Shown piece after piece: positions 1 to 64,000 of a stretch of DNA of 64,000 nt. This stretch comes from an uncultured bacterium. GTDB lineage: Bacteria; Actinomycetota; Coriobacteriia; Coriobacteriales; Coriobacteriaceae. Under the pieces are notes generated by a model that saw nothing but the letters and a program-made list of their open reading frames with translations, made no database searches and had not been told where the DNA came from. The stretch is from positions 2,797 to 66,796 of the forward strand of contig CAJMOP010000001.1 of the NCBI GenBank assembly GCA_905215115.1. Direction: 5' to 3'. Positions within the stretch are counted from its first letter, which is position 1. Every line of letters starts with the position of its first letter. Made by a program: the position numbers and the translations under genes.

Positions 1-990
<990 letters not shown>

Positions 991-994
991 TGAA

Positions 995-1028
995 CAGGCC
1001 CCGAGTTCCCTGTGGAGCTTGGGGCCTG
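995..1028. terminator. Hairpin between convergent uvrB and the FAD-protein gene (candidate bidirectional terminator)
   Basis: CAGGCCCCGAG / CTTGGGGCCTG stem (one G:T), followed by TGTCTTTTG on the + strand. Confidence 0.5.
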
Positions 1029-1055
1029 TGTCTTTTGCGCGCTGGAATTCGTGCG

Positions 1056-2696
1056 TTAGAGGTCTGCGATCAGGGCTTCGGCACAACGGATGCCGTCGGT
1101 GGCCGCGCTCATGATGCCGCCGGCATATCCAGCTCCCTCACCACAAGGGTAGAGGCCCGGGGTCGACACGGCATGGCACGTTCGGTCTCGGGTGACAGTG
1201 ACCGGTGAGCTCGAACGAGTCTCCACGCCGGTAAGAACGGCATCGGGGCAGTCGTAGCCGCGTAGCTTTTTTCCGAGTAGGGGAAGTCCCAGGCGGAGCG
1301 ACTCGATGATATGCTGCGGCAGGGCTTCGTCAATTGCCGTCCAGGTCACACCGAGCGGATAGGTGGGCTTTACCTTTCCGGGCGCCTTACTGGCGCGTCC
1401 TGCGAGGAAATCTCCGACAAGCTGTGCTGGTGCGTTCCAGTTGGAACCGCCCAGGCGATAGGCGGCCGCCTCGCAGGCACGCTGGAGCTCGATGCCGGCG
1501 AGCGGGTCATTGTTGGGAAGGTCCTCAGGCGTGACGTTAACGAGCAGGGCGGCATTTGCGTTGCGTCCGTCGCGGGCATTGAGACTGGCCCCGTTGACGC
1601 ACAGATGGCACGGTTCTGAAGAGGCGGCAACAACCTGTCCGCCGGGGCACATACAAAACGAGAACACGCTGCGGCCGTTGGGAAGATGGGCAACAAGTTT
1701 GTAGGGGGCCGCCCCGAGCGCTGGATGTCCCGCCGAGGCTCCATATTGGGCTCGGTCGATGTCGCGTTGCGGATGCTCGATGCGAACGCCCATGGCAAAG
1801 GTCTTTTGTGCGAGGGCCACGTTGTGGTCCTTAAGGAGCTCAAAAATATCGCGAGCAGAATGCCCGCAGGCGAGGATGAGGTGCTTTGTCTCGATTGACT
1901 CGTAAGCGGCGTCTTGGGACGATTGGACATCAATGCCGGTGATGGCGCCAGACGCGTCGATGCGAATGTCGACGAGCTTCGTTCGATAACGGACGACACC
2001 TCCGAGCTGCTCGATGCGCTGGGATATAGCGGTGACAACCTTGGGAAGGATGTCGGAGCCAATGTGCGGCTTGGCATCCCACAGAATATCGCGGGGCGCA
2101 CCCGCCTCGACGAAGGTTTCGAGGATAAGACGATGGGCGGGATTTTTTGTTCCCGTATTGAGCTTGCCGTCCGAGAAGGTCCCCGCGCCGCCCAGACCAA
2201 ACTGGATATTGCTCTCGGGGTCGAGGATGCGCTCCTTTAGAAAGAGGTCGATCGCCCGCGAGCGGCGAAATGCCGGGTCGCCGCGCTCGATGAGCAAGGG
2301 CTTAAGACCTGCTTCGGCGAGCGTAAGCGCAGCGAAAAGGCCGGCGCATCCGGCGCCGACAACGACAGGGCGTTCTTGAGGTGCGTCGGAGGCGGGGGAG
2401 GGGAATGAAGGCTCATAGTCTTCTATCGCGCGTACGCGCGAGCGGTCACGCTCGGCAACGCTGTCGATCGCTTCTCGCTCGAGGTGGGGACTAGTCAGCT
2501 CAACACGAAAGCTCAGGATAAAATGGACGTCTCGTTTTTTGCGAGCGTCGATTGACTTGCGGTGGAGCTCGATGGACTTGATCTCGGAGTCCTTGCAACG
2601 TAGGACGCACTTGGCGACTCGCTTGCCAACAATGAGACAGGCATTTTCATCGCCGGCTTCATCGAGCGACGCGTTGACTTGGGTGATTTCAATCAT
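1056..2696 (-). CDS. FAD-dependent dehydrogenase (COG2509-like NAD(FAD)-utilizing protein)
   Basis: Rossmann motif VVVGAGCAGLFAAL. Start set at ATG 2696 (MIEITQV), preceded by AAGGAG. The longer ORF-track start has no RBS. Confidence 0.75.
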   Translation of the reverse strand: MIEITQVNASLDEAGDENACLIVGKRVAKCVLRCKDSEIKSIELHRKSIDARKKRDVHFILSFRVELTSPHLEREAIDSVAERDRSRVRAIEDYEPSFPSPASDAPQERPVVVGAGCAGLFAALTLAEAGLKPLLIERGDPAFRRSRAIDLFLKERILDPESNIQFGLGGAGTFSDGKLNTGTKNPAHRLILETFVEAGAPRDILWDAKPHIGSDILPKVVTAISQRIEQLGGVVRYRTKLVDIRIDASGAITGIDVQSSQDAAYESIETKHLILACGHSARDIFELLKDHNVALAQKTFAMGVRIEHPQRDIDRAQYGASAGHPALGAAPYKLVAHLPNGRSVFSFCMCPGGQVVAASSEPCHLCVNGASLNARDGRNANAALLVNVTPEDLPNNDPLAGIELQRACEAAAYRLGGSNWNAPAQLVGDFLAGRASKAPGKVKPTYPLGVTWTAIDEALPQHIIESLRLGLPLLGKKLRGYDCPDAVLTGVETRSSSPVTVTRDRTCHAVSTPGLYPCGEGAGYAGGIMSAATDGIRCAEALIADL

Positions 2697-2776
2697 CGAG
2701 GTCTCCTTAGAGGCAAGAAAGAGGCCGTCCGGTATCCCAGACGGCCCGAATGCGTTTTTGATTATAGACTGCGCGG

Positions 2777-4048
2777 CTACAGGCTGCTTGCAGCGCGAAT
2801 GCCCGAGATCCAGGCCCACGCAAGGTTAAAGCCTCCGCAATCGGCGTCGATGTCGAGCGCTTCACCGCAGACGTAAAGCGGGGCGTCGACAACGCTGCGC
2901 GCGCGTAGGCTGGGTGTTGAGATGCTCTCGACAAATATGCCACCACGCGTGACCTGTGCTGAGCGCTCCTCGGCTGTTCCCTCGACGAGCAACTTAAAGT
3001 GTTTGAGGATCGAGACCAGGTGGATGACATCGTTGGAGCCTGGATGGCACTGCTCGAACGCTGTGCAGACGACGCGGGAGAGTTGCGGGGCGAGCATGCC
3101 GTCGAGCCAACGGGGATCGCGGGGTGAAAAGCGGCCGAGCAGTTCAACGCGTCGGTTGAGCGTATCGAGCAGCTCGTCTTTGGAGAGGTCGGGGAAAACG
3201 TCGAGCAGGATCGTATCGCCGTGCTGGATACGACGAGAGAGGTTGAAGACAGCGACACCCGAGATACCGAAGGTTCGAAACAGCACTTCACCGTCTTCGT
3301 GCCAGAGCTCATTATGATTGCGGGCGAGCGTCAAGCGGGCACGGACGCGCAGGCCATCCAACGTCTTGAATGCCGCCCGATCGCCAACGACCGTTGCCGA
3401 TACGGGGCAGAGGATGGGGCGCAGTGAAGTGAGGGGGAGGCTAAACGTATCGGCGATACCGGTGGGGTTGCCGCCCGTGGCGATAATTACGGCATGTGCC
3501 TGCAGGGCCTCGTTCTTGCGAGGGACATCGGCGAGCGCTTTCCGAAGCGAGCGGAGCTCCGATTTTCGGTCGTCGTGCTTTTTTGCCTTGAGTGCCCGCG
3601 CTGGACGGTCTATTTGGAGTGTCCAGCCCTCGGGAGCTTTGTGCGCCATGGCAACGTTGGCTCCGCAGATTAAGGTGACGCCCAGACGATCACAAACGTT
3701 GAGAAGCGCGTCGCGCACCGATTCGGCGCGGAGGGAGCGTGGGTACAGTCGACCTTCCTCGGAGGTTGTCATGATGCCCAGCGAGGAGAAGAAACCCATA
3801 AGCTCTTGTTCGGGCTGGGGGCCCATGACGGATGTGACGAATGCTGGGTGGTTATACCGCTGAGGATCGATCGATTCGTTGGAGAGGTTGCAGCGGCCGT
3901 TACCGGTCGCAAGGAGCTTAAGGCCGCAGGCGACATCGCGCTCAACGATGCAGACGCTTTTGCCAGCGCGTGCGGCCGTAATGGCGGCGGCGAGGCCTGA
4001 AGCCCCGCCGCCGATTACCAAGACGTCATAGAGGGCGCTCGCGTTCAC
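2777..4048 (-). CDS. HI0933/YhiN/BaiN-like NAD(P)/FAD-dependent flavoprotein
   Basis: N-terminal YDVLVIGGGASGLAAA and GNGRCNLSN motifs are typical of this family. Its start abuts the stop of the upstream Mrp gene. Confidence 0.8.
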   Translation of the reverse strand: MNASALYDVLVIGGGASGLAAAITAARAGKSVCIVERDVACGLKLLATGNGRCNLSNESIDPQRYNHPAFVTSVMGPQPEQELMGFFSSLGIMTTSEEGRLYPRSLRAESVRDALLNVCDRLGVTLICGANVAMAHKAPEGWTLQIDRPARALKAKKHDDRKSELRSLRKALADVPRKNEALQAHAVIIATGGNPTGIADTFSLPLTSLRPILCPVSATVVGDRAAFKTLDGLRVRARLTLARNHNELWHEDGEVLFRTFGISGVAVFNLSRRIQHGDTILLDVFPDLSKDELLDTLNRRVELLGRFSPRDPRWLDGMLAPQLSRVVCTAFEQCHPGSNDVIHLVSILKHFKLLVEGTAEERSAQVTRGGIFVESISTPSLRARSVVDAPLYVCGEALDIDADCGGFNLAWAWISGIRAASSL

Positions 4049-4879
4049 TTAGGCCTCGTCGGTCTCGTGCGGGGTAATAGCCTCGACGGCAGAGACCGCC
4101 TTGGGCAACATGCCATCGGGCAGCGCGGTCTCGACCTCGCCCTTATCGCAGGCCTCGGCGAGTGCCGGATTAATGGGAAGCTGGCCCAAGATGTCGAGGT
4201 TATAGCGCTCTGCGACCTCGGGGAGCTTGCTCTTGCCAAAGACCTCGATCTTCTTGCCGCAGTCGGGGCACTCAATATAGCTCATGTTCTCGACAATGCC
4301 CAGAATGGGGACGTTCATCTTCTCGGCCATGTTGACCGCCTTGGCGACGATCATCGAGACCAGATCCTGCGGGCTCGTGACGATGACGATGCCGTCGACC
4401 GGCAGCGACTGGAAGACGGTGAGCGCGACGTCGCCTGTTCCCGGAGGCATGTCGACCAGCAGGTAGTCGATGGGGCCCCACGAGGTCTCGCTCCAGAACT
4501 GCCTAATGGCGCCTGCGATGACCGGACCGCGCCAAAGGACGGGGTCGGTCTCGTTTTGGAGCAGCAGGTTGGAGCTCATGACCTTGACGCCGTGCTCGGA
4601 GATTTCGGGCAGCATAAGGTTGCCAAGGGCATGGACGTGGCGTCCACTCATACCGAACATCTTGGGGATAGAGGGACCGGTGATGTCGGCATCGAGGACG
4701 CCGACCTTGTGGCCGTGACGGGCAAGCTCGGTGGCGATGGCACCGGTGACAAATGACTTGCCGACACCGCCCTTGCCGGAAAGCACGGCGATGACGCGCT
4801 TGACCTCGGACAGCGTGTTCTCCTCAAATTGCGACGGCGACGTTTGTCCGCCGGCGGCCTGTGCGTGTTCGCAACCCAT
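4049..4879 (-). CDS. Mrp/NBP35/ApbC-family Fe-S cluster carrier ATPase
   Basis: Deviant Walker A LSGKGGVGKS, DADITGPS, and a C-terminal ECPDCGKK Cys pair. Start at ATG 4879, preceded by AAGGAG. Confidence 0.85.
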   Translation of the reverse strand: MGCEHAQAAGGQTSPSQFEENTLSEVKRVIAVLSGKGGVGKSFVTGAIATELARHGHKVGVLDADITGPSIPKMFGMSGRHVHALGNLMLPEISEHGVKVMSSNLLLQNETDPVLWRGPVIAGAIRQFWSETSWGPIDYLLVDMPPGTGDVALTVFQSLPVDGIVIVTSPQDLVSMIVAKAVNMAEKMNVPILGIVENMSYIECPDCGKKIEVFGKSKLPEVAERYNLDILGQLPINPALAEACDKGEVETALPDGMLPKAVSAVEAITPHETDEA

Positions 4880-5024
4880 GTATGACTCCTTTGTATATGC
4901 TGGGGCCGGGGCCCCGCGATGTGACACGAGCGTCATTGTACCCTCGTTTGCGAGCGGGAGTCATTTGCGATGCGTTTGGGCCGAGCGTGCTTGCAATACG
5001 ATGGGCCCAAGCGAATGGGCGGGC

Positions 5025-7178
5025 TTACTGAACTTTGCTGGCGAACTCGAGGTATTGCATGCGCTGCAGCTTGTCGATCGTCGAGGCGTAGGGGCTGTCT
5101 TCCGATTCCAAGTCGTAGCGCAGCCCGTCGGCACCGAGATAGCCGGCGACATTGATGGTGGGCACATCTGACCTTGTCGCAAGCAGGGCCTTTTGGTAAT
5201 TGGTGAGCGGGGCGCCGATCTTATTAAGGGTAATGGCTGCAATCTCGTTTGCCCCGACGGTGTCGTAGACGTTGAGCTCGGTATTGCCGGCGATCTCATA
5301 GTTAGCCCAGACGAGATATGTCGACTGATAGATACGGAAAGCGTGGCTTGCCGTATCTTCCTGAGGGTACAGCTCGTCGTTGAGAGTCGTTGCGGCGCTC
5401 GGCTGATGGTCGCCAAAAAAGACAAGAACAACCGGTCTGCCGATGTTGCGGAGCTCGTTGATAAAGTACTCGAGGTCCCGGTCGGATGCGTTGATGCAGG
5501 TGAGATAGGTGTTGAGCGCGCTGTTGGCGCCTTCGCTGGCTCCCTCGACCCAATAGTTTGTCAGCTCTTCGGCGGGAACGGTGCCATAGTCGTAGCCGCC
5601 GTGATTTTGCATCGTGACGTCAAAGATGAACTGCGGCGCTTCGTCGGTTCTAAGCAGGTCGAGTATCTTGTCGTAGGTGGCGTAGTCGCATACGCCGGCA
5701 TGGTAATAGGGCGCACCTTCGAAATCGCCGATTGAAAGAAAGTCTCCAAAGCCCAGCTGCTGATAGATTTTATCTCGATGGTAGTTGACGGGGTTTTGCG
5801 GGTGCATAGCGGTAGTGGTATACCCAAGCTCTTTAAGGTCCTTTGCCAGGCTGTTTACGCCATTCATCTGATACAGCTGATAGGGGATCTTGCCTAATCC
5901 GACAAAGGCCGTTGTCGCTCCGGTCAAAAATTCGAATTCGGAGTTCGCCGTTCCGCCACCGGCGACCGAAGCGAGCATGGTGCCGCGAACAAGTGTGTCG
6001 GGAAGCGAGTTGTAGAATGCGGGGCCGGAGTACCCGGCCGCCTGGAGCTGCTCAAAGCACGAAAGGTCGCTAAAACTCTCGTTCATGACGGCAACAATCG
6101 TCGGCTTGATTTCATTGAACTGGGCAACGGCCGCCGCGCGCTGTTCGCTCGAGCCATATGTGCTGTCGTAGACGGCGGCGAGCTCCTGCTCGATGCTCTG
6201 CGCCTCATCGGGCGTATAGTCTTCGGGCTTCTCAATGGGCAACTCGTTGACCATTTCGGTGAACGAAGTGATAAAACCCTGAGACGCATACGTGGTGATG
6301 GGCTGCCAACGGTCAAATCCAAAATCCAGCGCCTGCTCCAAGTCGATGTTGGAAAAGCCTGAGAGCCCCACAACGGTCACTAGCAGAAAAGCACAGAGGT
6401 TAGCGGCGATAGCGGGGAAGACATGGGTGGGCGTACGGAGCTTTCGCGGTCGGATGAGCGAAAGAAGCCCCAGGGAAATCTCCAGCAGGGCGAGAGAGGT
6501 TACGATTCCGGCGGTAAAGGTAAACTCGTATCCCTCGCTGACTTCCATTGCGGTGCCAAGGGCCAAGATATCGCTTGGCAGGATGGCTTCGCCTTTAAAC
6601 GTTATGACGAAGTGCTCGGCAATGCCAAGGATGCAGCAGACGACGGGCACGAGAGCCATGACGCCTCCATGACGCTGTCCCAGCAAATAAAGGGAGAGCA
6701 GAACCGTCGCGAGCAGCCCGACGGAAAACCCGAATGAGTTGGCGGGAATGCGATAGAACGTTTCGTTGCAGGCAATTTCGAGTGAAACGAACGAGAGCGC
6801 TGAAACAGCGGCGATGACAAGGATGTCACGGCAAATACAGGCAACCGTTCCCGTCGCAAGGTCGGTTTGGTCGATAAGTCCCGAAACCAAGGGCTCGACA
6901 AGAAGCATGACGGCGACAGCACCGAGCGCCGAATAAGAAAGGATCCATAGGGAGCTGCCCTCATTTACGAGCAATTGATTCGTAATCCATGCAGCTACCA
7001 CGCCGAGCGGGACGAGGAGCGTCGCGCACCAAAAGACGCGGGCAATGGGTGGCTTTTCGTTGCGTTTGATTGAAAAATACACGCGCACGACGACGGCGGC
7101 CACGATAAGGACGGCGATGAATATGGGCAGATTGGCCATGTCGCTCGAAGTGATTTCAAGGGGGATATCTTCGGTCAT
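5025..7178 (-). CDS. LTA synthase / sulfatase-family membrane protein (phosphoglycerol-transferase-like)
   Basis: Multi-TM N-terminal half plus a large extracytoplasmic alkaline-phosphatase/sulfatase-like domain. Start at ATG 7178 (MTEDIPL), preceded by GAGGAA. Confidence 0.7.
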   Translation of the reverse strand: MTEDIPLEITSSDMANLPIFIAVLIVAAVVVRVYFSIKRNEKPPIARVFWCATLLVPLGVVAAWITNQLLVNEGSSLWILSYSALGAVAVMLLVEPLVSGLIDQTDLATGTVACICRDILVIAAVSALSFVSLEIACNETFYRIPANSFGFSVGLLATVLLSLYLLGQRHGGVMALVPVVCCILGIAEHFVITFKGEAILPSDILALGTAMEVSEGYEFTFTAGIVTSLALLEISLGLLSLIRPRKLRTPTHVFPAIAANLCAFLLVTVVGLSGFSNIDLEQALDFGFDRWQPITTYASQGFITSFTEMVNELPIEKPEDYTPDEAQSIEQELAAVYDSTYGSSEQRAAAVAQFNEIKPTIVAVMNESFSDLSCFEQLQAAGYSGPAFYNSLPDTLVRGTMLASVAGGGTANSEFEFLTGATTAFVGLGKIPYQLYQMNGVNSLAKDLKELGYTTTAMHPQNPVNYHRDKIYQQLGFGDFLSIGDFEGAPYYHAGVCDYATYDKILDLLRTDEAPQFIFDVTMQNHGGYDYGTVPAEELTNYWVEGASEGANSALNTYLTCINASDRDLEYFINELRNIGRPVVLVFFGDHQPSAATTLNDELYPQEDTASHAFRIYQSTYLVWANYEIAGNTELNVYDTVGANEIAAITLNKIGAPLTNYQKALLATRSDVPTINVAGYLGADGLRYDLESEDSPYASTIDKLQRMQYLEFASKVQ

Positions 7179-7296
7179 GGACGTTCCTCTGGTACAGCAA
7201 ATTAAGTTCAGTATTAGATTACTGTAACCTTTCCACGGCATTTCGAGAAACAAAGCACCCGATACGCAAAGCTAAAGGTCTGCGAATCTTGTATTA

Positions 7297-7310
7297 CGAA
7301 CATCTGTGCG
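7297..7310. promoter_or_regulatory. Weak candidate LexA (SOS) box upstream of uvrA
   Basis: CGAACATCTGTGCG resembles GAAC-N4-GTTC with one core mismatch. It lies about 62 nt upstream of the uvrA ATG. Confidence 0.2.
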
Positions 7311-7371
7311 CGTCGAGTGCGCTAAACTCATCGGCAGTATGATTCGATGCAATAGGAGGCAAGGAGCTTCC

Positions 7372-10251
7372 ATGTCTGATTCTTCTATCGTTATTCGCGG
7401 CGCCCGTGAGCACAACCTCCGTGATATCGATGTTTCCATTCCGCGTGACCAACTCGTGGTCATTACCGGTCTTTCTGGCTCGGGCAAGAGTTCGCTGGCA
7501 TTTGACACTATCTATGCCGAGGGCCAGCGTCGATACGTCGAGAGTCTTTCGAGCTATGCGCGCCAGTTCTTGGGACAGATGGACAAACCCGACTTGGATT
7601 CAATCGACGGCCTTTCGCCGGCGGTGTCGATCGACCAAAAGACGACGTCTAAAAACCCTCGCTCGACGGTTGGCACCGTAACCGAGATTTATGACTATCT
7701 GCGCCTGCTGTTCGCCCGTGTGGGCACCCCGCACTGTCCCGAATGCGGCCGTGTCATTGAGCGCCAGACGACCGACCAGGTTGCCGACAAGGTCTTGACG
7801 GCGGGGGAGGGCCGCCGCGCGTTTGTGCTGGCACCGGTGGTGCGCGGGCGAAAAGGCGAGTACACCAAACTGTTTGAGGATCTTCGCGCCGAGGGCTTTA
7901 GCCGCGTGCGTGTCGACGGTGAAGTGCGCTCGCTCGACGATCCGATCGATCTGGACAAGAAGTTCAAGCACGATATCGAGGTCGTGGTCGACCGCATCGT
8001 GATCCGTGAGAACTCTCTGGGCCGTATCGCCGAGTCTGTTGAGCAGGCGACCGTGCTGGCGCACGGCAATGTGAACGTATACTTGCTGCCCGACCGCGAC
8101 GCTCCCGAGGGGACCGAAGGCGAGTTGCTGGAGTATTCGCTGGCGTTAGCGTGCCCGGAGCATGGGCACTCCATCGATGACCTGCAGCCGCGTGATTTCT
8201 CGTTCAACGCGCCCTATGGCGCGTGCCCAGAGTGCGATGGCCTGGGCTTTAAGAAGACGGTCGATGCCGAGGCCCTAATCGAAGACCCCTCGAAGTCGAT
8301 CGCCGACGGGGTCTTTGGCAGCCTGTTTGGCAACTCTAACTACTATCCACAGATTTTCGCTGCGGTCTGCAAACACTTTAAGGTGAGCGTCGATACGCCG
8401 TGGGAGGATCTGCCTCCGCGGGTGCGTCGCGCGTTTTTAGACGGCATGGGCGACCAGAAGATTTCGGTCGACTATCAAAAGCTCGATGGGCGCCGCAGCC
8501 AGTGGGACACCAAGTTCTCGGGCGTGCGCAATATCCTGTACGAGCGCTATACCGAGACGACGAATGAGAACACCAAGGCGCGCTTGGAGAAGTACATCCG
8601 CGAGGAGCCGTGCTCGAGCTGCCACGGCGCTCGTTTGCGCCCCGAGATGCTCGCCGTCACCGTGGGCGGCAAGTCCATTTACGAGGTCTGCTGCCTATCG
8701 TGCCGTGAGTCGCTCGAGTTTTTTGAGGGCCTGGAACTCACCGAGCGCCAACAGTTTATCGGCGGGCGCATCGTCAAGGAAATCCTGGAGCGCTTGCGTT
8801 TTCTGGTCGATGTCGGACTCGACTATCTGACCCTCGATCGTGCCTCGGCGACGCTTTCCGGAGGCGAGGCCCAGCGCATTCGCCTGGCAACGCAGATCGG
8901 CGCCGGCCTCATGGGTGTCCTGTACATTTTGGACGAGCCATCGATTGGCCTCCATCAGCGCGATAACGAGCGCCTGATCAAGACGCTTGAGCGCCTACGC
9001 GATATCGGCAATACCGTCATCGTCGTCGAGCATGATGAGGATACGATTCGTGCTGCCGACTATGTGATCGACATGGGCCCCGGCGCGGGCGTGAACGGCG
9101 GACACGTAGTCGCGGCGGGAACGCCTGCCGATATCATGGCGTGTCCCGAGTCGATGACGGGCGCTTATCTGACCGACAAACGAATGATCCGGGTTCCCGA
9201 TGAACGCCGCAAGCCCGGTCGCGGCCGCCTTAAGATCACGGGCGCCCGCGCCAACAACCTCAAAAACGTTACCGCCAAGATCGAGTTTGGTACGCTTACG
9301 GTTGTTACCGGCGTGTCGGGATCGGGTAAGAGCTCCCTGGTTACCGATACCATCGCACCTGCCCTTACGAATGCCATTCATCGTTCGACGCGTCCTGTGG
9401 GCCCGTATAAGAAAATCGAGGGCATCGAGTGCATCGATAAGGTTATCGATATCGACCAGTCGCCGATTGGCCGCACGCCGCGTTCCAACCCTGCTACGTA
9501 CATTGGCCTGTGGGATGATCTGCGCGCGCTGTTTGCGAGCACACCGGAGTCGAAGGCGCGCGGCTACTCGCCGGGTCGTTTCTCCTTTAATGTGAGTGGC
9601 GGGCGCTGTGAGGCGTGCAAGGGCGACGGACAGATCAAGATCGAGATGCACTTCCTTCCCGATATCTATGTCCCCTGTGAGGTCTGCGGCGGTAAACGCT
9701 ACAACCGCGAGACGCTTGAGGTCACCTACCGTGGCAAGACCATCTCGGACGTGCTCGACATGAGCGTCACCGAGGCGCTGGCCTTCTTTGGGAATATCCC
9801 GCAGATTAAGCGCAAGCTCCAGACGCTGTACGATGTAGGCTTGGGCTACGTGAGCCTGGGCCAGCCCGCCACGACGCTCTCGGGCGGCGAGGCGCAGCGT
9901 GTGAAGCTCGCCAAGGAGCTTCATCGACGCCAGACGGGCAAGACGTTCTATATTTTGGACGAGCCGACGACCGGCCTTCATTTTGAGGACGTCCGCCAGC
10001 TGCTCGATGTGCTGCAGCGCTTGGTCGATGCGGGCAACACGGTGCTGGTGATTGAACACAACCTTGATGTCATCAAGGTTGCCGACCGCCTAATCGATAT
10101 GGGCCCCGAGGGCGGTAACGGCGGCGGAACCGTCGTGGTTTCGGGCACACCGGAGCAGGTTGCGGACTGTCCGCAGAGTTATACGGGCAAGTTTTTGGCG
10201 CCGTTGCTCAGGCGTGACCGGGAGCGTCAGGCTCAACTTGATGCTCAATAA
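7372..10251 (+). CDS. uvrA: Excinuclease ABC subunit A
   Basis: Starts [16 protein letters not shown] after AGGAGG/AAGGAG. Two ABC ATPase modules ([22 protein letters not shown], two LSGGEAQR signatures) and zinc-finger Cys clusters. Confidence 0.97.
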
Positions 10252-10383
10252 ATAGGCGATTCAGTTTATGGGCGCCATCGACTCCTTGTGATTCGATGGC
10301 GCTTGCTGTGTCGAAGTGACGTATGCAGCCGAATTGGACATATACTTAATCCTCGCGTCCGAATGCGAGGGAAAGGATATGTC

Positions 10384-10884
10384 ATGGCAAGGGCTGTAAA
10401 GACGCCAAAAACCAATGCGATGCGCGAGCTGGAAAGCGCCGACATTTCCTATGTTCTACATACGTACGAAGACGATGGTGATGAGTCGGCGGGCCTGGGG
10501 GTCGCGATTTCGGAGCAGCTTGGCGAGGAGCCCGGTCAAGGATTTAAGACCTTGGTCTGCGTGACGCCGTCCAACGACCACGTCGTGTGCTGCATCCCTG
10601 TTGCCGACGAGCTCGATCTAAAGTCCGCTGCGCGTGCCGCGGGGGAGAAGTCCTTGGCCATGATGCATGTGAAGGATTTGCTTGCGGCGACTGGCTACGT
10701 TCGCGGCGGCTGCAGTCCGGTCGGTATGAAAAAACGTTACCGGACGCTCATTGATGAGACATGTGTCCTTTGGGATACCATTTTTATTTCGGGAGGCAAG
10801 CGTGGTTATCAGCTCGAGCTTGCACCTGATGATTTAATTGCATTTTGCGGGGCGACGGTCGCCCCAATTACGAGAGAGGACTGA
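10384..10884 (+). CDS. ybaK: Cys-tRNA(Pro)/Cys-tRNA(Cys) deacylase, YbaK/EbsC family
   Basis: MARAVKTPKTNAMRELE... and CSPVGMKK are typical of the YbaK editing domain. ATG 10384 follows AAAGGA. Confidence 0.8.
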   Translation: MARAVKTPKTNAMRELESADISYVLHTYEDDGDESAGLGVAISEQLGEEPGQGFKTLVCVTPSNDHVVCCIPVADELDLKSAARAAGEKSLAMMHVKDLLAATGYVRGGCSPVGMKKRYRTLIDETCVLWDTIFISGGKRGYQLELAPDDLIAFCGATVAPITRED

Positions 10885-10887
10885 GCG

Positions 10888-12570
10888 ATGCCGCAGGAAG
10901 AATTGAAGTGCGGAGCTCATTTTGCAAAAGAATCTGCGCCTCAGACACCCTCATCCGAAACTTCTTCGTCGCGAGACGACACTGACGACATGGGCTCGTC
11001 GGACTACTCCACGGTTGGTCGTTCCGCCGGGCTTATGACCATCCTGACCATCGTGTCTCGCGTCACCGGTTTTATCCGCACGTGGGCAATGGCGGCCGCT
11101 ATCGGCATGTCGCTGCTCTCGTCTTCCTATCAGGTCGCCAACAACCTGCCCAATATGCTCTACGAACTCGTGATGGGCGGCATGCTCGTGACGGCGTTTT
11201 TGCCCGTGTACATGGGCGTGAGGCGTGAGCAGGGTCGCGAGGCCTCTAACGAGTACGTGGGCAACCTGCTCGGTATTCTGCTATTGGTGCTGGGTGGCAT
11301 TTCGTTGCTGGGGACCGTGTTCGCCCCGGGCTTTATCTGGACGCAATCGTTCCTTTCGGGTGACGGCGGCAGCATGGATACCGCTGCGTTCATGTTCCGT
11401 TTCTTTGCCATCCAGATTCTGTTTTATGGTTTGGGCTCGGTGTTTTCGGGCGTCCTCAACGCACACCGCGACTACTTCTGGTCGACGTTTGCCCCGGTCC
11501 TCAACAATGTGATCGTCATTGCGAGCTTTATGGGCTTTGCGCCCGTGTCCGCACAGTTTGGCGAACGTGCCGGCATCATCTTGATTGCGGCCGGTACGAC
11601 CCTCGGTGTCTTTGTTCAGATGGCATGTCAGATCCCCGCGCTTGGCAAGCACGGCGTGCATCCCCATATCCATATCGACTTTAAGGACCCCGCACTGCGC
11701 CAGACGATTGCGCTCGGTATCCCGACGCTGCTCGCCACGGTGTGCATGTTTGTCTCGACTTCTATCACCAACGCTGCTGCGCTGGTGGTCCAGCCCGAGA
11801 CTGGTCCTTCCGTCATCGCCTATGCGCGCCTGTGGTACACGCTGCCCTACGCGCTGATTGCCGCCTCGCTTTCGACGGCGCTCTATACCGAGCTCTCTCA
11901 CGACGCACAGGAGAAGGATTACGACAGCGTCCGCACGGGCATTTCGCGTGGCGTCGCCCAGATGCTGTTCTTCCTGATTCCATTCGCGCTGTACCTGATT
12001 GTCTTCGCGCGTCCGCTCAACATGATCTACTGCGCTGGCAAGTTCGATGAGTCCGGTGTGGCGCTGGTGTCGGAGTTCCTTATCTACCTGGCACTTTCCC
12101 TGCCGCTCTACGGCGTGGTCGTGCTGATGCAGAAGAGCTTCTCTGCCTTGCTCGACATGAAGCCCTATAGCCGCTATTGTCTGTATTCCGCCATCGGCCA
12201 GGCCGGCTCGGTTCTGCTGTTTGGCGTTGTGCTGGGCTTCGGTATGCCGGCAATCGCGCTTTCGTATGTCGTCGACTACGTGATCTTGGTCGGTTGCTCG
12301 CTGTGGTGGCTGCGTCGTCGTCTGCGTGGTCTTCAGGTTAAATCTATCCTGCATGGCGGTTTCTTTGGCCTTTTGCTCGGTGGCCTGGGTGCTGCCGCAG
12401 GCGCCGGCGTCATGTGGGCGCTTGAGCACTTTGTCGGGGCACTTGGCGGCTCGATTCTGATTACTCTTGGCTACGTTTGCGTTGCGGGTGTCGTCTCGCT
12501 TGCTGTTACCTTTGGCCTTGCCGTCGTCCTTAAGATGCCCGAGGTCTCGGCGCTGATTCGTCGCAAGTAG
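10888..12570 (+). CDS. murJ: Lipid II flippase MurJ/MviN
   Basis: Polytopic membrane protein with the VSRVTGFIRT N-terminal MurJ signature. RBS GAGAGGA. Confidence 0.85.
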   Translation: MPQEELKCGAHFAKESAPQTPSSETSSSRDDTDDMGSSDYSTVGRSAGLMTILTIVSRVTGFIRTWAMAAAIGMSLLSSSYQVANNLPNMLYELVMGGMLVTAFLPVYMGVRREQGREASNEYVGNLLGILLLVLGGISLLGTVFAPGFIWTQSFLSGDGGSMDTAAFMFRFFAIQILFYGLGSVFSGVLNAHRDYFWSTFAPVLNNVIVIASFMGFAPVSAQFGERAGIILIAAGTTLGVFVQMACQIPALGKHGVHPHIHIDFKDPALRQTIALGIPTLLATVCMFVSTSITNAAALVVQPETGPSVIAYARLWYTLPYALIAASLSTALYTELSHDAQEKDYDSVRTGISRGVAQMLFFLIPFALYLIVFARPLNMIYCAGKFDESGVALVSEFLIYLALSLPLYGVVVLMQKSFSALLDMKPYSRYCLYSAIGQAGSVLLFGVVLGFGMPAIALSYVVDYVILVGCSLWWLRRRLRGLQVKSILHGGFFGLLLGGLGAAAGAGVMWALEHFVGALGGSILITLGYVCVAGVVSLAVTFGLAVVLKMPEVSALIRRK

Positions 12571-14517
12571 GTGCGCGTGACCGGTCACGACAACATTCCA
12601 ACGCTTGCCGAGCAGGTTTCGCGCGTTCCCACGCAGCCCGGCTGCTACCTTTGGAAAGACGCCAAGGGCGATGTCATCTACGTGGGCAAGGCGAAAAACC
12701 TGCGCGCCCGTATGCGTCAGTACGTGACGCTGCAGGACGAGCGCCAGAAGATCCCGCTGATGATGCAGCTGGTGGCGAGCTTTGACTATATCGTGGTGGA
12801 GACCGAGCACGAGGCGTTGGTGCTCGAGCGCAATTTGATTGGCCAGTACCATCCGTACTTTAACGTCGACCTCAAGGATGACAAGAGCTACCCCTTTATC
12901 GCCATTACAAAGGGCGACCTGTATCCCGCTATCAAATACACGCGTGAGCGTCATAAGCCGGGAACGCGCTATTTTGGACCTTATACCGATAGCCGCGCGG
13001 CGCGTGAGACGATAGATACGCTGCGCAAGGTTATCCCCATCTGCTCCGCATCCTGTGCGGAGTGGCGTCGTTGTCGCCGTATCGTCGAGTCCCACAAGGG
13101 CGAGGAAGACATCGTCAATATGATTTGCGCGCAAAACGGGCGCCCCTGCTTTGACTACCATGTCGGGCGCGGCCCGGGTGCGTGTGTCGGCGCGATTTCC
13201 CCGGCAGACTATGCCAAGAACGTCAAGCGTGTCGAGCGCTTTTTGTCGGGCCATCGCAAGGATGTCGTCGATGAGTTGACCTCCGAGATGGCGGATGCCG
13301 CCGAGGCGCTCGACTTTGAGCGCGCGGCGCGCGTCAAACGTCGTTTGGAGGTCATCAGGGGTCTGGACGACCGCCAGCAAGTCGTTTTTCCCTCCAGTGT
13401 CGATATCGATGTCATCGGGTTCTATCGCGAGGAGACCATCTCCGCCGCTTGCGTCTTCGTCGTTCGCGAGGGCCGAACAGTTCGCACCTGCGAGTTCATT
13501 CTCGACAAGGGCCTTGATGTTGACGAGGAAGAGCTCCAGTCGGGCTTTCTTAAGCGCTATTACGACGAGACGGCTGATATTCCAGCTGAGGTCAACCTTT
13601 CCGTCGAGCTTGAGGATGCGGAGGCGCTGGGGGAGTGGCTTGCGGGCAAACGCGAGCGTTCCTGCCATCTCCATAGGCCGCAGCGTGGCGAAAAGCACCG
13701 TCTGCTCGATATGGCATCCAAAAATGCGCGCCATGCACTCATGCGCTACATGATGCGTACGGGGTATGCCGACGACCGCACCAATCGGGCGCTCCTGGAG
13801 CTCGAAAGCGCGTTGGCGCTGCCATCGCCGCCGTTGCGTATCGAGTGCTTCGATATCTCTACGCTGCATGGCACCTTTACGGTCGCCTCGATGGTGGTGT
13901 TTACCAACGGCCGCGCCGACAAGAGCCAGTACCGCCGCTTTAAAATCCAGGCCGAATTGGACGAGGCGAATGACTTCGTTTCGATGTCCGAGGTTTTGGG
14001 GCGTCGCTATGCTCCCGAGCGGATGGCCGACGAACGTTTTGGCTCGCGCCCCGATCTGCTTGTTGTCGACGGCGGCAAGCCGCAATTGACCGCTGCGATC
14101 AAGCAACTTGAGGCTCTTGGGCTCGATATACCAGTTTGTGGCCTGGCAAAGGCCGATGAGGAGGTTTTCGTGCCTTGGGACGAGACTCCAGTCGTGCTGC
14201 CGACCGGGTCCGCGTCGCTCTATCTAATTAAACAGGTGCGCGATGAATCGCACCGTTTTGCCATCACGTTCCATCGCGAATTGCGCGATAAAGCCATGAC
14301 GGTTTCGGTACTCGATGACGTTCCAGGCGTGGGACCCACCAGAAAACGTGCCCTTATGCGCCATTTTGGCTCGATGAAGCGTTTGCGCGCGGCGAGCGAG
14401 CAAGAGATCGCGGAAGTTCGAGGCGTTCCTGCCGATGTCGCCAAAGCGGTTCACGAGGCGCTCGTTGCATGGAATGCCGAGCGCGCCGAGGCGGCGGCAA
14501 AGCAATCCGAAAACTGA
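12571..14517 (+). CDS. uvrC: Excinuclease ABC subunit C
   Basis: GIY-YIG N-terminus (PGCYLWKDAKGDVIYVGKAKNLRARMRQY), UVR motif (LDFERAARVKRRLE), and a C-terminal HhH2. The GTG start immediately follows the murJ stop; the alternative GTG 12577 is not excluded. Confidence 0.95.
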   Translation: MRVTGHDNIPTLAEQVSRVPTQPGCYLWKDAKGDVIYVGKAKNLRARMRQYVTLQDERQKIPLMMQLVASFDYIVVETEHEALVLERNLIGQYHPYFNVDLKDDKSYPFIAITKGDLYPAIKYTRERHKPGTRYFGPYTDSRAARETIDTLRKVIPICSASCAEWRRCRRIVESHKGEEDIVNMICAQNGRPCFDYHVGRGPGACVGAISPADYAKNVKRVERFLSGHRKDVVDELTSEMADAAEALDFERAARVKRRLEVIRGLDDRQQVVFPSSVDIDVIGFYREETISAACVFVVREGRTVRTCEFILDKGLDVDEEELQSGFLKRYYDETADIPAEVNLSVELEDAEALGEWLAGKRERSCHLHRPQRGEKHRLLDMASKNARHALMRYMMRTGYADDRTNRALLELESALALPSPPLRIECFDISTLHGTFTVASMVVFTNGRADKSQYRRFKIQAELDEANDFVSMSEVLGRRYAPERMADERFGSRPDLLVVDGGKPQLTAAIKQLEALGLDIPVCGLAKADEEVFVPWDETPVVLPTGSASLYLIKQVRDESHRFAITFHRELRDKAMTVSVLDDVPGVGPTRKRALMRHFGSMKRLRAASEQEIAEVRGVPADVAKAVHEALVAWNAERAEAAAKQSEN

Positions 14518-14724
14518 ACACGCCTCTAAACAACTGATATACATGATTGCGTGATTTTCAATCATTTATTTCACGGCGATTACCAGCCGATTTCGGGTTT
14601 AATTAACGCTAAAACGTTTGACTAGCCATGGTGAACAACCCTGCTATCCAGCGGGTTGACGAAGACTGATATCTCACCTCGTCGATACATACTGTCTGGC
14701 GAATCGTTTGTCAATGAATTCGGT

Positions 14725-14745
14725 GAACGGTAGTAAATACCGTTC
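14725..14745. promoter_or_regulatory. Perfect 8-5-8 palindrome upstream of the nan operon (candidate operator)
   Basis: GAACGGTA-GTAAA-TACCGTTC lies in the AT-rich 365-bp leader, about 140 nt before the binding-protein ATG. Confidence 0.25.
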
Positions 14746-14882
14746 AAGCGTATGTATGTATCGGTCGCCGAGCGCGGCACCTCAGTTGGGTTCGTCGGTA
14801 GGTAAGGTATATATCGTCCGCAAGTTGCGCGGGGGCACGTCTAGGCGCTCCCGGGTAAGATTCTCTATTGATAGGAGAAGAC

Positions 14883-16496
14883 ATGGCCATCATCAACAAG
14901 GGTATGTCCAGGCGTTCGTTCCTCGGCCTCACCGGCAGCGTCGCTGCTGTCGCAGGGCTTGGTCTCACCGGCTGCGGTGGCAGCTCTAGCGACGAGGGTT
15001 CCGCTTCCGGTTCCGCCGATTCCGCCAACCGTGGCGGCGGCGTGATCACCGCTGGTTCCGCTTACGCTCCGTCCAGCTTCGACCCCGCCAGCACCGGCTC
15101 CGCTGTGGGCCTGGGTGCTAACTGGCACGTCGTCGAGGGCCTCTACGGCATCGATTACCACGACTACAGCACCTTCAACGAGCTCGCCACCGACGATCCC
15201 AAGTCTGTGGACGACACCACTTTCGAGGTCACCATCCGCAAGGGCGCCAAGTTCTCCGATGGCACTGAGGTCACCGCTGACGATGTCGTTGCCTCCTACA
15301 CCGCTTGCGCCGCTTCCGCTACCTATGCTCCGTTCTTCCAGCCCTTCGAGTCCATCGAGGCCAAGGACGCCAGCACCGTGACGGTCAAGACCAAGGTCCC
15401 CAACTTCTCCCTGCTCAAGGATCGTCTGGCCATCGTCCGCGTTACCCCGGCCACCCAGACCGAGGAGGATCGCGCCAAGCAGCCGATCGGCTCCGGCCCC
15501 TGGATGTACGACTCTATCTCCGATACCGAGATCACCCTGGTTCCCAACCCCGAGTACGACGGTGAGTATGCTGCCGAGGATAAGAAGATCCAGTACAGCA
15601 TCCTGACCGACCCCACCGCTCGCGTTACCGCTCAGCAGGAGGGCTCCACGCTCGTTATGGAGCTCGTTACCGCTGACGCCGTCGACCAGCTCGAGAGCGC
15701 CGGCTGCAAGATCGATAACGTTCAGGGTTTCGGCACCCGCTTCATCATGTTCAACGTCGCCAAGGAGCCTTGGAACAACGTCAAGGTCCGTCAGGCTGTC
15801 ATGTATGCGCTCGACACCGAGAAGATGGTCAGCAACACCTTCGCCGGCCTTGCCACCGCTGCCAGCTGCTACCTGCCCAAGAGCTTCACCAACTATCATG
15901 AGGCTTCCACGGTGTACAAGACCGACGCCAAGAAGGCTAAGAAGCTCATCGAGGAGTCTGGCATCACCCCGGGTGCCATCACCCTGCGCACCACCGACAA
16001 CGAGCAGATTAAGGGCATGGCCGCCCAGGTCAAGAACGACCTCGACGCTCTCGGCTTCGATGTGACCATCCAGACCGATACCTCGCCGGCCACCTACGCT
16101 GCCATCGACGGCGGCGAGGCCTACGATATCCTCCTTGCCCCTGGCGATCCTTCCTGCTTCGGCGCCGACCCCGACCTGCTGCTCAACTGGTGGTACGGCG
16201 ACAACGTCTGGATGCAGACCCGTTGCCCGTGGAAGGAGTCCGCTGAGTGGCAGAAGCTCCACAGTCTCATGGACGAGGCTCTTGCCGCCGAGGGCGACGA
16301 GCAGCAGAAGAAGTGGAACGAGTGCTTTGACATCATTGCCGACAACGCCGTTCTGTACCCCGTTGTCCACGTCAAGACCGTCTCCGCTTCCTGGGACGAT
16401 CCGTCCACTGCGCCCAACGGCGAGGCCCTCGATGGCTTCAAGGGCATCGGCACGACGAGCATGTCCTTCAGGGGCGTTGCGACCGTCAAGGCGTAA
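14883..16496 (+). CDS. ABC transporter substrate-binding lipoprotein, peptide/opine/nickel (family 5) type; likely sialic-acid binding by context
   Basis: Signal and lipobox RRSFLGLTGSVAAVAGLGLTGCGG. Family-5 SBP size and composition. ATG follows AGGAGA. It heads the nan cluster. Confidence 0.8.
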   Translation: MAIINKGMSRRSFLGLTGSVAAVAGLGLTGCGGSSSDEGSASGSADSANRGGGVITAGSAYAPSSFDPASTGSAVGLGANWHVVEGLYGIDYHDYSTFNELATDDPKSVDDTTFEVTIRKGAKFSDGTEVTADDVVASYTACAASATYAPFFQPFESIEAKDASTVTVKTKVPNFSLLKDRLAIVRVTPATQTEEDRAKQPIGSGPWMYDSISDTEITLVPNPEYDGEYAAEDKKIQYSILTDPTARVTAQQEGSTLVMELVTADAVDQLESAGCKIDNVQGFGTRFIMFNVAKEPWNNVKVRQAVMYALDTEKMVSNTFAGLATAASCYLPKSFTNYHEASTVYKTDAKKAKKLIEESGITPGAITLRTTDNEQIKGMAAQVKNDLDALGFDVTIQTDTSPATYAAIDGGEAYDILLAPGDPSCFGADPDLLLNWWYGDNVWMQTRCPWKESAEWQKLHSLMDEALAAEGDEQQKKWNECFDIIADNAVLYPVVHVKTVSASWDDPSTAPNGEALDGFKGIGTTSMSFRGVATVKA

Positions 16497-16653
16497 GACT
16501 CGCTTGAGTCTGTATGCAGGATGTCGGTCGTTGGGACCGTATCCTCATAGTTGAAACAAAGACCCGGGCGACCTCGATGTCGCTCGGGTCTTGTAATGAG
16601 TATCCGTACTCATATACCAGTTGGTCCTACCGACAAAAGAAAGGGGAGAGAAC

Positions 16654-17610
16654 GTGAACAACTTGCTACGTTTGATTGGAAGGCGTCTTGTGGCGCTGCC
16701 GATCATGGCATTGGGCGTCACCGTCCTGGTGTTCTTCCTTATGTCGTTCTCCAAGACCGACCCCGCCTACACGGCGTTGGGTGACGGTGCCTCGCCCGAG
16801 GCGGTTGCCGAGTACCATGAGAAGTATGGTCTGGACGACCCCTGGCCCGTGCGCTACGTGCGCTATATGGGCGATTTGATCCATGGCGACATGGGCACCT
16901 ATGGTGCTGCTCGCAACTCCGTTGCCAAGCGCATCTCCACTGCCCTGCCCGTCACGATGCAGCTGACCTTCATCGGCCTTGCCATCGGTGCGGTCGTTTC
17001 GTTTTTGCTCGGCGTCATCGCGGCACTGTATCGCGACAAATGGCCGGACCAAGTGATCCGCGTCTTTTCCATCGCCGGCTTGGCAACCCCGTCGTTCTGG
17101 CTTGCCGTTCTGTTGATCCTGCTGTTCTCTTCCTACCTTAAGGTGCTTCCGGCATCGGGTGCTCTGCCTCACTTCACCACGAATCCGGCTGGTTATCTGG
17201 GCCGCATGATTATGCCCGCCATCGCCTTGGCATTTCCGCTGACGGGCCAGATGACTCGTATCGTGCGTACCGCCATGGTCGAGGAGCTCGACAAGGACTA
17301 TGTCCGTATGGCTCGCGGTGCCGGCGTTCCCGAGAAGGTCGTCGTCGGTATCAACGTTCTTCGCAATGCGCTGATCACCCCGGTCACCACCCTCGGTCTT
17401 AAGATCGGTTACCTCATGGGCGGCGCCGTCGTCATCGAGGTTATCTTCAACCTCCCCGGCATGGGCACCGCGATTCTGCAGGGCGTTCAGGGCAACGAGG
17501 CGAACCTGGTTCAGGGCGTCGTTATCGTCGTTGCTCTTGCCTTCATCATCATCAACATCGTGGTTGACATGCTCTACCTGCTCATCAACCCGCGCATCAG
17601 GACGGTGTAG
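16654..17610 (+). CDS. ABC transporter permease (DppB/OppB-like)
   Basis: GTG start after GGGGAGAG. Six-TM BPD-type permease ending PRIRTV. Confidence 0.85.
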   Translation: MNNLLRLIGRRLVALPIMALGVTVLVFFLMSFSKTDPAYTALGDGASPEAVAEYHEKYGLDDPWPVRYVRYMGDLIHGDMGTYGAARNSVAKRISTALPVTMQLTFIGLAIGAVVSFLLGVIAALYRDKWPDQVIRVFSIAGLATPSFWLAVLLILLFSSYLKVLPASGALPHFTTNPAGYLGRMIMPAIALAFPLTGQMTRIVRTAMVEELDKDYVRMARGAGVPEKVVVGINVLRNALITPVTTLGLKIGYLMGGAVVIEVIFNLPGMGTAILQGVQGNEANLVQGVVIVVALAFIIINIVVDMLYLLINPRIRTV

Positions 17611-17613
17611 ATT

Positions 17614-19629
17614 ATGGTAAAGATTCGAGAGAAGCAAACCGAGCAGCTCGAGAAGGCTGCCTCCAAGGGGCTCAAGCTCGGTGGCTGGAAGAAGATGACG
17701 CTGTCTTCTAAGATTGCCGCCGTCGTGCTGGTGCTGGTCGCCCTGACTGCGATTCTGGCGCCCCTTCTTGCCCCCTATAGCCCGGTCGAGATCTTTACGG
17801 CTCGCCAGGCTCCCGGCAACGGATTTATCTTCGGTACCGACGATAAGGGTCGCGATATTCTGTCGCGTATGCTCTACGGTGGTCGTTACTCGCTGATTAT
17901 CGGCTTTGGCGCCACTGCCATGGCTCTGGTCTGCGGCTCGGTCGTGGGCGCCCTTGCAGCGGTTTCGCGCAAGGCCGTCTCCGAGACGATCATGCGTATC
18001 TTGGACATCATCATGTCCATCCCGGGTATCGCCCTCGCGGCCGTCTTCGTCTCCATCCTGGGCAACTCCGTGCCGTCGATCATCTTCGCCATCGGCTTTA
18101 TGTACACTCCGCAGATTGCCCGTATCGTGCGCGCCAACATCGTGTCCGAGTACGGAGAGGACTATGTCCGCGCGGTCATCGTTTCCGGCGCCAAGGCTCC
18201 GTGGATTTTGATCAAGCATGTTCTGCGTAACTGCATCGCCCCGATCATGGTCTTCACCGTTACCCTGGTCGCCGACGCCATCATCTTCGAGGCCTCGCTG
18301 ACCTTCATCGGCGCTGGTATCCAGGAGCCCACAGCTACCTGGGGCAACATCCTCGCCGACGCCCGCGGCGGCGTGCTCGCCGGCCGTTGGTGGCAGGCAC
18401 TGTTCCCGGGCCTGGCCATCATGATCACCTGCCTGGCGCTCAACATCCTCTCCGAGGGCATTACCGACGCCATGGCCGCTGCTCCCTCCGCCGCCCTGGA
18501 TCCGACCGATTCCTCCAAGCGTCGCGAGGCCGACCTGCTGGTCTCCGACCCCGTTCGCGCCTACAAGGAGCAGGCCCAGTCCCTCTCCGCTCGCCTTGGC
18601 GCCCTGCGCGATGTCGAGCTCAAGCGTGACGATCGCCATGTGCCTGACGAGTCTGTCGAACCGATTCTCTCGGTCCGCGATTTCTGCATCCAGTTTGAGC
18701 ACCACGGCGATATCAACGTCGTCGACCATGTCAACTTTGACGTCCGTCCTGGTCAGACCATGGGCCTGGTGGGCGAGTCCGGTTGCGGCAAGTCCATCAC
18801 CACGCTGGCCATCATGGGCCTGACCGACGATGACGAGCACCTTTCCGGCGAGGTCCTCTGGGAGGGCCGCGACCTGCTCAAGATGAGCAAGAAGGAGTGG
18901 TTCGGCCTGCGCGGTACCGATATCGCTATGGTCTATCAGGACGCCCTGTCCTCGCTCAACCCCTCCATGCTCATCTCTGCCCAGATGAAGCAGCTCACCA
19001 AGCGCGGCGGCACCCGCAGCGCCGAGGAACTCTTGGAGCTCGTGGGCCTCGACCCCAAGCGTACGCTCGAGAGCTACCCGCATGAGCTTTCCGGTGGCCA
19101 GCGTCAGCGTGTTCTGATCGCTATGGCCCTTACCCGCGACCCCAAGCTGGTCATCTGCGACGAGCCCACGACCGCTCTGGACGTTACCGTCCAGAAGCAG
19201 GTCATCAAGCTGCTCAACGACCTTCAGGCCAAGCTCGGCTTTGCCATGATCTTCGTCTCGCATGACCTGGCGCTGGTCGCCGAGGTCGCCCATAACATCA
19301 CGGTTATGTATGCCGGTCAGGTTATCGAGCAGGCACCCACCAAGGAGCTGCTCACCAACCCGATTCACGAGTACACCCGCGGTCTTCTGGGTTCCGTTCT
19401 GTCCATCGAGAGCGGTTCGGGCCGCCTTCACCAGGTACCCGGCGCCGTTCCGAGCCCGCGCGATTTCCCCAAGGGCGATCGCTTCGCGCCCCGCTCGAGC
19501 CATCCGCGTATTGGCCTGGACACCCGTCCGGTCTTCAAGCGCGTGCCCGGCACCGAGCACTTCTATTCCGAGCTCCCCGACGAGGTGCTCAAGGCAAATG
19601 GTTTGACCCCTCACGCGGAGGTGATGTAG
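17614..19629 (+). CDS. Fused ABC permease (DppC-like) and ATP-binding domain (DppD-like)
   Basis: One continuous 671-aa ORF. The N-terminal roughly 300 aa are a permease. A roughly 60-aa linker follows, then Walker A GESGCGKS, signature LSGGQRQR, and Walker B LVICDEPT. Confidence 0.85.
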   Translation: MVKIREKQTEQLEKAASKGLKLGGWKKMTLSSKIAAVVLVLVALTAILAPLLAPYSPVEIFTARQAPGNGFIFGTDDKGRDILSRMLYGGRYSLIIGFGATAMALVCGSVVGALAAVSRKAVSETIMRILDIIMSIPGIALAAVFVSILGNSVPSIIFAIGFMYTPQIARIVRANIVSEYGEDYVRAVIVSGAKAPWILIKHVLRNCIAPIMVFTVTLVADAIIFEASLTFIGAGIQEPTATWGNILADARGGVLAGRWWQALFPGLAIMITCLALNILSEGITDAMAAAPSAALDPTDSSKRREADLLVSDPVRAYKEQAQSLSARLGALRDVELKRDDRHVPDESVEPILSVRDFCIQFEHHGDINVVDHVNFDVRPGQTMGLVGESGCGKSITTLAIMGLTDDDEHLSGEVLWEGRDLLKMSKKEWFGLRGTDIAMVYQDALSSLNPSMLISAQMKQLTKRGGTRSAEELLELVGLDPKRTLESYPHELSGGQRQRVLIAMALTRDPKLVICDEPTTALDVTVQKQVIKLLNDLQAKLGFAMIFVSHDLALVAEVAHNITVMYAGQVIEQAPTKELLTNPIHEYTRGLLGSVLSIESGSGRLHQVPGAVPSPRDFPKGDRFAPRSSHPRIGLDTRPVFKRVPGTEHFYSELPDEVLKANGLTPHAEVM

Positions 19630-20457
19630 ATGAGCGAGACCGCAGTCAACGGCGTCGAGCCGATCATCTTCCTTGATGACGTCCACGTCACCTTTAGGAC
19701 CCGTACCGGCTCGATTCTGCACCCTAACCTGGTTCACGCCGTCCAGGGTGTAACGATTAGGCTCATGCCCGGTCAGACGATCGGCATCGTCGGCGAGTCC
19801 GGTTGCGGTAAGTCCACCACCGCCAACGTCATGTGCGGCCTGCAGGCCCCCACGAGCGGCAAGGTCTACTTTAAGGGCAAGGACGTTACCAAACGTACCG
19901 CCGAGGACCGTCGCCACATGGGTCGCGTCATCTCGGTCGTGTTCCAGAACCCGGCCACGGCACTCAACCCCCGTATGGTCGTTCGCGAGCAACTGCTCGA
20001 CCCCATGCGCGTCCACAACCTGGGTACCGAGGCCGAGCAGGAGAAGCGCGTCAAGGAGCTCTTGGAGCTCACCGGTCTGCCCAGCTCCGCCGCCGAGGTT
20101 CTTCCCGGCCAGCTTTCGGGCGGCCAGCGTCAGCGCGTCGCAATTGCCCGTGCCCTGTCGCTGAACCCCGATGCCATCATCGCCGACGAGCCCACCTCGG
20201 CTCTGGACGTTTCGGTTCGCGCGCAAATTCTGAACCTGCTGACCGACCTTAAGAAGGAGCTCGGCCTGGCCATGGTGTTCATCAGCCATGACATCCAGAC
20301 GGTCCGCTATATCTCTGACGACATCATCGTTATGAATGGCGGCAAGATCGTCGAGCAGGGCGAGGCCAAGCAGGTCTTCCAGCACCCTCAGGACCCCTAC
20401 ACCAAGATGCTGCTCGGTGCTGCGCCGTCGCTGCTGCATCCCAAGCTCGGCGAGTAG
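19630..20457 (+). CDS. ABC transporter ATP-binding protein (DppF/OppF-like)
   Basis: GESGCGKST, LSGGQRQRVAIARAL, IIADEPTSALD. The ATG directly follows the upstream stop. Confidence 0.9.
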   Translation: MSETAVNGVEPIIFLDDVHVTFRTRTGSILHPNLVHAVQGVTIRLMPGQTIGIVGESGCGKSTTANVMCGLQAPTSGKVYFKGKDVTKRTAEDRRHMGRVISVVFQNPATALNPRMVVREQLLDPMRVHNLGTEAEQEKRVKELLELTGLPSSAAEVLPGQLSGGQRQRVAIARALSLNPDAIIADEPTSALDVSVRAQILNLLTDLKKELGLAMVFISHDIQTVRYISDDIIVMNGGKIVEQGEAKQVFQHPQDPYTKMLLGAAPSLLHPKLGE

Positions 20458-20537
20458 CCTCGCTTTCCCTCCCGTGCGCCCGGTTCCCTTGCCGGGCGCA
20501 CCTCCGTTGCGATTTCGAAAGGTTGGGTTCACGAGCC

Positions 20538-21515
20538 ATGCCAAGTGCTCAGGAGCTACAACAGCAATTTGGTGGGTATCGGGGCGCCATGCCCCGTCCA
20601 TCAGATTTCGATCTCTTTTGGAAGGACCGCATGGCCGAGGCCGACGCCGTCGGACTTGACTATGCGATCGAGACGGCATCGGTCATCGATGCCGTGACCT
20701 GCCAGCTTTTCGACCTCTGGTATACCGGCATGTGTGGCGCTCGCCTGCATGCCAAGTACCTTAAACCCGTCTCGGACGAGCCCGTGCCATTGGTACTTCA
20801 GTTCCATGGGTATCCGGGTGCAAGCCGCAGCTGGTTTGAGCAGGCGTCGTTTGCGGGCATGGGCATGGCACTCATCGCCCTCGACTGCCCCGGCCAAGGA
20901 GGTCCCTCCGAGGACATTGGTGGATTTGAGGGCACAACGGTCGCGGGCCATATCGTCGCCGGTATCGACGGCGATCCGGCCAACCTCTACTATGTCCGCT
21001 TGCACCAAGATATTCGCATCCTGTGCCGCATCGTTCGCGAGCTCGAGGGCATCGATCTTGCCCGTGTGTTTGTGAACGGCGCGTCGCAGGGCGGCGGTTT
21101 GGGCATTGCGACCTGTGCACTTAACAGCGAGCTTATCAATCGCGCCGCCATCCTCTATCCCTTCTTATCGGATTTCCGCCTGGTCTGGGATTTGGATGCC
21201 GACGACATTGCCTACGAGGGCCTGCGCTATTGGTCTCGCTGGTTTGACGAGGACTCGACTCGTATCGACGAAGCCTATGCCAAGCTGGCGTACTTCGATT
21301 CCAAGAACTTTGCCCCTATGGTCAAATGCCCCGTGCTGTTTGGCACCGGCACAGCCGATACCGTCTGTCCGCCAGCGACGCAGTTTGCGGTCTATAACAA
21401 CCTGACCTGTGAAAAGCGTCATGAGTTCTTTGAAGGCTTTGGCCACGAGGAGATTCAGGATTTTGACGATCTGATCATTCCGTTTTTCTGCAAGGGAGGG
21501 GAGGCTCATGTCTAA
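20538..21515 (+). CDS. CE7-family acetyl esterase (acetylxylan esterase / cephalosporin-C deacetylase-like); candidate sialate O-acetylesterase by context
   Basis: CE7-like N-terminus (PRPSDFDLFWKD), nucleophile elbow GASQGGG, Asp in GTADTVCPP, and His in GHEE. Confidence 0.75.
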   Translation: MPSAQELQQQFGGYRGAMPRPSDFDLFWKDRMAEADAVGLDYAIETASVIDAVTCQLFDLWYTGMCGARLHAKYLKPVSDEPVPLVLQFHGYPGASRSWFEQASFAGMGMALIALDCPGQGGPSEDIGGFEGTTVAGHIVAGIDGDPANLYYVRLHQDIRILCRIVRELEGIDLARVFVNGASQGGGLGIATCALNSELINRAAILYPFLSDFRLVWDLDADDIAYEGLRYWSRWFDEDSTRIDEAYAKLAYFDSKNFAPMVKCPVLFGTGTADTVCPPATQFAVYNNLTCEKRHEFFEGFGHEEIQDFDDLIIPFFCKGGEAHV

Positions 21516-22359
21516 GTGCGAGAGCAATATCGATGAGCTGATTGTCCCCGAGCTTGCGGGGATTTCTGGGACGGTTTCGTCAAGGCTCGCAGAATATCGG
21601 GACTGGCGCGGTGATGTCCAAGCAGATGTTTCTGATTTAGAGACATGCGCTTCGAATCTTGAGATTCAAGGCCTGGCCATTACGGCGATTGACTTTGTTA
21701 ACCCCTGCGCCCGTTACTCGGAGGTCTCCTTTGAGCTCGGTGACGATGCGATTCACGCTCGTTTGATCGAGCCTGTCGGTCGTGCCCGAGTATCTGAGCG
21801 CGTGCCGCTGTGCCTGATGTTCCACGACATCGATCGGCCTGTGCGCGGCTGGCATCACATGACGAGATTTGCCGCCATGGGGTATGCCGTCCTCGCGCTG
21901 GATGACGATGTTGCTGGTGCGGACGACCTGCGGCGGGGGATTTCTTCGCCCGCTTTTGTCGAGCGCGTCCGTTGGGGTTGCGCGCTGGCGAAGGTGGCGC
22001 GCAATCTTGATGGCATGGACCCCGACCGCATCTTTGCATGGGGCGAGGGTCTTGGCGGCGGAGTCGCGCTGGCGGTTTCTGCTCTGGACGAGCGGGGCCT
22101 CGTCTGCACGGCGGTTGCCAATCCGCTTCCTGGCGGCCTCGAGGCGCTGTCGTCTCGGGTGCGCGAATCGGTGCTCATGGGCACATCGCTTATGGATACC
22201 GTGAGCGATCCCAAGGATCAGTTTGCCGTATTCAACGGTCTTGAGTGTGACCGGAGGCATATCATCTATGCAAAATACGCTCACGAGCGCATCAATGCGT
22301 TCGAAAACGAAGTCGTCGACTTTTTTAACCAAACGTTCTACCCGTGTTCTTTGGCCTAG
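21508..22359 (+). CDS. CE7-esterase-like paralog lacking the nucleophile serine
   Basis: Aligns by eye to the upstream esterase (LCLMFHD.., AMGYAVLALD, VLMGTSLMDTV, AHERINAFENEVVDFF). The elbow reads GEGLGGG, i.e. Gly where the upstream copy has Ser. It overlaps the upstream gene by 8 nt. Confidence 0.6.
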   Translation: MSKCESNIDELIVPELAGISGTVSSRLAEYRDWRGDVQADVSDLETCASNLEIQGLAITAIDFVNPCARYSEVSFELGDDAIHARLIEPVGRARVSERVPLCLMFHDIDRPVRGWHHMTRFAAMGYAVLALDDDVAGADDLRRGISSPAFVERVRWGCALAKVARNLDGMDPDRIFAWGEGLGGGVALAVSALDERGLVCTAVANPLPGGLEALSSRVRESVLMGTSLMDTVSDPKDQFAVFNGLECDRRHIIYAKYAHERINAFENEVVDFFNQTFYPCSLA

Positions 22360-22427
22360 ACGGCCTGGACACTGCCAACAAGAGTGGGTGGCATAGGGCC
22401 GCCCGCCAGACAGCTAAGGAGATTCTT

Positions 22428-23348
22428 GTGGCAACTCAGAAATTCACCGGCGTTATCCCTCCCGTCGTTGTTCCCGATACCGAAGATCACCAGCTCGACG
22501 TTGCCTCCTTTGAGCGCAGCATCAACCGCATGATCGATGCCGGCGTCGATGGCCTGTTCTTCTTGGGATCCTCGGGCGAGGTCGTCTTCTCCACCGACGA
22601 GCGCCGTCGCCAGATTATCGCCGAGGCCGTTCGTATCGTCGACCACCGCGTTCCCGTTCTGGTCGGCATCATCGATACCGAGACCGAGCGCATGATCGAG
22701 CACGGCAAGGTCGCCCAGGAGCTGGGCGCCGATGCCCTCGTCGCCACCTGCCCGTTCTATGCCCTGCAGGGCATGACCGAGGTCGAGGAGCACTTCCGCA
22801 TCCTGCACGAGGAGCTCGACCTGCCCATCTTTGCCTATGACATTCCCGTGTGCGTCCACACCAAGCTCCCCTGGAAGCTCCTTGCCAAGCTCGGCGCCGA
22901 GGGCGTTCTGGCCGGCGTCAAGGATTCCTCGGGTGATGACATCTCGTTCCGCTACCTCGTTCAGGAGAACGAGAAGAACGGCCATCCGATGAGCATCCTC
23001 ACCGGTCACGAGGTTGTTGTCGACGGCGCTTACCTTGGTGGCGCCGACGGTTCCGTTCCGGGTCTCGCCAACGTTGAGCCCGAGGGCTACGTGCGTCAGT
23101 GGAAGGCCGCCCAGGCTGGTGACTGGGCTACCGTCAAGGCCGAGCAGGATCGCCTCAATGAGATTTCGCACATCTGGGATGTCACCTCGGGCGTTCAGGG
23201 CTATGCCGGTGGCGTCGGCGCCTTCAAGACCGCTATGAACCTCATGGGTATCTTTGACAGCCCGACCATGCCGCGCCCGGTGAAGGCCATGACTGGCGAG
23301 AACGTCGAGGCGATTCGCAAGGTCCTTCAGGACAACGGTCTCCTGTAA
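22428..23348 (+). CDS. nanA: N-acetylneuraminate lyase (DHDPS/NAL family)
   Basis: Motifs GSSGE, TCPFY and Schiff-base Lys context GVKDSSGD. GTG 22428 follows AAGGAG. The NanA versus DapA call rests on nanK/nanE context. Confidence 0.7.
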   Translation: MATQKFTGVIPPVVVPDTEDHQLDVASFERSINRMIDAGVDGLFFLGSSGEVVFSTDERRRQIIAEAVRIVDHRVPVLVGIIDTETERMIEHGKVAQELGADALVATCPFYALQGMTEVEEHFRILHEELDLPIFAYDIPVCVHTKLPWKLLAKLGAEGVLAGVKDSSGDDISFRYLVQENEKNGHPMSILTGHEVVVDGAYLGGADGSVPGLANVEPEGYVRQWKAAQAGDWATVKAEQDRLNEISHIWDVTSGVQGYAGGVGAFKTAMNLMGIFDSPTMPRPVKAMTGENVEAIRKVLQDNGLL

Positions 23349-23519
23349 AGCTTCCCCAGGCACCCGATCTTGGGGCTCAAGTGGTCGGGCGTGACCCATT
23401 AGGTCAACGCCCGACCACTTTCACCCCAACCTCGGGCACCTGGGAAACCTTTACCAAGTTGCGGCGATAACACCGCCTTCATTTCCTGTAGTTGTTATTT
23501 ATCTCCTAAGGAGAGCGAC

Positions 23520-24485
23520 ATGGAGAACAAGTACGTCTGCTCTGTCGATATCGGCGGAACTAAGATCGCGACTGCCATCATGGAGTACCCGGCTGACGGC
23601 AGCGTGCCCCATCCCGTTTTTGAGGCCGAGGTTCCTACCGAGGCCCAGGAGGGCGGCGAGGCCGTCTTCCAGCGTATCGAGGCGTCCATCAAGGCTGCTC
23701 TCGAGGCGAATCCCGATGTCGAGGTCCTTGGCGTCGGTATCGGTGCCGCCGGCGTCGTCGATCCCAAGACGGGCGCCATCGCGTATGCCAACGAGATTAT
23801 GCCCGGTTGGTCCGGCGTTCAGTTGGGGCCGCGTCTGCGCGAGGACCTCGGTCTTCCCGTTGCCGTTGTAGGCGACGTGCAGGCTCATGCTCTGGGCGAG
23901 GCCCACTGGGGCGTCGGCAAGGGCAAGTTCTCCGTCTTGTGTCTTGGCATCGGTACGGGCATCGGCGGAGCATATGTCGAGAACGGCCGCGTGATGCAGG
24001 GCTTCCATGGTGCTGCTGGCCATATGGGCCACATCGAGTGTTCGGCTGCCGCCGGCATTCCCTGCGCCTGCGGGCGTTCCGGCCATCTGGAGTCGGTTGC
24101 TTCGGGCACTTCCATTGGTCGTATGTACGATGAGCGCTTTGGCCGCGTCGACCCCAGCCGTCCTTCGGTCGGTCGCGATGTGAACGACCTGTGCCGTGCA
24201 GGCGACGCAAAGGCGACCGAGGTCATCCATGATGCCGGCTTTGCGCTGGGTGCCAGCTTGGGCTCGCTCGCTAACATCCTGGACCCTGAGGTCATCGTGC
24301 TTTCGGGCGGCGTGATTCACCAAGGTCCCGATTGGCGTTCGCAGACGTGGAAGGATTCGGTGCACGAGGGCTATGCCAGCCAGGCGCTCGATCCGCTTCA
24401 GGACACGCCGATCCTCATCGGTTCTCTGGAGGGCGATGCTCCGCTCATCGGTGCCGCTGAGCATCTTCTTGCCTCGTTGAAGTAA
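23520..24485 (+). CDS. nanK: ROK-family sugar kinase, likely N-acetylmannosamine kinase
   Basis: VDIGGTKIATA ATP-binding start and ROK zinc motif GHIECSAAAGIPCACGRSGHLE. No N-terminal HTH. Located between nanA and nanE. Confidence 0.7.
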   Translation: MENKYVCSVDIGGTKIATAIMEYPADGSVPHPVFEAEVPTEAQEGGEAVFQRIEASIKAALEANPDVEVLGVGIGAAGVVDPKTGAIAYANEIMPGWSGVQLGPRLREDLGLPVAVVGDVQAHALGEAHWGVGKGKFSVLCLGIGTGIGGAYVENGRVMQGFHGAAGHMGHIECSAAAGIPCACGRSGHLESVASGTSIGRMYDERFGRVDPSRPSVGRDVNDLCRAGDAKATEVIHDAGFALGASLGSLANILDPEVIVLSGGVIHQGPDWRSQTWKDSVHEGYASQALDPLQDTPILIGSLEGDAPLIGAAEHLLASLK

Positions 24486-24555
24486 ACGTATCTGCTGTAG
24501 GAGCCTCCCGAGACAACACGCCTCGGGAGGCTGTTCTGAGAAAGGTTGCAGCCTT

Positions 24556-25242
24556 ATGACCGTCGATCCTTTGATTCAATCCCTGAAGGGCAAGCTCGTC
24601 GTGAGCGTTCAGGCGTATATGGGCGAGCCGCTTCGTACGCCCGAGACCATGGCTCAAATGTCTCGCGCTTGCGAGCTTGGCGGCGCCGCCGCCATTCGCT
24701 GTCAGGGCCTTGCCGACATTGCCGCTATTAAGGGTCGCTGTGAGGTTCCCGTCATCGGCCTGTGGAAGGATGGACACGAGGGCGTTTACATCACGCCGAC
24801 GCTGCGTCACGCTCGCGCCTGCGTTGCTGCCGGTGCCGATATCGTGGCGATCGACGCCACCGATCGTCCGCGTCCCGATGGCAAGACCGTCGAGGATACC
24901 TTCCGCCCGCTGCACGAGGAGGGCGTGCTCCTGATGGCGGATTGTGCCACCATCGAGGACATTCGCCGTGCGGTTGATATGGGCTTTGACCTGGTATCCA
25001 CCACGCTTTCTCACGGCGTCGCCGCCATCGACTGCACCATGGCCGATGGCCCCGACCTGCCACTCCTGCGTCAGGCGACCGAGGAATTCCCCGGTCTTCC
25101 CATCATCTGCGAGGGCCGCGTGCACACGCCCGAGGAGGCTCGCGCTGCGATCGATGCTGGCGCCTGGGCCGTTGTCGTCGGCACCGCCATCACGCACCCC
25201 ACGAGTATTACGAGTTGGTTCAAGGCTGCGCTTGAGGCGTAA
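24556..25242 (+). CDS. nanE: N-acetylmannosamine-6-phosphate 2-epimerase
   Basis: About 228 aa. LKGKLVVSVQA and IAIDATDRPRPDG are characteristic NanE motifs. Confidence 0.85.
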   Translation: MTVDPLIQSLKGKLVVSVQAYMGEPLRTPETMAQMSRACELGGAAAIRCQGLADIAAIKGRCEVPVIGLWKDGHEGVYITPTLRHARACVAAGADIVAIDATDRPRPDGKTVEDTFRPLHEEGVLLMADCATIEDIRRAVDMGFDLVSTTLSHGVAAIDCTMADGPDLPLLRQATEEFPGLPIICEGRVHTPEEARAAIDAGAWAVVVGTAITHPTSITSWFKAALEA

Positions 25243-25293
25243 GACAGGCCTCGTATCCGCTCGGGGCGGTATACTCAATATAGGCAATTGACC

Positions 25294-25331
25294 GCGCGGG
25301 ATCCGGGTTGCTGGGTCCCGCGCTTGTTTTT
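25294..25331 (+). terminator. Rho-independent terminator after nanE
   Basis: GCGCGGGA ... TCCCGCGC stem followed by TTGTTTTT. Confidence 0.6.
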
Positions 25332-25343
25332 GGGAGGCAGCAC

Positions 25344-26264
25344 ATGCAAAAGGGAGATGCCATGGATGCGGCGGAGCGCTCGGAGCGCATCCCCGATATC
25401 GTCATCATCACCGGAATGTCCGGATCGGGCCGCACACAGGCCATGCACGTGTTCGAGGACATGGGCTATTTTTGCATTGATAACCTACCTCCGCGTCTCA
25501 TCGCCCAGCTTGCCGAGCTCGTCGGCATCAATACGGGCGTGGGCAGGCATCTCGCCGTCACCTGCGATTTGCGTAGCCAGGGACTGTTTGACGAGTTGCT
25601 CGATGCGGTCGCCGCGCTCGAAGAGCGCGAGATGAGCTGCGACATCGTGTTCCTGGAGGCTTCTGACGAGGTGCTGATTCGTCGCTACAGCGAAAATCGC
25701 CGCCGTCATCCCATTGCCAAGCCGGGGGAGACTACGGCCGATGCCATTCAGCGCGAGCGCCTTCAGCTGCGGGGCGTGCGCGATCGAGCCGATATGATTA
25801 TCGACACGAGCCGCCTGCGCACCTCTGCCCTGCGCAACAAATTGCGCATGGCGTTCTCCGAGTTGTCCGACCAGCAGCTCATGGACGTTCACGTGTTCTC
25901 GTTTGGCTTTAAGCACGGTATGCCCGTCGAGGCGGACATTATGATCGACGTTCGCTTCCTGCCCAATCCGTTTTACGATCCCGAGATGCGTACCATGACC
26001 GGTCTCGATAAGAAAGTCTCCGACTTTGTTCTGGACCATCCCAAGACCCAGGAGTTCTGGAAGGCCTGGACGCAGCTGCTCGATACGGTGATGCCGGGCT
26101 ATATCGCGGAGGGTAAGCCGCAGCTTTCTATCGCCATCGGCTGCACGGGCGGACAGCACCGTAGCGTCGCCATTGCCGAGGCCACGGCCCGTTACCTGGA
26201 AGGCGCCCAGTATCACGTGAGCATCTCCCACCGCGACCTGTCGCGCGCCAACACGAAGGCATAG
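25344..26264 (+). CDS. rapZ: RNase adapter / nucleotide-binding protein RapZ (YvcJ)
   Basis: VIITGMSGSGRTQA P-loop and C-terminal IGCTGGQHRSV motif. The start is ATG 25344 after GGGAGG, or ATG 25362. Confidence 0.9.
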   Translation: MQKGDAMDAAERSERIPDIVIITGMSGSGRTQAMHVFEDMGYFCIDNLPPRLIAQLAELVGINTGVGRHLAVTCDLRSQGLFDELLDAVAALEEREMSCDIVFLEASDEVLIRRYSENRRRHPIAKPGETTADAIQRERLQLRGVRDRADMIIDTSRLRTSALRNKLRMAFSELSDQQLMDVHVFSFGFKHGMPVEADIMIDVRFLPNPFYDPEMRTMTGLDKKVSDFVLDHPKTQEFWKAWTQLLDTVMPGYIAEGKPQLSIAIGCTGGQHRSVAIAEATARYLEGAQYHVSISHRDLSRANTKA

Positions 26265-26270
26265 GCCTGC

Positions 26271-27200
26271 ATGTCGTTTACCGCTGAGGTGCGCGACGAG
26301 CTTGCGCGCTGCGAACCCGAATGTGAATACTGCGATTTGTCGACGCTTGCCGCCCTGACGCGTGTGAGCGGTACGCTTTCGTTGGCCGGCTCCGGGCGGT
26401 ATCGTTTGACGGTCGCGACCGAGACGGGAGCCGTCGCGCGCACGATGATCACGCTGACGCATCGCATCCTTAAGCTCAAAACGGAATTCACCGTTCGTAA
26501 ATCGGTCTTGCATAAGGTCCGTAACTATCTCATTACCCTGCCCGATCAACCCGACCTGGACAAGGCTCTGGTGCTGCTGGGTATTCTAGACCGCAGGGGA
26601 GGGCTCGTTGCTGGTGTTCCCCGACACATCGTTGCCCGTCCCTGCTGCAGGCTTGCCTACATCCGCGGCGCGCTCATCGCGGGCGGCTTCGTGGCCGATC
26701 CACGCGGCGATTTTCATTTGGAGATCGCGGTGCAGGGCGAGCAATATGCCAAGGGGCTTTGCGACCTGTTGGGGCAGATTGGGGTCCATGCTCGTGTTAA
26801 TGCGCGGCGGGGGTCATATGCCGTGTACATTAAGAGCGCCGAGGAAATCGAGCATTTATTAAAGCTGATTGGTGCCAAGCGCAGCGTTGCCGAGATTGAG
26901 GAGGCGCGCGCGGTCAAGTTGGTTAAGAACGATGTGAACCGTCGCGTGAACGCCGAGCTCGCCAACCAGACCAGAAGCGCCGGTGCTGCCCAACATCAGC
27001 TTGCGCTTATCGATGAGCTCGAGCAGCGCGGCCTTCGCGATGCGCTTCCGGATGCCTTGGCGGTCTTTTGCGACCTGCGCGAGCGCTATCCCGATCTGTC
27101 GCTGCGTGATTTAGGGGAGATGGCTGACCCTCCCTTGTCGAAGTCGGCCCTCTACCATCGAGTTTTGAGGCTTGAAAAGCTCATTGAAGCAAACGGGTAG
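26271..27200 (+). CDS. whiA: DNA-binding sporulation/cell-division regulator WhiA
   Basis: MSFTAEVRDEL start, degenerate LAGLIDADG-type core, and C-terminal HTH (LSLRDLGEMADPPLSKSALYHRVLRL). Confidence 0.92.
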   Translation: MSFTAEVRDELARCEPECEYCDLSTLAALTRVSGTLSLAGSGRYRLTVATETGAVARTMITLTHRILKLKTEFTVRKSVLHKVRNYLITLPDQPDLDKALVLLGILDRRGGLVAGVPRHIVARPCCRLAYIRGALIAGGFVADPRGDFHLEIAVQGEQYAKGLCDLLGQIGVHARVNARRGSYAVYIKSAEEIEHLLKLIGAKRSVAEIEEARAVKLVKNDVNRRVNAELANQTRSAGAAQHQLALIDELEQRGLRDALPDALAVFCDLRERYPDLSLRDLGEMADPPLSKSALYHRVLRLEKLIEANG

Positions 27201-27393
27201 TTTAAAGTATCGACTTATATACGGATTTAGCTGCTATTTTATTCTTTAAAACGTTTTAACGTAAATTTGATTTTCAATTTCGAGCATTCTCGTGAAATTC
27301 AAGTCAAAAAAAAGGTATATTAGGCGAGTGGTTAGTTTGTGGGCCTCAACGGCGGGCGCTGTAGCTTGCGGGGGCCTTACGAAAGGAGACACA

Positions 27394-28419
27394 ATGGCAG
27401 TAAAGGTTGCTATTAACGGCTTCGGTCGCATCGGTCGTCTGGCTTTCCGTCAGATGTTCGGTCATGAGGGCTCCGAGATCGTCGCTATCAACGACCTCAC
27501 CTCTCCCGATATGCTCGCTTACCTGCTGAAGTACGACTCCACGCAGGGCAACTACGCTCGCGATCACGAGGTCGTTGCTGGCGAGGATTCCATCACCGTT
27601 GACGGCAAGGAGATCAAGATCTACAAGGAGGCCGACGCCAACAACCTGCCTTGGGGCGACCTCGACGTCGACGTCGTTCTCGAGTGCACCGGCTTCTACA
27701 CCAGCAAGGCTAAGGCTCAGGCCCACATCAACGCTGGCGCCAAGAAGGTCGTCATCTCCGCTCCGGCCGGCAGCGATCTGCCCACCATCGTGTACAACGT
27801 CAACCACGAGACGCTGACCGCTGAGGACAACATCATCTCCGCTGCTTCCTGCACCACCAACTGCCTCGCCCCGATGGCCAAGGGTCTGAACGACTTCGCT
27901 CCCATCGTGTCCGGCATCATGACCACCATTCACGCCTGGACCGGCGACCAGATGCCGCTCGACGGCCCGCAGCGCAAGGGCAACAAGCGTCGTAGCCGCG
28001 CCTGCGCCGTCAACATCGTCCCCAACACCACCGGTGCTGCCAAGGCTATCGGCCTGGTTCTCCCCGAGCTCAACGGTAAGCTCATCGGTGCCGCCCAGCG
28101 CGTCCCGACGCCGACCGGCTCCATCACCAACCTCTACGCTGTCGTTGACAAGAAGGTCACCGTCGACGAGGTCAACGCCGCTATGAAGGCCTACGCTTCC
28201 ACCATCTCCGAGACCTTCGGTTACAACGAGGACGACATCGTCTCCACCGACATCATCGGCGAGACCCACGGCTCCATCTTCGACGCCACTCAGACCATGT
28301 GCTCTGACCTCGGCAACGGCCAGACCCTCGTTCAGGTCACCTCTTGGTACGACAACGAGAACTCCTACACCTCTCAGATGGTCCGCACCATCAAGTACTT
28401 CGAGAAGTTCGTTGCTTAA
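27394..28419 (+). CDS. gap: Glyceraldehyde-3-phosphate dehydrogenase
   Basis: [15 protein letters not shown] and [11 protein letters not shown] active site. RBS AAAGGAGA. Confidence 0.97.
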
Positions 28420-28458
28420 TTTAGCTTTTAGCGAATAGCTCGTTGAGCGTCTAAAGAA

Positions 28459-28503
28459 GGGCGCGGCCTCATAGGGCTTACACCCTAGGGTCGCGCCCTT
28501 TTT
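28459..28503 (+). terminator. Terminator/attenuator hairpin after gap
   Basis: GGGCGCGGCC ... GGTCGCGCCC stem with an inner TAGGG/CCCTA stem, followed by TTTTT. Confidence 0.65.
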
Positions 28504-28559
28504 ATAGGAAATCGTCTGCCGTAATGGGAGGCAGACACGTACGAAAGGTAGAAGCAAAC

Positions 28560-29750
28560 ATGGCCTTTACCAAGAAGACCGTCCGCGACATCGATGTCGA
28601 CGGCAAGCGCGTTCTCGTCCGCGTTGACTTCAACGTGCCTATCAAGGATGGCGTCGTTGGCGATACCACCCGCATCAAGGCTGCCCTGCCCACCATCAAC
28701 TACCTCGTTGAGCACAACGCTCGCGTCATCCTCATGAGCCACCTCGGCCGTCCCGATGGCACCGGCTTCCAGTCCGAGCTGTCCCTCGAGCCCGTCGCCA
28801 AGAAGCTCGCTGAGCTCTCTGGTCTCGATGTTGCCTTTGTCGCCGACACCTACGGCGAGAAGGCTGCTGAGGCTGTTGCCGCCGTCGAGCCGGGCAAGGT
28901 CCTCGTTCTCGAGAACGTCCGTTTTGACAAGCGTGAGAAGAAGAACGATCCCGAGATCGCCAAGAAGCTCGCTTCCTATGGTGACGTCTTCGTTCTCGAT
29001 GCCTTCGGCACCGCTCACCGCGCCCAGGGTTCCGTCGTGGGCCCCGCCGCTTACCTGCCTGCCGTCGCCGGCTTCCTGCTCGAGGAGGAGGTCGACACGC
29101 TGACCGGCATCTTCGCCGAGCCCGAGCGCCCCTTCGTCGCTATCGTCGGCGGTTCCAAGGTTTCCTCCAAGATCGGCGTTCTCGATCACCTCATCGACTC
29201 CGCTGATACCCTGATCATCGGTGGCGGCATGGCCTACACCTTCTTCCTGGCTCAGGGTCTGACCGTCGGTCAGTCCCTCAAGGAAGAGGACTGGGTCGAG
29301 CGCGCCGGCGAGATGCTCAAGAAGGCCGAGGAGAAGGGCGTCAAGATCCTGCTCCCCATCGACAACCGCGTTGCCGATCACTTTGGCGAGGACGCTGTCC
29401 CCGAGGTTGTCGCTTCCGACGCTATCCCCGACGATCGTGAGGGCATGGACATCGGCCCCAAGACCGAGGAGCTCTACGCCGAGGCCGTCAAGGGCGCCAA
29501 GACCGTGTTCTGGAACGGCCCCATGGGCGTCTTCGAGTTCGACAACTTCGCTCACGGCACCCAGGCTATCGCCGAGGCCGTCGCCGAGGCCGACTGCACC
29601 TCGATCATCGGCGGTGGTGACTCTGTCGCGGCTGTCAACAAGTTCAACCTGGCCGACAAGATGAGCTGGATCTCCACCGGTGGTGGCGCTTCCATGGAGC
29701 TCGTCGAGGGTAAGGCCCTGCCCGGAGTGGAGGCGCTTCTCGATGCCTAA
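28560..29750 (+). CDS. pgk: Phosphoglycerate kinase
   Basis: RVDFNVP, MSHLGRP and GGGDS motifs. Confidence 0.97.
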   Translation: MAFTKKTVRDIDVDGKRVLVRVDFNVPIKDGVVGDTTRIKAALPTINYLVEHNARVILMSHLGRPDGTGFQSELSLEPVAKKLAELSGLDVAFVADTYGEKAAEAVAAVEPGKVLVLENVRFDKREKKNDPEIAKKLASYGDVFVLDAFGTAHRAQGSVVGPAAYLPAVAGFLLEEEVDTLTGIFAEPERPFVAIVGGSKVSSKIGVLDHLIDSADTLIIGGGMAYTFFLAQGLTVGQSLKEEDWVERAGEMLKKAEEKGVKILLPIDNRVADHFGEDAVPEVVASDAIPDDREGMDIGPKTEELYAEAVKGAKTVFWNGPMGVFEFDNFAHGTQAIAEAVAEADCTSIIGGGDSVAAVNKFNLADKMSWISTGGGASMELVEGKALPGVEALLDA

Positions 29751-30510
29751 TCGCACCCTTCTTATCGCTGGTAACTGGAAGATGAACAACGACGTCGCCG
29801 AGGCCGCCAAGCTCGCCGACGAGCTGGCTCAGGCTCTGCCCGAGGTTCCGGCTGGCGTCGAGGTGCTCGTCTGCCCTCCGACCATTGACATCACCACGGT
29901 TCATGACCGTATTCAGGCTGCCCCCATCGCCCTCGGTGCTCAGAACGTGTACTGGGAGGCCAAGGGTGCCTTCACCGGTGAGTCCTCTTGCGACATGCTC
30001 AAGTCCGCTGGCTGCACCTACTGCATCATCGGTCACTCCGAGCGTCGCGACTACTTCCACGAGACCGACGAGGATCAGAACAAGAAGGCCAAGGCCCTCG
30101 TTGCCGCCGGTCTTGTTCCCGTCTTCTGCTGCGGCGAGTCCCTCGAGGTCCGCGAGGCTGGCACCTATGTCGAGCACGTCGTGAACCAGGTCAAGGCTGG
30201 CCTTGCTGGTCTTGAGATCACCTGCCCCAAGCAGGTCGTCGTCGCCTACGAGCCCATCTGGGCTATCGGCACCGGCAAGACCGCTACCGCCGAGGACGCT
30301 CAGGAGGTCTGCGGCGCTATCCGTGAGACCCTCAAGGAGATGTTCGGCGAGGAGCTCGCCGACGGTATCCGCGTCCTGTACGGTGGTTCCGCTAAGCCCG
30401 GCAACATCGCCGAGCTCGTCGCTAAGCCTGACGTTGACGGCGCCCTCGTGGGCGGCGCTTCGCTCAAGGCTGCCGACTTCGCCTCTATGGTCGTCAAGGC
30501 AGGCGAGTAG
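29743..30510 (+). CDS. tpiA: Triosephosphate isomerase
   Basis: IAGNWKMN, IIGHSERR and AYEPIWAIGTG motifs. The ATG overlaps the pgk stop by 8 nt. Confidence 0.97.
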   Translation: MPNRTLLIAGNWKMNNDVAEAAKLADELAQALPEVPAGVEVLVCPPTIDITTVHDRIQAAPIALGAQNVYWEAKGAFTGESSCDMLKSAGCTYCIIGHSERRDYFHETDEDQNKKAKALVAAGLVPVFCCGESLEVREAGTYVEHVVNQVKAGLAGLEITCPKQVVVAYEPIWAIGTGKTATAEDAQEVCGAIRETLKEMFGEELADGIRVLYGGSAKPGNIAELVAKPDVDGALVGGASLKAADFASMVVKAGE

Positions 30511-30515
30511 GACAT

Positions 30516-32069
30516 ATGGCACAGCGTCATCTTCCTGCACTCCTGATCATCATGGATGGCTGCGGCCTTGCTCCGGCCGATGGCGAGAACGCCGTCGCCG
30601 CTGCCAAGACGCCCTTCCTTGATAGCCTGTACGAGAAGTATCCTCACACCACGCTCGGTGCTTCGGGCGAGGACGTGGGCCTTCCCGACGGTCAGATGGG
30701 CAACTCCGAGGTAGGCCACCTCAACATCGGTGCCGGCCGCATCGTGTTCCAGGAGCTTTCGCGCATCAACAACGCCATCAAGGACGGCTCCATCGCCAAG
30801 AACGAGGTTTTCGTCAAAGCTATGGACGACGTCAAGGCCGAAGGCAAGACCCTGCACCTCATGGGCCTTATGAGCCCTGGCGGTGTTCATTCTCACATGA
30901 ACCACGTCGAGGCTCTGGTCAAGATGGCTGCCCAGCATGGCGTCAAGACCGTTCGCGTCCACGCCTTCATGGATGGCCGCGACGTCGACCCGCAGTCCGG
31001 TGCCGGCTACATGAGCGAGTTCTGCGCTTTCCTGGCTAAGATCTCCGAGGAGACCGGTTGCGACGCTCGCGTTGCCACCGTTTCGGGCCGCTATTGGGCC
31101 ATGGACCGCGACAACCGTTGGGAGCGCATCCAGCGCGCCTACGACGTCATGGTCAACGCGTCCGATGCCGATACCGACCCCGTTGCCGGTATCAAGGCCT
31201 ACTACGAGAAGGATCCGCGCGGCGACGAGTTCGTCGAGCCTTTCGCGGCCCACAACGAGGGCATCCACGAGGGCGACGCGGCCATCTTCTTCAACTTCCG
31301 TCCCGACCGCGCTCGTCAGATGACCCGCGTGTTCACGGACAAGGAGTTCGATGGCTTTGAGCGCGAGCAGATTAAGCTCTCGCACTTTGTGACGATGACC
31401 GAGTACGATCCGACGTTTGACGTCGAGGTCGCCTTCCCCAAGACGTTCCCCGAGAACGTCCTGGCCGACGTTATCGCCGCCAATGGCCTGAAGCAGCTGC
31501 ACACCGCCGAGACCGAGAAGTACGCTCACGTGACGTTCTTCCTCAACGGCGGCATCGAGGAGCCCAAGGAGGGCGAGGAGCGCGTGCTCGTCGCTTCCCC
31601 CAAGGTCGCTACCTACGATCTGCAGCCCGAGATGAGCGCTCCCGAGGTTACCGAGAAGCTTGTCGCCGCTATCAACGAGGATCGCGCTGATTTCTACATC
31701 GTGAACTTCGCAAATTGCGACATGGTTGGTCACACCGGTGTCTTCGACGCCGCCGTTAAGGCCGTCGAGGCTGTTGACGATGCTCTGTCCAAGGTTGTCC
31801 CGGCGATTCTCGCCAAGGGCGGCTTTGCGCTGATTACCGCCGACCACGGCAACGCCGATCACATGTTTGACGTTGCTTCCGACGGTTCCAAGCATCCGTT
31901 CACGGCTCACACCACCAACCGTGTGCCGTTCATCATCGTTGATGAGAAGGCGCAGCTCACCGGTATCGAGGACGGCCGTCTTTCCGATATCGCTCCGACC
32001 ATGCTCACCATGGCTGGTATTGAGCCTTCCGCCGAGATGACGGGTCGCGTGCTCGCCACCGAGGCCTAA
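30516..32069 (+). CDS. gpmI: 2,3-bisphosphoglycerate-independent phosphoglycerate mutase
   Basis: LIIMDGCG, MGNSEVGHLNIGAGR and ADHGNA motifs. 517 aa. Confidence 0.95.
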   Translation: MAQRHLPALLIIMDGCGLAPADGENAVAAAKTPFLDSLYEKYPHTTLGASGEDVGLPDGQMGNSEVGHLNIGAGRIVFQELSRINNAIKDGSIAKNEVFVKAMDDVKAEGKTLHLMGLMSPGGVHSHMNHVEALVKMAAQHGVKTVRVHAFMDGRDVDPQSGAGYMSEFCAFLAKISEETGCDARVATVSGRYWAMDRDNRWERIQRAYDVMVNASDADTDPVAGIKAYYEKDPRGDEFVEPFAAHNEGIHEGDAAIFFNFRPDRARQMTRVFTDKEFDGFEREQIKLSHFVTMTEYDPTFDVEVAFPKTFPENVLADVIAANGLKQLHTAETEKYAHVTFFLNGGIEEPKEGEERVLVASPKVATYDLQPEMSAPEVTEKLVAAINEDRADFYIVNFANCDMVGHTGVFDAAVKAVEAVDDALSKVVPAILAKGGFALITADHGNADHMFDVASDGSKHPFTAHTTNRVPFIIVDEKAQLTGIEDGRLSDIAPTMLTMAGIEPSAEMTGRVLATEA

Positions 32070-32096
32070 TAGAAAACAAATACCGTTTTCTTATAA

Positions 32097-32129
32097 GGGG
32101 GTTGTCCACAATCGGGCAACCCCCTTTTT
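32097..32129 (+). terminator. Rho-independent terminator of the gap-pgk-tpiA-gpmI operon
   Basis: GGGGGTTG ... CAACCCCC stem followed by TTTTT. It directly abuts the left REP-like repeat. Confidence 0.75.
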
Positions 32130-32166
32130 CTGCCATTTGGGGACGGGGTAGAAATGGCAGAAATAG
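32130..32166 (+). repeat. Left REP-like hairpin repeat flanking the RayT-like gene
   Basis: CTGCCATTTGGGGACGGGGTAGAAATGGCAGAAATAG. It folds on itself as CTGCCATTT / AAATGGCAG. Confidence 0.8.
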
Positions 32167-32304
32167 TTTTCCTCTAAAGCTTGACTTTCCGTTTGCCTGT
32201 GATGGCTTGCCGCTGGCTAGTTTTCTTTCGTTGCCAACCTTGTATTAATGCCTATCTGGGTAGAGTTTGATGCAAACTATGCTTGTGGATTGTGAGGTCC
32301 AGCA

Positions 32305-33054
32305 ATGACAAGGCAGGCCAGAGTTAAGTCCCCCTACGGCTATTACCACGTGATGATGAGAGGCTGTGGCAAGCAGTATCTATTCGAAGAGGATTATCAG
32401 CGCAGGTTTTTCTTGTCCGTAGCTGGCGAAGCATGCACGCGGTACAAGGCATCTCTGTGCGCCTGGTGCCTCATGGACAATCACGTGCATATGCTGCTTT
32501 CTGATCACGAGGACCATATGTGGGAGATTGTCCATTACATAGGAACCCTCTATGGTCAGTTTTTCAACAGGGTGACCGGACACTGTGGCCCTGTATTTCA
32601 GGATCGCTATAAAAGTAAGCCAATCGAGTCTAACGACTATTTTATGCAAGCAATTCGCTATATTCACGATAATCCGATTGAGCTTGGTTGCCGTCCGGAA
32701 TGCTACCAATGGAGCAGCTATCAAGCCTATCTTGGTGAAGGCGGCCATCTGGACCGAAGCATCCTATTTAGTCTAATCGGTGGACAGGGAAATTTTGAAT
32801 CCTTTAGCAAATCGGGCCGCAAGGATACCTATGTATTGAATACTGGTCGTTCGATGACGGTATTTGAGCAGGAGCGCAAGGCTAGGGGAGTTCTGAACGG
32901 CATGGATCCCCATAATGTTATAGGGCTTCCCGGTCCATTTGAACGTGCCGAGGCTGTTCGCAGGCTGTATGAGGCTGGCTTTAGTGAGCGACAGATTGTT
33001 CGTCTTACGGGGCTTGGACGCTATGTCGTTCAAAATGCTGTCAAATCACTTTAA
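32305..33054 (+). CDS. REP-associated tyrosine transposase-like protein (RayT / IS200-like Y1 HUH family) with C-terminal HTH
   Basis: HUH motif DNHVHMLL, catalytic-Tyr context AIRYIHDNP, and C-terminal HTH-like GFSERQIVRLTGLGRYVVQNAV. RBS GTGAGG. Confidence 0.75.
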   Translation: MTRQARVKSPYGYYHVMMRGCGKQYLFEEDYQRRFFLSVAGEACTRYKASLCAWCLMDNHVHMLLSDHEDHMWEIVHYIGTLYGQFFNRVTGHCGPVFQDRYKSKPIESNDYFMQAIRYIHDNPIELGCRPECYQWSSYQAYLGEGGHLDRSILFSLIGGQGNFESFSKSGRKDTYVLNTGRSMTVFEQERKARGVLNGMDPHNVIGLPGPFERAEAVRRLYEAGFSERQIVRLTGLGRYVVQNAVKSL

Positions 33055-33071
33055 TAGATGAAAATCAAGAG

Positions 33072-33108
33072 CTATTTCTGCCATTTCTACCCCGTCCCCG
33101 AGTGGCAG
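33072..33108 (-). repeat. Right REP-like hairpin repeat (inverted copy)
   Basis: Its reverse complement, CTGCCACTCGGGGACGGGGTAGAAATGGCAGAAATAG, differs from the left copy at 2 positions. Confidence 0.8.
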
Positions 33109-33174
33109 GTAGGGGAGAGCGGGGGATTGTGGTACAGTACTGGAGTTTGAATTGTTCTATTAAGGAGCTTATCT

Positions 33175-33429
33175 ATGGGTCCGTTTCAGATTCTTCTGTT
33201 TATCGTTTGGGCTGTTTCTGCCGTGGCGCTGACGATTCTCGTTCTGATGCATTCCGGTAAGGGCACCGGCGTTTCGGATATGATCGCTAGCTCGCTGTAT
33301 AACTCCAGCTCTGCCACGGGCGTCATGGAGCAGAACCTCGATCGCCTGACGGTAATTATGGCCGTCGTTTTTGCCGTGTGTGTCGTTCTGTGCATGTTCT
33401 TCTTCCCGCAGGGCATCGTCGGCTACTAA
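33175..33429 (+). CDS. secG: Preprotein translocase subunit SecG
   Basis: 84-aa two-TM protein with LMHSGKGTG. RBS AAGGAG. It occupies the conserved position after the glycolytic genes. Confidence 0.9.
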   Translation: MGPFQILLFIVWAVSAVALTILVLMHSGKGTGVSDMIASSLYNSSSATGVMEQNLDRLTVIMAVVFAVCVVLCMFFFPQGIVGY

Positions 33430-33454
33430 GCATCGGCGTATATACGTTTGTAAA

Positions 33455-33482
33455 GGGTCCCGCATGTGCGGGGCCCTTTTTG
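33455..33482 (+). terminator. Rho-independent terminator after secG
   Basis: GGGTCCCGCA / TGCGGGGCCC stem followed by TTTTT. Confidence 0.7.
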
Positions 33483-33719
33483 TTTACAGACTTGTAATAG
33501 AGTCAAAATATCCCCACATACTTCGCCTAACTAAAGAAATTCTCGACCGTTAACCGGAATTAGCGCCATATTGTGCATAAAATGCGCTACTGTATTGCGA
33601 AACGTTGGTCCGCACTGCATAACCAGCCATAACGGCGGACCGCGTTTGAATGGTTCGAATGGGCTGTCTCGACGTTGCCCGGCCGAATTCACTTTGTCCT
33701 ATCTCATAAGGAGGATGGC

Positions 33720-35396
33720 ATGGCTGATTCTATGTTCCACCAGCCCGTTATGGGTCGTCGCGCCTTTGTTGGCGGCACCCTCGCTGCGAGCTCCATGGCT
33801 TTTCTTGCCGCGTGCGGCAAGAAGGGCGGCGACGCTTCCGGATCTGACTCCGGTTCGACGCTGAACTTCTACATCAACAACCCGGTCTGCATCGACCCCT
33901 ACAACGTCCAGGAGGATCAGGGCACTCAGGTCGAGTACCAGCTCTTCGACGCTCTGACGGAGTACGACCCCGAGAAGGGCGAGATCGTTCCGCTGGCTTG
34001 CGAGTCCTTTGAGGCTAACGACGACGCCACCGAGTTCACCTTCAAGATCAAGAAGGCCAAGTTCCACAACGGTGACGACGTTACTTCCAAGTCCTTCAAG
34101 CTCGGTTGGGAGCGCCTGGTCAACACCAAGTCGGCCATCGCTACCGAGTATGGTCCTTCCGAGGTCTCCTACCACCTTTCCATGGTCGAGGGCTATGACG
34201 ATCTGCTTGCCGGCAACGCTACCGAGCTCAGCGGTGTTACTTGCCCCGACGATGAGACCCTCGTCGTCAAGCTGTCTTCCGCTTACGCCGACTTCCCCTT
34301 CGTCGCCTCTCACCCGGCTCTGTCCCCGGTTCCCGAGTGCGCCGAGTCCGATGTCAAGAGCTTCTACCTTGCCCCGGTCGGTAACGGCCCGTTCATGATG
34401 GACGGCAAGTGGGAGGATGGTCAGGAGATCAACCTCAAGAAGTTTGACGATTACTATGGCGACAAGGCCAAGATCGACGCCATCCACTTCCAGGTCATCA
34501 AGGACATGGAGACCGCTTACAAGGAGTTCCAGGCCGGTAACCTCGATGTCTGCGACGTTCCCGTTGCTCAGATCGATGCCGCCAAGAAGGACCGTGGCGA
34601 GTCCAAGGACGGTTACACCATGGGTGACGGCGAGCATATGCTGCTCGGTGCCGAGCCTTCCACGTACTATCTGACCTGCAACACCACGGCCGAGCCGTTC
34701 AATAACGCCGACCTGCGCAAGGGCATCTCCCTGGCCATCAACCGTGAGGCCATCTGCAAGACCATCTTCAAGGGTACCCGTACCCCCGCCGACGGTATTG
34801 TTCCTCCGGGAATCGCCGGCTACAAGGAGGGCGCATGGGAGTTCTGCGCCTATGACGTCGACAAGGCTAACGAGTACCTCGACAAGGTCGCTCCCGCTGG
34901 CGCTAACGGCGATCGTGGCATTAGCGTGACCCTTTCCTACAACCAGGACGGTGGTCACAAGGAGATCATGGAGTCCATCATCGGCGACCTCGCCAAGGTT
35001 GGCGTTACCGCTGTCTCCGATACCCCTGAGTGGTCTGCCCTGCTCGAGCAGTATCAGAACTTCAACTATCAGTTCGGCCGTCTGGGCTGGATCGCCGATT
35101 ACCCGATCATGGACAACTTCCTGTACCCGCTGTTCCACTCCGACTCCCTCGGTGGCGACAACCGCTCCGGTTACAGTAACCCCGAGTTCGATGCCAAGGT
35201 CGACGAGGCCCGCACCACGGTTGATGACGAGGAGCGCATCGCCAAGATGCGGGAGGCCGACGCCATGGTCGCTGCTGACTGCCCGGTTATCCCGGTGATG
35301 TTCTACACGCACACCATCGCTGGCTCTGACCGCGTCAAGCATCTCTATGTTGATCCGCAGAAGCACGCCGATCTGGGTACCGCCGAGCTCGCCTAA
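33720..35396 (+). CDS. oppA: Oligopeptide ABC transporter substrate-binding lipoprotein
   Basis: Tat-like and lipobox signal GRRAFVGGTLAASSMAFLAACG. Family-5 SBP. RBS AAGGAGG. Confidence 0.85.
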   Translation: MADSMFHQPVMGRRAFVGGTLAASSMAFLAACGKKGGDASGSDSGSTLNFYINNPVCIDPYNVQEDQGTQVEYQLFDALTEYDPEKGEIVPLACESFEANDDATEFTFKIKKAKFHNGDDVTSKSFKLGWERLVNTKSAIATEYGPSEVSYHLSMVEGYDDLLAGNATELSGVTCPDDETLVVKLSSAYADFPFVASHPALSPVPECAESDVKSFYLAPVGNGPFMMDGKWEDGQEINLKKFDDYYGDKAKIDAIHFQVIKDMETAYKEFQAGNLDVCDVPVAQIDAAKKDRGESKDGYTMGDGEHMLLGAEPSTYYLTCNTTAEPFNNADLRKGISLAINREAICKTIFKGTRTPADGIVPPGIAGYKEGAWEFCAYDVDKANEYLDKVAPAGANGDRGISVTLSYNQDGGHKEIMESIIGDLAKVGVTAVSDTPEWSALLEQYQNFNYQFGRLGWIADYPIMDNFLYPLFHSDSLGGDNRSGYSNPEFDAKVDEARTTVDDEERIAKMREADAMVAADCPVIPVMFYTHTIAGSDRVKHLYVDPQKHADLGTAELA

Positions 35397-35553
35397 GGGT
35401 TTTGCAGCTTCCGTGAGGGTCAAGTATTTACGTAGACCTCATGGGAAACATACAGTTCTCCCTAACCTGGGGTAAACTGGCTGATGGTAATTTTGGGATG
35501 CCGGTCTGGCGATCGGCATCCCATTTAGGTTAATCCCTAGATAGGGGAGTGGT

Positions 35554-36591
35554 ATGGGTAAGTACATCGTTAAACGTGTGCTTCAGTTCATCCCGGTGTT
35601 TTTGGGCGTTACGCTGATTCTGTTCGCCCTCCAGAATATCGTGCCGGGAGATCCGATCAAGCTGATCGGTGGAGACAAGGCTCTGTCCCCCGAGGTGGAG
35701 CTTCAGCTTCGCGTTCGCTATCACCTGGTCCAGACGGACGAGGACGGCAACGCGATCCTTGACGAGAACGGCGACCCCGTTCAAACGTCGCTCGTGGACC
35801 GTTACTTGTATTACATGAACGGCCTGCTTCATGGCGATCTGGGCAATTCGTACCAGCGCAAGCTGCCGGTTACGGAAATCTTTGCCCAGAAGTATCCGTA
35901 TACGGTCAAACTTGCCGCGTGCGCCATCGTGCTCGAGGCAATCATGGGTATCGGTGCGGGTATCATTTCGGCGGTTAAGCGTTATTCCTTCTGGGATATT
36001 TTGGTAACGCTCACCACGTCGATTCTCGTTGCCGTCCCGGCCTTCTGGCTCGGTATGTTGCTGCAGCTGTTCTTTGGCGTCATTCTCAAGGACGCCACGG
36101 GCGGTGCATTCTCCATGCCGATCTCGGGTGCCGGCGGTTCCAGCTCTCAGTATCAGGATTGGATGCACTATGTGCTTCCGACCATCACGCTGGCTTCGGT
36201 TTCGACCGCTTATGCCGCCCGCATTATGCGCTCGCAGCTGCTTGACGTCATGAACCAGGATTACATCCGTACGGCAAAGGCCAAGGGTCTCTCCAATCGC
36301 GCGATCATTATCAAGCATGCGCTTAAGAATGCACTCATCCCCGTCGTTACCTATATTGGTGTCGACTTCGGCGGCATGCTTTCGGGCGCCATCCTGACCG
36401 AGACGGTCTTTAACTGGCCCGGCATCGGCTTCGAGGTCTACCGCGCCATTAGCATGCGCGACTGGCCCATCGTTATGGGCGGCGTTACGCTCATTGTTGC
36501 CGTCGTTATGGTGATCAACCTGCTCGTCGACATTAGCTATGCATTCCTCGACCCGCGCATCCGCCTTGGCGGTCCGTCGGATAAGGCCTAA
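35554..36591 (+). CDS. oppB: Oligopeptide ABC transporter permease
   Basis: MGKYIVKRVLQFIPV start and BPD-type permease ending LDPRIR. Confidence 0.9.
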   Translation: MGKYIVKRVLQFIPVFLGVTLILFALQNIVPGDPIKLIGGDKALSPEVELQLRVRYHLVQTDEDGNAILDENGDPVQTSLVDRYLYYMNGLLHGDLGNSYQRKLPVTEIFAQKYPYTVKLAACAIVLEAIMGIGAGIISAVKRYSFWDILVTLTTSILVAVPAFWLGMLLQLFFGVILKDATGGAFSMPISGAGGSSSQYQDWMHYVLPTITLASVSTAYAARIMRSQLLDVMNQDYIRTAKAKGLSNRAIIIKHALKNALIPVVTYIGVDFGGMLSGAILTETVFNWPGIGFEVYRAISMRDWPIVMGGVTLIVAVVMVINLLVDISYAFLDPRIRLGGPSDKA

Positions 36592-36605
36592 GGGAGGTAC
36601 GTCTC

Positions 36606-37541
36606 ATGCAGGAAACTGATTCTCAGTCTCAGGAGCAGGCTACCGCCACCAAGGCCGCATCTGCTCCCGCCAAGTCCCGCACGCTGTGGGGCGACGCTTT
36701 TAAGCGTCTTCGTAAGAACAAGCTCGCCGTTATCGGTGTCTGCTGGATCATCATCGTTGTTGTGGTCGCCCTGACCGCCGATCTGTGGGCTAAGCCCTGG
36801 CTCGGCTCTCCTACGGCTTCTGACTCGACCACCATGGCCGAGACTTCGCTGCTGGCTCCGTGTGCCGAGCACCCGTTTGGCACCGACTCTCTTGGTCGTG
36901 ACATTCTCGTCCGTGTTATCTACGGTGCACGCGTTTCGCTTTCCGTCGGTATTATGGCCACCGCCATCTCTACGGTGATCGGTCTGGTCATGGGCGCCCT
37001 GGCCGGTTTCTATGGCGGCATCTGGGATACGATCATCATGCGCTGTGCGGACATCTTCCTGGCGTTCCCGTACGTGCTGTTCGTTGTTGCCATGATTGCC
37101 GTTATCGGTCGTGGTCTTCAGAATGTCTTCATCGCCATCGGTATTCTCGGCTGGCCCTCGATTGCCCGTGTCTTCCGATCTGCGATCCTAACGGTCAAAG
37201 AGAACGACTATGTTGACGCCGCTCGCGCCATGGGTGCATCCGATGCCCGCATCGTAATGCGCCATATTTTCCCGAACTCCGTTGCTTCCATCGTGGTCTA
37301 CGCGACCATGAACATCGGTGGCGCCATTCTGACCGAGTCCGCTCTGTCCTTCCTCGGCATGGGCGTTATTCCGCCTACGCCTTCGTGGGGCTCCATGATT
37401 CAGGACGGTCAGCAGTATCTTCTGACTGCTCCCTGGATGATGATCATGCCCGGTTTGGCAATTCTCTCGACGGTGCTCGCCTTCACCCTGCTGGGTGACG
37501 GTCTGCGCGACGCCCTCGACGTCAAGATGAAGGACGCATAA
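36606..37541 (+). CDS. oppC: Oligopeptide ABC transporter permease
   Basis: OppC-type N-terminal region and permease core. RBS AGGGAGG. Confidence 0.9.
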   Translation: MQETDSQSQEQATATKAASAPAKSRTLWGDAFKRLRKNKLAVIGVCWIIIVVVVALTADLWAKPWLGSPTASDSTTMAETSLLAPCAEHPFGTDSLGRDILVRVIYGARVSLSVGIMATAISTVIGLVMGALAGFYGGIWDTIIMRCADIFLAFPYVLFVVAMIAVIGRGLQNVFIAIGILGWPSIARVFRSAILTVKENDYVDAARAMGASDARIVMRHIFPNSVASIVVYATMNIGGAILTESALSFLGMGVIPPTPSWGSMIQDGQQYLLTAPWMMIMPGLAILSTVLAFTLLGDGLRDALDVKMKDA

Positions 37542-37543
37542 GG

Positions 37544-38635
37544 ATGAAGAAGAACAAGAACTATGTGGACCTGAAGGACCAGCCGGTTCCCGAGGGCCAG
37601 CATCTGCTCGAGGTCGATGACCTTAAGATGTATTTCCACACCGAGGATGGCGTTGTTCGCGCTGTCGATGGCGTGTCCTACACGCTCGATCGCGGTGAGA
37701 CCCTGGGTGTCGTCGGTGAGTCCGGCTCTGGTAAGTCCGTGACCGCCATGACCATCATGGGCCTCATCTCGATGCCTCCGGGAAAGATTGAGGGCGGCGA
37801 CGTTCGCTACCGCGGTCGTTCGATCCTCGAGATGACCGAGGAAGAAATGCAGCATATTCGCGGCAACGATATCGCGATGATCTTCCAGGATCCTATGACC
37901 TCCCTGAACCCGGTCTATAAGATCGGCAAGCAGGTGGGCGAGGGACTTCGTCTGCACCGTGGCTACTCCAAGCAGGAGGCGCTCAAGCGAGCCACCGAGC
38001 TTTTGGACCTCGTTGGCATTCCCGAGCCCGAGAAGCGCGTCAACGAGTATCCGCACCAGTTCTCTGGTGGCATGCGTCAGCGCGTCATGATTGCCATGGC
38101 GCTTGCCTGCGATCCCGATATCCTGATTGCCGATGAGCCCACGACTGCTCTGGACGTTACCATCCAGGCTCAGATTATTGAGCTGATGCAGGAAATGCAG
38201 GAGAAGAACGGCAACGCCATTATCATGATCACCCACGACCTTGGCGTTGTCGCCGATATGGCCGATAAGATCATGGTTATGTACGCCGGCCGTCCCGTCG
38301 AGTTCGGTACTGCCGAAGAGATCTTCTACGAGAGCCGTCATCCCTACACCTGGGGCCTTATCCGCTCCATCCCGGAGCAGGCCATCGAGGAGAAGAAGCC
38401 GCTGACGCCGATTCACGGCAACCCGCCTTCGCTCATGAACCTGCCCGAGGGCTGCGTCTTCTCTCCTCGCTGCCCCTATGCGACGGACAAGTGCCGCAAG
38501 CAGCGCCCCGAGCGCGTTGTCACCGAGTCCGGCCACTATTCTGCGTGCCATTATTCCGGTGACCCCGAGTTCCTCAAGAACGCGCCTGAGACGTCCCGCA
38601 CGCGCAAGGATTCCAAGAAGGGAGGCGAGGCGTAA
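37544..38635 (+). CDS. oppD: Oligopeptide ABC transporter ATP-binding protein
   Basis: [16 protein letters not shown], and a C-terminal oligopeptide-type Cys motif. Confidence 0.9.
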
Positions 38636-39664
<1,029 letters not shown>

Positions 39665-39680
39665 TCGGTTGTTCTCGTCC

Positions 39681-39804
39681 GGGCCCGCCTGGTGTTACTT
39701 TTCAGAACGTCCTCGGACATGTCGGAAGCCCCGCTGCGCGCTACGCGCTGCGGGGCTTCCTCCGTCCTGCGGAATGTTCTGAAAAGCAACACCAGGGCGG
39801 GCCC
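39681..39804. repeat. Composite nested hairpin element E1 (124 nt)
   Basis: 28-bp outer stem (GGGCCCGCCTGGTGTTACTTTTCAGAAC / GTTCTGAAAAGCAACACCAGGGCGGGCCC) with one A:C mismatch and one bulge. Internal loops are GTCCTCGGACATGTC and TCCGTCCTGCGGAAT. Inner hairpin is GGAAGCCCCGC-T-GCGCG(CTA)CGCGC-T-GCGGGGCTTCC. Confidence 0.9.
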
Positions 39805-39870
39805 TGCGTTAACGCGGCAGAGGGGAGTGAGATTCCTTGATCGCTCACTTAATCTAATAGGAAAGTTAGT

Positions 39871-39925
39871 GAGGCCGGAGCTTTGGCTCCGGCCTCCCCA
39901 TATAAGGGCTCGGCTTTGCCGAGCC
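39871..39925. other. Two simple GC-rich hairpins in the spacer between E1 and E2
   Basis: GAGGCCGGAGC-TTTG-GCTCCGGCCTC (39871-39896) and GGCTCGGC-TTT-GCCGAGCC (39907-39925). Confidence 0.7.
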
Positions 39926-39985
39926 ACCAAATTTGCATCAGCCCCAGAACATGTTTGAGAACTGTGCCTGGAGTATGTGTTGGTA

Positions 39986-40110
39986 GGCCCCGAATCGGTG
40001 TTGCCTCCCGGCGCATTCCGCAGGGGGAGCGATATTTTGCAGCACGAAGTGCGTAGCAAAATATCGCCCATGCCCGAGGACGCGCCGGGAGGCAACACCG
40101 ATTCGGGGCC
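39986..40110. repeat. Composite nested hairpin element E2 (125 nt), inverted relative to E1
   Basis: Perfect 29-bp outer stem (GGCCCCGAATCGGTGTTGCCTCCCGGCGC and its complement). Loops are ATTCCGCAGGGGGA and CCATGCCCGAGGAC. Inner stem is GCGATATTTTGC / GCAAAATATCGC. Confidence 0.9.
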
Positions 40111-40167
40111 GGGCATACGGATCTACCTGCGCATTTACAAATTCGTAAACTTTTTTGAAAAAAGTGC

Positions 40168-40197
40168 TTGCACAGTTCTCGAATCATAGGTTATTAT
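40168..40197 (+). promoter_or_regulatory. Candidate promoter of tRNA-Leu with an upstream A-tract
   Basis: TTTTTTGAAAAAAGTGC-TTGCAC-N18-TATTAT. It shares the AAAAAAGTNCTTGC architecture with the other two tRNA promoters. Confidence 0.55.
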
Positions 40198-40251
40198 CTT
40201 CCTCGTTGAACGCGCGGGTCCAACAAAACGAACCGCGAAACAACATAGCAT

Positions 40252-40341
40252 GTCGGAGTGGCGGAATTGGCAGACGCGCTAGCTTGAGGTGCTAGTGACC
40301 GCTTTTTGGTCATGCGGGTTCAAGTCCCGCCTCCGACACCA
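40252..40341 (+). tRNA. tRNA-Leu (anticodon GAG), CCA encoded
   Basis: Acceptor GTCGGAG/CTCCGAC, anticodon arm CTAGC-TTGAGGT-GCTAG, long variable arm, and T-arm GCGGG-TTCAAGT-CCCGC. Confidence 0.9.
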
Positions 40342-40352
40342 TCGCATTTGAG

Positions 40353-40375
40353 AAGCCTCTTCGGAGGCTTTTTTG
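40353..40375 (+). terminator. Rho-independent terminator after tRNA-Leu
   Basis: AAGCCTC-TTCG-GAGGCTT followed by TTTTTT. Confidence 0.8.
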
Positions 40376-40400
40376 TTACCGATAGACGGTGAGGTCCACG

Positions 40401-42746
40401 ATGGAAACGCTTGAACGCAACGAGTGGGCAGACGTTGCCCAACTAGTCGAGATCACGAGCGATGCTGTCATCATCTGCGAGCTCGACGGAACCATTCTGC
40501 ATGTGAATAATCGCTTACTTGGTTTGATGTGCGAGGAACGCGCCGACGTCATCGGCGGAGATGTTAAAGACGTCCTGTACTCGTCCGCTTTTGAACGTGC
40601 GACGGAACATCGTCTGCCATTTGAAACTGATGGCTCCGAGAACGAACTGATGCTCAAGCTGAGTGACGGCTCTTTTATTCCCGTCTTGGTTCGTGCGGGC
40701 TCCGTAACGCCTCCACACATCTTTGGGCGCCGCGCACCACGTGTCCTGGTGGCGCTTCACAGTATCGAGGAACAGTATTCTCACGACCGGCAACTCAAGC
40801 GTGCGCTTTCGGAGCTTAGAGTGGCGAACAAGCGCCTCTCTGGCACGCTCTCGGTCATTATGAGTACCGTGGGCTCCGATGAGCTGCCCAGCCTACTTGA
40901 TACCGTTTTGAACCAGCTTGTAGGAACGCTCGATGCTTCGGGTGCCGCTATCTATTTTTCTGAGAGCGGTGGTTTTAAACTTCGCGGTGTTTCCAAGGAG
41001 CTGTACGACAGCTACCTGCCTGAGTTTTTGCCGTATGGCGCTGGCATTCCGACGTATGTTCTTCGTGAGTCGCGTGCCTGTCGCTTGTCGATTCAACAGG
41101 ACCTTGAGGGTGATAAGGTCGCCTCCGGTATGTTCATGGATCTGGACAATCGTTCTAAGCACCTGTTGCGCATGCAGGATATGCCTCCGTACCGCAGCGA
41201 GATCTGTCTTCCCGTTTTTTACGGTACGCAGATCCTTGGCGTGCTGGAAGTTGGTTGGAAACGCCCTCAGGCACCGCTCGCCTATGACGTTAATGTGCTC
41301 GAGGTCATTTGCGATTACCTGTCTATCCAGCTGGTCGGCATGGCATCGAGCCTTCGCTCCCGTCGCACGGCCGAGCTTGGCCGCTCGCTCAATGTCTTGC
41401 GTGACGAGTTGTTTACCTTTCTAGACGATTCCGCCGCGGCTACCCAGGCGGTATCGTCCGAGATCTGCAATATGCTCAACTGCCATTTTTGCCCTATTGA
41501 GTATGACGCCAGTCTGGATTCCTACGTCATAGATTTTGAAGGCGGCAGTCGCGTTGCTTTGCCGGACGATCCCGAGAAGCTTTTCTTTTCCACGACGGCG
41601 CCAGCGGCACGTCTGGGGGCTGGCCCTGATGGCTTTGAGGCATCTGTTTTGGGCGGCACGAGCGCCGAGGACCTTAAACACGTCCGTATAACTCGCGTTG
41701 ACGAATCGATGCCTATGGGAGGCTGGCTTAGGGCGCATGGCCTGCCTTGCCAGGGTCTCTACGTCGACGCCGGCATCGAGGCGGGGCGCCCGCGCCCTGA
41801 GGGCGATGGCAAGCACAGTAACGACGCGATCGTTCCTGCTTCTGTTGCGAAGGGCCCGACGACGCGCGCGCTGCTGCTTCGTGATGGTAGCCAAGAGCCG
41901 ATTGATGACCTTGAATATGACTACTTGGTGCACTTGGCTCATGACTTTGAACTGATCTATGAAGGCGAATCTCAAAAGCGTGAGGAGCGCCATATCGCTC
42001 AGACCCTCCAGATTGGCATGAGAAATTCACTGGGGGATGTTCCGGGAATCGCCGCCGATTCGGTGTACCTGTCGGCCACGAACTCGGCGTTGGTCGGCGG
42101 CGATTTCTATACGCTCATCCGTCTTCCCGACGATTGCGCCGTCATGATTCTGGGCGATGTGTCTGGCAAAGGCATTGAGGCTGCATCGATGTCCGCGCTC
42201 GTCAAGACGGCCCTGACGGCATATGCCTGGGAGGGCGCTGGACCGGCCCGCATGGCACGCTCCCTTAACAGCATGCTCATGGGCTTTTCGAGGGTCGAGA
42301 CGTTCGTGACGGCCTTTATCGCCAAGATTGACCTTAAAGCCGGACGCGCAACGTATTGTTCGGCGGGCCATCCTCCGACCATGGTCATCAGGCCAGAGTC
42401 GATGCCGCTGGGTGGCGGCGAGGCCCGTGGGGGGGAGGTCGAGCTGCTTGGATGCCAATCGGGGGTAATCGGTGCCTTTGAGAGCATGGTATACGAGACA
42501 GGCGTGTTTACGTTCGCTCCTGGTGACATGCTATTTATGTACACCGACGGAACAATCGAAGCGCGTGACCGCTCGGGTGCTTTCTTTGGCGAGCAGCGCC
42601 TTCGCGACCTTCTGCTCTCTGTCTCGGGTGAGGGCGTGTCGGGCATTTGCGGCAAGGTCTTGGGCGAGCTTGACCGATTTACCGAATCGGCGCTGGACGA
42701 TGACATTGCATTGGTGTCCCTTGAGTTTTTACGGGGTCGTTCATAG
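40401..42746 (+). CDS. PAS/GAF-domain-containing PP2C (SpoIIE/RsbU-type) serine phosphatase
   Basis: C-terminal SpoIIE-type PP2C motifs (GGDFYTLIRL, ILGDVSGKGIEAA, MYTDGTIEA, DDDIALVSLEF). The N-terminal PAS-like and central GAF-like regions are judged by eye. ATG 40401 follows GGTGAGG. Confidence 0.75.
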   Translation: METLERNEWADVAQLVEITSDAVIICELDGTILHVNNRLLGLMCEERADVIGGDVKDVLYSSAFERATEHRLPFETDGSENELMLKLSDGSFIPVLVRAGSVTPPHIFGRRAPRVLVALHSIEEQYSHDRQLKRALSELRVANKRLSGTLSVIMSTVGSDELPSLLDTVLNQLVGTLDASGAAIYFSESGGFKLRGVSKELYDSYLPEFLPYGAGIPTYVLRESRACRLSIQQDLEGDKVASGMFMDLDNRSKHLLRMQDMPPYRSEICLPVFYGTQILGVLEVGWKRPQAPLAYDVNVLEVICDYLSIQLVGMASSLRSRRTAELGRSLNVLRDELFTFLDDSAAATQAVSSEICNMLNCHFCPIEYDASLDSYVIDFEGGSRVALPDDPEKLFFSTTAPAARLGAGPDGFEASVLGGTSAEDLKHVRITRVDESMPMGGWLRAHGLPCQGLYVDAGIEAGRPRPEGDGKHSNDAIVPASVAKGPTTRALLLRDGSQEPIDDLEYDYLVHLAHDFELIYEGESQKREERHIAQTLQIGMRNSLGDVPGIAADSVYLSATNSALVGGDFYTLIRLPDDCAVMILGDVSGKGIEAASMSALVKTALTAYAWEGAGPARMARSLNSMLMGFSRVETFVTAFIAKIDLKAGRATYCSAGHPPTMVIRPESMPLGGGEARGGEVELLGCQSGVIGAFESMVYETGVFTFAPGDMLFMYTDGTIEARDRSGAFFGEQRLRDLLLSVSGEGVSGICGKVLGELDRFTESALDDDIALVSLEFLRGRS

Positions 42747-42824
42747 ACGACGCTGGGCGGGCTGAATCCGTACGGTTGGGGAAACGAATGCATCGAGTGG
42801 GCTTTTTTGGGGAACCATGGTCGT

Positions 42825-43571
42825 ATGAATGAGTGGAATGACATAGCGGTTTTGACGCCACCAGGCGATATCGACATCGCCACGGTGCCTGCGCTGCGTC
42901 GGCGGTTGGATGCTTTGATTGGCCGCGGCGTGCGTCGTGTCGTCATCAACTGTCAGGCTGTTAGCTTTATCGATTCGACGGGCCTGGCATTCCTGCTTAC
43001 GCGCGCTCGTGAGCTCATGAGGCGAGAAGGCCTGCTTTCGCTCGTCAATGCATCAGGTGAAGTTGTTCGCTTTTTGGAGATTGCTCGTCTTGTCGATATC
43101 CTTCATGTCGCGGGGCCGGCACGGGAGTCTATTCCCGCCATTCCGGTGGGGGAGCTGCCTCGCTGGAGTAAGAGCGTCGAGGTCCGTCAGGGTATCGAGA
43201 ATCTTCCATACTACCGACATCGTATCGCCGAACTCCTTGAATCGCTTCCGTTGCGCCGTGACGAGCGCTACGATGTCGCATTGGCGTCGGGGGAGGCGCT
43301 GGGTAATGCCTATGACCATGCGGGCGGTATCGGGTGCGTCCTGACGGTTCAGGCCTATAGCGATCGCGTTGTGGTTGAGGTGCTTGATCGAGGTGCCGGC
43401 TATTCTATCGATGAAACGAGCGAACCGGTCGCATCAGAGGAGCGCGGCCGTGGTATCAAGCTTATGCGTATGCTCGTCGATAACGTGGAGGTTGCTCGTT
43501 GTACGGACGGCGCCGGCACGCGCGTGCAGATGGTGAAGCTGTTTAGCGGAGCGCTGGAATCGTGTGCCTAG
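42825..43571 (+). CDS. Fusion protein: STAS anti-sigma-antagonist domain plus RsbW/SpoIIAB-type anti-sigma serine kinase (HATPase) domain
   Basis: N-terminal STAS with phospho-acceptor context SFIDSTGLAFL. C-terminal kinase boxes EALGNAYDHA (N), DRGAGY (G1) and GRGIKLM (G2). Start ATG 42825 is preferred over the TTG in the ORF track. Confidence 0.7.
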   Translation: MNEWNDIAVLTPPGDIDIATVPALRRRLDALIGRGVRRVVINCQAVSFIDSTGLAFLLTRARELMRREGLLSLVNASGEVVRFLEIARLVDILHVAGPARESIPAIPVGELPRWSKSVEVRQGIENLPYYRHRIAELLESLPLRRDERYDVALASGEALGNAYDHAGGIGCVLTVQAYSDRVVVEVLDRGAGYSIDETSEPVASEERGRGIKLMRMLVDNVEVARCTDGAGTRVQMVKLFSGALESCA

Positions 43572-43635
43572 CCAATCGCTTTAGCGCGTTTAGCTACTAA
43601 GAACATGCGGCAGACAAGTTTTTTGAAAAAAGTAC

Positions 43636-43664
43636 TTGCGTCTTTTGGACAACTCGCGTAAATT
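43636..43664 (+). promoter_or_regulatory. Candidate promoter of the tRNA Gly-Cys-Gly cluster
   Basis: TTTTGAAAAAAGTAC-TTGCGT-N17-TAAATT, ending 12 nt before the tRNA 5' end. Confidence 0.6.
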
Positions 43665-43676
43665 AATAACCCGCAA

Positions 43677-43752
43677 GCGGACATGGCTCAGTTGGTAGAG
43701 CACAACCTTGCCAAGGTTGGGGTCGCGGGTTCGAGCCCCGTTGTCCGCTCCA
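43677..43752 (+). tRNA. tRNA-Gly (anticodon GCC), copy 1
   Basis: Acceptor GCGGACA/TGTCCGC, anticodon arm CAACC-TTGCCAA-GGTTG, and T-arm GCGGG-TTCGAGC-CCCGT. CCA encoded. Confidence 0.95.
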
Positions 43753-43786
43753 TTGCATTTCCGGACCGTTTAGGCGGTCCTTTTTA

Positions 43787-43860
43787 GGCGAAGTGGCCAA
43801 GTGGTAAGGCAGAGGCCTGCAAAGCCTTTACCCCCGGTTCGAATCCGGGCTTCGCCTCCA
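43787..43860 (+). tRNA. tRNA-Cys (anticodon GCA)
   Basis: Acceptor GGCGAAG/CTTCGCC, anticodon loop CTGCAAA, and T-arm CCCGG-TTCGAAT-CCGGG. CCA encoded. Confidence 0.9.
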
Positions 43861-43902
43861 GGCAACATCCGGGCGCTCCGGCGCCCGTTTTGTTTTACAT
43901 AT

Positions 43903-43978
43903 GCGGACATGGCTCAGTTGGTAGAGCACAACCTTGCCAAGGTTGGGGTCGCGGGTTCGAGCCCCGTTGTCCGCTCCA
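43903..43978 (+). tRNA. tRNA-Gly (anticodon GCC), copy 2
   Basis: 76/76 identical to copy 1. Confidence 0.95.
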
Positions 43979-43986
43979 ACTATCTT

Positions 43987-44013
43987 ACGCGGTTCTAACG
44001 AACCGCGTTTTTT
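43987..44013 (+). terminator. Rho-independent terminator after the tRNA cluster
   Basis: ACGCGGTTC-TAAC-GAACCGCGT followed by TTTTTT. Confidence 0.8.
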
Positions 44014-44310
44014 GTTGACGCTGCGCGGGCCCCGGGCACCCCATCTTGCCCCTCAATCGTCGGTCGCGTACATAAAGTACGCTTCCCTCCTCTTTCGCGG
44101 CAACCTGGGGCACCCGGAGCCCGCTCGCTGTCGTGGCCGGGGAGTAAGTCTTCCGTTCTTTTCACTAATCGATCGATTCGTCCCAGGAGGCTCGAACCCG
44201 AGAGGGAGCGAGCGTTTTGGGGCGTGGCTGTGACGTTTGCCGCGAATGTCCGCTTTGGGCGTATCATCGTGGGCATCTCGCAAAACCTCGTTGCAAGGGA
44301 GACTCATCCC

Positions 44311-46044
44311 ATGGCTACAGAAAAGTCCTCGTCGCGCCCATGGATGTCCGATGCCGCGATCTATCAGATCTACCCGCGCTCGTTTAAGGATTCGACTGGT
44401 TCGGGTCTGGGCGATATCGCGGGCATTACCCAGCAGATGGACTATCTTGAGCGGCTGGGTATCGAGGCCATCTGGCTGAGCCCGTTTTACCCATCGCCTC
44501 TTGTTGATGGCGGCTATGATGTGGCGGGCTACTGCGATGTCGACCCACGTCTCGGGTCGCTTGACGACTTCGATGACATGATCGCTGCGGCTCACGCGCA
44601 CGGCATCAAGGTCATCGTCGACATCGTGCCCAACCATTCGTCCAACCAGCACCCCTGGTTCAAAGCCGCTCTTGCCGCCGGCCCCGGATCACCCGAGCGC
44701 GCCCGTTATATCTTCCGCGATGGTCGCGGCGAGCACGGCGAGCTGCCTCCCACCAATTGGAATGCCAACTTTGGCGGCCCCGCCTGGACGCGCGTCGCGG
44801 ACGGTCAGTGGTATCTGCACATGTTTACGCCCGAGCAGCCGGACTTTGACTGGTCGTGTCCCGAGGTTCATGCGTTCTTTTGCGACGTCCTGGCGTTTTG
44901 GAGCGATCGAGGCGTCGATGGCTTTCGCATTGATGTGGCGCACGGTCTCGCCAAGGATCTCGACCGCGATGACCTCGACCGGTGGCATCTCGCCGAGGGC
45001 GATGACATGGTTGAGGACGGCACCCATCCGCTGTGGGACCGCAACGAGGTCCATGAGATCTATCGCGAGTGGCGCCGCGTGTTCGACCGTTATGATCCGC
45101 CGCGCAGCGCCGTTGCCGAGGCGTGGGTTCTGCCCGAGCGCCAGTATCTCTACGCACGCCCCAGCGAGCTTGGCCAGACATTCAACTTTGAGTTCGCCAA
45201 GGCCACTTGGACCTATGATGACATGCACGCTGCAATCGAGAAGGGCTTGAAGGCGGCCATCGAATCCGGTTCCGCCTCGACCTGGGTACTCTCCAACCAC
45301 GACGTGCCGCGCGTGGCGACACGCTATGCCCTGCCGCAAATCAAGGCGACGCGCTACCATCAGATTGCGCTCGACTGGCTCTTACGCGACGGGTCGTCTT
45401 ATGACGAGGACCGTGAACTCGGCGAGCGCCGCGCGCGGGCAGCCCTTTTGCTTGAGTTGGCGCTTCCGGGCTCGGCATACGTGTATCAGGGTGAGGAGCT
45501 CGGCCTTTTTGAGGTGGCTGACATCCCGTGGGCTGCACTCGAAGATCCCACTGCGACCAATACGCACGGACCGAAGTGCGAGAAGGGGCGCGACGGCTGT
45601 CGTGTGCCCCTGCCGTGGGTGGCAGCGGACGATCCCGCGCAGGGCGGATCGTTTGGGTTTTCACCGGCGGACGCCGATGCGGCGCCCCATCTGCCACAGC
45701 CTGCATGGTTTTCCGATTACGCTGCCGATAGGGAAGAAGCGGACCCGGCATCGATGCTTGCGTTCTATCGCGACGCCCTCTGGCTGCGGCGCAAGCTGCG
45801 CGGGTGCGCCAACGATCTTGCGTGGCTCGATCTTGACGGGTGCACCGGCCTTGCGGATGGTGCCGAGGGCGCTGAGGGCGGCGTCATCGCCTATCGCCGC
45901 GACAACGGCTGGGCGTGTGTGACGAACTTCGGTGCAGCACCCGTGGAGCTGCCGGCGGGTAGGGTCCTGCTCACCTCATCACCGCTTGCAGATGGCAGGC
46001 TCGCGCAGGACAGCTCTGCCTGGATCATGCTCGCTGAGTTGTAG
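44311..46044 (+). CDS. GH13 alpha-glucosidase (oligo-1,6-glucosidase / trehalose-6-phosphate-hydrolase-like)
   Basis: The four GH13 regions are present: VDIVPNHSS, GVDGFRIDVAHGL, AVAEAWV and LSNHDVPR. N-terminal IYQIYPRSFKDS. Confidence 0.9.
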   Translation: MATEKSSSRPWMSDAAIYQIYPRSFKDSTGSGLGDIAGITQQMDYLERLGIEAIWLSPFYPSPLVDGGYDVAGYCDVDPRLGSLDDFDDMIAAAHAHGIKVIVDIVPNHSSNQHPWFKAALAAGPGSPERARYIFRDGRGEHGELPPTNWNANFGGPAWTRVADGQWYLHMFTPEQPDFDWSCPEVHAFFCDVLAFWSDRGVDGFRIDVAHGLAKDLDRDDLDRWHLAEGDDMVEDGTHPLWDRNEVHEIYREWRRVFDRYDPPRSAVAEAWVLPERQYLYARPSELGQTFNFEFAKATWTYDDMHAAIEKGLKAAIESGSASTWVLSNHDVPRVATRYALPQIKATRYHQIALDWLLRDGSSYDEDRELGERRARAALLLELALPGSAYVYQGEELGLFEVADIPWAALEDPTATNTHGPKCEKGRDGCRVPLPWVAADDPAQGGSFGFSPADADAAPHLPQPAWFSDYAADREEADPASMLAFYRDALWLRRKLRGCANDLAWLDLDGCTGLADGAEGAEGGVIAYRRDNGWACVTNFGAAPVELPAGRVLLTSSPLADGRLAQDSSAWIMLAEL

Positions 46045-46145
46045 GGGGCCTCTTGCGGCGAGCTTGCGTTTGCCTACACCTTCCGTGGTGGCTGATGTCT
46101 TCGCGAGGTTCGCGAGGGCGTCGCAAAACTTTTCAAAAAAAGTTC

Positions 46146-46174
46146 TTGCATTTGGGTGGATCATCCCGTATATT
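46146..46174 (+). promoter_or_regulatory. Candidate promoter of the tRNA Gly-Val pair
   Basis: TTTTCAAAAAAAGTTC-TTGCAT-N17-TATATT, ending 12 nt before the tRNA 5' end. Confidence 0.6.
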
Positions 46175-46186
46175 AAATCCTCGCAG

Positions 46187-46262
46187 GCGGACATGGCTCA
46201 GTTGGTAGAGCACAACCTTGCCAAGGTTGGGGTCGCGGGTTCGAGCCCCGTTGTCCGCTCCA
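46187..46262 (+). tRNA. tRNA-Gly (anticodon GCC), copy 3
   Basis: 76/76 identical to copies 1 and 2. Confidence 0.95.
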
Positions 46263-46265
46263 TTT

Positions 46266-46340
46266 GGGCGTTTAGCTCAGGGGGAGAGCGCTTCCCTGAC
46301 ACGGAAGAGGTCAGAAGTTCAAATCTTCTAACGCCCACCA
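46266..46340 (+). tRNA. tRNA-Val (anticodon GAC)
   Basis: Acceptor GGGCGTT/AACGCCC, anticodon arm CTTCC-CTGACAC-GGAAG, and T-arm AGAAG-TTCAAAT-CTTCT. CCA encoded. Confidence 0.9.
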
Positions 46341-46348
46341 AATGTTCG

Positions 46349-46384
46349 CAGCCCAGAGGCATCGCCTCTGGGCTGTTTTGTTTT
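46349..46384 (+). terminator. Rho-independent terminator after tRNA-Val
   Basis: CAGCCCAGAGGC-ATC-GCCTCTGGGCTG followed by TTTTGTTTT. Confidence 0.85.
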
Positions 46385-46386
46385 AC

Positions 46387-46422
46387 GTCGCCAAATGGGT
46401 CGCCAAATACGTCACCAAATAT
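46387..46422 (+). repeat. Three tandem 12-nt direct repeats
   Basis: GTCGCCAAATGG GTCGCCAAATAC GTCACCAAATAT, immediately after the tRNA-Val terminator. Confidence 0.85.
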
Positions 46423-46748
46423 CGAGTTTTTGATCTTCCGGAATGCTTCTCAGTAGTCATCCGAGAAAACTCCCATCTTCTCCGTTTGCATGCACATATC
46501 TTTCAAGGATTCGTGCCGCGGTTGCATGGAGCTCGGCAAGGCACGACCGCAACATGTTGGTCAAGCATAATCTTTTGGATTCTTTTGGCGTGAGCGGCTT
46601 GGTTTTGGTAGGATTTGTCAGCGGCTTGACTAAGGGGGTTTTATAACTGCCATGCAGGTAGCCGTGTTGGTAACGTTTTACCGACTTGTCAAATACCCCT
46701 CATTTTTAATGCGTCTGCAAAATGACCAATTGCTTTGACCTGCTGAAA

Positions 46749-46764
46749 CACTATATGTTGTGTT
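46749..46764. promoter_or_regulatory. NrdR box upstream of nrdD
   Basis: ACACTATATGTTGTGT matches the remembered 16-bp NrdR palindrome acaCwAtATaTwGtgt at 15/16 positions. It is adjacent to TTGACC. Confidence 0.6.
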
Positions 46765-46780
46765 TGACCTAAAAAAAGAA

Positions 46781-46796
46781 TACAGGATATAGATGC
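46781..46796. promoter_or_regulatory. Possible second, degenerate NrdR box
   Basis: ATACAGGATATAGATG matches about 10/16 positions. It is centred 32 bp from box 1, the typical tandem spacing, and overlaps a putative -10 (TATAGA). Confidence 0.3.
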
Positions 46797-47020
46797 TTCT
46801 TTGTCGTATGATAGATGGCGGACAGAGAACGAAGACCTTAACTGCCTCTTTTGAACGTGTCCTTGAACCGCTTGATTGGCTCTAGGGAATGTCCGCATGG
46901 AGGCTTATGGTTTATCGAGAACACAGATTGCGCGACGGCGCCGCAAGGCAGGGGCAGGCCCTGCCGGGCATCGTTTGGCTCTGAAGCGCAATGAGGCTAC
47001 GACGCGAAAGAGGCAAGAGG

Positions 47021-49243
47021 ATGAAGATCATCAAGCGCAGCGGCACCGAGGTTGTCTTTGACATCGATAAGATCGTCAATGCCATCCGCGCCGCAAACTT
47101 GGAGGTCGAGGAGAGCTCTCGTCTTACCGACCGCCAGGTGGTTTATGCGGCGCAAAACGTCGCCGAGGCATGCGAGAACGCGGGCCACACCGTTTCGGTC
47201 GAGGAGATCCAGGATTTGGTCGAGGACGAGATCATGCGTCTCGACTGCTACGAGGTCGCCCGCCACTACATCATCTATCGCTATGTTCAGAGCCTGAAGC
47301 GCCAGAAGAACACGACCGACGACAAGATTCTGTCGCTGATCGAGTGCAATAACGAAGAGGTCAAGCAGGAGAACTCTAACAAGAACCCGACCGTCAATTC
47401 CGTCCAGCGCGACTATATGGCCGGCGAGATTTCAAAGGATCTGACTCAGCGTGTGCTGCTGCCCCAGGAGATCGTGGATGCCCACAATGAGGGCCTGATC
47501 CACTTCCACGATTCTGACTACTTTGCCCAGCACATGCATAACTGCGACCTGGTGAACCTGGAGGACATGCTCCAGAACGGCACCGTTATCTCGGGCACGC
47601 TGATCGAGAAGCCGCACAGCTTCTCGACTGCCTGCAACATCGCGACGCAGATTATCGCCCAGGTTGCTTCCTCCCAGTACGGCGGCCAGTCTATTTCGCT
47701 GACCCATCTTGCCCCGTTTGTTGAGGTGAGCCGTCAAAAGATTCGCGGCGAGGTTGCCCGCGAGCTCGAGGAGCTCGGTGTTTCGGCATCTGCCGAAAAG
47801 GTCCGTGAGGTCGTTGAGGACCGTCTGCGCGATGAGATCCGTCGCGGCGTCCAGACGATTCAGTATCAGGTCGTGACCCTTATGACCACCAATGGCCAGG
47901 CGCCGTTCGTGACGGTCTTTATGTATCTCAATGAGGCCCGTACGCCCCAGGAGAAGCACGACCTTGCCATGATCGTGGAGGAGACGCTTCGTCAACGCTA
48001 TGAGGGCGTTAAGAACGAAGCCGGTGTGTGGATTACCCCGGCATTCCCCAAGCTTATCTACGTGCTCGAGGACGATAACATTCGCGAGGATTCGCCGTAC
48101 TTCTATCTGACCAAGCTCGCCGCCAAGTGCACCGCCAAGCGCATGGTGCCCGATTACATCTCCGAGAAGAAGATGCGCGAGCTCAAGCTGTCGAAGGGCG
48201 AGACCGCCGGCAACGGCGATTGCTACACCTGCATGGGTTGTCGCAGTTTCCTGACGCCCGACCGCTCGGGCAACGGCTTTAACAATGTTGCCAACGCGCT
48301 GAACTATGACCCGACCAAACCTAAGTACTATGGCCGCTTTAACCAGGGTGTTGTGACCATCAACCTGCCCGATGTCGCGCTGAGCTCGCATCAGGACATG
48401 GACAAGTTCTGGAAGATCTTCGATGAGCGCCTTGAGCTGTGCCATCGTGCCCTGCTGTGCCGTCATGAGCGCCTGATGGGCACGCTTTCGGATGCCGCGC
48501 CGATTCTTTGGCAGTACGGCGCCCTGGCGCGTCTGAAGAAGGGCGAGACGATCGATAAGCTGCTCGTGGGCGGCTATTCCACCATCAGCCTGGGGTATGC
48601 CGGCCTGTATGAGTGCGTCAAGTACATGACGGGCCACAGCCACACCGAGAAGGAGGGCACGCCCTTTGCCATGGCAGTCATGCAGCGCATGAACGACAAG
48701 TGCGCCGAGTGGAAGGCCGAAAGCGATATTGACTTCTCGCTGTACGGTACCCCGCTTGAGTCGACGACCTACAAGTTCGCCAAGTGCCTGCAGCGTCGTT
48801 TTGGCATCATCCCGGGCGTGACGGACAAGGGCTACATCACCAACAGCTACCACGTCCACGTGTCCGAGGAGATCGACGCATTCGACAAGCTCAAGTTCGA
48901 GGGCATGTTCCAGCAGCTTTCGCCGGGCGGTGCCATCTCCTACGTCGAGGTTCCCAACATGCAGGACAACCTCAAGGCTGTCATCCGCGTGATGCAGTAT
49001 ATCTACGACAACATCATGTACGCCGAGCTCAACACCAAGAGCGACTACTGCCAGGTGTGCGGCTACGATGGCGAGATCAAGATTGTCGAGGATGACGGCA
49101 AGCTGGTGTGGGAGTGCCCCAGCTGCGGCAACCGCGACCAGGAGAAGATGAATGTCGCCCGTCGCACGTGCGGCTACATCGGTACCCAGTTCTGGAACCA
49201 GGGTCGAACCGAGGAGATCCGCGACCGCGTGCTGCATCTCTAA
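47021..49243 (+). CDS. nrdD: Anaerobic ribonucleoside-triphosphate reductase
   Basis: N-terminal ATP-cone (MKIIKRSGTEVVFDIDKI), C-terminal Zn ribbon (CQVCGY...CPSCG), and glycyl-radical motif RRTCGYIG. Confidence 0.95.
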   Translation: MKIIKRSGTEVVFDIDKIVNAIRAANLEVEESSRLTDRQVVYAAQNVAEACENAGHTVSVEEIQDLVEDEIMRLDCYEVARHYIIYRYVQSLKRQKNTTDDKILSLIECNNEEVKQENSNKNPTVNSVQRDYMAGEISKDLTQRVLLPQEIVDAHNEGLIHFHDSDYFAQHMHNCDLVNLEDMLQNGTVISGTLIEKPHSFSTACNIATQIIAQVASSQYGGQSISLTHLAPFVEVSRQKIRGEVARELEELGVSASAEKVREVVEDRLRDEIRRGVQTIQYQVVTLMTTNGQAPFVTVFMYLNEARTPQEKHDLAMIVEETLRQRYEGVKNEAGVWITPAFPKLIYVLEDDNIREDSPYFYLTKLAAKCTAKRMVPDYISEKKMRELKLSKGETAGNGDCYTCMGCRSFLTPDRSGNGFNNVANALNYDPTKPKYYGRFNQGVVTINLPDVALSSHQDMDKFWKIFDERLELCHRALLCRHERLMGTLSDAAPILWQYGALARLKKGETIDKLLVGGYSTISLGYAGLYECVKYMTGHSHTEKEGTPFAMAVMQRMNDKCAEWKAESDIDFSLYGTPLESTTYKFAKCLQRRFGIIPGVTDKGYITNSYHVHVSEEIDAFDKLKFEGMFQQLSPGGAISYVEVPNMQDNLKAVIRVMQYIYDNIMYAELNTKSDYCQVCGYDGEIKIVEDDGKLVWECPSCGNRDQEKMNVARRTCGYIGTQFWNQGRTEEIRDRVLHL

Positions 49244-49254
49244 TAACCATCCCA

Positions 49255-49392
49255 GGCCGCCCCGTAGCGAGGCCCCGGACCTTTACTCGCTATTTCGGAC
49301 AGTCCTGGCTCACGACGGAGGCGCCACTGGCGCCTCCTGTTCGTGCGGAACTCATATCGAGCAAAGGTCCGGGGCCTCGCTACGGGGCGGCC
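49255..49392. repeat. Composite nested hairpin element E3 (138 nt), same family and orientation as E1
   Basis: 35-bp outer stem (GGCCGCCCCGTAGCGAGGCCCCGGACCTTTACTCG / CGAGCAAAGGTCCGGGGCCTCGCTACGGGGCGGCC) with one A:C mismatch. The loops contain TTTCGGACAGTCC and CGTGCGGAAC. Inner hairpin is GGAGGCGCC-ACT-GGCGCCTCC. Confidence 0.9.
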
Positions 49393-49570
49393 AAGTTGAT
49401 GTAGCTGAGATGCAGCACGCAGCCTGCTCGCTCCTCGAAGTTCTTAGCGGAAATGAGTTGACTTGCAACAACGCTTTGCTTGCGATGGCGGTTGAGCCGC
49501 AGCCCAGTTTTTATTAGACCTCGAACCCTATACTCGATGTTCGCTTCGTTCATTGAGTTACCCTTTGCAT

Positions 49571-49654
49571 GAGGCCGGGACATATCGTCCCGCCCGCAGT
49601 TTCGCAGGCCGAAGGCCGAGAATGTTTGAGGACGGGATGATATGTCCCGGCCTC
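49571..49654. repeat. Composite nested hairpin element E4 (84 nt), same family and orientation as E2
   Basis: 22-bp outer stem (GAGGCCGGGACATATCGTCCCG / CGGGATGATATGTCCCGGCCTC) with one G:T. Loops are CCCGCAGTTTCGCA and GAGAATGTTTGAGGA. Inner hairpin is GGCC-GAA-GGCC. It ends 15 nt before the nrdG ATG. Confidence 0.8.
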
Positions 49655-49669
49655 CCGGGAGAGTTACCT

Positions 49670-50251
49670 ATGAACTACGCGAACATTAAGTATTTCGACA
49701 TTGCTGATGGAGAAGGCGTCCGCACTTCTCTGTTTGTGAGCGGGTGCCGTCGTGGCTGCAAGAATTGCTTTAACTCCGTCGCGTGGGACTTTGCCGCGGG
49801 CGAGCCGTTTGATCGTGCCGTCGAGGACAAGATTATCGAGAGCCTCGATCATCCCTTTATTGACGGCCTGACGATTCTGGGCGGAGAGCCCATGGAGCCC
49901 GAGAACCAGGCGGGGCTCGTTGAGTTTGTCGAGCGTGTTCGTGCCGCTTATCCTGCGGGGTCAGGAAAGACCATTTGGTGTTTTACCGGCGACGTGCTCG
50001 AGGAGCTTATGCCGGGTGGTCGTCACCATACTGAGGTGACGGACCGTATCCTTGCCTGCCTCGACATGTTGGTGGATGGCCCGTTTGTTCAGGATCTTTA
50101 TGATATCTCGTTGCGCTTTAGGGGCTCGAGTAACCAGCGTGTGATCGATATGAACGCTACGCGCGACCGCGCTGTGCGTGAGGGCGTTGCGCTTTGCGAC
50201 GCTGTGGAGCTTTGGCGGGACGATCCAGTCTATTCGACCCATACTATGTAG
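49670..50251 (+). CDS. nrdG: Anaerobic ribonucleotide reductase activating protein (radical SAM)
   Basis: MNYANIKYFDIADGEGVRTSLFVSGCRRGCKNCFN, containing CxxxCxxC. RBS GGGAGAG. The upstream in-frame starts in the ORF track lie inside hairpin E4. Confidence 0.9.
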   Translation: MNYANIKYFDIADGEGVRTSLFVSGCRRGCKNCFNSVAWDFAAGEPFDRAVEDKIIESLDHPFIDGLTILGGEPMEPENQAGLVEFVERVRAAYPAGSGKTIWCFTGDVLEELMPGGRHHTEVTDRILACLDMLVDGPFVQDLYDISLRFRGSSNQRVIDMNATRDRAVREGVALCDAVELWRDDPVYSTHTM

Positions 50252-50317
50252 CTTGTGGTCGATGCCGGAGGGCGTGGTACCATAGCGCGAACGTGAAATC
50301 GGAAAAGTGAGGCCCAG

Positions 50318-50875
50318 ATGGTCGATCAGGAAAAAGTCGAGGCCGCCATTAAGCTGTTGCTTGAGGGCATAGGCGAGGACCCAACTCGTGAGGGCCTGCT
50401 GGAGACCCCGGCGCGCGTTGCCCGTATGTATGGTGAGATCGCCGGCGGCATGGACCAGAGTGCCGAGGAGCACCTGTCCAAAACCTTTGCCGTCGCTTCG
50501 AACGATTTGGTTATCGAGCGCGACATTACGTTCTACTCGCTGTGCGAACATCATCTGCTGCCGTTTTATGGCAAGGCCGCCATTGGTTATATCCCTAACG
50601 GTCGGGTGGCTGGGCTTTCCAAGCTCGCCCGCACGGTTGAGGTTTATGCCCGCCGTCTTCAGCTGCAGGAGCAACTGTGCACACAGGTTGCCGATGCCCT
50701 CATGGATTATCTCGCTCCCCAGGGAGCGATTGTGTTGATGGAGGCCGAGCATATGTGCATGACGATGCGTGGCGTGCAAAAGCCCGGCACCAAGACCGTG
50801 ACGCTTGCTCGCCGCGGCGTCTTTGAGACCGATCCCGCGCTCGAGGAGCGTTTCTTTAGGATGCTGGGCCGCTAA
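50318..50875 (+). CDS. folE: GTP cyclohydrolase I
   Basis: [28 protein letters not shown] and [10 protein letters not shown] motifs. Confidence 0.95.
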
Positions 50876-50877
50876 CC

Positions 50878-51459
50878 ATGAGAGTCGTCAACGACTTTAC
50901 ATCGAAGACCGATGAGGGGACGTCGCGTCGCGGCTTTATGGCTTCGGGCCTGGCCCCCTTTGGTGCCATGCCTCGCATTGATTACATTTGTGCCAACGGG
51001 CTGTTCCGGCGGCACCTGGGCAACATCGTACAGTTGGAATCGGGGCGCATCTTCTGCCGCCACGGTATTGACCATCTGCTCGATGTCGCTCGCATTATGT
51101 GGATCAAGAATCTCGAGGAGCAGCTCGAATTTGACCGCGAGGTCATCTACGCCACGGCACTTCTTCACGATATCGGCAAAGATGAACAGTATGAATCGGG
51201 TATATCCCATGATGTTGCAAGCGAACGCGTCGCTGATGCGATTCTCGGCGGCATGCCCGATGATGTGGCGTTTGAGCCGGCCGATGCCGCAGCCATTAAG
51301 ACGGCCATTCTGGGCCATCGAAAGCTGCGCGTGAACAGCCAACCGCTTGAGCGTCTGCTCTATGCGGCCGACAAAGCGTCGCGCGCCTGCTTTGCATGCC
51401 CCGCGCGCAATGCTTGCAACTGGAGCGATGATAAAAAGAACCTGTCGATTCGCGTGTAG
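50878..51459 (+). CDS. HD-domain metal-dependent phosphohydrolase
   Basis: RHGIDHLLDV ... ALLHDIGK (H..HD signature), with a C-terminal Cys cluster CFACPARNAC. Located between folE and folB with a 2-nt gap to folE. Confidence 0.7.
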   Translation: MRVVNDFTSKTDEGTSRRGFMASGLAPFGAMPRIDYICANGLFRRHLGNIVQLESGRIFCRHGIDHLLDVARIMWIKNLEEQLEFDREVIYATALLHDIGKDEQYESGISHDVASERVADAILGGMPDDVAFEPADAAAIKTAILGHRKLRVNSQPLERLLYAADKASRACFACPARNACNWSDDKKNLSIRV

Positions 51460-51502
51460 TTAGTTTGCGCGGTCGGGGTTCTAAACGAAGGAGACGATCG
51501 CG

Positions 51503-51988
51503 ATGAGTAACAAGAAACTGCCCGAGAATGCAACCAAGACTGAAGGCGCCGAGCTCGCCCGCCGTGGAAGGGGCGAAATATCCACCGCAACGGCGGTGCC
51601 CCATGTGAGCTATGACGATTTGCGCCATGCCGATCGTATTGTCATTGACGGCCTTGAGGTTTTTGCCAACCATGGCGTGTATCCCGAGGAGAACGCGCTG
51701 GGTCAGAAGTTCATCGTTTCTCTGGTGCTCTATGCCGACCTGCGCGCGGCGGGGGAGCACGATAACCTGGATGCCTCGATTGACTACGGCTCGGTGTGCC
51801 ACGATGTTGATGGCTATCTGCGCGAGCACACGTTTAAACTCATCGAGGCGGCAGCCGAGGGTGTGGCCCAGATGCTGCTGCGTCGTTACCCCCTGCTGCT
51901 TGGTGTGCGCATAAAGCTCGATAAGCCGTGGGCTCCTGTTGGCCTGCCCCTGGCAAGCTGCGGTGTCGAGATCGAGCGCGTGCGGTAA
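51503..51988 (+). CDS. folB: Dihydroneopterin aldolase (with roughly 40-aa N-terminal extension)
   Basis: DRIVIDGLEVFANHGVYPEENALGQKF and IDYGSVC are typical FolB motifs. RBS GAAGGAGA. Confidence 0.85.
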   Translation: MSNKKLPENATKTEGAELARRGRGEISTATAVPHVSYDDLRHADRIVIDGLEVFANHGVYPEENALGQKFIVSLVLYADLRAAGEHDNLDASIDYGSVCHDVDGYLREHTFKLIEAAAEGVAQMLLRRYPLLLGVRIKLDKPWAPVGLPLASCGVEIERVR

Positions 51989-51994
51989 CCGGTT

Positions 51995-52804
51995 CTAATA
52001 CGTCTCTATGGGTGGCTGCTTGAGCCGCTGCGACAGAGCTCTATTGTTGGGACAGTACGTGTCGAGCAGGGCGTGAAAACGCTGATTGTGGCTTGGCTCG
52101 AGCAAGTGGACGAACTCGTGGGCGACAACCATGTCGAGGCATTCGACGGGGTAGGCGGCGAGCTCGCGCGCGATGCGAATGGCGCCGGATTTGGGCGTGC
52201 ATGATCCCCAGCGCGTTTTCATGCTGCGCACGGAGATGCGGGCCACGGTGACGCCCATTGCGACTTCGTACGCGTGCACGATGTCGCGCAGCGCCGATGT
52301 GACCTCGGACGCGTAGAGCTGGTCGATGTGGGCTTGGAGCTCATCGGACGTTAGGACGTCGAGGATTGCGTGCCGCTTGGCCTGCGGGCCTTCGTCCGAT
52401 TCATCGGTACCCATAAAACTTGCGAAGGTGGCCTGTTTGGGTCGCGGTGCGGGGGATGCAAAGTTGTGATCGAGTGCATCCTGTACCGTGATGGGCTTGC
52501 CCCAAAGTGCAATGATGGACGAGGGGCTGAGCGGCTCTCGTGCCGTCGCCTGACGCTGCTCGCGCTGGGCAAGTCGGCTGATAATCCAGGCGCTGTTGCG
52601 CTTCACAAACGCTTCGATACGCTCGCGGCTGGCGCCGATCGGTGCGCTGGCGTGGACCTCGCCGCTCGATGTGACGCGTAGGTTGAAGTTCTTGACGCGC
52701 TTTTTGGTAACGACGACGGGGATGGTCGTCCCATCCGGTCGGGATGCGGAAATCGTAAACTGCTGCGTCAAAAGCGGTCCTTCAGATCGGGGACGGGCCG
52801 GCAT
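51995..52804 (-). CDS. YgjP-like M48/DUF45 family metal-dependent hydrolase
   Basis: C-terminal HEFVHLLEPSHNQRF (HExxH). Start set at ATG 52804, because the longer ORF-track N-terminus overlaps the upstream dipeptidase gene. Confidence 0.7.
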   Translation of the reverse strand: MPARPRSEGPLLTQQFTISASRPDGTTIPVVVTKKRVKNFNLRVTSSGEVHASAPIGASRERIEAFVKRNSAWIISRLAQREQRQATAREPLSPSSIIALWGKPITVQDALDHNFASPAPRPKQATFASFMGTDESDEGPQAKRHAILDVLTSDELQAHIDQLYASEVTSALRDIVHAYEVAMGVTVARISVRSMKTRWGSCTPKSGAIRIARELAAYPVECLDMVVAHEFVHLLEPSHNQRFHALLDTYCPNNRALSQRLKQPPIETY

Positions 52805-52845
52805 GTCGACCGTTCGGCATGCCGGCCCGCTCAAGGGATGTGAAA

Positions 52846-53859
52846 TTAATAACGCTCGAAGAAGGCAAGCGCGTTGTCGCTGCAGAGCTTTTGCATCACG
52901 GTCTTGCCAAAATGCTTGGAAAGCATGTTCTGGAACTCGGGCATCTTGCTGGCATCGGAGAGGAAAGCGGGCACCGTGGCACCGTCCCAGTCGCCGCCGA
53001 GCGCGATGACGTCCTCGCCGCCCAGGTCGAGCCAGTGCTCGATATGCGCCGCCAGCTGGTCGAAGGTGACGTCTGCGGCGGTCTTGTCGGTTGCGTCGTT
53101 GGAAAGGAACTCGCTGCAGTAGTTGAGGCCGACGATGCCACCCATGTCGCGAATGGCGCGGAACTGGTCGTCGGTAAGGTTGCGTTTGGCGCCGCAAACC
53201 GCACGGGAGTTGGAGTGGCTGGCGACGAAGGGACGCGTGGCGCGGGCGGCGACCTCGTCAAAGCACTCATCGTTGAGGTGGGAGACGTCGAGCACCATGC
53301 CGGCGTGCTCCATCTGCGTAAGCGCCTCGATGCCGGCGGCGGTGAGGCCGGCGTGGGTGTCGTGGCCGCTCGCGAGCGGTCCCTGCGCGTTCCAGCTGAG
53401 TGACGACATAAGCACGCCCAGGCTCTTGAGCACCTCGATCAGCGCGGGGTCCTCGGCAAAGAACGTGGCGTTTTCGATGGTGTGGATGCAGGCGACCTTG
53501 CCGTCCTTGAGCGCGGGGCGAATGTCTGCGGCGCTGCGCACGTTGACCATACGGTCGTGGTTGAGCATCGCCTGGCCGCTCATGTGCGCCATGATTTGCG
53601 CCTGGAAGCGCGCGGCGTGGGCGGTGGGAATCTCGTCGGGGACAAACGTGGCGAAGCACTGTGCCCACGGCGTGTTGCCGATCTTTGCGAGCGAGATGGC
53701 GCAGGCGTTGCCCTCGATGAGGTCGAAATCTTGCGGATGCGTTTCGTCGCCGGGGAAATAACCGTCGGTGCCGGCGGTAAAGCGCAGGTCGAGATCGAGC
53801 GTGGCCCAGCCGATGCGGTCGGCGGTGTCGCAGTGTAGGTCAAATACGGGATATGCCAT
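52846..53859 (-). CDS. Membrane (renal-type, M19) dipeptidase family protein
   Basis: MAYPVFDLHCDT start and later VLDVSHL and ASHSNSRA motifs. RBS GGAGGAAC. Confidence 0.85.
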   Translation of the reverse strand: MAYPVFDLHCDTADRIGWATLDLDLRFTAGTDGYFPGDETHPQDFDLIEGNACAISLAKIGNTPWAQCFATFVPDEIPTAHAARFQAQIMAHMSGQAMLNHDRMVNVRSAADIRPALKDGKVACIHTIENATFFAEDPALIEVLKSLGVLMSSLSWNAQGPLASGHDTHAGLTAAGIEALTQMEHAGMVLDVSHLNDECFDEVAARATRPFVASHSNSRAVCGAKRNLTDDQFRAIRDMGGIVGLNYCSEFLSNDATDKTAADVTFDQLAAHIEHWLDLGGEDVIALGGDWDGATVPAFLSDASKMPEFQNMLSKHFGKTVMQKLCSDNALAFFERY

Positions 53860-53979
53860 GGTTCCTCCGGTTGCAGCGTTTCTTTGCAAACTGTCTTTGA
53901 ATTGTATGACTAGGGTATAGTTAGCGCCATATGTTCACGGCGGCCCGCGTTGTGCGCCGCCCTTATCACGGAGGTTACC

Positions 53980-54408
53980 ATGTCCAACAAGGGCAAGAAG
54001 GTCAAGACCCATTATCGTGGCACGCTCGACGACGGCACGCAGTTCGATAGCTCTTACGATCGCGGCGAGCCGCTGGAGTTCACCTGCGGCGCCGGTCAGA
54101 TGATTAAGGGCTTCGACGCCGCTGTTGTCGACATGCAGGTGGGCGAGAAGAAGACCGTGCACATTCCCGCTGCCGATGCCTACGGCGAGCACAACCCCGA
54201 GATGGTTATTACCTTCCCGGCCGAACAGGTTCCCAACATCGAGCAGATCGAGAAGGGCATGAAGCTCTTCCTGTCCACGCCGAGCGGCATGCCCGTCCCC
54301 GCCGTGGTCATCGACGTGACGCCCGAGGCCGTGACGCTCGACGCCAACCACGAGCTCGCCGGCAAGGATCTCAACTTTGATATCGAGCTCGTCGAGGTCG
54401 AGGGCTAG
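53980..54408 (+). CDS. slyD: FKBP-type peptidyl-prolyl cis-trans isomerase (SlyD-like, with IF insert)
   Basis: VKTHYRGTLDDGTQFDSS, GAGQMIKGFD and HELAGKDLNFDIELVEV motifs. Confidence 0.85.
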   Translation: MSNKGKKVKTHYRGTLDDGTQFDSSYDRGEPLEFTCGAGQMIKGFDAAVVDMQVGEKKTVHIPAADAYGEHNPEMVITFPAEQVPNIEQIEKGMKLFLSTPSGMPVPAVVIDVTPEAVTLDANHELAGKDLNFDIELVEVEG

Positions 54409-54411
54409 AGT

Positions 54412-54990
54412 ATGCCTGAACGCTTGGTTTCGACGACATGCTTGGGAAATCTCAACGATCCGTCCTATGAACTCCTACTTCGCCGGGAGCTGGGCGGTGT
54501 CTTTGAAGTTGACGAGCTACTGCTCGATTGGGACCAGGCTGATGCCTGCGCGTTTGTGGGCGTGACGGAGCTGGGACGCACGATCGATGTTCGGCTGGAT
54601 ACTGCCGACGGCGGTCGTCTTGCCGATGGCGACGTGCTCGCCATTGACCGTTCGGGCATGGTGCCCGTGGCGGTTGTCGTGCGCCTGCGCAGCGCCGAGG
54701 TCTATTTGGTCGAAGTCGACCGCATGGATCCGATTGCACTCGCGCATGCGTGCTGGGAGATCGGCAACATGCATGCGCCGCTCTTCCGGGGCGACTCGGA
54801 CGAGCATACCGTGCGCATGTATACGCCGGTGCAGCCTGTTTTGGGCCGCATGCTTCGGGGTGTCGAGGGAGCTCGAATCTCGATCGTTTCGCGCGAGCTC
54901 GATGCGGGCCGACGCTTTGCGTCGAGCGCGGCCGATGTTGTCGTGAGCATGGCTCCGGACTTTACCATCGTTAAAAAGACGCGCGACTAA
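54412..54990 (+). CDS. UreE-like metallochaperone-domain protein
   Basis: The pattern LADGDVLAID ... VVRLRSAEVYLVEV ... LAHACWEIGNMHAPLF resembles the UreE fold signature (GD.L ... hLGNrH.p). It is 3 nt downstream of slyD. This is a by-eye call only. Confidence 0.45.
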   Translation: MPERLVSTTCLGNLNDPSYELLLRRELGGVFEVDELLLDWDQADACAFVGVTELGRTIDVRLDTADGGRLADGDVLAIDRSGMVPVAVVVRLRSAEVYLVEVDRMDPIALAHACWEIGNMHAPLFRGDSDEHTVRMYTPVQPVLGRMLRGVEGARISIVSRELDAGRRFASSAADVVVSMAPDFTIVKKTRD

Positions 54991-55073
54991 GCGCGCGTAT
55001 GCGCAAGACGGGCTTTGAGGGGTGACCGATCAAGGTCCGTCTTGCTGTTGATAGGAGGCTTTGGGGGAAGCAT

Positions 55074-55871
55074 ATGGGTCTTGAGGGAATCAAGCTGATT
55101 GCATGCGATTTGGACGGCACGCTGCTGCACCCGGGGGAGCGCGAGCCGCGTTCCGAGGCCTTTGAGCTTATCGATGAGCTGCATCGTCGCGGTATCGTGT
55201 TTATGCCGGCGAGTGGCCGTCAATATGCGAGCCTGCGCTACCTGTTTGCCCCGGTGGCCGATGAACTCGCCTATGTATGCGAAAACGGAGCCCTGGTCAT
55301 GAGCGAGGGGCGTGCCGTGGTCAAGCGTTCTATGGAGCGTGGCCTGGCCATGGATATCGCGAATGCCGTGGTTGCGTACCCCCATGCCGACGTGACCCTT
55401 TCGTGCGAGGGACACCTCTACACCATGAGCAGCAACGATGCGTTTGTTGACCACCTGCGTTATGAGGTCCATTGTGATGTGGCGGTAGTCGACCGTCCCG
55501 AAGACATTGACGAGGATGTCATTAAGATTGCCTTCCAGACGCCCGAGGCGGAGCAGCCGGCGGCGCTGGAGTATTTTGTGCGTCGCTTTAGCGACCGGGT
55601 CGATGTGATGACGTCGGGAACCGAATGGACCGACTTTATCGGCTTTGATTCGGGCAAGGGGTCCGCGCTTGCCGATTATGGTTGTGCGCTGGGGATCTCA
55701 CCTAACGAAATGATGGCGTTTGGCGATAACGAAAACGATCGCGACATGCTCAACGTGGTGGGCCATCCCTATCTGATGGAGAGCTGCAATCCCAGCATGC
55801 GCGGTGTCAATGACCGTGTCCGCTACGTGCGCACGGTCGAAGAGGAGCTGCGTCGTCTACTTGCTGAGTAG
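55074..55871 (+). CDS. Cof-type HAD-IIB family phosphatase
   Basis: IACDLDGTLL (DxDGT), PASGRQ and AFGDNENDRDML motifs. Confidence 0.85.
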   Translation: MGLEGIKLIACDLDGTLLHPGEREPRSEAFELIDELHRRGIVFMPASGRQYASLRYLFAPVADELAYVCENGALVMSEGRAVVKRSMERGLAMDIANAVVAYPHADVTLSCEGHLYTMSSNDAFVDHLRYEVHCDVAVVDRPEDIDEDVIKIAFQTPEAEQPAALEYFVRRFSDRVDVMTSGTEWTDFIGFDSGKGSALADYGCALGISPNEMMAFGDNENDRDMLNVVGHPYLMESCNPSMRGVNDRVRYVRTVEEELRRLLAE

Positions 55872-55886
55872 GCATGTCCCAAACAT

Positions 55887-56267
55887 CTACCGGCAGTCGG
55901 GGCAGAGACCCTCGAAGATGGTGTAGTGCGACGTGACGTGCCAGCCGATTTGCTCGGACGCCTTGGCGTCGAGCTGGGCATCGAAGGGGAGCGGTACGTC
56001 GATGACGCGGCTGCACGAGGTGCAGATGATATGCGCATGCGGCTCGATGGTGCGATCGAAGTGGCTGCCGCCCGGCGTCTTGATGGAGAGGATTTCGCCG
56101 GCGTCGGCCAAGAGATTGAGATTGCGGTAGACTGTACCGCGGCTGATTTTGTCATCCTGCGCGCGCACGACGTTGTAGATTTCGTCGGCGGTGGGATGGT
56201 TATAGCTTTGGCGCACGGCGTCAAGAACCAGCTTTCGCTGCCTGGTATTCCTTCTTTGCACCGCCAT
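55887..56267 (-). CDS. Fur-family transcriptional regulator (Fur/Zur/PerR type not resolved)
   Basis: RNTRQRKLVLDAV, TVYRNLNLL, and two CxxC pairs (CTSC, CPDC). Confidence 0.85.
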   Translation of the reverse strand: MAVQRRNTRQRKLVLDAVRQSYNHPTADEIYNVVRAQDDKISRGTVYRNLNLLADAGEILSIKTPGGSHFDRTIEPHAHIICTSCSRVIDVPLPFDAQLDAKASEQIGWHVTSHYTIFEGLCPDCR

Positions 56268-56328
56268 GCGCCTCGCCTCTTTTCTATTAACGGTCGTAGG
56301 TAAATGATACCGTATTTAGCACACAATA

Positions 56329-56739
56329 CTAATAACGAGGCGTGAAACCGTCTTCATTGGCAAGTGGGGCTCGAGCCTGGGCGTCTGCGAGGCGAAAACG
56401 CGTTCCCATGCGCTCGTAGGAGGCATGAAGCGCTTCGAGATGAGATAGGATATTTGCCGGAGCTCCCTGTATCTCCATCTCGACTGAGCCGTCTTCCATG
56501 TTACGCACCCAGCCGGTGAGCGCGCGTGCCTGCGCGAGGTTGGTGTTGGTAAAGCGAAAGCCAACGCCCTGGACTTGCCCCGCCCAGCGCAGGAAATAGC
56601 GCAGGGGAGTGTCTTGAGTGGCCTCGTCGCTTGCGAGCACAGTAAGCCTGCGGCGCAGCTCGAGCTCGACGTTTGATGGTTTTTGAGGTTCTCGACTGCC
56701 GCCGGTGACGCTGGAGAAGAGCGTATCGAAGAGGCCCAT
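56329..56739 (-). CDS. Acylphosphatase with roughly 45-aa N-terminal extension
   Basis: GQVQGVGFRF and LTGWVRNMEDGSVEMEIQG motifs. The ATG is 2 nt after the upstream oxidoreductase stop. Confidence 0.75.
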   Translation of the reverse strand: MGLFDTLFSSVTGGSREPQKPSNVELELRRRLTVLASDEATQDTPLRYFLRWAGQVQGVGFRFTNTNLAQARALTGWVRNMEDGSVEMEIQGAPANILSHLEALHASYERMGTRFRLADAQARAPLANEDGFTPRY

Positions 56740-56741
56740 CG

Positions 56742-57848
56742 CTATGCCTGCTTGCCTGCGTCGGCCGGGAAGGTTATGCCGGCCTGCTGGCGCACGGCAT
56801 CCATGATGCGCAGCGAGACGAGCGTGACATCGCGGTAGTGACCAAGTTCGTGACGTCCCGCCGGGGTCTCCCAAATCTCTTCCTTAACGTTATCGATGCC
56901 GCCGATGGCGGTGATAAAGTCTGTGAGTTCGTATTCCATAGTGTTGCTCGATTTGGGCAGGTCGAGCACGCGGCCGTTGTCGCCCTGTTCGCGCGGTGCC
57001 TCGGTCGCCGAGCCGCGTACGACATCGCCGCGATAGTCGATGCGGACGTTGCGGGGCGTGGACAGATGGTCGATCTGGATAGTGCCACGCTCGCCTTCGA
57101 TCTGCGAGGGCAGCAGGTCATTCGTTATTTTGGAGTGCGCGAGCTCGACGGAGATACGGCCACCGCCGTAGCTGGCGAGGATGGAACCGCAGCCGTCGAT
57201 GGGGCCGTGCGTGAGCTGTCGCGTGGCGGGGTCGAGCAGAGTAGCCATGCTCGTAAGGCCGGAGGGCATGCCGAAAATCTCGACCATGGGCTCGACGGTG
57301 TAGACGCCAATGTCCATGAGGGAACCCGATGCCATATTGCAGTCGAAGATATTGGTGGCGCGTCCCGCGAGAATCTCGTTGTAGCGCGAGGAATATTTGC
57401 CAAAGCGCAATGAGGCGCGGCGGATGGGGGCGATCTCGCCTAGGGCGTCCTCGATGGCGTGGAAGGCGGGGTCGTGGAGGGGACGCATGGCCTCGAGGGC
57501 CACGACACCTGCTGCCTCGGCAGCGCGGAAGACTTCCAGCGCCTGCGCTTCGGTGGCGCAGAAGGGCTTCTCGACGATGACGTGCTTGCCACCGGCGATG
57601 CAGGCAAGGGCCTGCTCGTAGTGAAGTGCGTTAGGGCTGCCGATATAGACGGCGTCGACGTCGGCGGCTGCCGCGAGCTCATCGAGTGAAGTAAAGTTTC
57701 GCTCGCCACCGCGCTCGGCGGTAAAGGCGGCGCCGCGATCTGCATCGCGCGAGAGCGTGCCCACAAACGCAGCTTGGTCGTTGGCGTTGACGACCTGGAT
57801 AAAGTCGTCGGTGATCATGGATGTGCCGATGGTCGCTATACGCAGCAT
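56742..57848 (-). CDS. Gfo/Idh/MocA-family NAD(P)-dependent oxidoreductase
   Basis: MLRIATIGTSMITDDF Rossmann start and HVIVEKPF motif. RBS GAGGGGGA. Confidence 0.8.
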   Translation of the reverse strand: MLRIATIGTSMITDDFIQVVNANDQAAFVGTLSRDADRGAAFTAERGGERNFTSLDELAAAADVDAVYIGSPNALHYEQALACIAGGKHVIVEKPFCATEAQALEVFRAAEAAGVVALEAMRPLHDPAFHAIEDALGEIAPIRRASLRFGKYSSRYNEILAGRATNIFDCNMASGSLMDIGVYTVEPMVEIFGMPSGLTSMATLLDPATRQLTHGPIDGCGSILASYGGGRISVELAHSKITNDLLPSQIEGERGTIQIDHLSTPRNVRIDYRGDVVRGSATEAPREQGDNGRVLDLPKSSNTMEYELTDFITAIGGIDNVKEEIWETPAGRHELGHYRDVTLVSLRIMDAVRQQAGITFPADAGKQA

Positions 57849-57923
57849 GTATCCCCCTCGTGCCGTTCGGTTTACAGGATGAGTGTAGCGCGAGGAGGCA
57901 GGAAATAGCGTGCGAAAACGCCG

Positions 57924-58409
57924 TTACAGGTCGCTCTCGTTAAAGCCAGTGTCGATATCGAGGTTGCTGCCGTCGGCCGCCGTGGTGGCAAGTTCGTCGC
58001 AGCGCTCGTTGAGCTCATGGCCGGCGTGACCCTTAACCCAGATGAACTCAACCTTGTGTTTGCTTTTGGCGGTGAGTAGGCGCTCCCACAGATCGCGGTT
58101 CTTGACAGGCTGCTTGTTGGCGGTCTTCCAACCGCGTTTTTTCCATCCGTCAATCCAGTGCTTGTTGAAGGCGTTGACGACGTATTGCGAATCGGAATGG
58201 ACTTCGACCTCGCAGGGGCGGTTGAGTGCCTCGAGCGCCACGATAACCGCCATGAGTTCCATGCGGTTGTTGGTGGTCTTGGCGTAGCCGCGCGAAAGCT
58301 CGGAGGTAAAGGTCTTGCCGGCGGGGTTGGTGTATTTGAGCACGGCGCCGTAGCCGCCGCGTCCCGGATTTGATCGGGCCGAGCCGTCGGTATAGATGAT
58401 GACCTTCAC
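57924..58409 (-). CDS. rnhA: Ribonuclease HI
   Basis: [50 protein letters not shown] start after AAAGGAAG. Confidence 0.9.
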
Positions 58410-58472
58410 GGGCTTCCTTTCGTTGAGTGCGTTTCATGTGAGTGACCATTGTAGCGCCATGCCCGCCGGGGG

Positions 58473-59411
58473 CTAGCAATCTATGATTTCTGCCCCGTCT
58501 TCCGACAGTTGGTTGGCATGGATGATGCGGTTGAGCTCGTCGAGGTATTGTTGCAAGAGGGGAGAGGGCTTGCGCTCGTCGTGCATGATATAGCCTACGT
58601 GCATCGTTGGGGCGTCTGCTAACGGGATCGATGCCATACCCCATTGCATTTCATTGGAGAGGACGCCGGTCGACAGGGTGTAACCGTTCGACGTGATAAG
58701 TAAGTTGGTAAGTGTTCCGCGGTCCGAGATTCGTATGTTGCGGTCGCAAGGGATATAGCTAAAAGGTTCCTCGGCGTAATAGAAGGAGTTTGAGGTTCCC
58801 TGCTCAAAGCTGTAGCGCGTATAGGGCGTGAGGTCGGCAAGGGACAGCTGCGGGCGGCGTGCGAGCGGGTGGCGCTCGCTAACGAAGACGTGGACCGTCG
58901 CGTCGAATAGGGGATGGAAGCTTGCGCGGGCATCGGCGAAGGCCTTCTGCAGAACGCGGGCGTTAAAGTCATCCAGATACAGAATGCCGATATCGCTGCG
59001 AAACGCACGGACGTCATCGATGATCTGCGATGTGGTGGTCTCGCGCATGATGAACTCGAACTTGCTGTCGCGGCAGCGCTCGACTACGTTGACAAAGGCC
59101 TCGACCGAAAAGGCGTAGTGCTGGGCGGAAATGGCGAGGCGGGCTTGCGGGGTGCCACCGTCCTCGTAGCGTGCCTCGAGCATGTCGGCCTGCTCTACGA
59201 CCTGGCGCGCATAGCCCAAAAGCTCGGTGCCGTCGTTGGTGAGCGTGACGCCGCGGCTGGAGCGCGTAAAGATCTCCAGATGGAGCTCTTGTTCTAGGCT
59301 TTTGACGGCGTTTGAGATGTTGGACTGAGCGGTATAGAGGCGCTGAGCTGCGGCGTTGATTGAGCCGGACTCTGCCACGGCGATAAGAAAACGAAGCTGC
59401 TGGAGTGTCAT
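58473..59411 (-). CDS. LysR-family transcriptional regulator (divergent from metY)
   Basis: MTLQQLRFLIAVAESGSINAAAQRLYTAQSNISNAVKSLE HTH, followed by a LysR substrate-binding domain. Confidence 0.9.
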   Translation of the reverse strand: MTLQQLRFLIAVAESGSINAAAQRLYTAQSNISNAVKSLEQELHLEIFTRSSRGVTLTNDGTELLGYARQVVEQADMLEARYEDGGTPQARLAISAQHYAFSVEAFVNVVERCRDSKFEFIMRETTTSQIIDDVRAFRSDIGILYLDDFNARVLQKAFADARASFHPLFDATVHVFVSERHPLARRPQLSLADLTPYTRYSFEQGTSNSFYYAEEPFSYIPCDRNIRISDRGTLTNLLITSNGYTLSTGVLSNEMQWGMASIPLADAPTMHVGYIMHDERKPSPLLQQYLDELNRIIHANQLSEDGAEIIDC

Positions 59412-59570
59412 CGGTGCCCGTCCTTTCGATAGCTATCTAAAAAACCGATAACAGGTTAGCGCTTTTAAGTGATTGACCGAGCGAAACAATGCTCGTACTA
59501 TTCAAAACACACAAAGGCGGTAGGTAATTAAGCCGACCACGGAACCGGGATGTCAAAAGGAGGACCGCAT

Positions 59571-59624
59571 ATGAACTGCTTACCAAGACGAATGCCGGGC
59601 TCCTGTTTGCGCCCGTCGGCGTGA
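59571..59624 (+). CDS. Candidate 17-aa leader peptide upstream of metY (speculative)
   Basis: AAAGGAGG lies 7 nt before the ATG. It encodes MNCLPRRMPGSCLRPSA (2 Cys, 2 Met). No homology evidence. Confidence 0.2.
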   Translation: MNCLPRRMPGSCLRPSA

Positions 59625-59686
59625 TCAGGAGACAGCGACTTACTTCTCTCTTATTTATTTACTTTCGTTCGATCAAGGAGATCATC

Positions 59687-60997
59687 ATGAGCCAGTTCAT
59701 CAACAACCCCGAGCACACCTTTGGTTTCGATACCCTGCAGCTTCATGTTGGCCAGGAGAGCGCCGACCCCGCATCCGACTCCCGCGCCGTGCCTATCTAC
59801 CAGACCACGAGCTATGTGTTCCGCAACTCCCAGCACGCCGCCGATCGCTTTGGTCTTGCCGACGCCGGTAACATCTACGGCCGTCTGACCAACTCCACCC
59901 AGGGCGTCTTTGAGGACCGTATCGCCGCGCTCGAGGGTGGCGTGGCCGGTCTTGCCGTCGCCTCCGGTGCCGCTGCCATCACCTATACCCTGCAGGCTCT
60001 TGCCCAGGCTGGTGACCACGTGGTGGCTCAGAAGACCATCTACGGCGGTTCCTACAACCTGCTCGAGCATACGCTCTCCCAGTTTGGCGTCGAGACCACG
60101 TTTGTCGATGCCCACAACCTGGAAGAGGTTGAGGGTGCCATCAAGGACAATACCACGGTCATCTATCTCGAGACGCTCGGCAACCCCAACTCTGACATCC
60201 CCAACATCGACGCCATCTCCGAGATCGCCAAGAAGCACGGTCTGCCGGTTGTCGTCGACAACACTTTCGGCACCCCGTATCTGTTTCGTCCGCTGGAGCA
60301 TGGCGCCAACATCGTTGTCCACTCCGCAACCAAGTTCATCGGCGGCCACGGCACCTCGCTGGGCGGTGTGATCGTCGACGGCGGTAACTTCGATTGGAAG
60401 GCGAGCGGAAAGTACGCCCAGATCGCTGAGCCCAACCCCTCCTACCATGGCGTCTCGTTTGCCGAGGCTGCCGGTCCCGCCGCCTTCGCAACCTATGTCC
60501 GCGCTATCCTGCTGCGTGACGAGGGTGCCTGCATCAGCCCGTTCAACGCCTGGGTCCTGCTCCAGGGCACCGAGACCCTGTCGCTGCGCGTTGACCGTCA
60601 TGTCGAGAACACCAAGAAGGTCGTTGAGTTCCTTGCCGGCGACAGCCACGTTGCCAAGGTGAACCACCCGAGCCTGCCTGAGCACCCCGATCACGAGCTC
60701 TATCAGAAGTACTTCCCCAACGGCGGCGCTTCGATCTTCACCTTTGAGATTAAGGGTGGCCAGAAGGCTGCCTGGAAGTTCATCGATCATCTGCAGGTGT
60801 TCTCGCTGCTCGCCAACGTGGCCGACGTCAAGTCGCTCGTCGTGCACCCGGCTACCACCACGCACTCCCAGCTCTCTGCCGAGGAGCTCGCCGAGCAGAA
60901 CATCACGCCCTCCACGATCCGTCTTTCCATCGGTACCGAGAACGCCGAGGACATCATTTGGGATCTGAAGCAGGCCTTCGCCGTGCTGGACGAGTAA
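59687..60997 (+). CDS. metY: O-acetylhomoserine (thiol)-lyase / O-acetylhomoserine sulfhydrylase (PLP-dependent)
   Basis: FGFDTLQLHVGQ, VHSATKFIGGHG (PLP Lys), HPATTTHSQL and IRLSIGTE motifs. RBS AAGGAGA. Confidence 0.9.
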   Translation: MSQFINNPEHTFGFDTLQLHVGQESADPASDSRAVPIYQTTSYVFRNSQHAADRFGLADAGNIYGRLTNSTQGVFEDRIAALEGGVAGLAVASGAAAITYTLQALAQAGDHVVAQKTIYGGSYNLLEHTLSQFGVETTFVDAHNLEEVEGAIKDNTTVIYLETLGNPNSDIPNIDAISEIAKKHGLPVVVDNTFGTPYLFRPLEHGANIVVHSATKFIGGHGTSLGGVIVDGGNFDWKASGKYAQIAEPNPSYHGVSFAEAAGPAAFATYVRAILLRDEGACISPFNAWVLLQGTETLSLRVDRHVENTKKVVEFLAGDSHVAKVNHPSLPEHPDHELYQKYFPNGGASIFTFEIKGGQKAAWKFIDHLQVFSLLANVADVKSLVVHPATTTHSQLSAEELAEQNITPSTIRLSIGTENAEDIIWDLKQAFAVLDE

Positions 60998-61059
60998 GGC
61001 GACTTGTGCAAGGACCCCTTGCGACTCGATAGGTATAACTGCATAAATGCCTGCTCAAG

Positions 61060-61097
61060 GCGCCTGCGCAAGCAATGGTTGCGCAGGCGTCTTTTTT
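61060..61097 (+). terminator. Rho-independent terminator after metY
   Basis: GCGCCTGCGCAA ... TTGCGCAGGCGT stem followed by CTTTTTT. Confidence 0.8.
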
Positions 61098-61308
61098 GCA
61101 TAGGAAGGGCGCTATTACAGGGTTTTTGGCATGCTTTATGCATTTGAGTTGTGGAAAACTCCTGTTGAGAGGATGTGAGTTTTACGCAATTGACGTGCGC
61201 CTTTTGAGTAAAACCGCAGGTCGCGATTTGCTCGAGGTACTATGCAGCGCGATCGAATCACACGCAGCTCAAATGCAGCAAAAACGCACTACGGAGGTTT
61301 CCAGCTAC

Positions 61309-62085
61309 ATGAGGATCGATTCACGAAAACCGAAAGCCGCTGCCCTTTCCGCCGCTCTGACCGTGGCACTTTTGGCAGGCGCCGGCGCAACTGATGCCCA
61401 CGCGGCAACACTGTCCGATACGGTTGGATCTACGCCGTCCGAGGCGACGCTGGTACAGCCCGTTGATTATCGCGGCGATGGTTATGGTTCCATGCAGGAG
61501 TGGAACGCCTCGATGGAGGCCAAGCGCGATTCCCTTGAGATGCGCGCTCAGATCATTATGAATATGTATGGCGACTATGCTACCGATGACGAGCGCGCTG
61601 TGCTGCAGGGTTGTATCGACGGTGCGGGTAGTCTGTTGACGATGGGGGAGGTCGACGCGAAGTCGACCGAGCTCGATGAGCTGCGCACTGCGCTTGAGAA
61701 TGCCAAGCGCGAAGCGCTCGAGGCCGCCGCAGCCGAGGCGGAGGCTGCCGAGGCCGCCCAGGCTTCGTACTACAACGCCGGTTACACTCCGCCCTACGCG
61801 TCTGCCGCGTCCTACGCGAACGGATCGGGCCTGACGCGCTCTGCGGGTGTCAATAACTACAACGGGCGCCGTGAGACCTATTACAGCAGCAACGTGTTGT
61901 ATCACCACCGCACGGGCGAATGGACGCAGGATTCTGAGGGCTTCTGGCGCGATTCCGACGGCTATTACGTTGTTGCCGCGGGCGATATGGCCCAGGGCTC
62001 GACCTTTACGGGCTCCAAGGGTGATTGCAAGGTCTATGACTCCGGCTGCGCCGCCGGAACCACCGACTACTACACCGGTTGGTAA
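61309..62085 (+). CDS. Secreted protein with Ala/Glu-rich coiled region and C-terminal DPBB/3D-like (RlpA/MltA-type) domain
   Basis: Signal peptide KAAALSAALTVALLAGAGATDAHA. C-terminal pattern TYYSSN...GYYVVAAGDMAQGSTF...CKVYDSGCAAGTTDYY resembles double-psi-barrel cell-wall domains. RBS GGAGG. Confidence 0.5.
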   Translation: MRIDSRKPKAAALSAALTVALLAGAGATDAHAATLSDTVGSTPSEATLVQPVDYRGDGYGSMQEWNASMEAKRDSLEMRAQIIMNMYGDYATDDERAVLQGCIDGAGSLLTMGEVDAKSTELDELRTALENAKREALEAAAAEAEAAEAAQASYYNAGYTPPYASAASYANGSGLTRSAGVNNYNGRRETYYSSNVLYHHRTGEWTQDSEGFWRDSDGYYVVAAGDMAQGSTFTGSKGDCKVYDSGCAAGTTDYYTGW

Positions 62086-62276
62086 TCTGCCATCAGAGCA
62101 AAATAGGCACATGATGGGCGGGCGTCTTTATCGAGCTTTCGGGCAACGTAAAGGCGCTCGTTTTATATTTGTATTTGGGTTAACAGAGCCCTTACCGTGG
62201 CACTACGTTGGGCATATGGGCGCGGGGCACACTAAGTCATGAGAAACAAAGTCTTTCCCGTGGAGGAAGTGGTCTC

Positions 62277-62483
62277 ATGAACGCTCGAGATATCGCTATC
62301 GCCGCCGTCGCATTGGTACTTGGCTGTCTTGGCCCTACAGCTGCGCTTGTCGTAGGCATGCAGGGCTCGTGCGGGGCTGCTCCTATTGTGGTCGGCGCGC
62401 TCATCGCAGCAGCGCTGCTGGGAAGCGCGGGCGTGACCCTTTGCCGCGATGACGAGGACGAGATGCCGCAGGTGCGGCGCTAG
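62277..62483 (+). CDS. Small (68 aa) two-TM membrane protein, acidic C-terminus
   Basis: RBS GGAGGA is 7 nt before the ATG. Two hydrophobic segments are followed by CRDDEDEMPQVRR. Confidence 0.45.
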   Translation: MNARDIAIAAVALVLGCLGPTAALVVGMQGSCGAAPIVVGALIAAALLGSAGVTLCRDDEDEMPQVRR

Positions 62484-62520
62484 CCGTTGTGAAGCTGGTT
62501 TTGCCCATAGATGAAGAAGG

Positions 62521-62556
62521 AAGCCGCCGCAAGGGGAGTGCCCCTTGCGGCGGCTT
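62521..62556. terminator. Bidirectional terminator hairpin between convergent genes
   Basis: Perfect 16-bp stem AAGCCGCCGCAAGGGG-AGTG-CCCCTTGCGGCGGCTT. Confidence 0.7.
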
Positions 62557-62591
62557 TGCTATTGAGGCTGTAGGCTGTAGCACGCCGGGCG

Positions 62592-63506
62592 CTACCAGCT
62601 GGCCTCGATTTCGCGGATGCGCGAATAGAGCCATTCGTTTTGCGGCACCTGGATGCCGTGCTTGGCCGCGAGGCGGCAGATGGTACCCGCAAATTCCTCG
62701 ACCTCGGTTCTGCGTTGAGCGACGCGGTCCTGCGCCATCGAGGGCATGCCGGCGGGGTCGAGCCCTTTTATGAGACGCACCATTTGCGTTAGGTCTGCCT
62801 CGGTGAGCTCGATACCCTCGGCGTTGGCGACCGCAAGCGTTTCGCGCATGGCGGAAACAAAGCAGCGGCGCTGCTCGGAGCCCGGCTCCGTGGCGCTTCC
62901 GTAGGTCCCGCCGTACGCCATGCAGGTCTGGTTGATGCCGTCGTTGAGCATAAGTTTTGCCCACATGCGGTGGGCGATGTCGTCCTCGACGGTGTGGGCG
63001 ATGCCGCAGCGCGTGTAGAGCCCGTCGATAGCGGTGACGGTCGCGGGGTCGGTGCCGGCGGCCGCACCAAAGCGGATCTCGCCCGCATTGGTAAAGGTGA
63101 GCGCGCCGTTGAGAAACACAGCGTCCATGCCTTGGCAGATTCCGAGGACGGTGTGCTCCCAGCCAAAGCGCTCGGCAATCTTCTGCTCGCTGGTGATGCC
63201 GTTGCACAGCGAGGCGATGAGCGTGTTGGGTCCCATGACGCGCTCCATGGTCTTGAGTGCTTGGTTGAGCCCCGTCGTCTTGACCGTCAGGATGACCAGA
63301 TCGGCGGGTGTCGCCTCGCTGGCGCGGACGGACGTGAGATCGCAGGGCTTGCCGTTGACGGTGAGCGCGTCGTTCGCATGGCGCTCAAAGCGAGCGTCGT
63401 CCATAATGTATTCGACGGCATCGTTGCCGAGCGTCTTGGCAATCATGCTGCCATAGAGCAGCCCGACGCCGCCCTTGCCGATAAAGGCAACCTTGTTGAT
63501 CTGCAT
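62592..63506 (-). CDS. panE: 2-dehydropantoate 2-reductase (PanE/ApbA family)
   Basis: VAFIGKGGVGLLYG N-terminal Rossmann motif and ApbA-like C-terminal domain. ATG 63506 is preferred (9 nt after GGGGAG). Confidence 0.7.
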   Translation of the reverse strand: MQINKVAFIGKGGVGLLYGSMIAKTLGNDAVEYIMDDARFERHANDALTVNGKPCDLTSVRASEATPADLVILTVKTTGLNQALKTMERVMGPNTLIASLCNGITSEQKIAERFGWEHTVLGICQGMDAVFLNGALTFTNAGEIRFGAAAGTDPATVTAIDGLYTRCGIAHTVEDDIAHRMWAKLMLNDGINQTCMAYGGTYGSATEPGSEQRRCFVSAMRETLAVANAEGIELTEADLTQMVRLIKGLDPAGMPSMAQDRVAQRRTEVEEFAGTICRLAAKHGIQVPQNEWLYSRIREIEASW

Positions 63507-63524
63507 GTGAATCATCTCCCCATA

Positions 63525-63551
63525 TAAAAGGCGCCCGCGTAAGGGGCGCCT
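63525..63551 (-). terminator. Rho-independent terminator after the cyclase-family gene (minus strand)
   Basis: On the minus strand: AGGCGCCC-CTTACG-CGGGCGCCT followed by TTTTAT. Confidence 0.65.
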
Positions 63552-63627
63552 GATGGATTGTATGCTGCCAGGGTGATTGCTGGGTGCGCGGGGCGGCTGT
63601 TATGAAAAAGAAACGTTTGCCTGGGCT

Positions 63628-64000
63628 CTACGCTGCAGGGCAGACCGCAAAGACACGTGCGGGATATCCGACGCCATCACGCACCTTGGGGAAGGTGCAG
63701 AAGATGACGGCGCCCGTGGCGGGAAGCTCGTCTAGATGGTCCATGACCTCGATCTGATAGCGGTCGACCGAGAGGATGTACTGTTCGCCGGGGTAGGGGT
63801 AGGCGTCCTCACGCGTGGTCACGCTCGCCGGGTCGGTGTCAGCCGGCTCGTGGCCGATGGCGCCGATGTCGCGCTCTTCAACGAGCCACTTGATGGCGCC
63901 GAGGTCCCAGCCGGGGTAGTGGGGCTGGCCGTCCTCGTCCTTGTTCTCGAGGTCGGCGAGCTTGGACCAGTCGGAGCGGAAGGCGACGAAAGCGTCCTCG
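63628..64000 (-). CDS. Cyclase-family protein (kynurenine-formamidase-like), C-terminal part; the gene continues beyond the window
   Basis: The minus-strand frame is open to the window edge. It translates ...HYPGWDLGAIKWLVEERDIGAIGHEPADTDP...DRYQIEVMDHL..., resembling the putative cyclase fold (PF04199-like). Confidence 0.5.
   Translation of the reverse strand, partial: EDAFVAFRSDWSKLADLENKDEDGQPHYPGWDLGAIKWLVEERDIGAIGHEPADTDPASVTTREDAYPYPGEQYILSVDRYQIEVMDHLDELPATGAVIFCTFPKVRDGVGYPARVFAVCPAA

Follow-up and report, generated by a model that had tools for sequence, protein, structure and literature searches.

Dispersed, nested imperfect palindromes at gene ends in Collinsella and Enorma, with conserved loops inside freely covarying stems

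Directly behind oppF in this coriobacterial contig lie two long, oppositely oriented hairpins (E1 and E2, Table 1), which raise the question of whether they are structured RNAs, DNA sites recognised by their folded shape, or mobile elements. 'The window' refers here to the whole stretch of DNA that was analysed, 64,000 nt in length. We hypothesize, with a probability of roughly 0.5, that E1 and E2 are members of a dispersed family of nested, imperfect palindromes, REP/BIME- or TRIT-like and here called gene-end hairpins, with pairing maintained at the DNA level, an RNA role at mRNA 3' ends, and a factor that acts in trans. On this best reading the element is neither a discrete RNA gene nor a classical MITE.

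Both elements were recovered at the positions and the length of about 125 nt given in a preliminary description of this DNA, and fold at -96 to -108 kcal/mol as against about -51 for shuffled sequences (z = -11.6 to -14.3; 0 of 200 shuffles fold as well). We define the canonical strand as the one reading TTCCGCAGG...CCGAGGAC; this is the minus strand of E1, where covariance model R1 scores 141.5 bits versus 57 on plus, and the plus strand of E2 (147.1 bits). Read on this common strand, E1 and E2 agree fully or almost fully in the loops CATTCCGCAGG and CATG(T/C)CCGAGGACG, just as had been claimed, and TTCCGCAGG is separated from CCGAGGAC by 49 nt in each. The two asymmetric junction loops each repeat, in direct orientation, a quasi-palindromic motif, CGTCCT(S)CGGAM (motif M); in E1 the left copy repeats the right one, and is where module swaps stop. 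The inner hairpin of E1 has the tip C-GTA-G on the minus strand, and the outer stem of E1 keeps its pairing in orthologues through double changes.

The hairpins of about 125 nt are real but are not the whole of the elements, which are longer, with conserved junction motifs outside the outer stem. The outermost inverted repeat reaches back into the coding sequence of oppF (17 nt, 94% complementary; p = 0.000, the score being reached by 0 of 300 flank shuffles), and in Enorma it still pairs via compensatory changes. The spacer between E1 and E2 holds small hairpins at 39871-39896 and about 39904-39925, the second with its loop flipped in other species. A fragment at 39945-39962 had been described as solitary and loop-like; it is loop-like, resembling the TGTTTGAG part of the mini-core discussed below, but it is not solitary, as it overlaps an inverted repeat (39954-39967/40170-40183) in its left arm, the right arm lying in the tRNA-Leu promoter region. 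In public contigs the elements are annotated as a spurious 171-aa gene.

Table 1. Features of the E1/E2 and nrdD-nrdG regions (positions in the window)
Feature	Coordinates	Strand	Remarks
oppF-like ABC ATPase	38636-39664	+	stop codon 17 nt before E1
Outermost inverted-repeat arm	39636-39652	+	within last oppF codons; pairs with 39827-39843
E1, long-form element	39681-39804	mRNA-sense +; canonical minus	3' of oppF
E1 outer stem, 5' arm	39681-39708	+	pairs with 39776-39803; 28 nt, 86% complementary
E1 left copy of motif M (GTCCTCGGACATGTC)	39709-39723	+	the 3' loop of the preliminary description
E1 inner hairpin module	39724-39760	+	arms 39724-39740/39744-39760; 17 nt, 94% complementary
E1 right copy of motif M (TCCGTCCTGCGGAAT)	39761-39775	+	IS110 insertion core TG at 39768-39769
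E1 outer stem, 3' arm	39776-39803	+	from inverted-repeat search
E1-E2 spacer, 181 nt	39805-39985		two small conserved hairpins
Outermost inverted-repeat arm	39827-39843	+	inverted copy of oppF codons, 3' of E1
Loop-like fragment and inverted-repeat left arm	39945-39967	+	partner 40170-40183 (tRNA-Leu promoter)
E2, long-form element	39986-40110	canonical +	upstream of tRNA-Leu promoter, head-to-head with E1; arms 39986-40040/40056-40110
E2 5' loop CATTCCGCAGGGGGA	40014-40028	+	predicted IS110 core CA at 40021-40022 (by analogy with mapped IS junctions)
E2 3' loop CCATGCCCGAGGAC	40068-40081	+	from loop comparison with E1
tRNA-Leu(GAG)	40252-40341	+	promoter-like site 40169-40197, downstream of E2
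E3, diverged member	49255-49392	+	12 nt past nrdD stop; arms 39 nt, 95% complementary
E4, mini form	49571-49654	canonical +	foot abuts nrdG ribosome-binding site
Mini-core CTCGGCCTTCGGCCTGCG	49603-49620	-	identical in Enorma and in contigs of other phyla

Covariance-model searches returned more copies in related Coriobacteriia, with E-values down to 1e-38, and place E1 and E2 in a repeat family of at least 17 loci in Collinsella and Enorma, with elements of 85-165 nt. Two further members occur in the window between nrdD (identified by Pfam) and nrdG: a diverged copy, E3 (about 36 bits with R1), and a mini form, E4 (35.6 bits with R1, 50.9 with a second model, R2). In an alignment of 22 non-redundant Collinsella copies, 41 of 49 pairs have compensatory changes, 94.7% of cells are paired versus 68.6% in shuffles, and the covariation score is 0.724 versus 0.224, a value reached by 0 of 500 shuffles, with slid-alignment controls at 0.11-0.21. 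The central observation of the preliminary description, conserved asymmetric loops with covarying helices, thus extends to many copies and is strongly supported against shuffles. Its statement that the stems of E1 and E2 differ while each stays complementary to its partner also stands, although they are not 'unrelated': the 19 outer-stem types share, over their core-proximal 18 nt, the consensus GGG-YTWRC-YTYCC, and only the 10-12 bp at the foot are locus-specific. As a unit the element is a rod-like hairpin, of whose stems no more is required than that they pair. The stem feet are the most variable part of the element, sequence conservation being confined to the apical module and the two asymmetric junction loops, which agrees with the earlier rejection of a MITE with conserved terminal repeats.

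The family is undescribed in Rfam, in phages, in plasmids and in the literature that we searched, and the preliminary description too could match it to no RNA or repeat family known to its author. Only tRNAs reached the gathering score in an Rfam scan of the window, permissive scans gave only generic miRNA-precursor hairpin matches far below threshold, and a scan of five metagenome loci gave no match; nor do the elements match the Collinsella-1 motif. No description of the element came up in the literature, searched by topic and by sequence string, and IMG/VR, INPHARED and PLSDB contain zero real matches to it, on which basis a phage or plasmid origin is rejected. When the stems were compared with phages and plasmids as spacer-like sequences, nothing matched apart from Collinsella itself.

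Several observations suggest that the stems are maintained and remodelled as DNA. The family is mosaic: 10 inner types are combined with 19 outer types, a reshuffling of modules between loci; orthologous copies of E1 carry four unrelated inner-module alleles, and an inner module identical to that of E1 is present at another locus, L002. Different elements were found at one locus (L002 and L035), and different hairpins at one orthologous site (L216 and L247). Copies have been gained, lost, truncated and recombined, with chimeric arms and deletions. Inverted copies of flanking sequence are significant at 6 of 22 loci, and these too are compensatory between Collinsella and Enorma. Among mismatches in long-form stems, 34 are of transversion type, and G·T and A·C number 20 each, so that no strand-specific preference for G·U is evident; the mini form has 6 G·T against 12 A·C, G-U accounts for about 1.7% of paired cells, and these wobble counts single out neither strand as the functional one. 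It is important to note that covariation in long palindromes alone cannot separate selection on RNA structure from palindrome correction at the DNA level. We infer that Watson-Crick complementarity of the arms is kept in the DNA, likely via intrastrand template switching (quasi-palindrome correction) together with gene conversion seeded in the conserved core; these processes would produce both the decay of conservation from tip to foot and the occasional inverted copy of a flank. Selection would then act to retain the mismatched loops and the C-G(A/T)A-G tip, the folded form being presumably recognised by a factor that acts in trans.

Position and orientation are what suggest a possible RNA role. 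Stop codon and element are generally 0-35 nt apart, with a single orientation. At 15 of 17 independent long-form loci the distance is 8-35 nt and the mRNA always carries the same strand of the element. Mini-form loci in other taxa lie just 3' of a stop codon, in the same orientation, in 13 of about 20 cases (29-71 nt, measured from the end of the open reading frame to the start of the core). We propose that transcription of the upstream gene continues through the element to yield an RNA hairpin of 45-60 bp that may define or protect the mRNA 3' end, or uncouple neighbouring cistrons such as nrdD and nrdG, without being a classical U-tract terminator. Against this reading, E2 and E4 are oppositely oriented and not behind a gene end, no U-tract follows the hairpin, and E3 and E4 both lie within the nrdDG pair, in which strong termination would do damage.

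The same evidence bears on whether selection acts at the RNA level only, through a cis-acting 3'-UTR or intercistronic motif that a conserved nuclease or RNA-binding protein would bind, the option that the preliminary description preferred. In its favour are the fixed orientation right behind stop codons in several phyla and helices that covary freely around internal loops and a tip that are conserved, and TRIT provides a precedent of a conserved, stop-codon-tied hairpin with a proposed dsRNA-binding factor (PMC3152330). We nonetheless find it quite unlikely. G-U pairs are nearly absent and show no strand bias, and in a hairpin of -100 kcal/mol the selection on any one base pair should not suffice to hold Watson-Crick pairing at 95%. 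Both E2 and E4 run against the direction of local transcription, the shuffling of modules and the inverted copying of flanks take place in DNA, and Rfam has no match. Of the two options offered earlier, a structured RNA or a structure-recognised DNA site, the latter fits better, with a role at mRNA 3' ends that depends on position as a proposed addition, the lack of G·U bias, module swaps, copy turnover and use of a loop as a DNA target by an IS110 element (see below) all arguing against a discrete structured RNA.

That the elements might be ordinary intrinsic terminators, or look-alike chance palindromes, is brought to mind by their location at gene ends and by C. tanakaei, whose oppF homologue is followed at the corresponding position by a plain hairpin-plus-TTTTT terminator, with a different downstream gene and uncertain orthology. 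This explanation is scarcely credible, and is refuted by the covariance-model scores and covariation tests. No U-tract follows the hairpins, the sequence past the foot being TGCGTTWACG or similar; a terminator scan returned only spurious internal sites in E1 and E2, while canonical hairpin-plus-T-tract terminators are present elsewhere in the window. Loop sequence is conserved at more than 17 loci, and viral contigs gave only non-hairpin chance matches to the search pattern. Gene context differs around the oppF homologues of both C. tanakaei and Enorma, so no clean empty site was obtained there, and in the nrdD-nrdG spacers of other species, which contain other hairpins or truncations, there was none either.

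An abundant IS110-family element takes one of the conserved loops as its exact target. Junctions at L127, L192 and, most clearly, L193 read ATTCCG/CA...IS.../CAGGACG, a reading noted for L127 and for L192-L201, and the leader RNA of the IS carries ACAUUCCGC and AAUAGGAGC in its loops, resembling guides; fixed insertion position and guide-like matches in the non-coding RNA are what a natural target of a bridge-RNA element should exhibit. Might the hairpins then exist because of IS110, as dedicated landing pads or as degenerate IS derivatives? All examined IS junctions do fall at ATTCCG-CA-GGACG, the leader-RNA loops are as expected of bridge-RNA guides, and IS110 elements that target REP hairpins are already known (PMC11208160; bioRxiv 10.64898/2026.03.19.712850). 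However, we reject derivation of the hairpin from the IS, whose ends share no sequence with the hairpin interior, and the core is found in phyla and contigs that have no IS110 gene within ±2.5 kb. The data suggest that some genomes bear hairpins but lack any relative of IS110. More plausibly the repeat was there first and the IS makes use of it, in the way that IS621 uses REP, and an IS110 origin is in our view very improbable.

The mini form has a far wider distribution. A sharply bounded core of roughly 42 nt from E4 recurs, near-identical, in Omnitrophota, Binatia and Clostridiales contigs, giving at least four phyla by MAG labels (Actinomycetota, Omnitrophota, Binatia and Bacillota/Clostridiales), where it sits inside locus-unique, perfect stems of 17-27 bp, again at gene ends. 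Model R2 captured this core alone because MAFFT was unable to register the variable stems, and it aligns E2 as the mini-core with a 49-nt apical insertion. For so little divergence between phyla, either a universal binding partner or horizontal transfer of the core seems to be needed, both of them putative. Within 2.5 kb of the mini-form loci examined no protein family recurs as a linked gene and there is no transposase; an ORF6N/KilA-N-like protein, found in two contexts only, was judged a chance neighbour.

The near-identity of the core in four phyla suggests horizontal spread, and speaks for a reading of these elements as purely selfish, non-autonomous mobile DNA of the REPIN/PATE type, served in trans by an HUH/Y1 transposase or other recombinase that reads the folded loops, with gene-end location merely reflecting tolerated or targeted insertion sites. 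The copies are multiple and dispersed, and orthologous sites differ in whether they hold a copy and in which copy they hold; the C-G(A/T)A-G tip fits the GNA triloop of DNA, which is very stable; the stems lack G·U bias; and nested, self-similar junctions could come from repeated insertion at motif M, the very point used by IS110. We consider this reading doubtful all the same, given that there is no transposase near the copies examined, that the elements are missing from phage and plasmid collections (IMG/VR, INPHARED, PLSDB), and that their ends are variable, with no direct repeats seen by inspection at 22 aligned junctions, as a classical MITE would have left. Copy number is low, with 4-5 copies in the window, few more in 600 kb of Collinsella loci and 5 places along a C. 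aerofaciens record of 0.9 Mb. Both E1 and E2 have stable orthologues in many Collinsella species, and orientation relative to the neighbouring gene follows a strong rule.

It is tempting to speculate further that the core (GCTCRRACAGTCCTC-GGCCTTCGGCC-TGCGGAACTCGC) is what drives a hairpin-cassette system that spans several phyla and had escaped recognition, the core being a small, structure-specific mobile or recombining module; we hold this to be rather unlikely. Handled by some enzyme, the module would land directly behind stop codons, acquire its locus-specific perfect stems or make them by self-templated inverted copying of neighbouring DNA, and could insert into another copy, or change places with one, at the centre of its quasi-palindromic junction motif. 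The long forms of Collinsella, with inner modules that can be swapped, would follow from this. If true, this would be a new mechanism for the genesis and dispersal of palindromes and not a variant of REP or MITE.

Other candidates were set aside. A retron msr-msd is excluded by symmetric flanks and the lack of a nearby reverse transcriptase. A recoding hairpin of the SECIS/PYLIS type, considered as TAG stops are frequent, is incompatible with stems whose compensatory evolution and indels would not permit continued coding. Resemblance to a hairpin-ribozyme substrate (8-nt identity, ACAGUCCU), to boxA-like GCUC..AACA and boxC/NusA-like GAACUC sequences, and to SRP domain IV, parS and the LexA box is short and too weak.

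If the gene-end hairpin reading holds, Collinsella, an abundant genus of the human gut, and Enorma own a REP/TRIT-like system that marks gene ends, with elements that probably shape mRNA 3' ends and also serve as recombination points, as seen from chimeric arms, from deletions and from the insertion of an abundant IS110 element. The same tip of about 42 nt, within unrelated perfect stems behind stop codons in at least four phyla, points either to a widely shared factor by which the hairpin is read or to a new means of spreading small palindromes and rebuilding their stems. There is also a caution of method, in that strong covariation in a long palindrome is not by itself proof of RNA structure.

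How do these elements compare with known systems? Integron attC sites are likewise recognised as a folded single strand with extrahelical bases and variable stems, but attC conserves the base of its stem (R''/R' boxes) rather than the tip, and forms same-orientation arrays beside intI. We reject attC for the present elements, which have no R boxes (RYYYAAC / GTTRRRY), unconserved stem bases and no arrays, and are oppositely oriented between housekeeping genes. Correia/NEMIS elements of Neisseria and ERIC of enterobacteria are palindromic repeats of 100-150 bp that fold in mRNA and change its processing or stability according to orientation; they possess conserved terminal inverted repeats and target-site duplications, whereas the termini of the gene-end hairpin are its least conserved part.

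REPs of Proteobacteria are 20-40 nt long, occur in hundreds of copies, and have a conserved stem, a 5' GTAG and a linked RAYT gene. The gene-end hairpin is instead 85-165 nt long, has few copies, and conserves its loops while its stems vary; its 5' junction is YGYAGG, with GTAG in only some copies, and no RAYT transposase gene was found within 2.5 kb of the mini-form loci examined. The likeness lies elsewhere: REP/BIME/REPIN elements are also extragenic, imperfect palindromes in 3' UTRs or between cistrons, often in inverted pairs, mosaic, and targets of the IS110 family (PMC11208160). REPs are known to affect mRNA stability and, where they lie near a stop codon, translation (PMC3116915, PMC3337134, PMC11208160).

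A further parallel is offered by TRIT, the Tuberculosis Rho-independent terminator motif of Mycobacterium (Gardner et al. 2011, PMC3152330). It is reported as restricted to that genus and has a conserved stem, whereas the gene-end hairpin combines free stems with conserved loops and tip, a nested architecture and a core that recurs across phyla. Both are nevertheless actinobacterial, multi-copy and palindromic, conserved in sequence as well as structure, tied to the stop codon within a very narrow range of distances, and suspected of having a binding factor. Compared thus by description, and as a functional analogy only, the gene-end hairpin resembles TRIT in its narrow distance from stop codons, its conservation and its multiple copies.

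The two hairpins placed by the preliminary description behind oppF (E1 and E2) are present in the window as claimed, and fold at -96 to -108 kcal/mol on both strands, whereas dinucleotide shuffles average about -51 kcal/mol (z = -11.6 to -14.3; 0/200 shuffles equal them). Read on their common canonical strand (minus for E1, plus for E2), the loops CATTCCGCAGG and CATG(T/C)CCGAGGACG coincide, as had been stated, and the spacing from TTCCGCAGG to CCGAGGAC is 49 nt in both. There are four exact matches to ATGYYYGAGRAC in the window, all intergenic: in E1, in a fragment within the E1-E2 spacer, in E2, and at 49622. A scan of the window for long hairpins yielded E3 and the mini form E4, between nrdD and an nrdG-like activase gene. 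Both score ~36 bits with R1, a covariance model of the family that gives E2 147 and E1 141 bits on the canonical strand and 57-65 bits on the opposite one.

Three other features of the window should be mentioned. A 110-nt imperfect hairpin, whose 48-nt arms are 81% complementary, begins at a stop codon; its R1 score is only 19 bits, and it may be a distant relative or belong to a separate family of gene-end hairpins. The 171-aa open reading frame covering E1, spacer and E2 is annotated in several public contigs, is without any Pfam match, and is almost certainly spurious. The spacer, which might be a source of small RNA, contains two small conserved hairpins, the second of which has its loop in reversed orientation in other Collinsella species (GGCTTTGCC vs GGCAAAGCC); this looks like stem-mediated loop inversion.

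Window coordinates of the hairpins, their outer repeats and neighboring features
Feature	Position	Remark
E1 arms	39681-39804	28-nt pair and 17-nt pair (repeat finder)
E2 arms	39986-40110	one 55-nt pair (repeat finder)
E3	49255-49392	
E4	49571-49654	
E1 outermost inverted repeat	39636-39652 (within last oppF codons) with 39827-39843 (downstream of E1)	inverted copy
E2 outermost inverted repeat	39954-39967 with 40170-40183 (tRNA-Leu promoter)	14 nt, 93% complementary
IS110 target point, E1	TG 39768-39769	centre of motif M
IS110 target point, E2	CA 40021-40022	predicted by analogy
Imperfect gene-end hairpin	23345-23454	
171-aa open reading frame	39601-40116	minus strand
Spacer hairpin, first	39871-39896	
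Spacer hairpin, second	39904-39925	
tRNA cluster	43677-46340	Gly, Cys, Gly, Gly, Val

Further copies had been called for, and at least 17 distinct loci were counted. The window itself belongs to Collinsella. The pattern TTCCGCAGG-N35-65-YCCGAGGAC, run over one genome per GTDB species, matches at least 120 stretches; among the matches listed, ~80 are from Collinsella (one labelled Coriobacteriaceae) and have the E1/E2 architecture, the rest being chance matches in coding regions. The same pattern gave 57 matches and no hairpin of the E1/E2 kind in viral contigs, which sets a chance baseline. Within the limits of a pattern-ascertained genome scan the family is low in copy number, since the Collinsella sequence surrounding the seeds (600 kb) added no more than a handful of copies and a 0.9-Mb C. 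aerofaciens record contains five similar places. That 900-kb record (PLSDB NZ_OY725717.1) has the label 'plasmid 6'; it includes ftsE and ftsX and has the look of chromosomal DNA; one of its five E1/E2-like places adjoins IS21 transposase genes.

The covarying helices proposed for the pair are borne out across the family. From an alignment of 22 non-redundant copies built without structural guidance, RNAalifold predicted 49 pairs, 41 of them with both-sided changes. Paired cells amount to 94.7% (68.6% with partners shuffled), and the covariation score of 0.724 (shuffled, 0.224) is attained in 0/500 shuffles and drops to 0.11-0.21 when partners are slid by 1-3 columns. Because the search pattern itself contains the two loop motifs, their invariance among these copies is a consequence of the selection; loop conservation is seen independently in orthologous E1 copies located by synteny, in copies reached through OppF (L133 and L132), and in elements flanking insertion sequence (IS) copies.

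The stems, of which the inner ones had been described as unrelated, turn out to be diverged homologues: in all 19 types of outer stem the 18 nt closest to the core fit a single consensus, and the GC-rich foot of 10-12 bp is locus-specific. Conservation is also seen at the apex of the inner hairpin, whose tip reads C-GAA-G or C-GTA-G in canonical orientation. On the mRNA-sense strand the loops are CGTCCTCGGACATG and CGTCCTGCGGAATG, direct repeats of one quasi-palindromic motif (M), and for this reason pair imperfectly with each other. Just beyond the outer stem, the junction resembles a split M (...CGTCC, hairpin, TGCGTTAAC...), making the architecture self-similar. Farther out, beyond the provisional element ends, some loci have additional locus-specific inverted repeats as a third layer, which exceed shuffled flanks at 6/22 loci (p < 0.01). 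On its left side E2 is flanked by the tRNA-Leu promoter's -35 region in inverted copy, with both arms kept in 10/10 species compared, and Enorma (L132:2520-2660) retains the oppF-codon repeat by compensatory changes relative to Collinsella (GGAAACGCAC.../...GTGCGTTTCC vs GGAATCGCAC/GTGAGATTCC).

At 15 of 17 independent long-form (E1/E2-type) loci the canonical 3' end points toward the stop codon of the adjacent gene, 8-35 nt off, so that the upstream mRNA would carry the reverse complement of the canonical strand. The two exceptions, E2 and E4, are second members of head-to-head pairs (E1-181 nt-E2, E3-178 nt-E4) and each sit just ahead of the promoter or ribosome-binding site that follows. 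By our own count over the 22 aligned junctions, stop codons before long-form elements are 13 TAG, 5 TAA and 1 TGA, a TAG majority that is unexpected for a 62% G+C genome; an identical CTGTAGTCG ends three unrelated genes at these junctions. The hairpins fail the defining tests for an intrinsic terminator, no U-tract following them in the junctions inspected. Ordinary terminators of hairpin and T-tract occur elsewhere in the window; one follows each gene of the tRNA cluster, so the genome uses canonical terminators too. A C. tanakaei oppF homologue has a plain terminator (GGGCCGTCCC-ATCT-GGGGCGGCCC-TTTTT) where E1 would be, its orthology being uncertain because the downstream gene differs.

A lean toward structured RNA, also part of the preliminary description, is not supported: an RNA helix would be expected to tolerate wobble on one strand in particular, and there is no sign of this. 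Stem mismatches in 70 distinct sequences comprise 20 G·T, 20 A·C and 34 of transversion type, the sense strand of the mini form has 6 G·T vs 12 A·C, and G-U makes up ~1.7% of cells in the 22-copy alignment. Selection on single pairs should in any case be weak in a rod of -100 kcal/mol.

Comparison of orthologous sites reveals mosaicism and turnover. In ten Collinsella species the outer stem of E1 is conserved via compensated substitutions, and three unrelated inner modules have been exchanged, the swaps running precisely from the centre of one M copy to that of the other; L133 has a fourth inner allele, and the inner module of the window's E1 is identical to that of a different locus, L002. 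Across the family, 10 types of inner module occur in combination with 19 types of outer stem. L002 and L035 have common flanks and different elements, L035 additionally bearing a tandem partial copy, and the arms of L010 derive from two different copies. E2 was lost from L123 by microhomology deletion and is absent from L133, and in the nrdD-nrdG spacer of other species there is a truncated fusion of E3 and E4, a hairpin of another kind, or no hairpin. Different palindromes stand here in other Collinsella species: the spacer of C. tanakaei (L246:790-900) has two copies of GGGAAAATAGGGACAGTCCCTATTTTCCC, and L245:670-900 contains a nested hairpin with core GGGCATGGCCTTAAGGCCTATGCCC; these sequences suggest a wider superfamily of gene-end hairpins with GGACAGTCC-like centres.

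The core of the mini form extends further. The mini-core CTCGGCCTTCGGCCTGCG is identical in E4 and an Enorma copy downstream of oppF, and a search of metagenome contigs for TCCTCGGCCTTCGGCCTGCGRAA found 41 loci (contig G+C 0.42-0.69, many samples non-gut). Flanking proteins correspond exactly to NCBI MAG proteins, or to members of the 90%-identity clusters of these, labelled Candidatus Omnitrophota, Candidatus Binatia, Clostridiales and Enorma, the contigs' taxon labels being those of the MAG annotations. In 27 distinct loci a sharp conserved block of ~42 nt, GCTC(A/G)(A/G)ACAGTCCTC-GGCCTTCGGCC-TGCGGAACTCGC, adjoins locus-unique, almost perfectly complementary stems (mean 21 bp, <1 mismatch); a second core variant, TCGCTNGTCCTC...TGCGGAATCGCTC, occurs in Enorma/Collinsella and a Clostridiales contig. 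At 13 of ~20 loci an unrelated housekeeping gene precedes the hairpin, which starts an estimated ~10 nt or less past the stop codon, uniformly in sense orientation. At an orthologous site in genomes of related Omnitrophota, the same two genes and the same 65-107 nt gap enclose a different hairpin with unrelated stems and a loop like the left part of the core only. R2, a second covariance model, aligns E2 as the mini-core with 49 nt inserted into its tip, which makes the long elements of Collinsella apically expanded forms of a widespread mini-core module. The mini-core had no match in Rfam, IMG/VR, INPHARED, PLSDB or the searchable literature, and no recurrent protein family accompanies its loci, save an ORF6N/KilA-N-like protein encoded 250-650 nt away from the hairpin in two contexts (L203, L236, L242, L238). 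This sole recurring family (56% identity between contexts) is possibly there by chance.

In L127 an IS110-family transposase gene (PF01548/PF02371; protein cluster of 14,171 member sequences) lies inside E1, the IS occupying L127:4130-5713. Ten further IS copies (L192-L201) all end ...AATAGGAGCGT followed by CAGGACG..., and L193 is a clean insertion into another family member (ATTCCG|CA-IS-|CAGGACG). The insertion site in every IS copy examined is the ATTCCG-CA-GGACG of the hairpins, at the centre of M. In the fold of the leader RNA that precedes the transposase gene, loops contain ACAUUCCGC, which matches the left target flank exactly, and AAUAGGAGC, which matches the IS right end exactly; the target and donor guides of the bridge RNA of IS110 elements would look like this (PMC11208160).

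The best-supported account is a gene-end palindromic element like REP/BIME or TRIT. It would be maintained and reshuffled as DNA and would enter the transcript of the upstream gene, either as its 3' end or as a stretch between cistrons; a putative factor would read the conserved loops and tip, and the IS110 element exploits the gene-end hairpin. Template switching occurs in quasi-palindromes, and together with gene conversion seeded in the conserved core it is a candidate for the DNA-level correction that we infer to maintain arm complementarity, with mismatched loops retained by selection. Seeding in the core would explain the decay of conservation from tip to foot, and occasional switching past the foot the inverted copies of flanking functional sequence.

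The preliminary description had set the pair apart from a simple MITE and matched it to no RNA family, and the E1/E2 family fails the defining tests for a classical MITE and for every Rfam family. It likewise fails those for REP/RAYT and attC sites and, with the terminator also rejected, is a variant apart, a member of none of these. Through its fixed IS110 target the family serves the IS as REP elements serve IS621 and ISPpu10, and hairpin-gated IS110 targeting of a REP has been described (bioRxiv 10.64898/2026.03.19.712850). The nearest precedent is TRIT (PMC3152330), an actinobacterial element whose sequence and structure are both conserved, which lies within a narrow range of distances from stop codons, and for which a binding factor was suspected. 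The E1/E2 family is comparable to it as a conserved hairpin at narrow spacing from stop codons.

Follow-up and report, generated by a model that had tools for sequence, protein, structure and literature searches.

The window analysed here is a 64,000-nt stretch of DNA from a Collinsella aerofaciens-like bacterium, in which nrdD (anaerobic ribonucleotide reductase) and nrdG (radical-SAM activase) are separated by 426 nt holding two long hairpins, E3 and E4. This arrangement raises the question of how a conserved operon came to be split in this way, whether the two hairpins belong to the same family as a second pair in the window (E1 and E2), and what they might do. The gene bounds given in the first-pass annotation, and hence the 426-nt gap, agree with gene calls on identical public contigs, and the nrdG start is confirmed by relatives with a 6-nt spacer (Table 1). 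Among relatives the spacer measures 6, 33, 224 nt and other lengths: those of L188 (6 nt) and L189 (33 nt) are free of hairpins, while that of L186 equals the L189 spacer plus one E3-type hairpin. The earlier assertion that the elements split a normally tight gene pair is thus borne out, and the short hairpin-free spacers show that the elements entered a once-tight junction.

Table 1. Features of the nrdD-nrdG junction and of the E1/E2 pair, in window coordinates.
Feature	Position	Strand	Basis or remark
E1, canonical member	39681-39803	+	16 nt after oppF stop; CM R1 119.5 bits
E2, canonical member, sense strand minus	39986-40110	-	Upstream of tRNA-Leu; CM R1 132.1 bits
nrdD	46991-49243	+	ORF; Pfam ATP-cone/NRDD/Gly_radical on identical public contigs
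A, last nrdD codons, source of A'	49210-49240	+	31 nt, 74% complementary to 49407-49437, in register with E3 stem
E3, E3-type palindromic element, sense orientation	49255-49392	+	11 nt after nrdD stop
E3 arms	49255-49293 / 49354-49392		39 nt, 95% complementary
E3 5' loop	49294-49316
E3 inner hairpin	49317-49337
E3 3' loop	49338-49353
57-codon pseudo-ORF, NrdG-like start fused to NrdD-like end	49380-49553	-	Sometimes called by gene callers
A', decayed inverted copy of nrdD 3' end	49407-49437	-	Matches reverse complement of 49210-49240
Central middle segment	49438-49529	.	No recognisable origin; pi 0.128, near neutral
B', decayed inverted copy of nrdG RBS region and first 8 codons	49530-49570	-	24 nt, 83%; 49530-49553 matches reverse complement of 49670-49693 (nrdG start)
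E4, degenerate E4-type element, sense strand minus	49571-49654	-	Fold z; CM R1 score; paralogous pair in L183
Likely nrdG Shine-Dalgarno (SD), GGGAGAG	49657-49663	+	Sequence; paired in extended E4 stem of predicted fold
nrdG (ATG at 49670)	49670-50251	+	Gene calls and Pfam Fer4_12 on identical public contigs
B, source of B'	49670-49693	+	First bases of nrdG

The two hairpins are real, since both fold far better than their shuffled counterparts: E3 has an RNA minimum free energy of -106 kcal/mol (z = -11.5), equalled by none of 200 shuffles, and E4 one of -59.7 kcal/mol (z = -9.4). The outer stem and inner hairpin described earlier for E3 are present, the latter formed by the palindrome GGAGGCGCCA/TGGCGCCTCC, but the arms measure 39 nt instead of the 35 bp first given for the stem. 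In E4, the 22-bp outer stem reported previously is recovered as 22 continuous pairs within 28-nt arms (89% complementary), around an inner hairpin reduced to GGCC-TTC-GGCC. All loop strings quoted for the elements were found in the sequence. An arm block said to be common to E3 and E4 (GAGGCCCCGGAC / GAGGCCGGGAC) is not conserved, other strains carrying quite different arms at both elements. The proposed pair geometry holds within the window, where the gaps are 178 nt (E3-E4, 49393-49570) and 182 nt (E1-E2), but it is no general rule: many elements are solo, and the spacing of 94 nt in L028 and 256 nt in L183 means that 178-182 nt is not a family constant.

E1 and E2 represent a repeat family that appears to be undescribed, with no Rfam model and no relevant paper found on Collinsella or Coriobacteriia repeats. 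As defined by alignment A1 and covariance model (CM) R1, built on E1/E2-type elements only, the family has more than 120 matches in genome contigs, all of them Collinsella/Coriobacteriaceae, which sort into about 20 distinct element types; viral contigs gave 0 and 2 matches for two patterns. The canonical core consists of two direct repeats (CGTCCTCGGACATG / CGTCCTGCGGAATG) either side of a small inner hairpin, and its motifs CGTCCTCGGRCATG ... CGTCCTGCGGAATG occur in a single orientation. Long arms vary by compensatory change around this conserved core (43 of 53 pairs in the E1/E2-type alignment); they are 95.8% Watson-Crick, with mismatches divided into 27 G.T and 25 A.C. Across the superfamily, elements are 85-200 nt long, with arms of 22-70 bp that differ among copies and strains, and the core is pseudo-two-fold symmetric, a 13-20 nt motif occurring twice in direct orientation and flanking a short inner hairpin. 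No transposase was found inside any element, no linked enzyme gene at any locus examined, no RAYT-type gene adjoining the elements (8-kb loci and one 64-kb window), and neither target-site duplications nor flanking direct repeats at single hairpins or pairs. Rfam 15, which includes Collinsella-1 (RF01700), gave no gathering-threshold match in the window or in four loci, and permissive scans of both pairs yielded only sub-threshold generic hairpin (miRNA-precursor) matches. In one genome, an IS256-like insertion lies within E1.

The claim that E3 and E4 belong to this family holds, weakly, for one of them only. Scoring by an E1/E2-trained model had been put forward as the arbiter; with R1, E4 scores strand-specifically in the predicted minus sense (37.6 bits against 25.7 on the plus strand), its loop motifs aligned, whereas E3 fails, with no strand preference (36.0 bits on plus, 37.8 on minus) and the core unaligned, a generic hairpin score. 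An unrelated control hairpin (23345-23454) reaches 24-26 bits with the same model. Resemblance of the loop motifs to E1/E2 exceeds shuffles for E3 on the plus strand (p ~0.003) and for E4 on the minus strand (p ~5e-5), compared with 0.2 for the control hairpin, and the 7-mers TCGGACA and TGCGGAA are the only core strings common to E3 and the canonical family. E4 may weakly be placed as a degenerate, minus-sense member of the canonical family; a paralogous pair occurs in L183. E3 belongs instead to a separate sister subfamily, whose long arms enclose a different conserved core, ..CAGTCCTG(G)CTCRCAC/GAC - inner hairpin - ..TCGTGCGGAACTC.., carried by E3 and its alleles and by copies in L028 (two), L068/L076/L103/L120, L186, L190 and L191. 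Defined by alignment A2 and model R2, this subfamily has compensatory change in 29 of 49 pairs, and R2 shows no strand discrimination on E1, E2 or E4.

What the first-pass annotation overlooked is that each hairpin is only the well-preserved middle part of a larger palindrome, otherwise decayed, that extends into the flanking genes. The last nrdD codons (A) face an inverted counterpart (A') on the far side of E3, and the start of nrdG (B) faces another (B') on the far side of E4. In other strains A' reads ..EE*ADR(M/V)LHL.., which is closer still to the NrdD ending EEIRDRVLHL, and the decay pattern of B' differs among strains. These alignments show most of the 426-nt spacer to be two hairpins together with backward pseudo-copies of gene ends; the 178-nt middle is made up largely of two decayed copies in inverted orientation, one of the nrdD 3' end and one of the nrdG ribosome-binding site (RBS) and start. 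Inverted flank copies are likewise found around E1 (39636-39652 and 39827-39843), around E2 (39951-39968 and 40170-40187) and at L024, L028 and L183. Three of the four flank matches in the window lie above all 300 shuffles, and the E2 right flank is equalled by 1 of 300. The inverted copies reflect palindrome growth, probably via template switching in replication, a process deduced from its products. One-step origins worked by hand (tandem duplication plus inversion, staggered-break inversion and replicative-transposition inversion) were rejected because none gives the order A-E-A'...B'-E-B plus an asymmetric conserved core. A composite element with a common interior was also rejected, since the middle segments of E3-E4 and E1-E2 have no mutual similarity. 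As for the minus-strand pseudo-ORF, a 57-aa protein gene was discarded as a candidate, stop codons interrupting the frame in most of 40 strain haplotypes.

Strain diversity separates the parts of the elements. Values of pi are 0.20-0.215 in the arms and 0.065-0.071 in the loops, with third codon positions at 0.115-0.19; such comparisons show that the arms remain paired while diverging at a roughly neutral rate and that the loops are conserved. Loop conservation could stem from gene conversion among copies, and so need not denote a host-level function, as the inner hairpin of E3 haplotype 2 is identical to that of another locus. Comparison of junctions also shows that the cores act as recombination breakpoints and are able to flip orientation. 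Chimeric elements broken within E3 are present on six contigs and are of three kinds, further chimeras occur in L030 and L094, and the E3-type core lies in opposite orientations in L190 and L191, 10-14 nt upstream of nrdG in both. Metagenome assemblers are prone to mis-join at repeats; recurrence of the L131-type junction in three samples that differ in sequence speaks against this. Recombinant E4 alleles persist despite a broken outer stem.

The position of the elements bears on their possible role. In 12 of 13 canonical loci, with gene positions taken from stop-anchored ORF checks, the sense element follows a gene of like orientation, starting 6-33 nt from its stop codon; the genes so followed encode GroEL, FBA, PFOR, Pta, Fe-ADH, PEPC, a GrcA-like protein and others. 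E3 conforms to this stop-proximal rule, while E4, like E2, is antisense and upstream of a gene start. Placement behind central housekeeping genes, presumably highly expressed, suggests a REP-like role at mRNA 3' ends. A canonical intrinsic (Rho-independent) terminator is rejected, there being no U-tract: CTGCG.. or AAGTTGATG.. follows the hairpins in place of a T-run, and a terminator scan gave a weak site inside the middle segment only. The region also yielded no promoter-like site.

The reading favoured here, to which we assign a probability of about 0.6, is that E3 and E4 are two diverged copies from a superfamily of non-coding intergenic palindromes whose arms grew by template switching, the sense element acting as an mRNA 3' hairpin. 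Arms would be made, homogenised and lengthened by intrastrand template switching (fold-back copying) during replication. The sense element would be co-transcribed with the upstream gene, usually one expected to be highly expressed, and its very stable 3' hairpin would end or protect the upstream message; at nrdDG, this would separate the expression of abundant NrdD from that of NrdG, its catalytic activase. As a by-product, the nrdG SD and AUG would be buried in the extended E4 stem; both are paired in a predicted fold of -93 kcal/mol. A hairpin effect on nrdG is plausible on this model, and the pairing partner is, to judge from the strain comparisons, a neutrally decaying pseudo-copy and not a tuned regulator.

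Less probable, and in our view unlikely, is a structured RNA selected by the host, in which the core with its two GGA-containing strands would be the site of a dimeric RNA-binding protein or RNase at the 3' UTRs of genes thought to be highly expressed, E3/E4 forming a tuned nrdD:nrdG regulator. The loops do fall below a neutral pi of ~0.13-0.2 within the species and are conserved genus-wide, the stems covary, the loop strands are direct repeats that would give a C2-like internal loop, and the elements show strong sense orientation and stop-codon proximity behind central metabolism and chaperone genes. Nevertheless, the arms have equal G.T and A.C counts, with no surplus of G.U, which speaks against selection on them at the RNA level, and perfect duplexes of 30-70 bp are atypical of protein-binding RNAs. 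Furthermore, because E2 and E4 run against the local direction of transcription, neither can have an orientation-specific RNA role; cores flip without loss of the locus, the broken-stem E4 alleles persist, the A' and B' extensions decay neutrally, and no Rfam family matches. More doubtful again is the notion that the two-fold core serves as a recognition site, in folded RNA or extruded hairpin DNA, for a putative dimeric Collinsella protein, in which case the elements would constitute a new class of cis-acting module that tags the most highly expressed genes at their 3' ends and whose orientation could be reset by flips of the core between the palindromic arms. Were this true, they would not be passive REP-like DNA and would provide a heritable, reversible layer over operon polarity, here over the nrdD:nrdG ratio.

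A mobile or recombination element acting at the DNA level is improbable. Its core would be the site of a putative recombinase, HUH nuclease or transposase acting on hairpin or cruciform DNA, and E(+) - middle - E(-) would be a composite MITE-like unit with the cores as terminal inverted repeats. Filled and empty sites among relatives, chimeric arms and operon-breaking rearrangements that map to the core, the core flip itself, the restriction of the arms to Watson-Crick pairing, the IS256-like insertion inside E1 and a central nucleating mini-palindrome that favours extrusion are all in keeping with such an element. However, ordinary homologous recombination between repeats or arms equally predicts the rearrangements and flips, and a repeat that is selfish at the DNA level alone is hard to square with the strong bias in orientation and position. 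Solo elements are common, the copies are highly diverged and not recent, the two middle segments are unrelated and made of local flank copies, viral contigs are nearly without matches, and neither target-site duplications (at single hairpins or pairs) nor a linked enzyme gene (at any locus) were seen. Identity as a MITE was rejected on the lack of flanking direct repeats, the arms that differ between copies and the unrelated middle segments.

It is very improbable that the 178-nt segment or the core is a phase-variable inverton, inverting between inverted repeats and thereby switching nrdG. An inverted repeat pair does surround a short segment directly upstream of a gene, and the E3-type core is found in both orientations just upstream of nrdG in two related genomes; yet that flip separates only diverged lineages, no inverted middle segment or flipped core occurs among 47 aerofaciens-like contigs, and the region has no promoter-like site and no invertase gene nearby. 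The idea that the hairpins are gene-specific terminators or chance palindromes unrelated to E1/E2, or that they flank a minus-strand small protein gene as its own signals, can draw on the generic score of E3 with the E1/E2 model and on the occasional calling of the 57-aa ORF, but is largely refuted by z-scores of -9 to -11, recurrence of the E3-type core at several other loci, the strand-specific score of E4, the missing U-tract and the stops in most strains, and has next to no probability.

Among known systems, ERIC/IRU, Yersinia YPAL and Neisseria Correia/NEMIS are long imperfect palindromes of 100-170 bp that are co-transcribed in operons, fold in the mRNA and alter the relative stability of flanking cistrons via RNase III/RNase E. 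Copies within those families match from end to end, and TIRs and TA duplications are features of Correia elements. The Collinsella palindromes are similarly placed between genes of an operon, but their arms are copy-specific with compensatory change, and they have no duplications and no sequence similarity to these families. In integron attC sites the palindrome is bounded by conserved R''/R' boxes (RYYYAAC / GTTRRRY); attC was rejected because inspection of the element ends revealed no such boxes and conservation is central, not terminal. The string ACAGUCCUG in the E3 loop equals the sTRSV substrate of the hairpin ribozyme, a resemblance judged coincidental given that there is no loop-B domain and that the only Rfam match lies in the nrdG coding sequence (E = 8.6).

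Like the REP/BIME/REPIN sequences of Enterobacteria and Pseudomonas (PMC3733652, PMC3116915), the Collinsella elements are dispersed non-coding palindromes, mostly found close behind ORFs where the genes on either side are co-directional or convergent, and often paired in inverted orientation so that larger hairpins can form; both promote rearrangements, and for both a role as mRNA 3' hairpins is supposed. Most REPs are situated 3' of ORFs, and a good number are believed to work at the RNA level (PMC3733652). CGTC starts both core repeats of the Collinsella elements, recalling the CGTC-tagged REPs. REPs, however, are 20-40 bp long with a conserved stem and a terminal GTAG/CGTC tag, whereas the Collinsella elements are 85-200 nt with variable arms; their conserved part is a central internal loop of two direct repeats, not inverted ones as in REP doublets, and CGTC lies inside the core, not at the palindrome end. 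PMC3733652 reported neither the GTAG- nor the CGTC-tagged super-family in Actinobacteria. REP/REPIN identity was rejected because length, direct repeats and internal CGTC do not fit the definitions in PMC3733652.

Template switching has been documented to create, perfect and expand hairpins (PMC8794818, PMC13100816), and template-switch mutations (PMC8794818, PMC13100816, PMC7954356) share with these loci perfect Watson-Crick stems, multi-base compensatory allele differences and outward reverse-complement growth. Being a mutational process and not an element family, it would account for the arms, A' and B' yet leave both the conserved core and the spread of that core unexplained; at these loci the sequences copied would be functional gene ends. 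The Collinsella-1 RNA motif (RF01700; PMC2864571) comes from the same genus and habitat and is likewise a candidate structured non-coding element, but it is absent at the gathering threshold (window and four loci) and among matches to E = 10 in the E1/E2 and E3/E4 regions.

Collinsella aerofaciens is among the commonest human-gut actinobacteria, and the NrdG sequence of the window is listed in 2709 blocks of the public assembly collection. The repeat family accounts for assembly breaks and mis-called small ORFs at these sites as well as for the split of the conserved nrdDG operon, nrdD and nrdG being physically separated in some lineages. If the 3'-UTR role is true, the family would open a way, across the whole genus, to study how mRNA 3' ends form in high-GC Gram-positives, where canonical terminators are scarce. 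The locus is also an unusually clear bacterial case of palindrome growth in which functional gene ends have been copied backwards, and such growth can yield RBS-occluding structures and pseudo-ORFs in one step. Besides a stop-proximal coding end and an RBS with its start codon, the functional ends copied at the loci described here include a tRNA promoter.

The finding of E3 and E4 in the nrdD-nrdG gap is real: the gene bounds, the two hairpins and the 178 nt between them, as proposed in the first-pass annotation, are borne out by open reading frames (ORFs), arm pairing and folding z-scores (see table). Both E3 (-106 kcal/mol, z -11.5) and E4 (-59.7 kcal/mol, z -9.4) fold far more stably than dinucleotide shuffles, whichever strand is considered, and the core of E3 contains the palindrome GGAGGCGCCA/TGGCGCCTCC. 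The pair represents one instance of a repeat family that has apparently not been described before.

Features of the window, with scores (bits) from R1, a covariance model trained on canonical E1/E2-type elements from other loci only and used on both strands
Feature	Position	Strand or sense	Description	R1, sense	R1, antisense
nrdD	stop at 49243	+	ORF; ATP-cone/NRDD/Gly_radical domains in identical public contigs
nrdG	ATG at 49670	+	Fer4_12 gene call after nrdD in identical public contigs
E1	39681-39803	sense +	canonical element, first pair	119.5 (+)	65.2 (-)
E2	39986-40110	sense -	canonical element, first pair	132.1 (-)	66.6 (+)
E3	49255-49392	sense +	39-nt arms, 95% complementary; 60-nt core, unaligned by R1	36.0 (+)	37.8 (-)
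E4	49571-49654	sense -	28-nt arms, 89% complementary; 28-nt core with GGCC mini-hairpin; motifs aligned by R1, inner hairpin nearly deleted	37.6 (-)	25.7 (+)
57-codon ORF	49380-49553	-	backward copies of nrdG start and nrdD end
Unrelated hairpin	23345-23454	sense undefined	generic baseline; 24.0 (+), 26.4 (-)

E1 and E2, placed 182 nt apart between oppF and the tRNA-Leu promoter, have the loop strings GTCCTCGGRCATG and CCTGCGGAATG exactly in common (E2 in the minus sense) and zero outer-stem sequence in common. The pattern TCCTCGGRCATG-N30-60-CTGCGGAATG occurs in at least 120 stretches of a species-representative genome collection, and all titled records among the matches listed are Collinsella or Coriobacteriaceae; about 20 distinct element types are left once orthologues of the oppF locus are taken out. 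Alignment of 20 canonical representatives (A1) gives a consensus of 53 pairs, 43 of which exhibit compensatory double changes. From 5' to 3', the canonical element comprises a 28-41 bp outer stem, CGTCCTCGGRCATG, an inner hairpin (apex usually C-TTC-G), CGTCCTGCGGAATG and the outer stem on its return. Each loop strand directly repeats the other; by inspection, the two fold into an internal loop of pseudo-two-fold symmetry, in which TCC/GGA pairs enclose a small bubble. A scan of Rfam 15 gave zero family matches for the elements, Collinsella-1 (RF01700; PMC2864571) included, and a description of them was not found in the literature on Collinsella/Coriobacteriia repeats. Among the matches listed, the family is so far known from Collinsella and relatives only, and combines an unusual anatomy with a REP-like placement (for REP distribution, see PMC3733652). 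The window itself is C. aerofaciens-like; its NrdG protein is listed in 2709 blocks of a public assembly collection, ten contigs of which, all ENA assemblies, were displayed, and those related metagenome contigs that bear a descriptive name are marked as human gut. In canonical elements of loci L011-L130, conservation extends to the bases just beyond the outer stem (5' ..YGTCC | stem ... stem | CTGCG.. 3'); put together, the two flanks look like the core motif GTCCTGCGG, a hint that the element may be of nested or recursive construction.

The proposed placement of E3 and E4 in a repeat superfamily with E1/E2 is supported for E4, and for E3 at the level of a sister subfamily only. In the refuting check named in the first-pass annotation, run with R1, E4 is recognised weakly and in the predicted orientation, through the motifs TTCTCGGCC and CCTGCGAAAC; a sense-oriented E4-type element right behind nrdD at L183 scores 49.2 bits with this model. 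E3 fails the check because its core (..TCGGACAGTCCTGGCTCACGAC, inner hairpin, TGTTCGTGCGGAACTC..) belongs to what comparative data indicate to be a sister subfamily. E3-type copies lie behind other genes at L028 (two), L068/L076/L103/L120 (arms of ~70 bp), L186, L190 and L191, and their alignment (A2) reveals compensatory change in 29 of 49 pairs, the loop strands again being direct repeats. The covariance model built on it (R2) did not tell the strands of E1, E2 and E4 apart. The link between the subfamilies rests on common architecture, common context and two 7-mers in corresponding loops. Permutation of the loop motifs gave p ~0.003 for E3(+) and 5e-5 for E4(-), against 0.2 for the control. 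Two unrelated loci, E3 haplotype 2 (L002, L008, L009) and L068/L076/L103/L120, have unlike arms and exactly the same inner hairpin, GAAGGCCACATTAAGTGGCCTTC, which suggests gene conversion between copies. The E3-type core pattern also occurs near the contig end in two IMG/VR viral contigs (L211 12808-12862, L212 28-82), which may represent prophage flanks or mis-binned host DNA. The baseline hairpin in the table, which is long and imperfect (48-nt arms, 81% complementary), begins at the stop of a + strand gene and is without the family loop motifs; it is clearly more stable as minus-strand RNA (-91 vs -72 kcal/mol), implying many G.U pairs there.

Comparison of 80 metagenome loci with NrdG relatives supports, for this lineage, the earlier proposal of a normally tight junction split by the elements. 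The nrdD-nrdG spacer measures 419-431 nt in aerofaciens-like contigs; among relatives further removed (69-86% identity at the NrdG N-terminus), it is a hairpin-free 6 nt in L188 and 33 nt in L189, others measuring 107, 158, 194, 208, 222, 224, 242, 485, 837 and 1262 nt. The L186 spacer starts as that of L189 does and continues with a single E3-type hairpin, providing a filled vs empty comparison, and the L183 junction holds two E4-type hairpins in inverted orientation. In relatives with 57-69% identical NrdG, a recognisable nrdD was not found within 1.5 kb, so the adjacency is not universal.

Among 40 distinct haplotypes of the E3/E4 region, nucleotide diversity (pi) amounts to 0.20-0.215 in the E3 arms, 0.19 in its inner stem, 0.065-0.071 in its loops and 0.128 in the middle segment between the two hairpins, with 0.115 and 0.19 at third codon positions of nrdD and nrdG, respectively. 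The stems change at roughly the neutral rate yet stay 90-100% paired, and the loops are under constraint. Two deep haplotypes of E3, each of them fully paired, disagree at about half of their arm positions; double changes on a smaller scale are also present, as are their one-sided intermediates. E4 displays two outer-arm haplotypes, and recombinants with the outer 10 bp unpaired account for 5/40 haplotypes (73% pairing). In 101 distinct canonical arm pairs, Watson-Crick pairs fill 95.8% of positions, and G.T mismatches (27) are as frequent as A.C mismatches (25). Since selection at the RNA level would tolerate G.U and not A.C, this equality suggests that the arms are kept matched by a process at the DNA level. 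A documented source of perfect stems, one-step multi-base compensatory changes and outward inverted-repeat expansion is intrastrand template switching (PMC8794818, PMC13100816).

As a new finding, the E3-E4 middle segment is largely built from backward copies of the adjoining gene ends. The last nrdD codons (A, 49210-49240) are complementary to 49407-49437 (A'), in register with the E3 stem, and the first eight nrdG codons (B, 49670-49693) together with the ribosome-binding region to 49530-49570 (B'). Likewise, the oppF end (39636-39652) has an inverted copy at 39827-43, and a portion of the tRNA-Leu promoter (40170-40187) has one at 39951-68; three of the four inverted flank matches exceed all 300 shuffles, and that of the E2 right flank is equalled by 1/300. 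The E1-E2 and E3-E4 middle segments, when compared, bear no resemblance. Palindrome extension was also found at L024 (z ~11), in the second element of L028 and at L183, where a 201-nt palindrome takes in the nrdD end, and was absent at several other loci examined. Intrastrand template switching would account for the arms as well as for A' and B', which are neutral relics of a mutational event. The decay of A' and B' differs from strain to strain, and they are not a tuned antisense partner. The 57-codon ORF, sometimes annotated as a 57-aa protein by public gene callers, has an NrdG-like start (MNEANIEY) and an NrdD-like end (..EERAGCVLHL); it was rejected as a gene because stops break it in most of the 40 strain haplotypes.

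The elements are also sites of rearrangement. Another gene lies upstream in 6/47 aerofaciens-like nrdG contigs, in which homology to the window begins within E3 at 49271, 49295 or 49299 and the left E3 arm does not match the right one as its complement; the nrdDG operon is physically split in some lineages. These junctions are of three kinds (L131, L141, L173; L132, L182; L136; breakpoint ~1100-1130 in each), one of them found in three samples of differing sequence, and single rearranged contigs may reflect mis-assembly at repeats. Chimeric canonical elements occur at L030 and L094. In one C. aerofaciens genome (L017 1-843, orthologous to window ~39776), an IS256-like ORF of 258 aa resembling 'transposase, mutator family' is inserted within E1 and cuts the element short. 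Orthologous E3-type elements at L190 (1365-1491) and L191 (1365-1487) lie 10-14 nt upstream of nrdG in opposite orientations, an expected product of recombination between palindromic arms; nrdD was not found within 1.5 kb upstream of either.

Of 13 distinct canonical loci, 12 have their sense element starting 6-33 nt past the stop of a co-oriented ORF with high GC3 (0.76-0.87), the exception being of E2 type. Upstream genes (by Pfam) encode GroEL, class II fructose-bisphosphate aldolase, MIP channel, pyruvate:ferredoxin oxidoreductase, PEP carboxylase, esterase, phosphotransacetylase, iron alcohol dehydrogenase, GrcA-like glycyl-radical protein and class IV aminotransferase; OppF also precedes an element, and NrdD precedes E3. 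Gene identity and codon bias suggest that these genes are highly expressed. The inverted pair at L028 separates two convergent genes, each followed by an element in sense orientation, so that such a pair is natural at this locus; in the nrdD-nrdG and oppF-tRNA-Leu gaps, the second element is without a sense-side gene of its own. No U-tract was found after the elements. The closest functional analogy is provided by REP, BIME and ERIC, which, as reportedly established by work on malEFG and Yersinia ERIC, act as stable 3' hairpins, shield or terminate the mRNA of the gene before them and determine the ratio of cistrons within operons. By this analogy, E3 would favour nrdD (the stoichiometric enzyme) over nrdG (the catalytic activase). 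Folding of 49515-49710 (-93.1 kcal/mol, z -8.3) predicts that B' pairs with the SD (49657-49663) and AUG of nrdG; as B' is decaying, this predicted occlusion is regarded as a by-product. A promoter-like site was searched for in the spacer and not found. On the available evidence, E3/E4 is no special regulator of nrdG. The instance gains more interest from palindrome growth that copies gene ends, operon-breaking rearrangements and a core flip.

Among minor observations, tRNA genes occupy 43677-43978, 46187-46340 and 40252-40341 (three identical-scoring tRNA-Gly(GCC), tRNA-Cys, tRNA-Val and tRNA-Leu(GAG), the last just 3' of E2). An FMN riboswitch (RF00050, 94 bits) at L068 4979-5171 lies near an E3-type element and is unrelated to E3/E4. 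The stretch 32001-34000 has a G+C content of 0.51 vs 0.58-0.63 elsewhere in the window, and may be foreign DNA.
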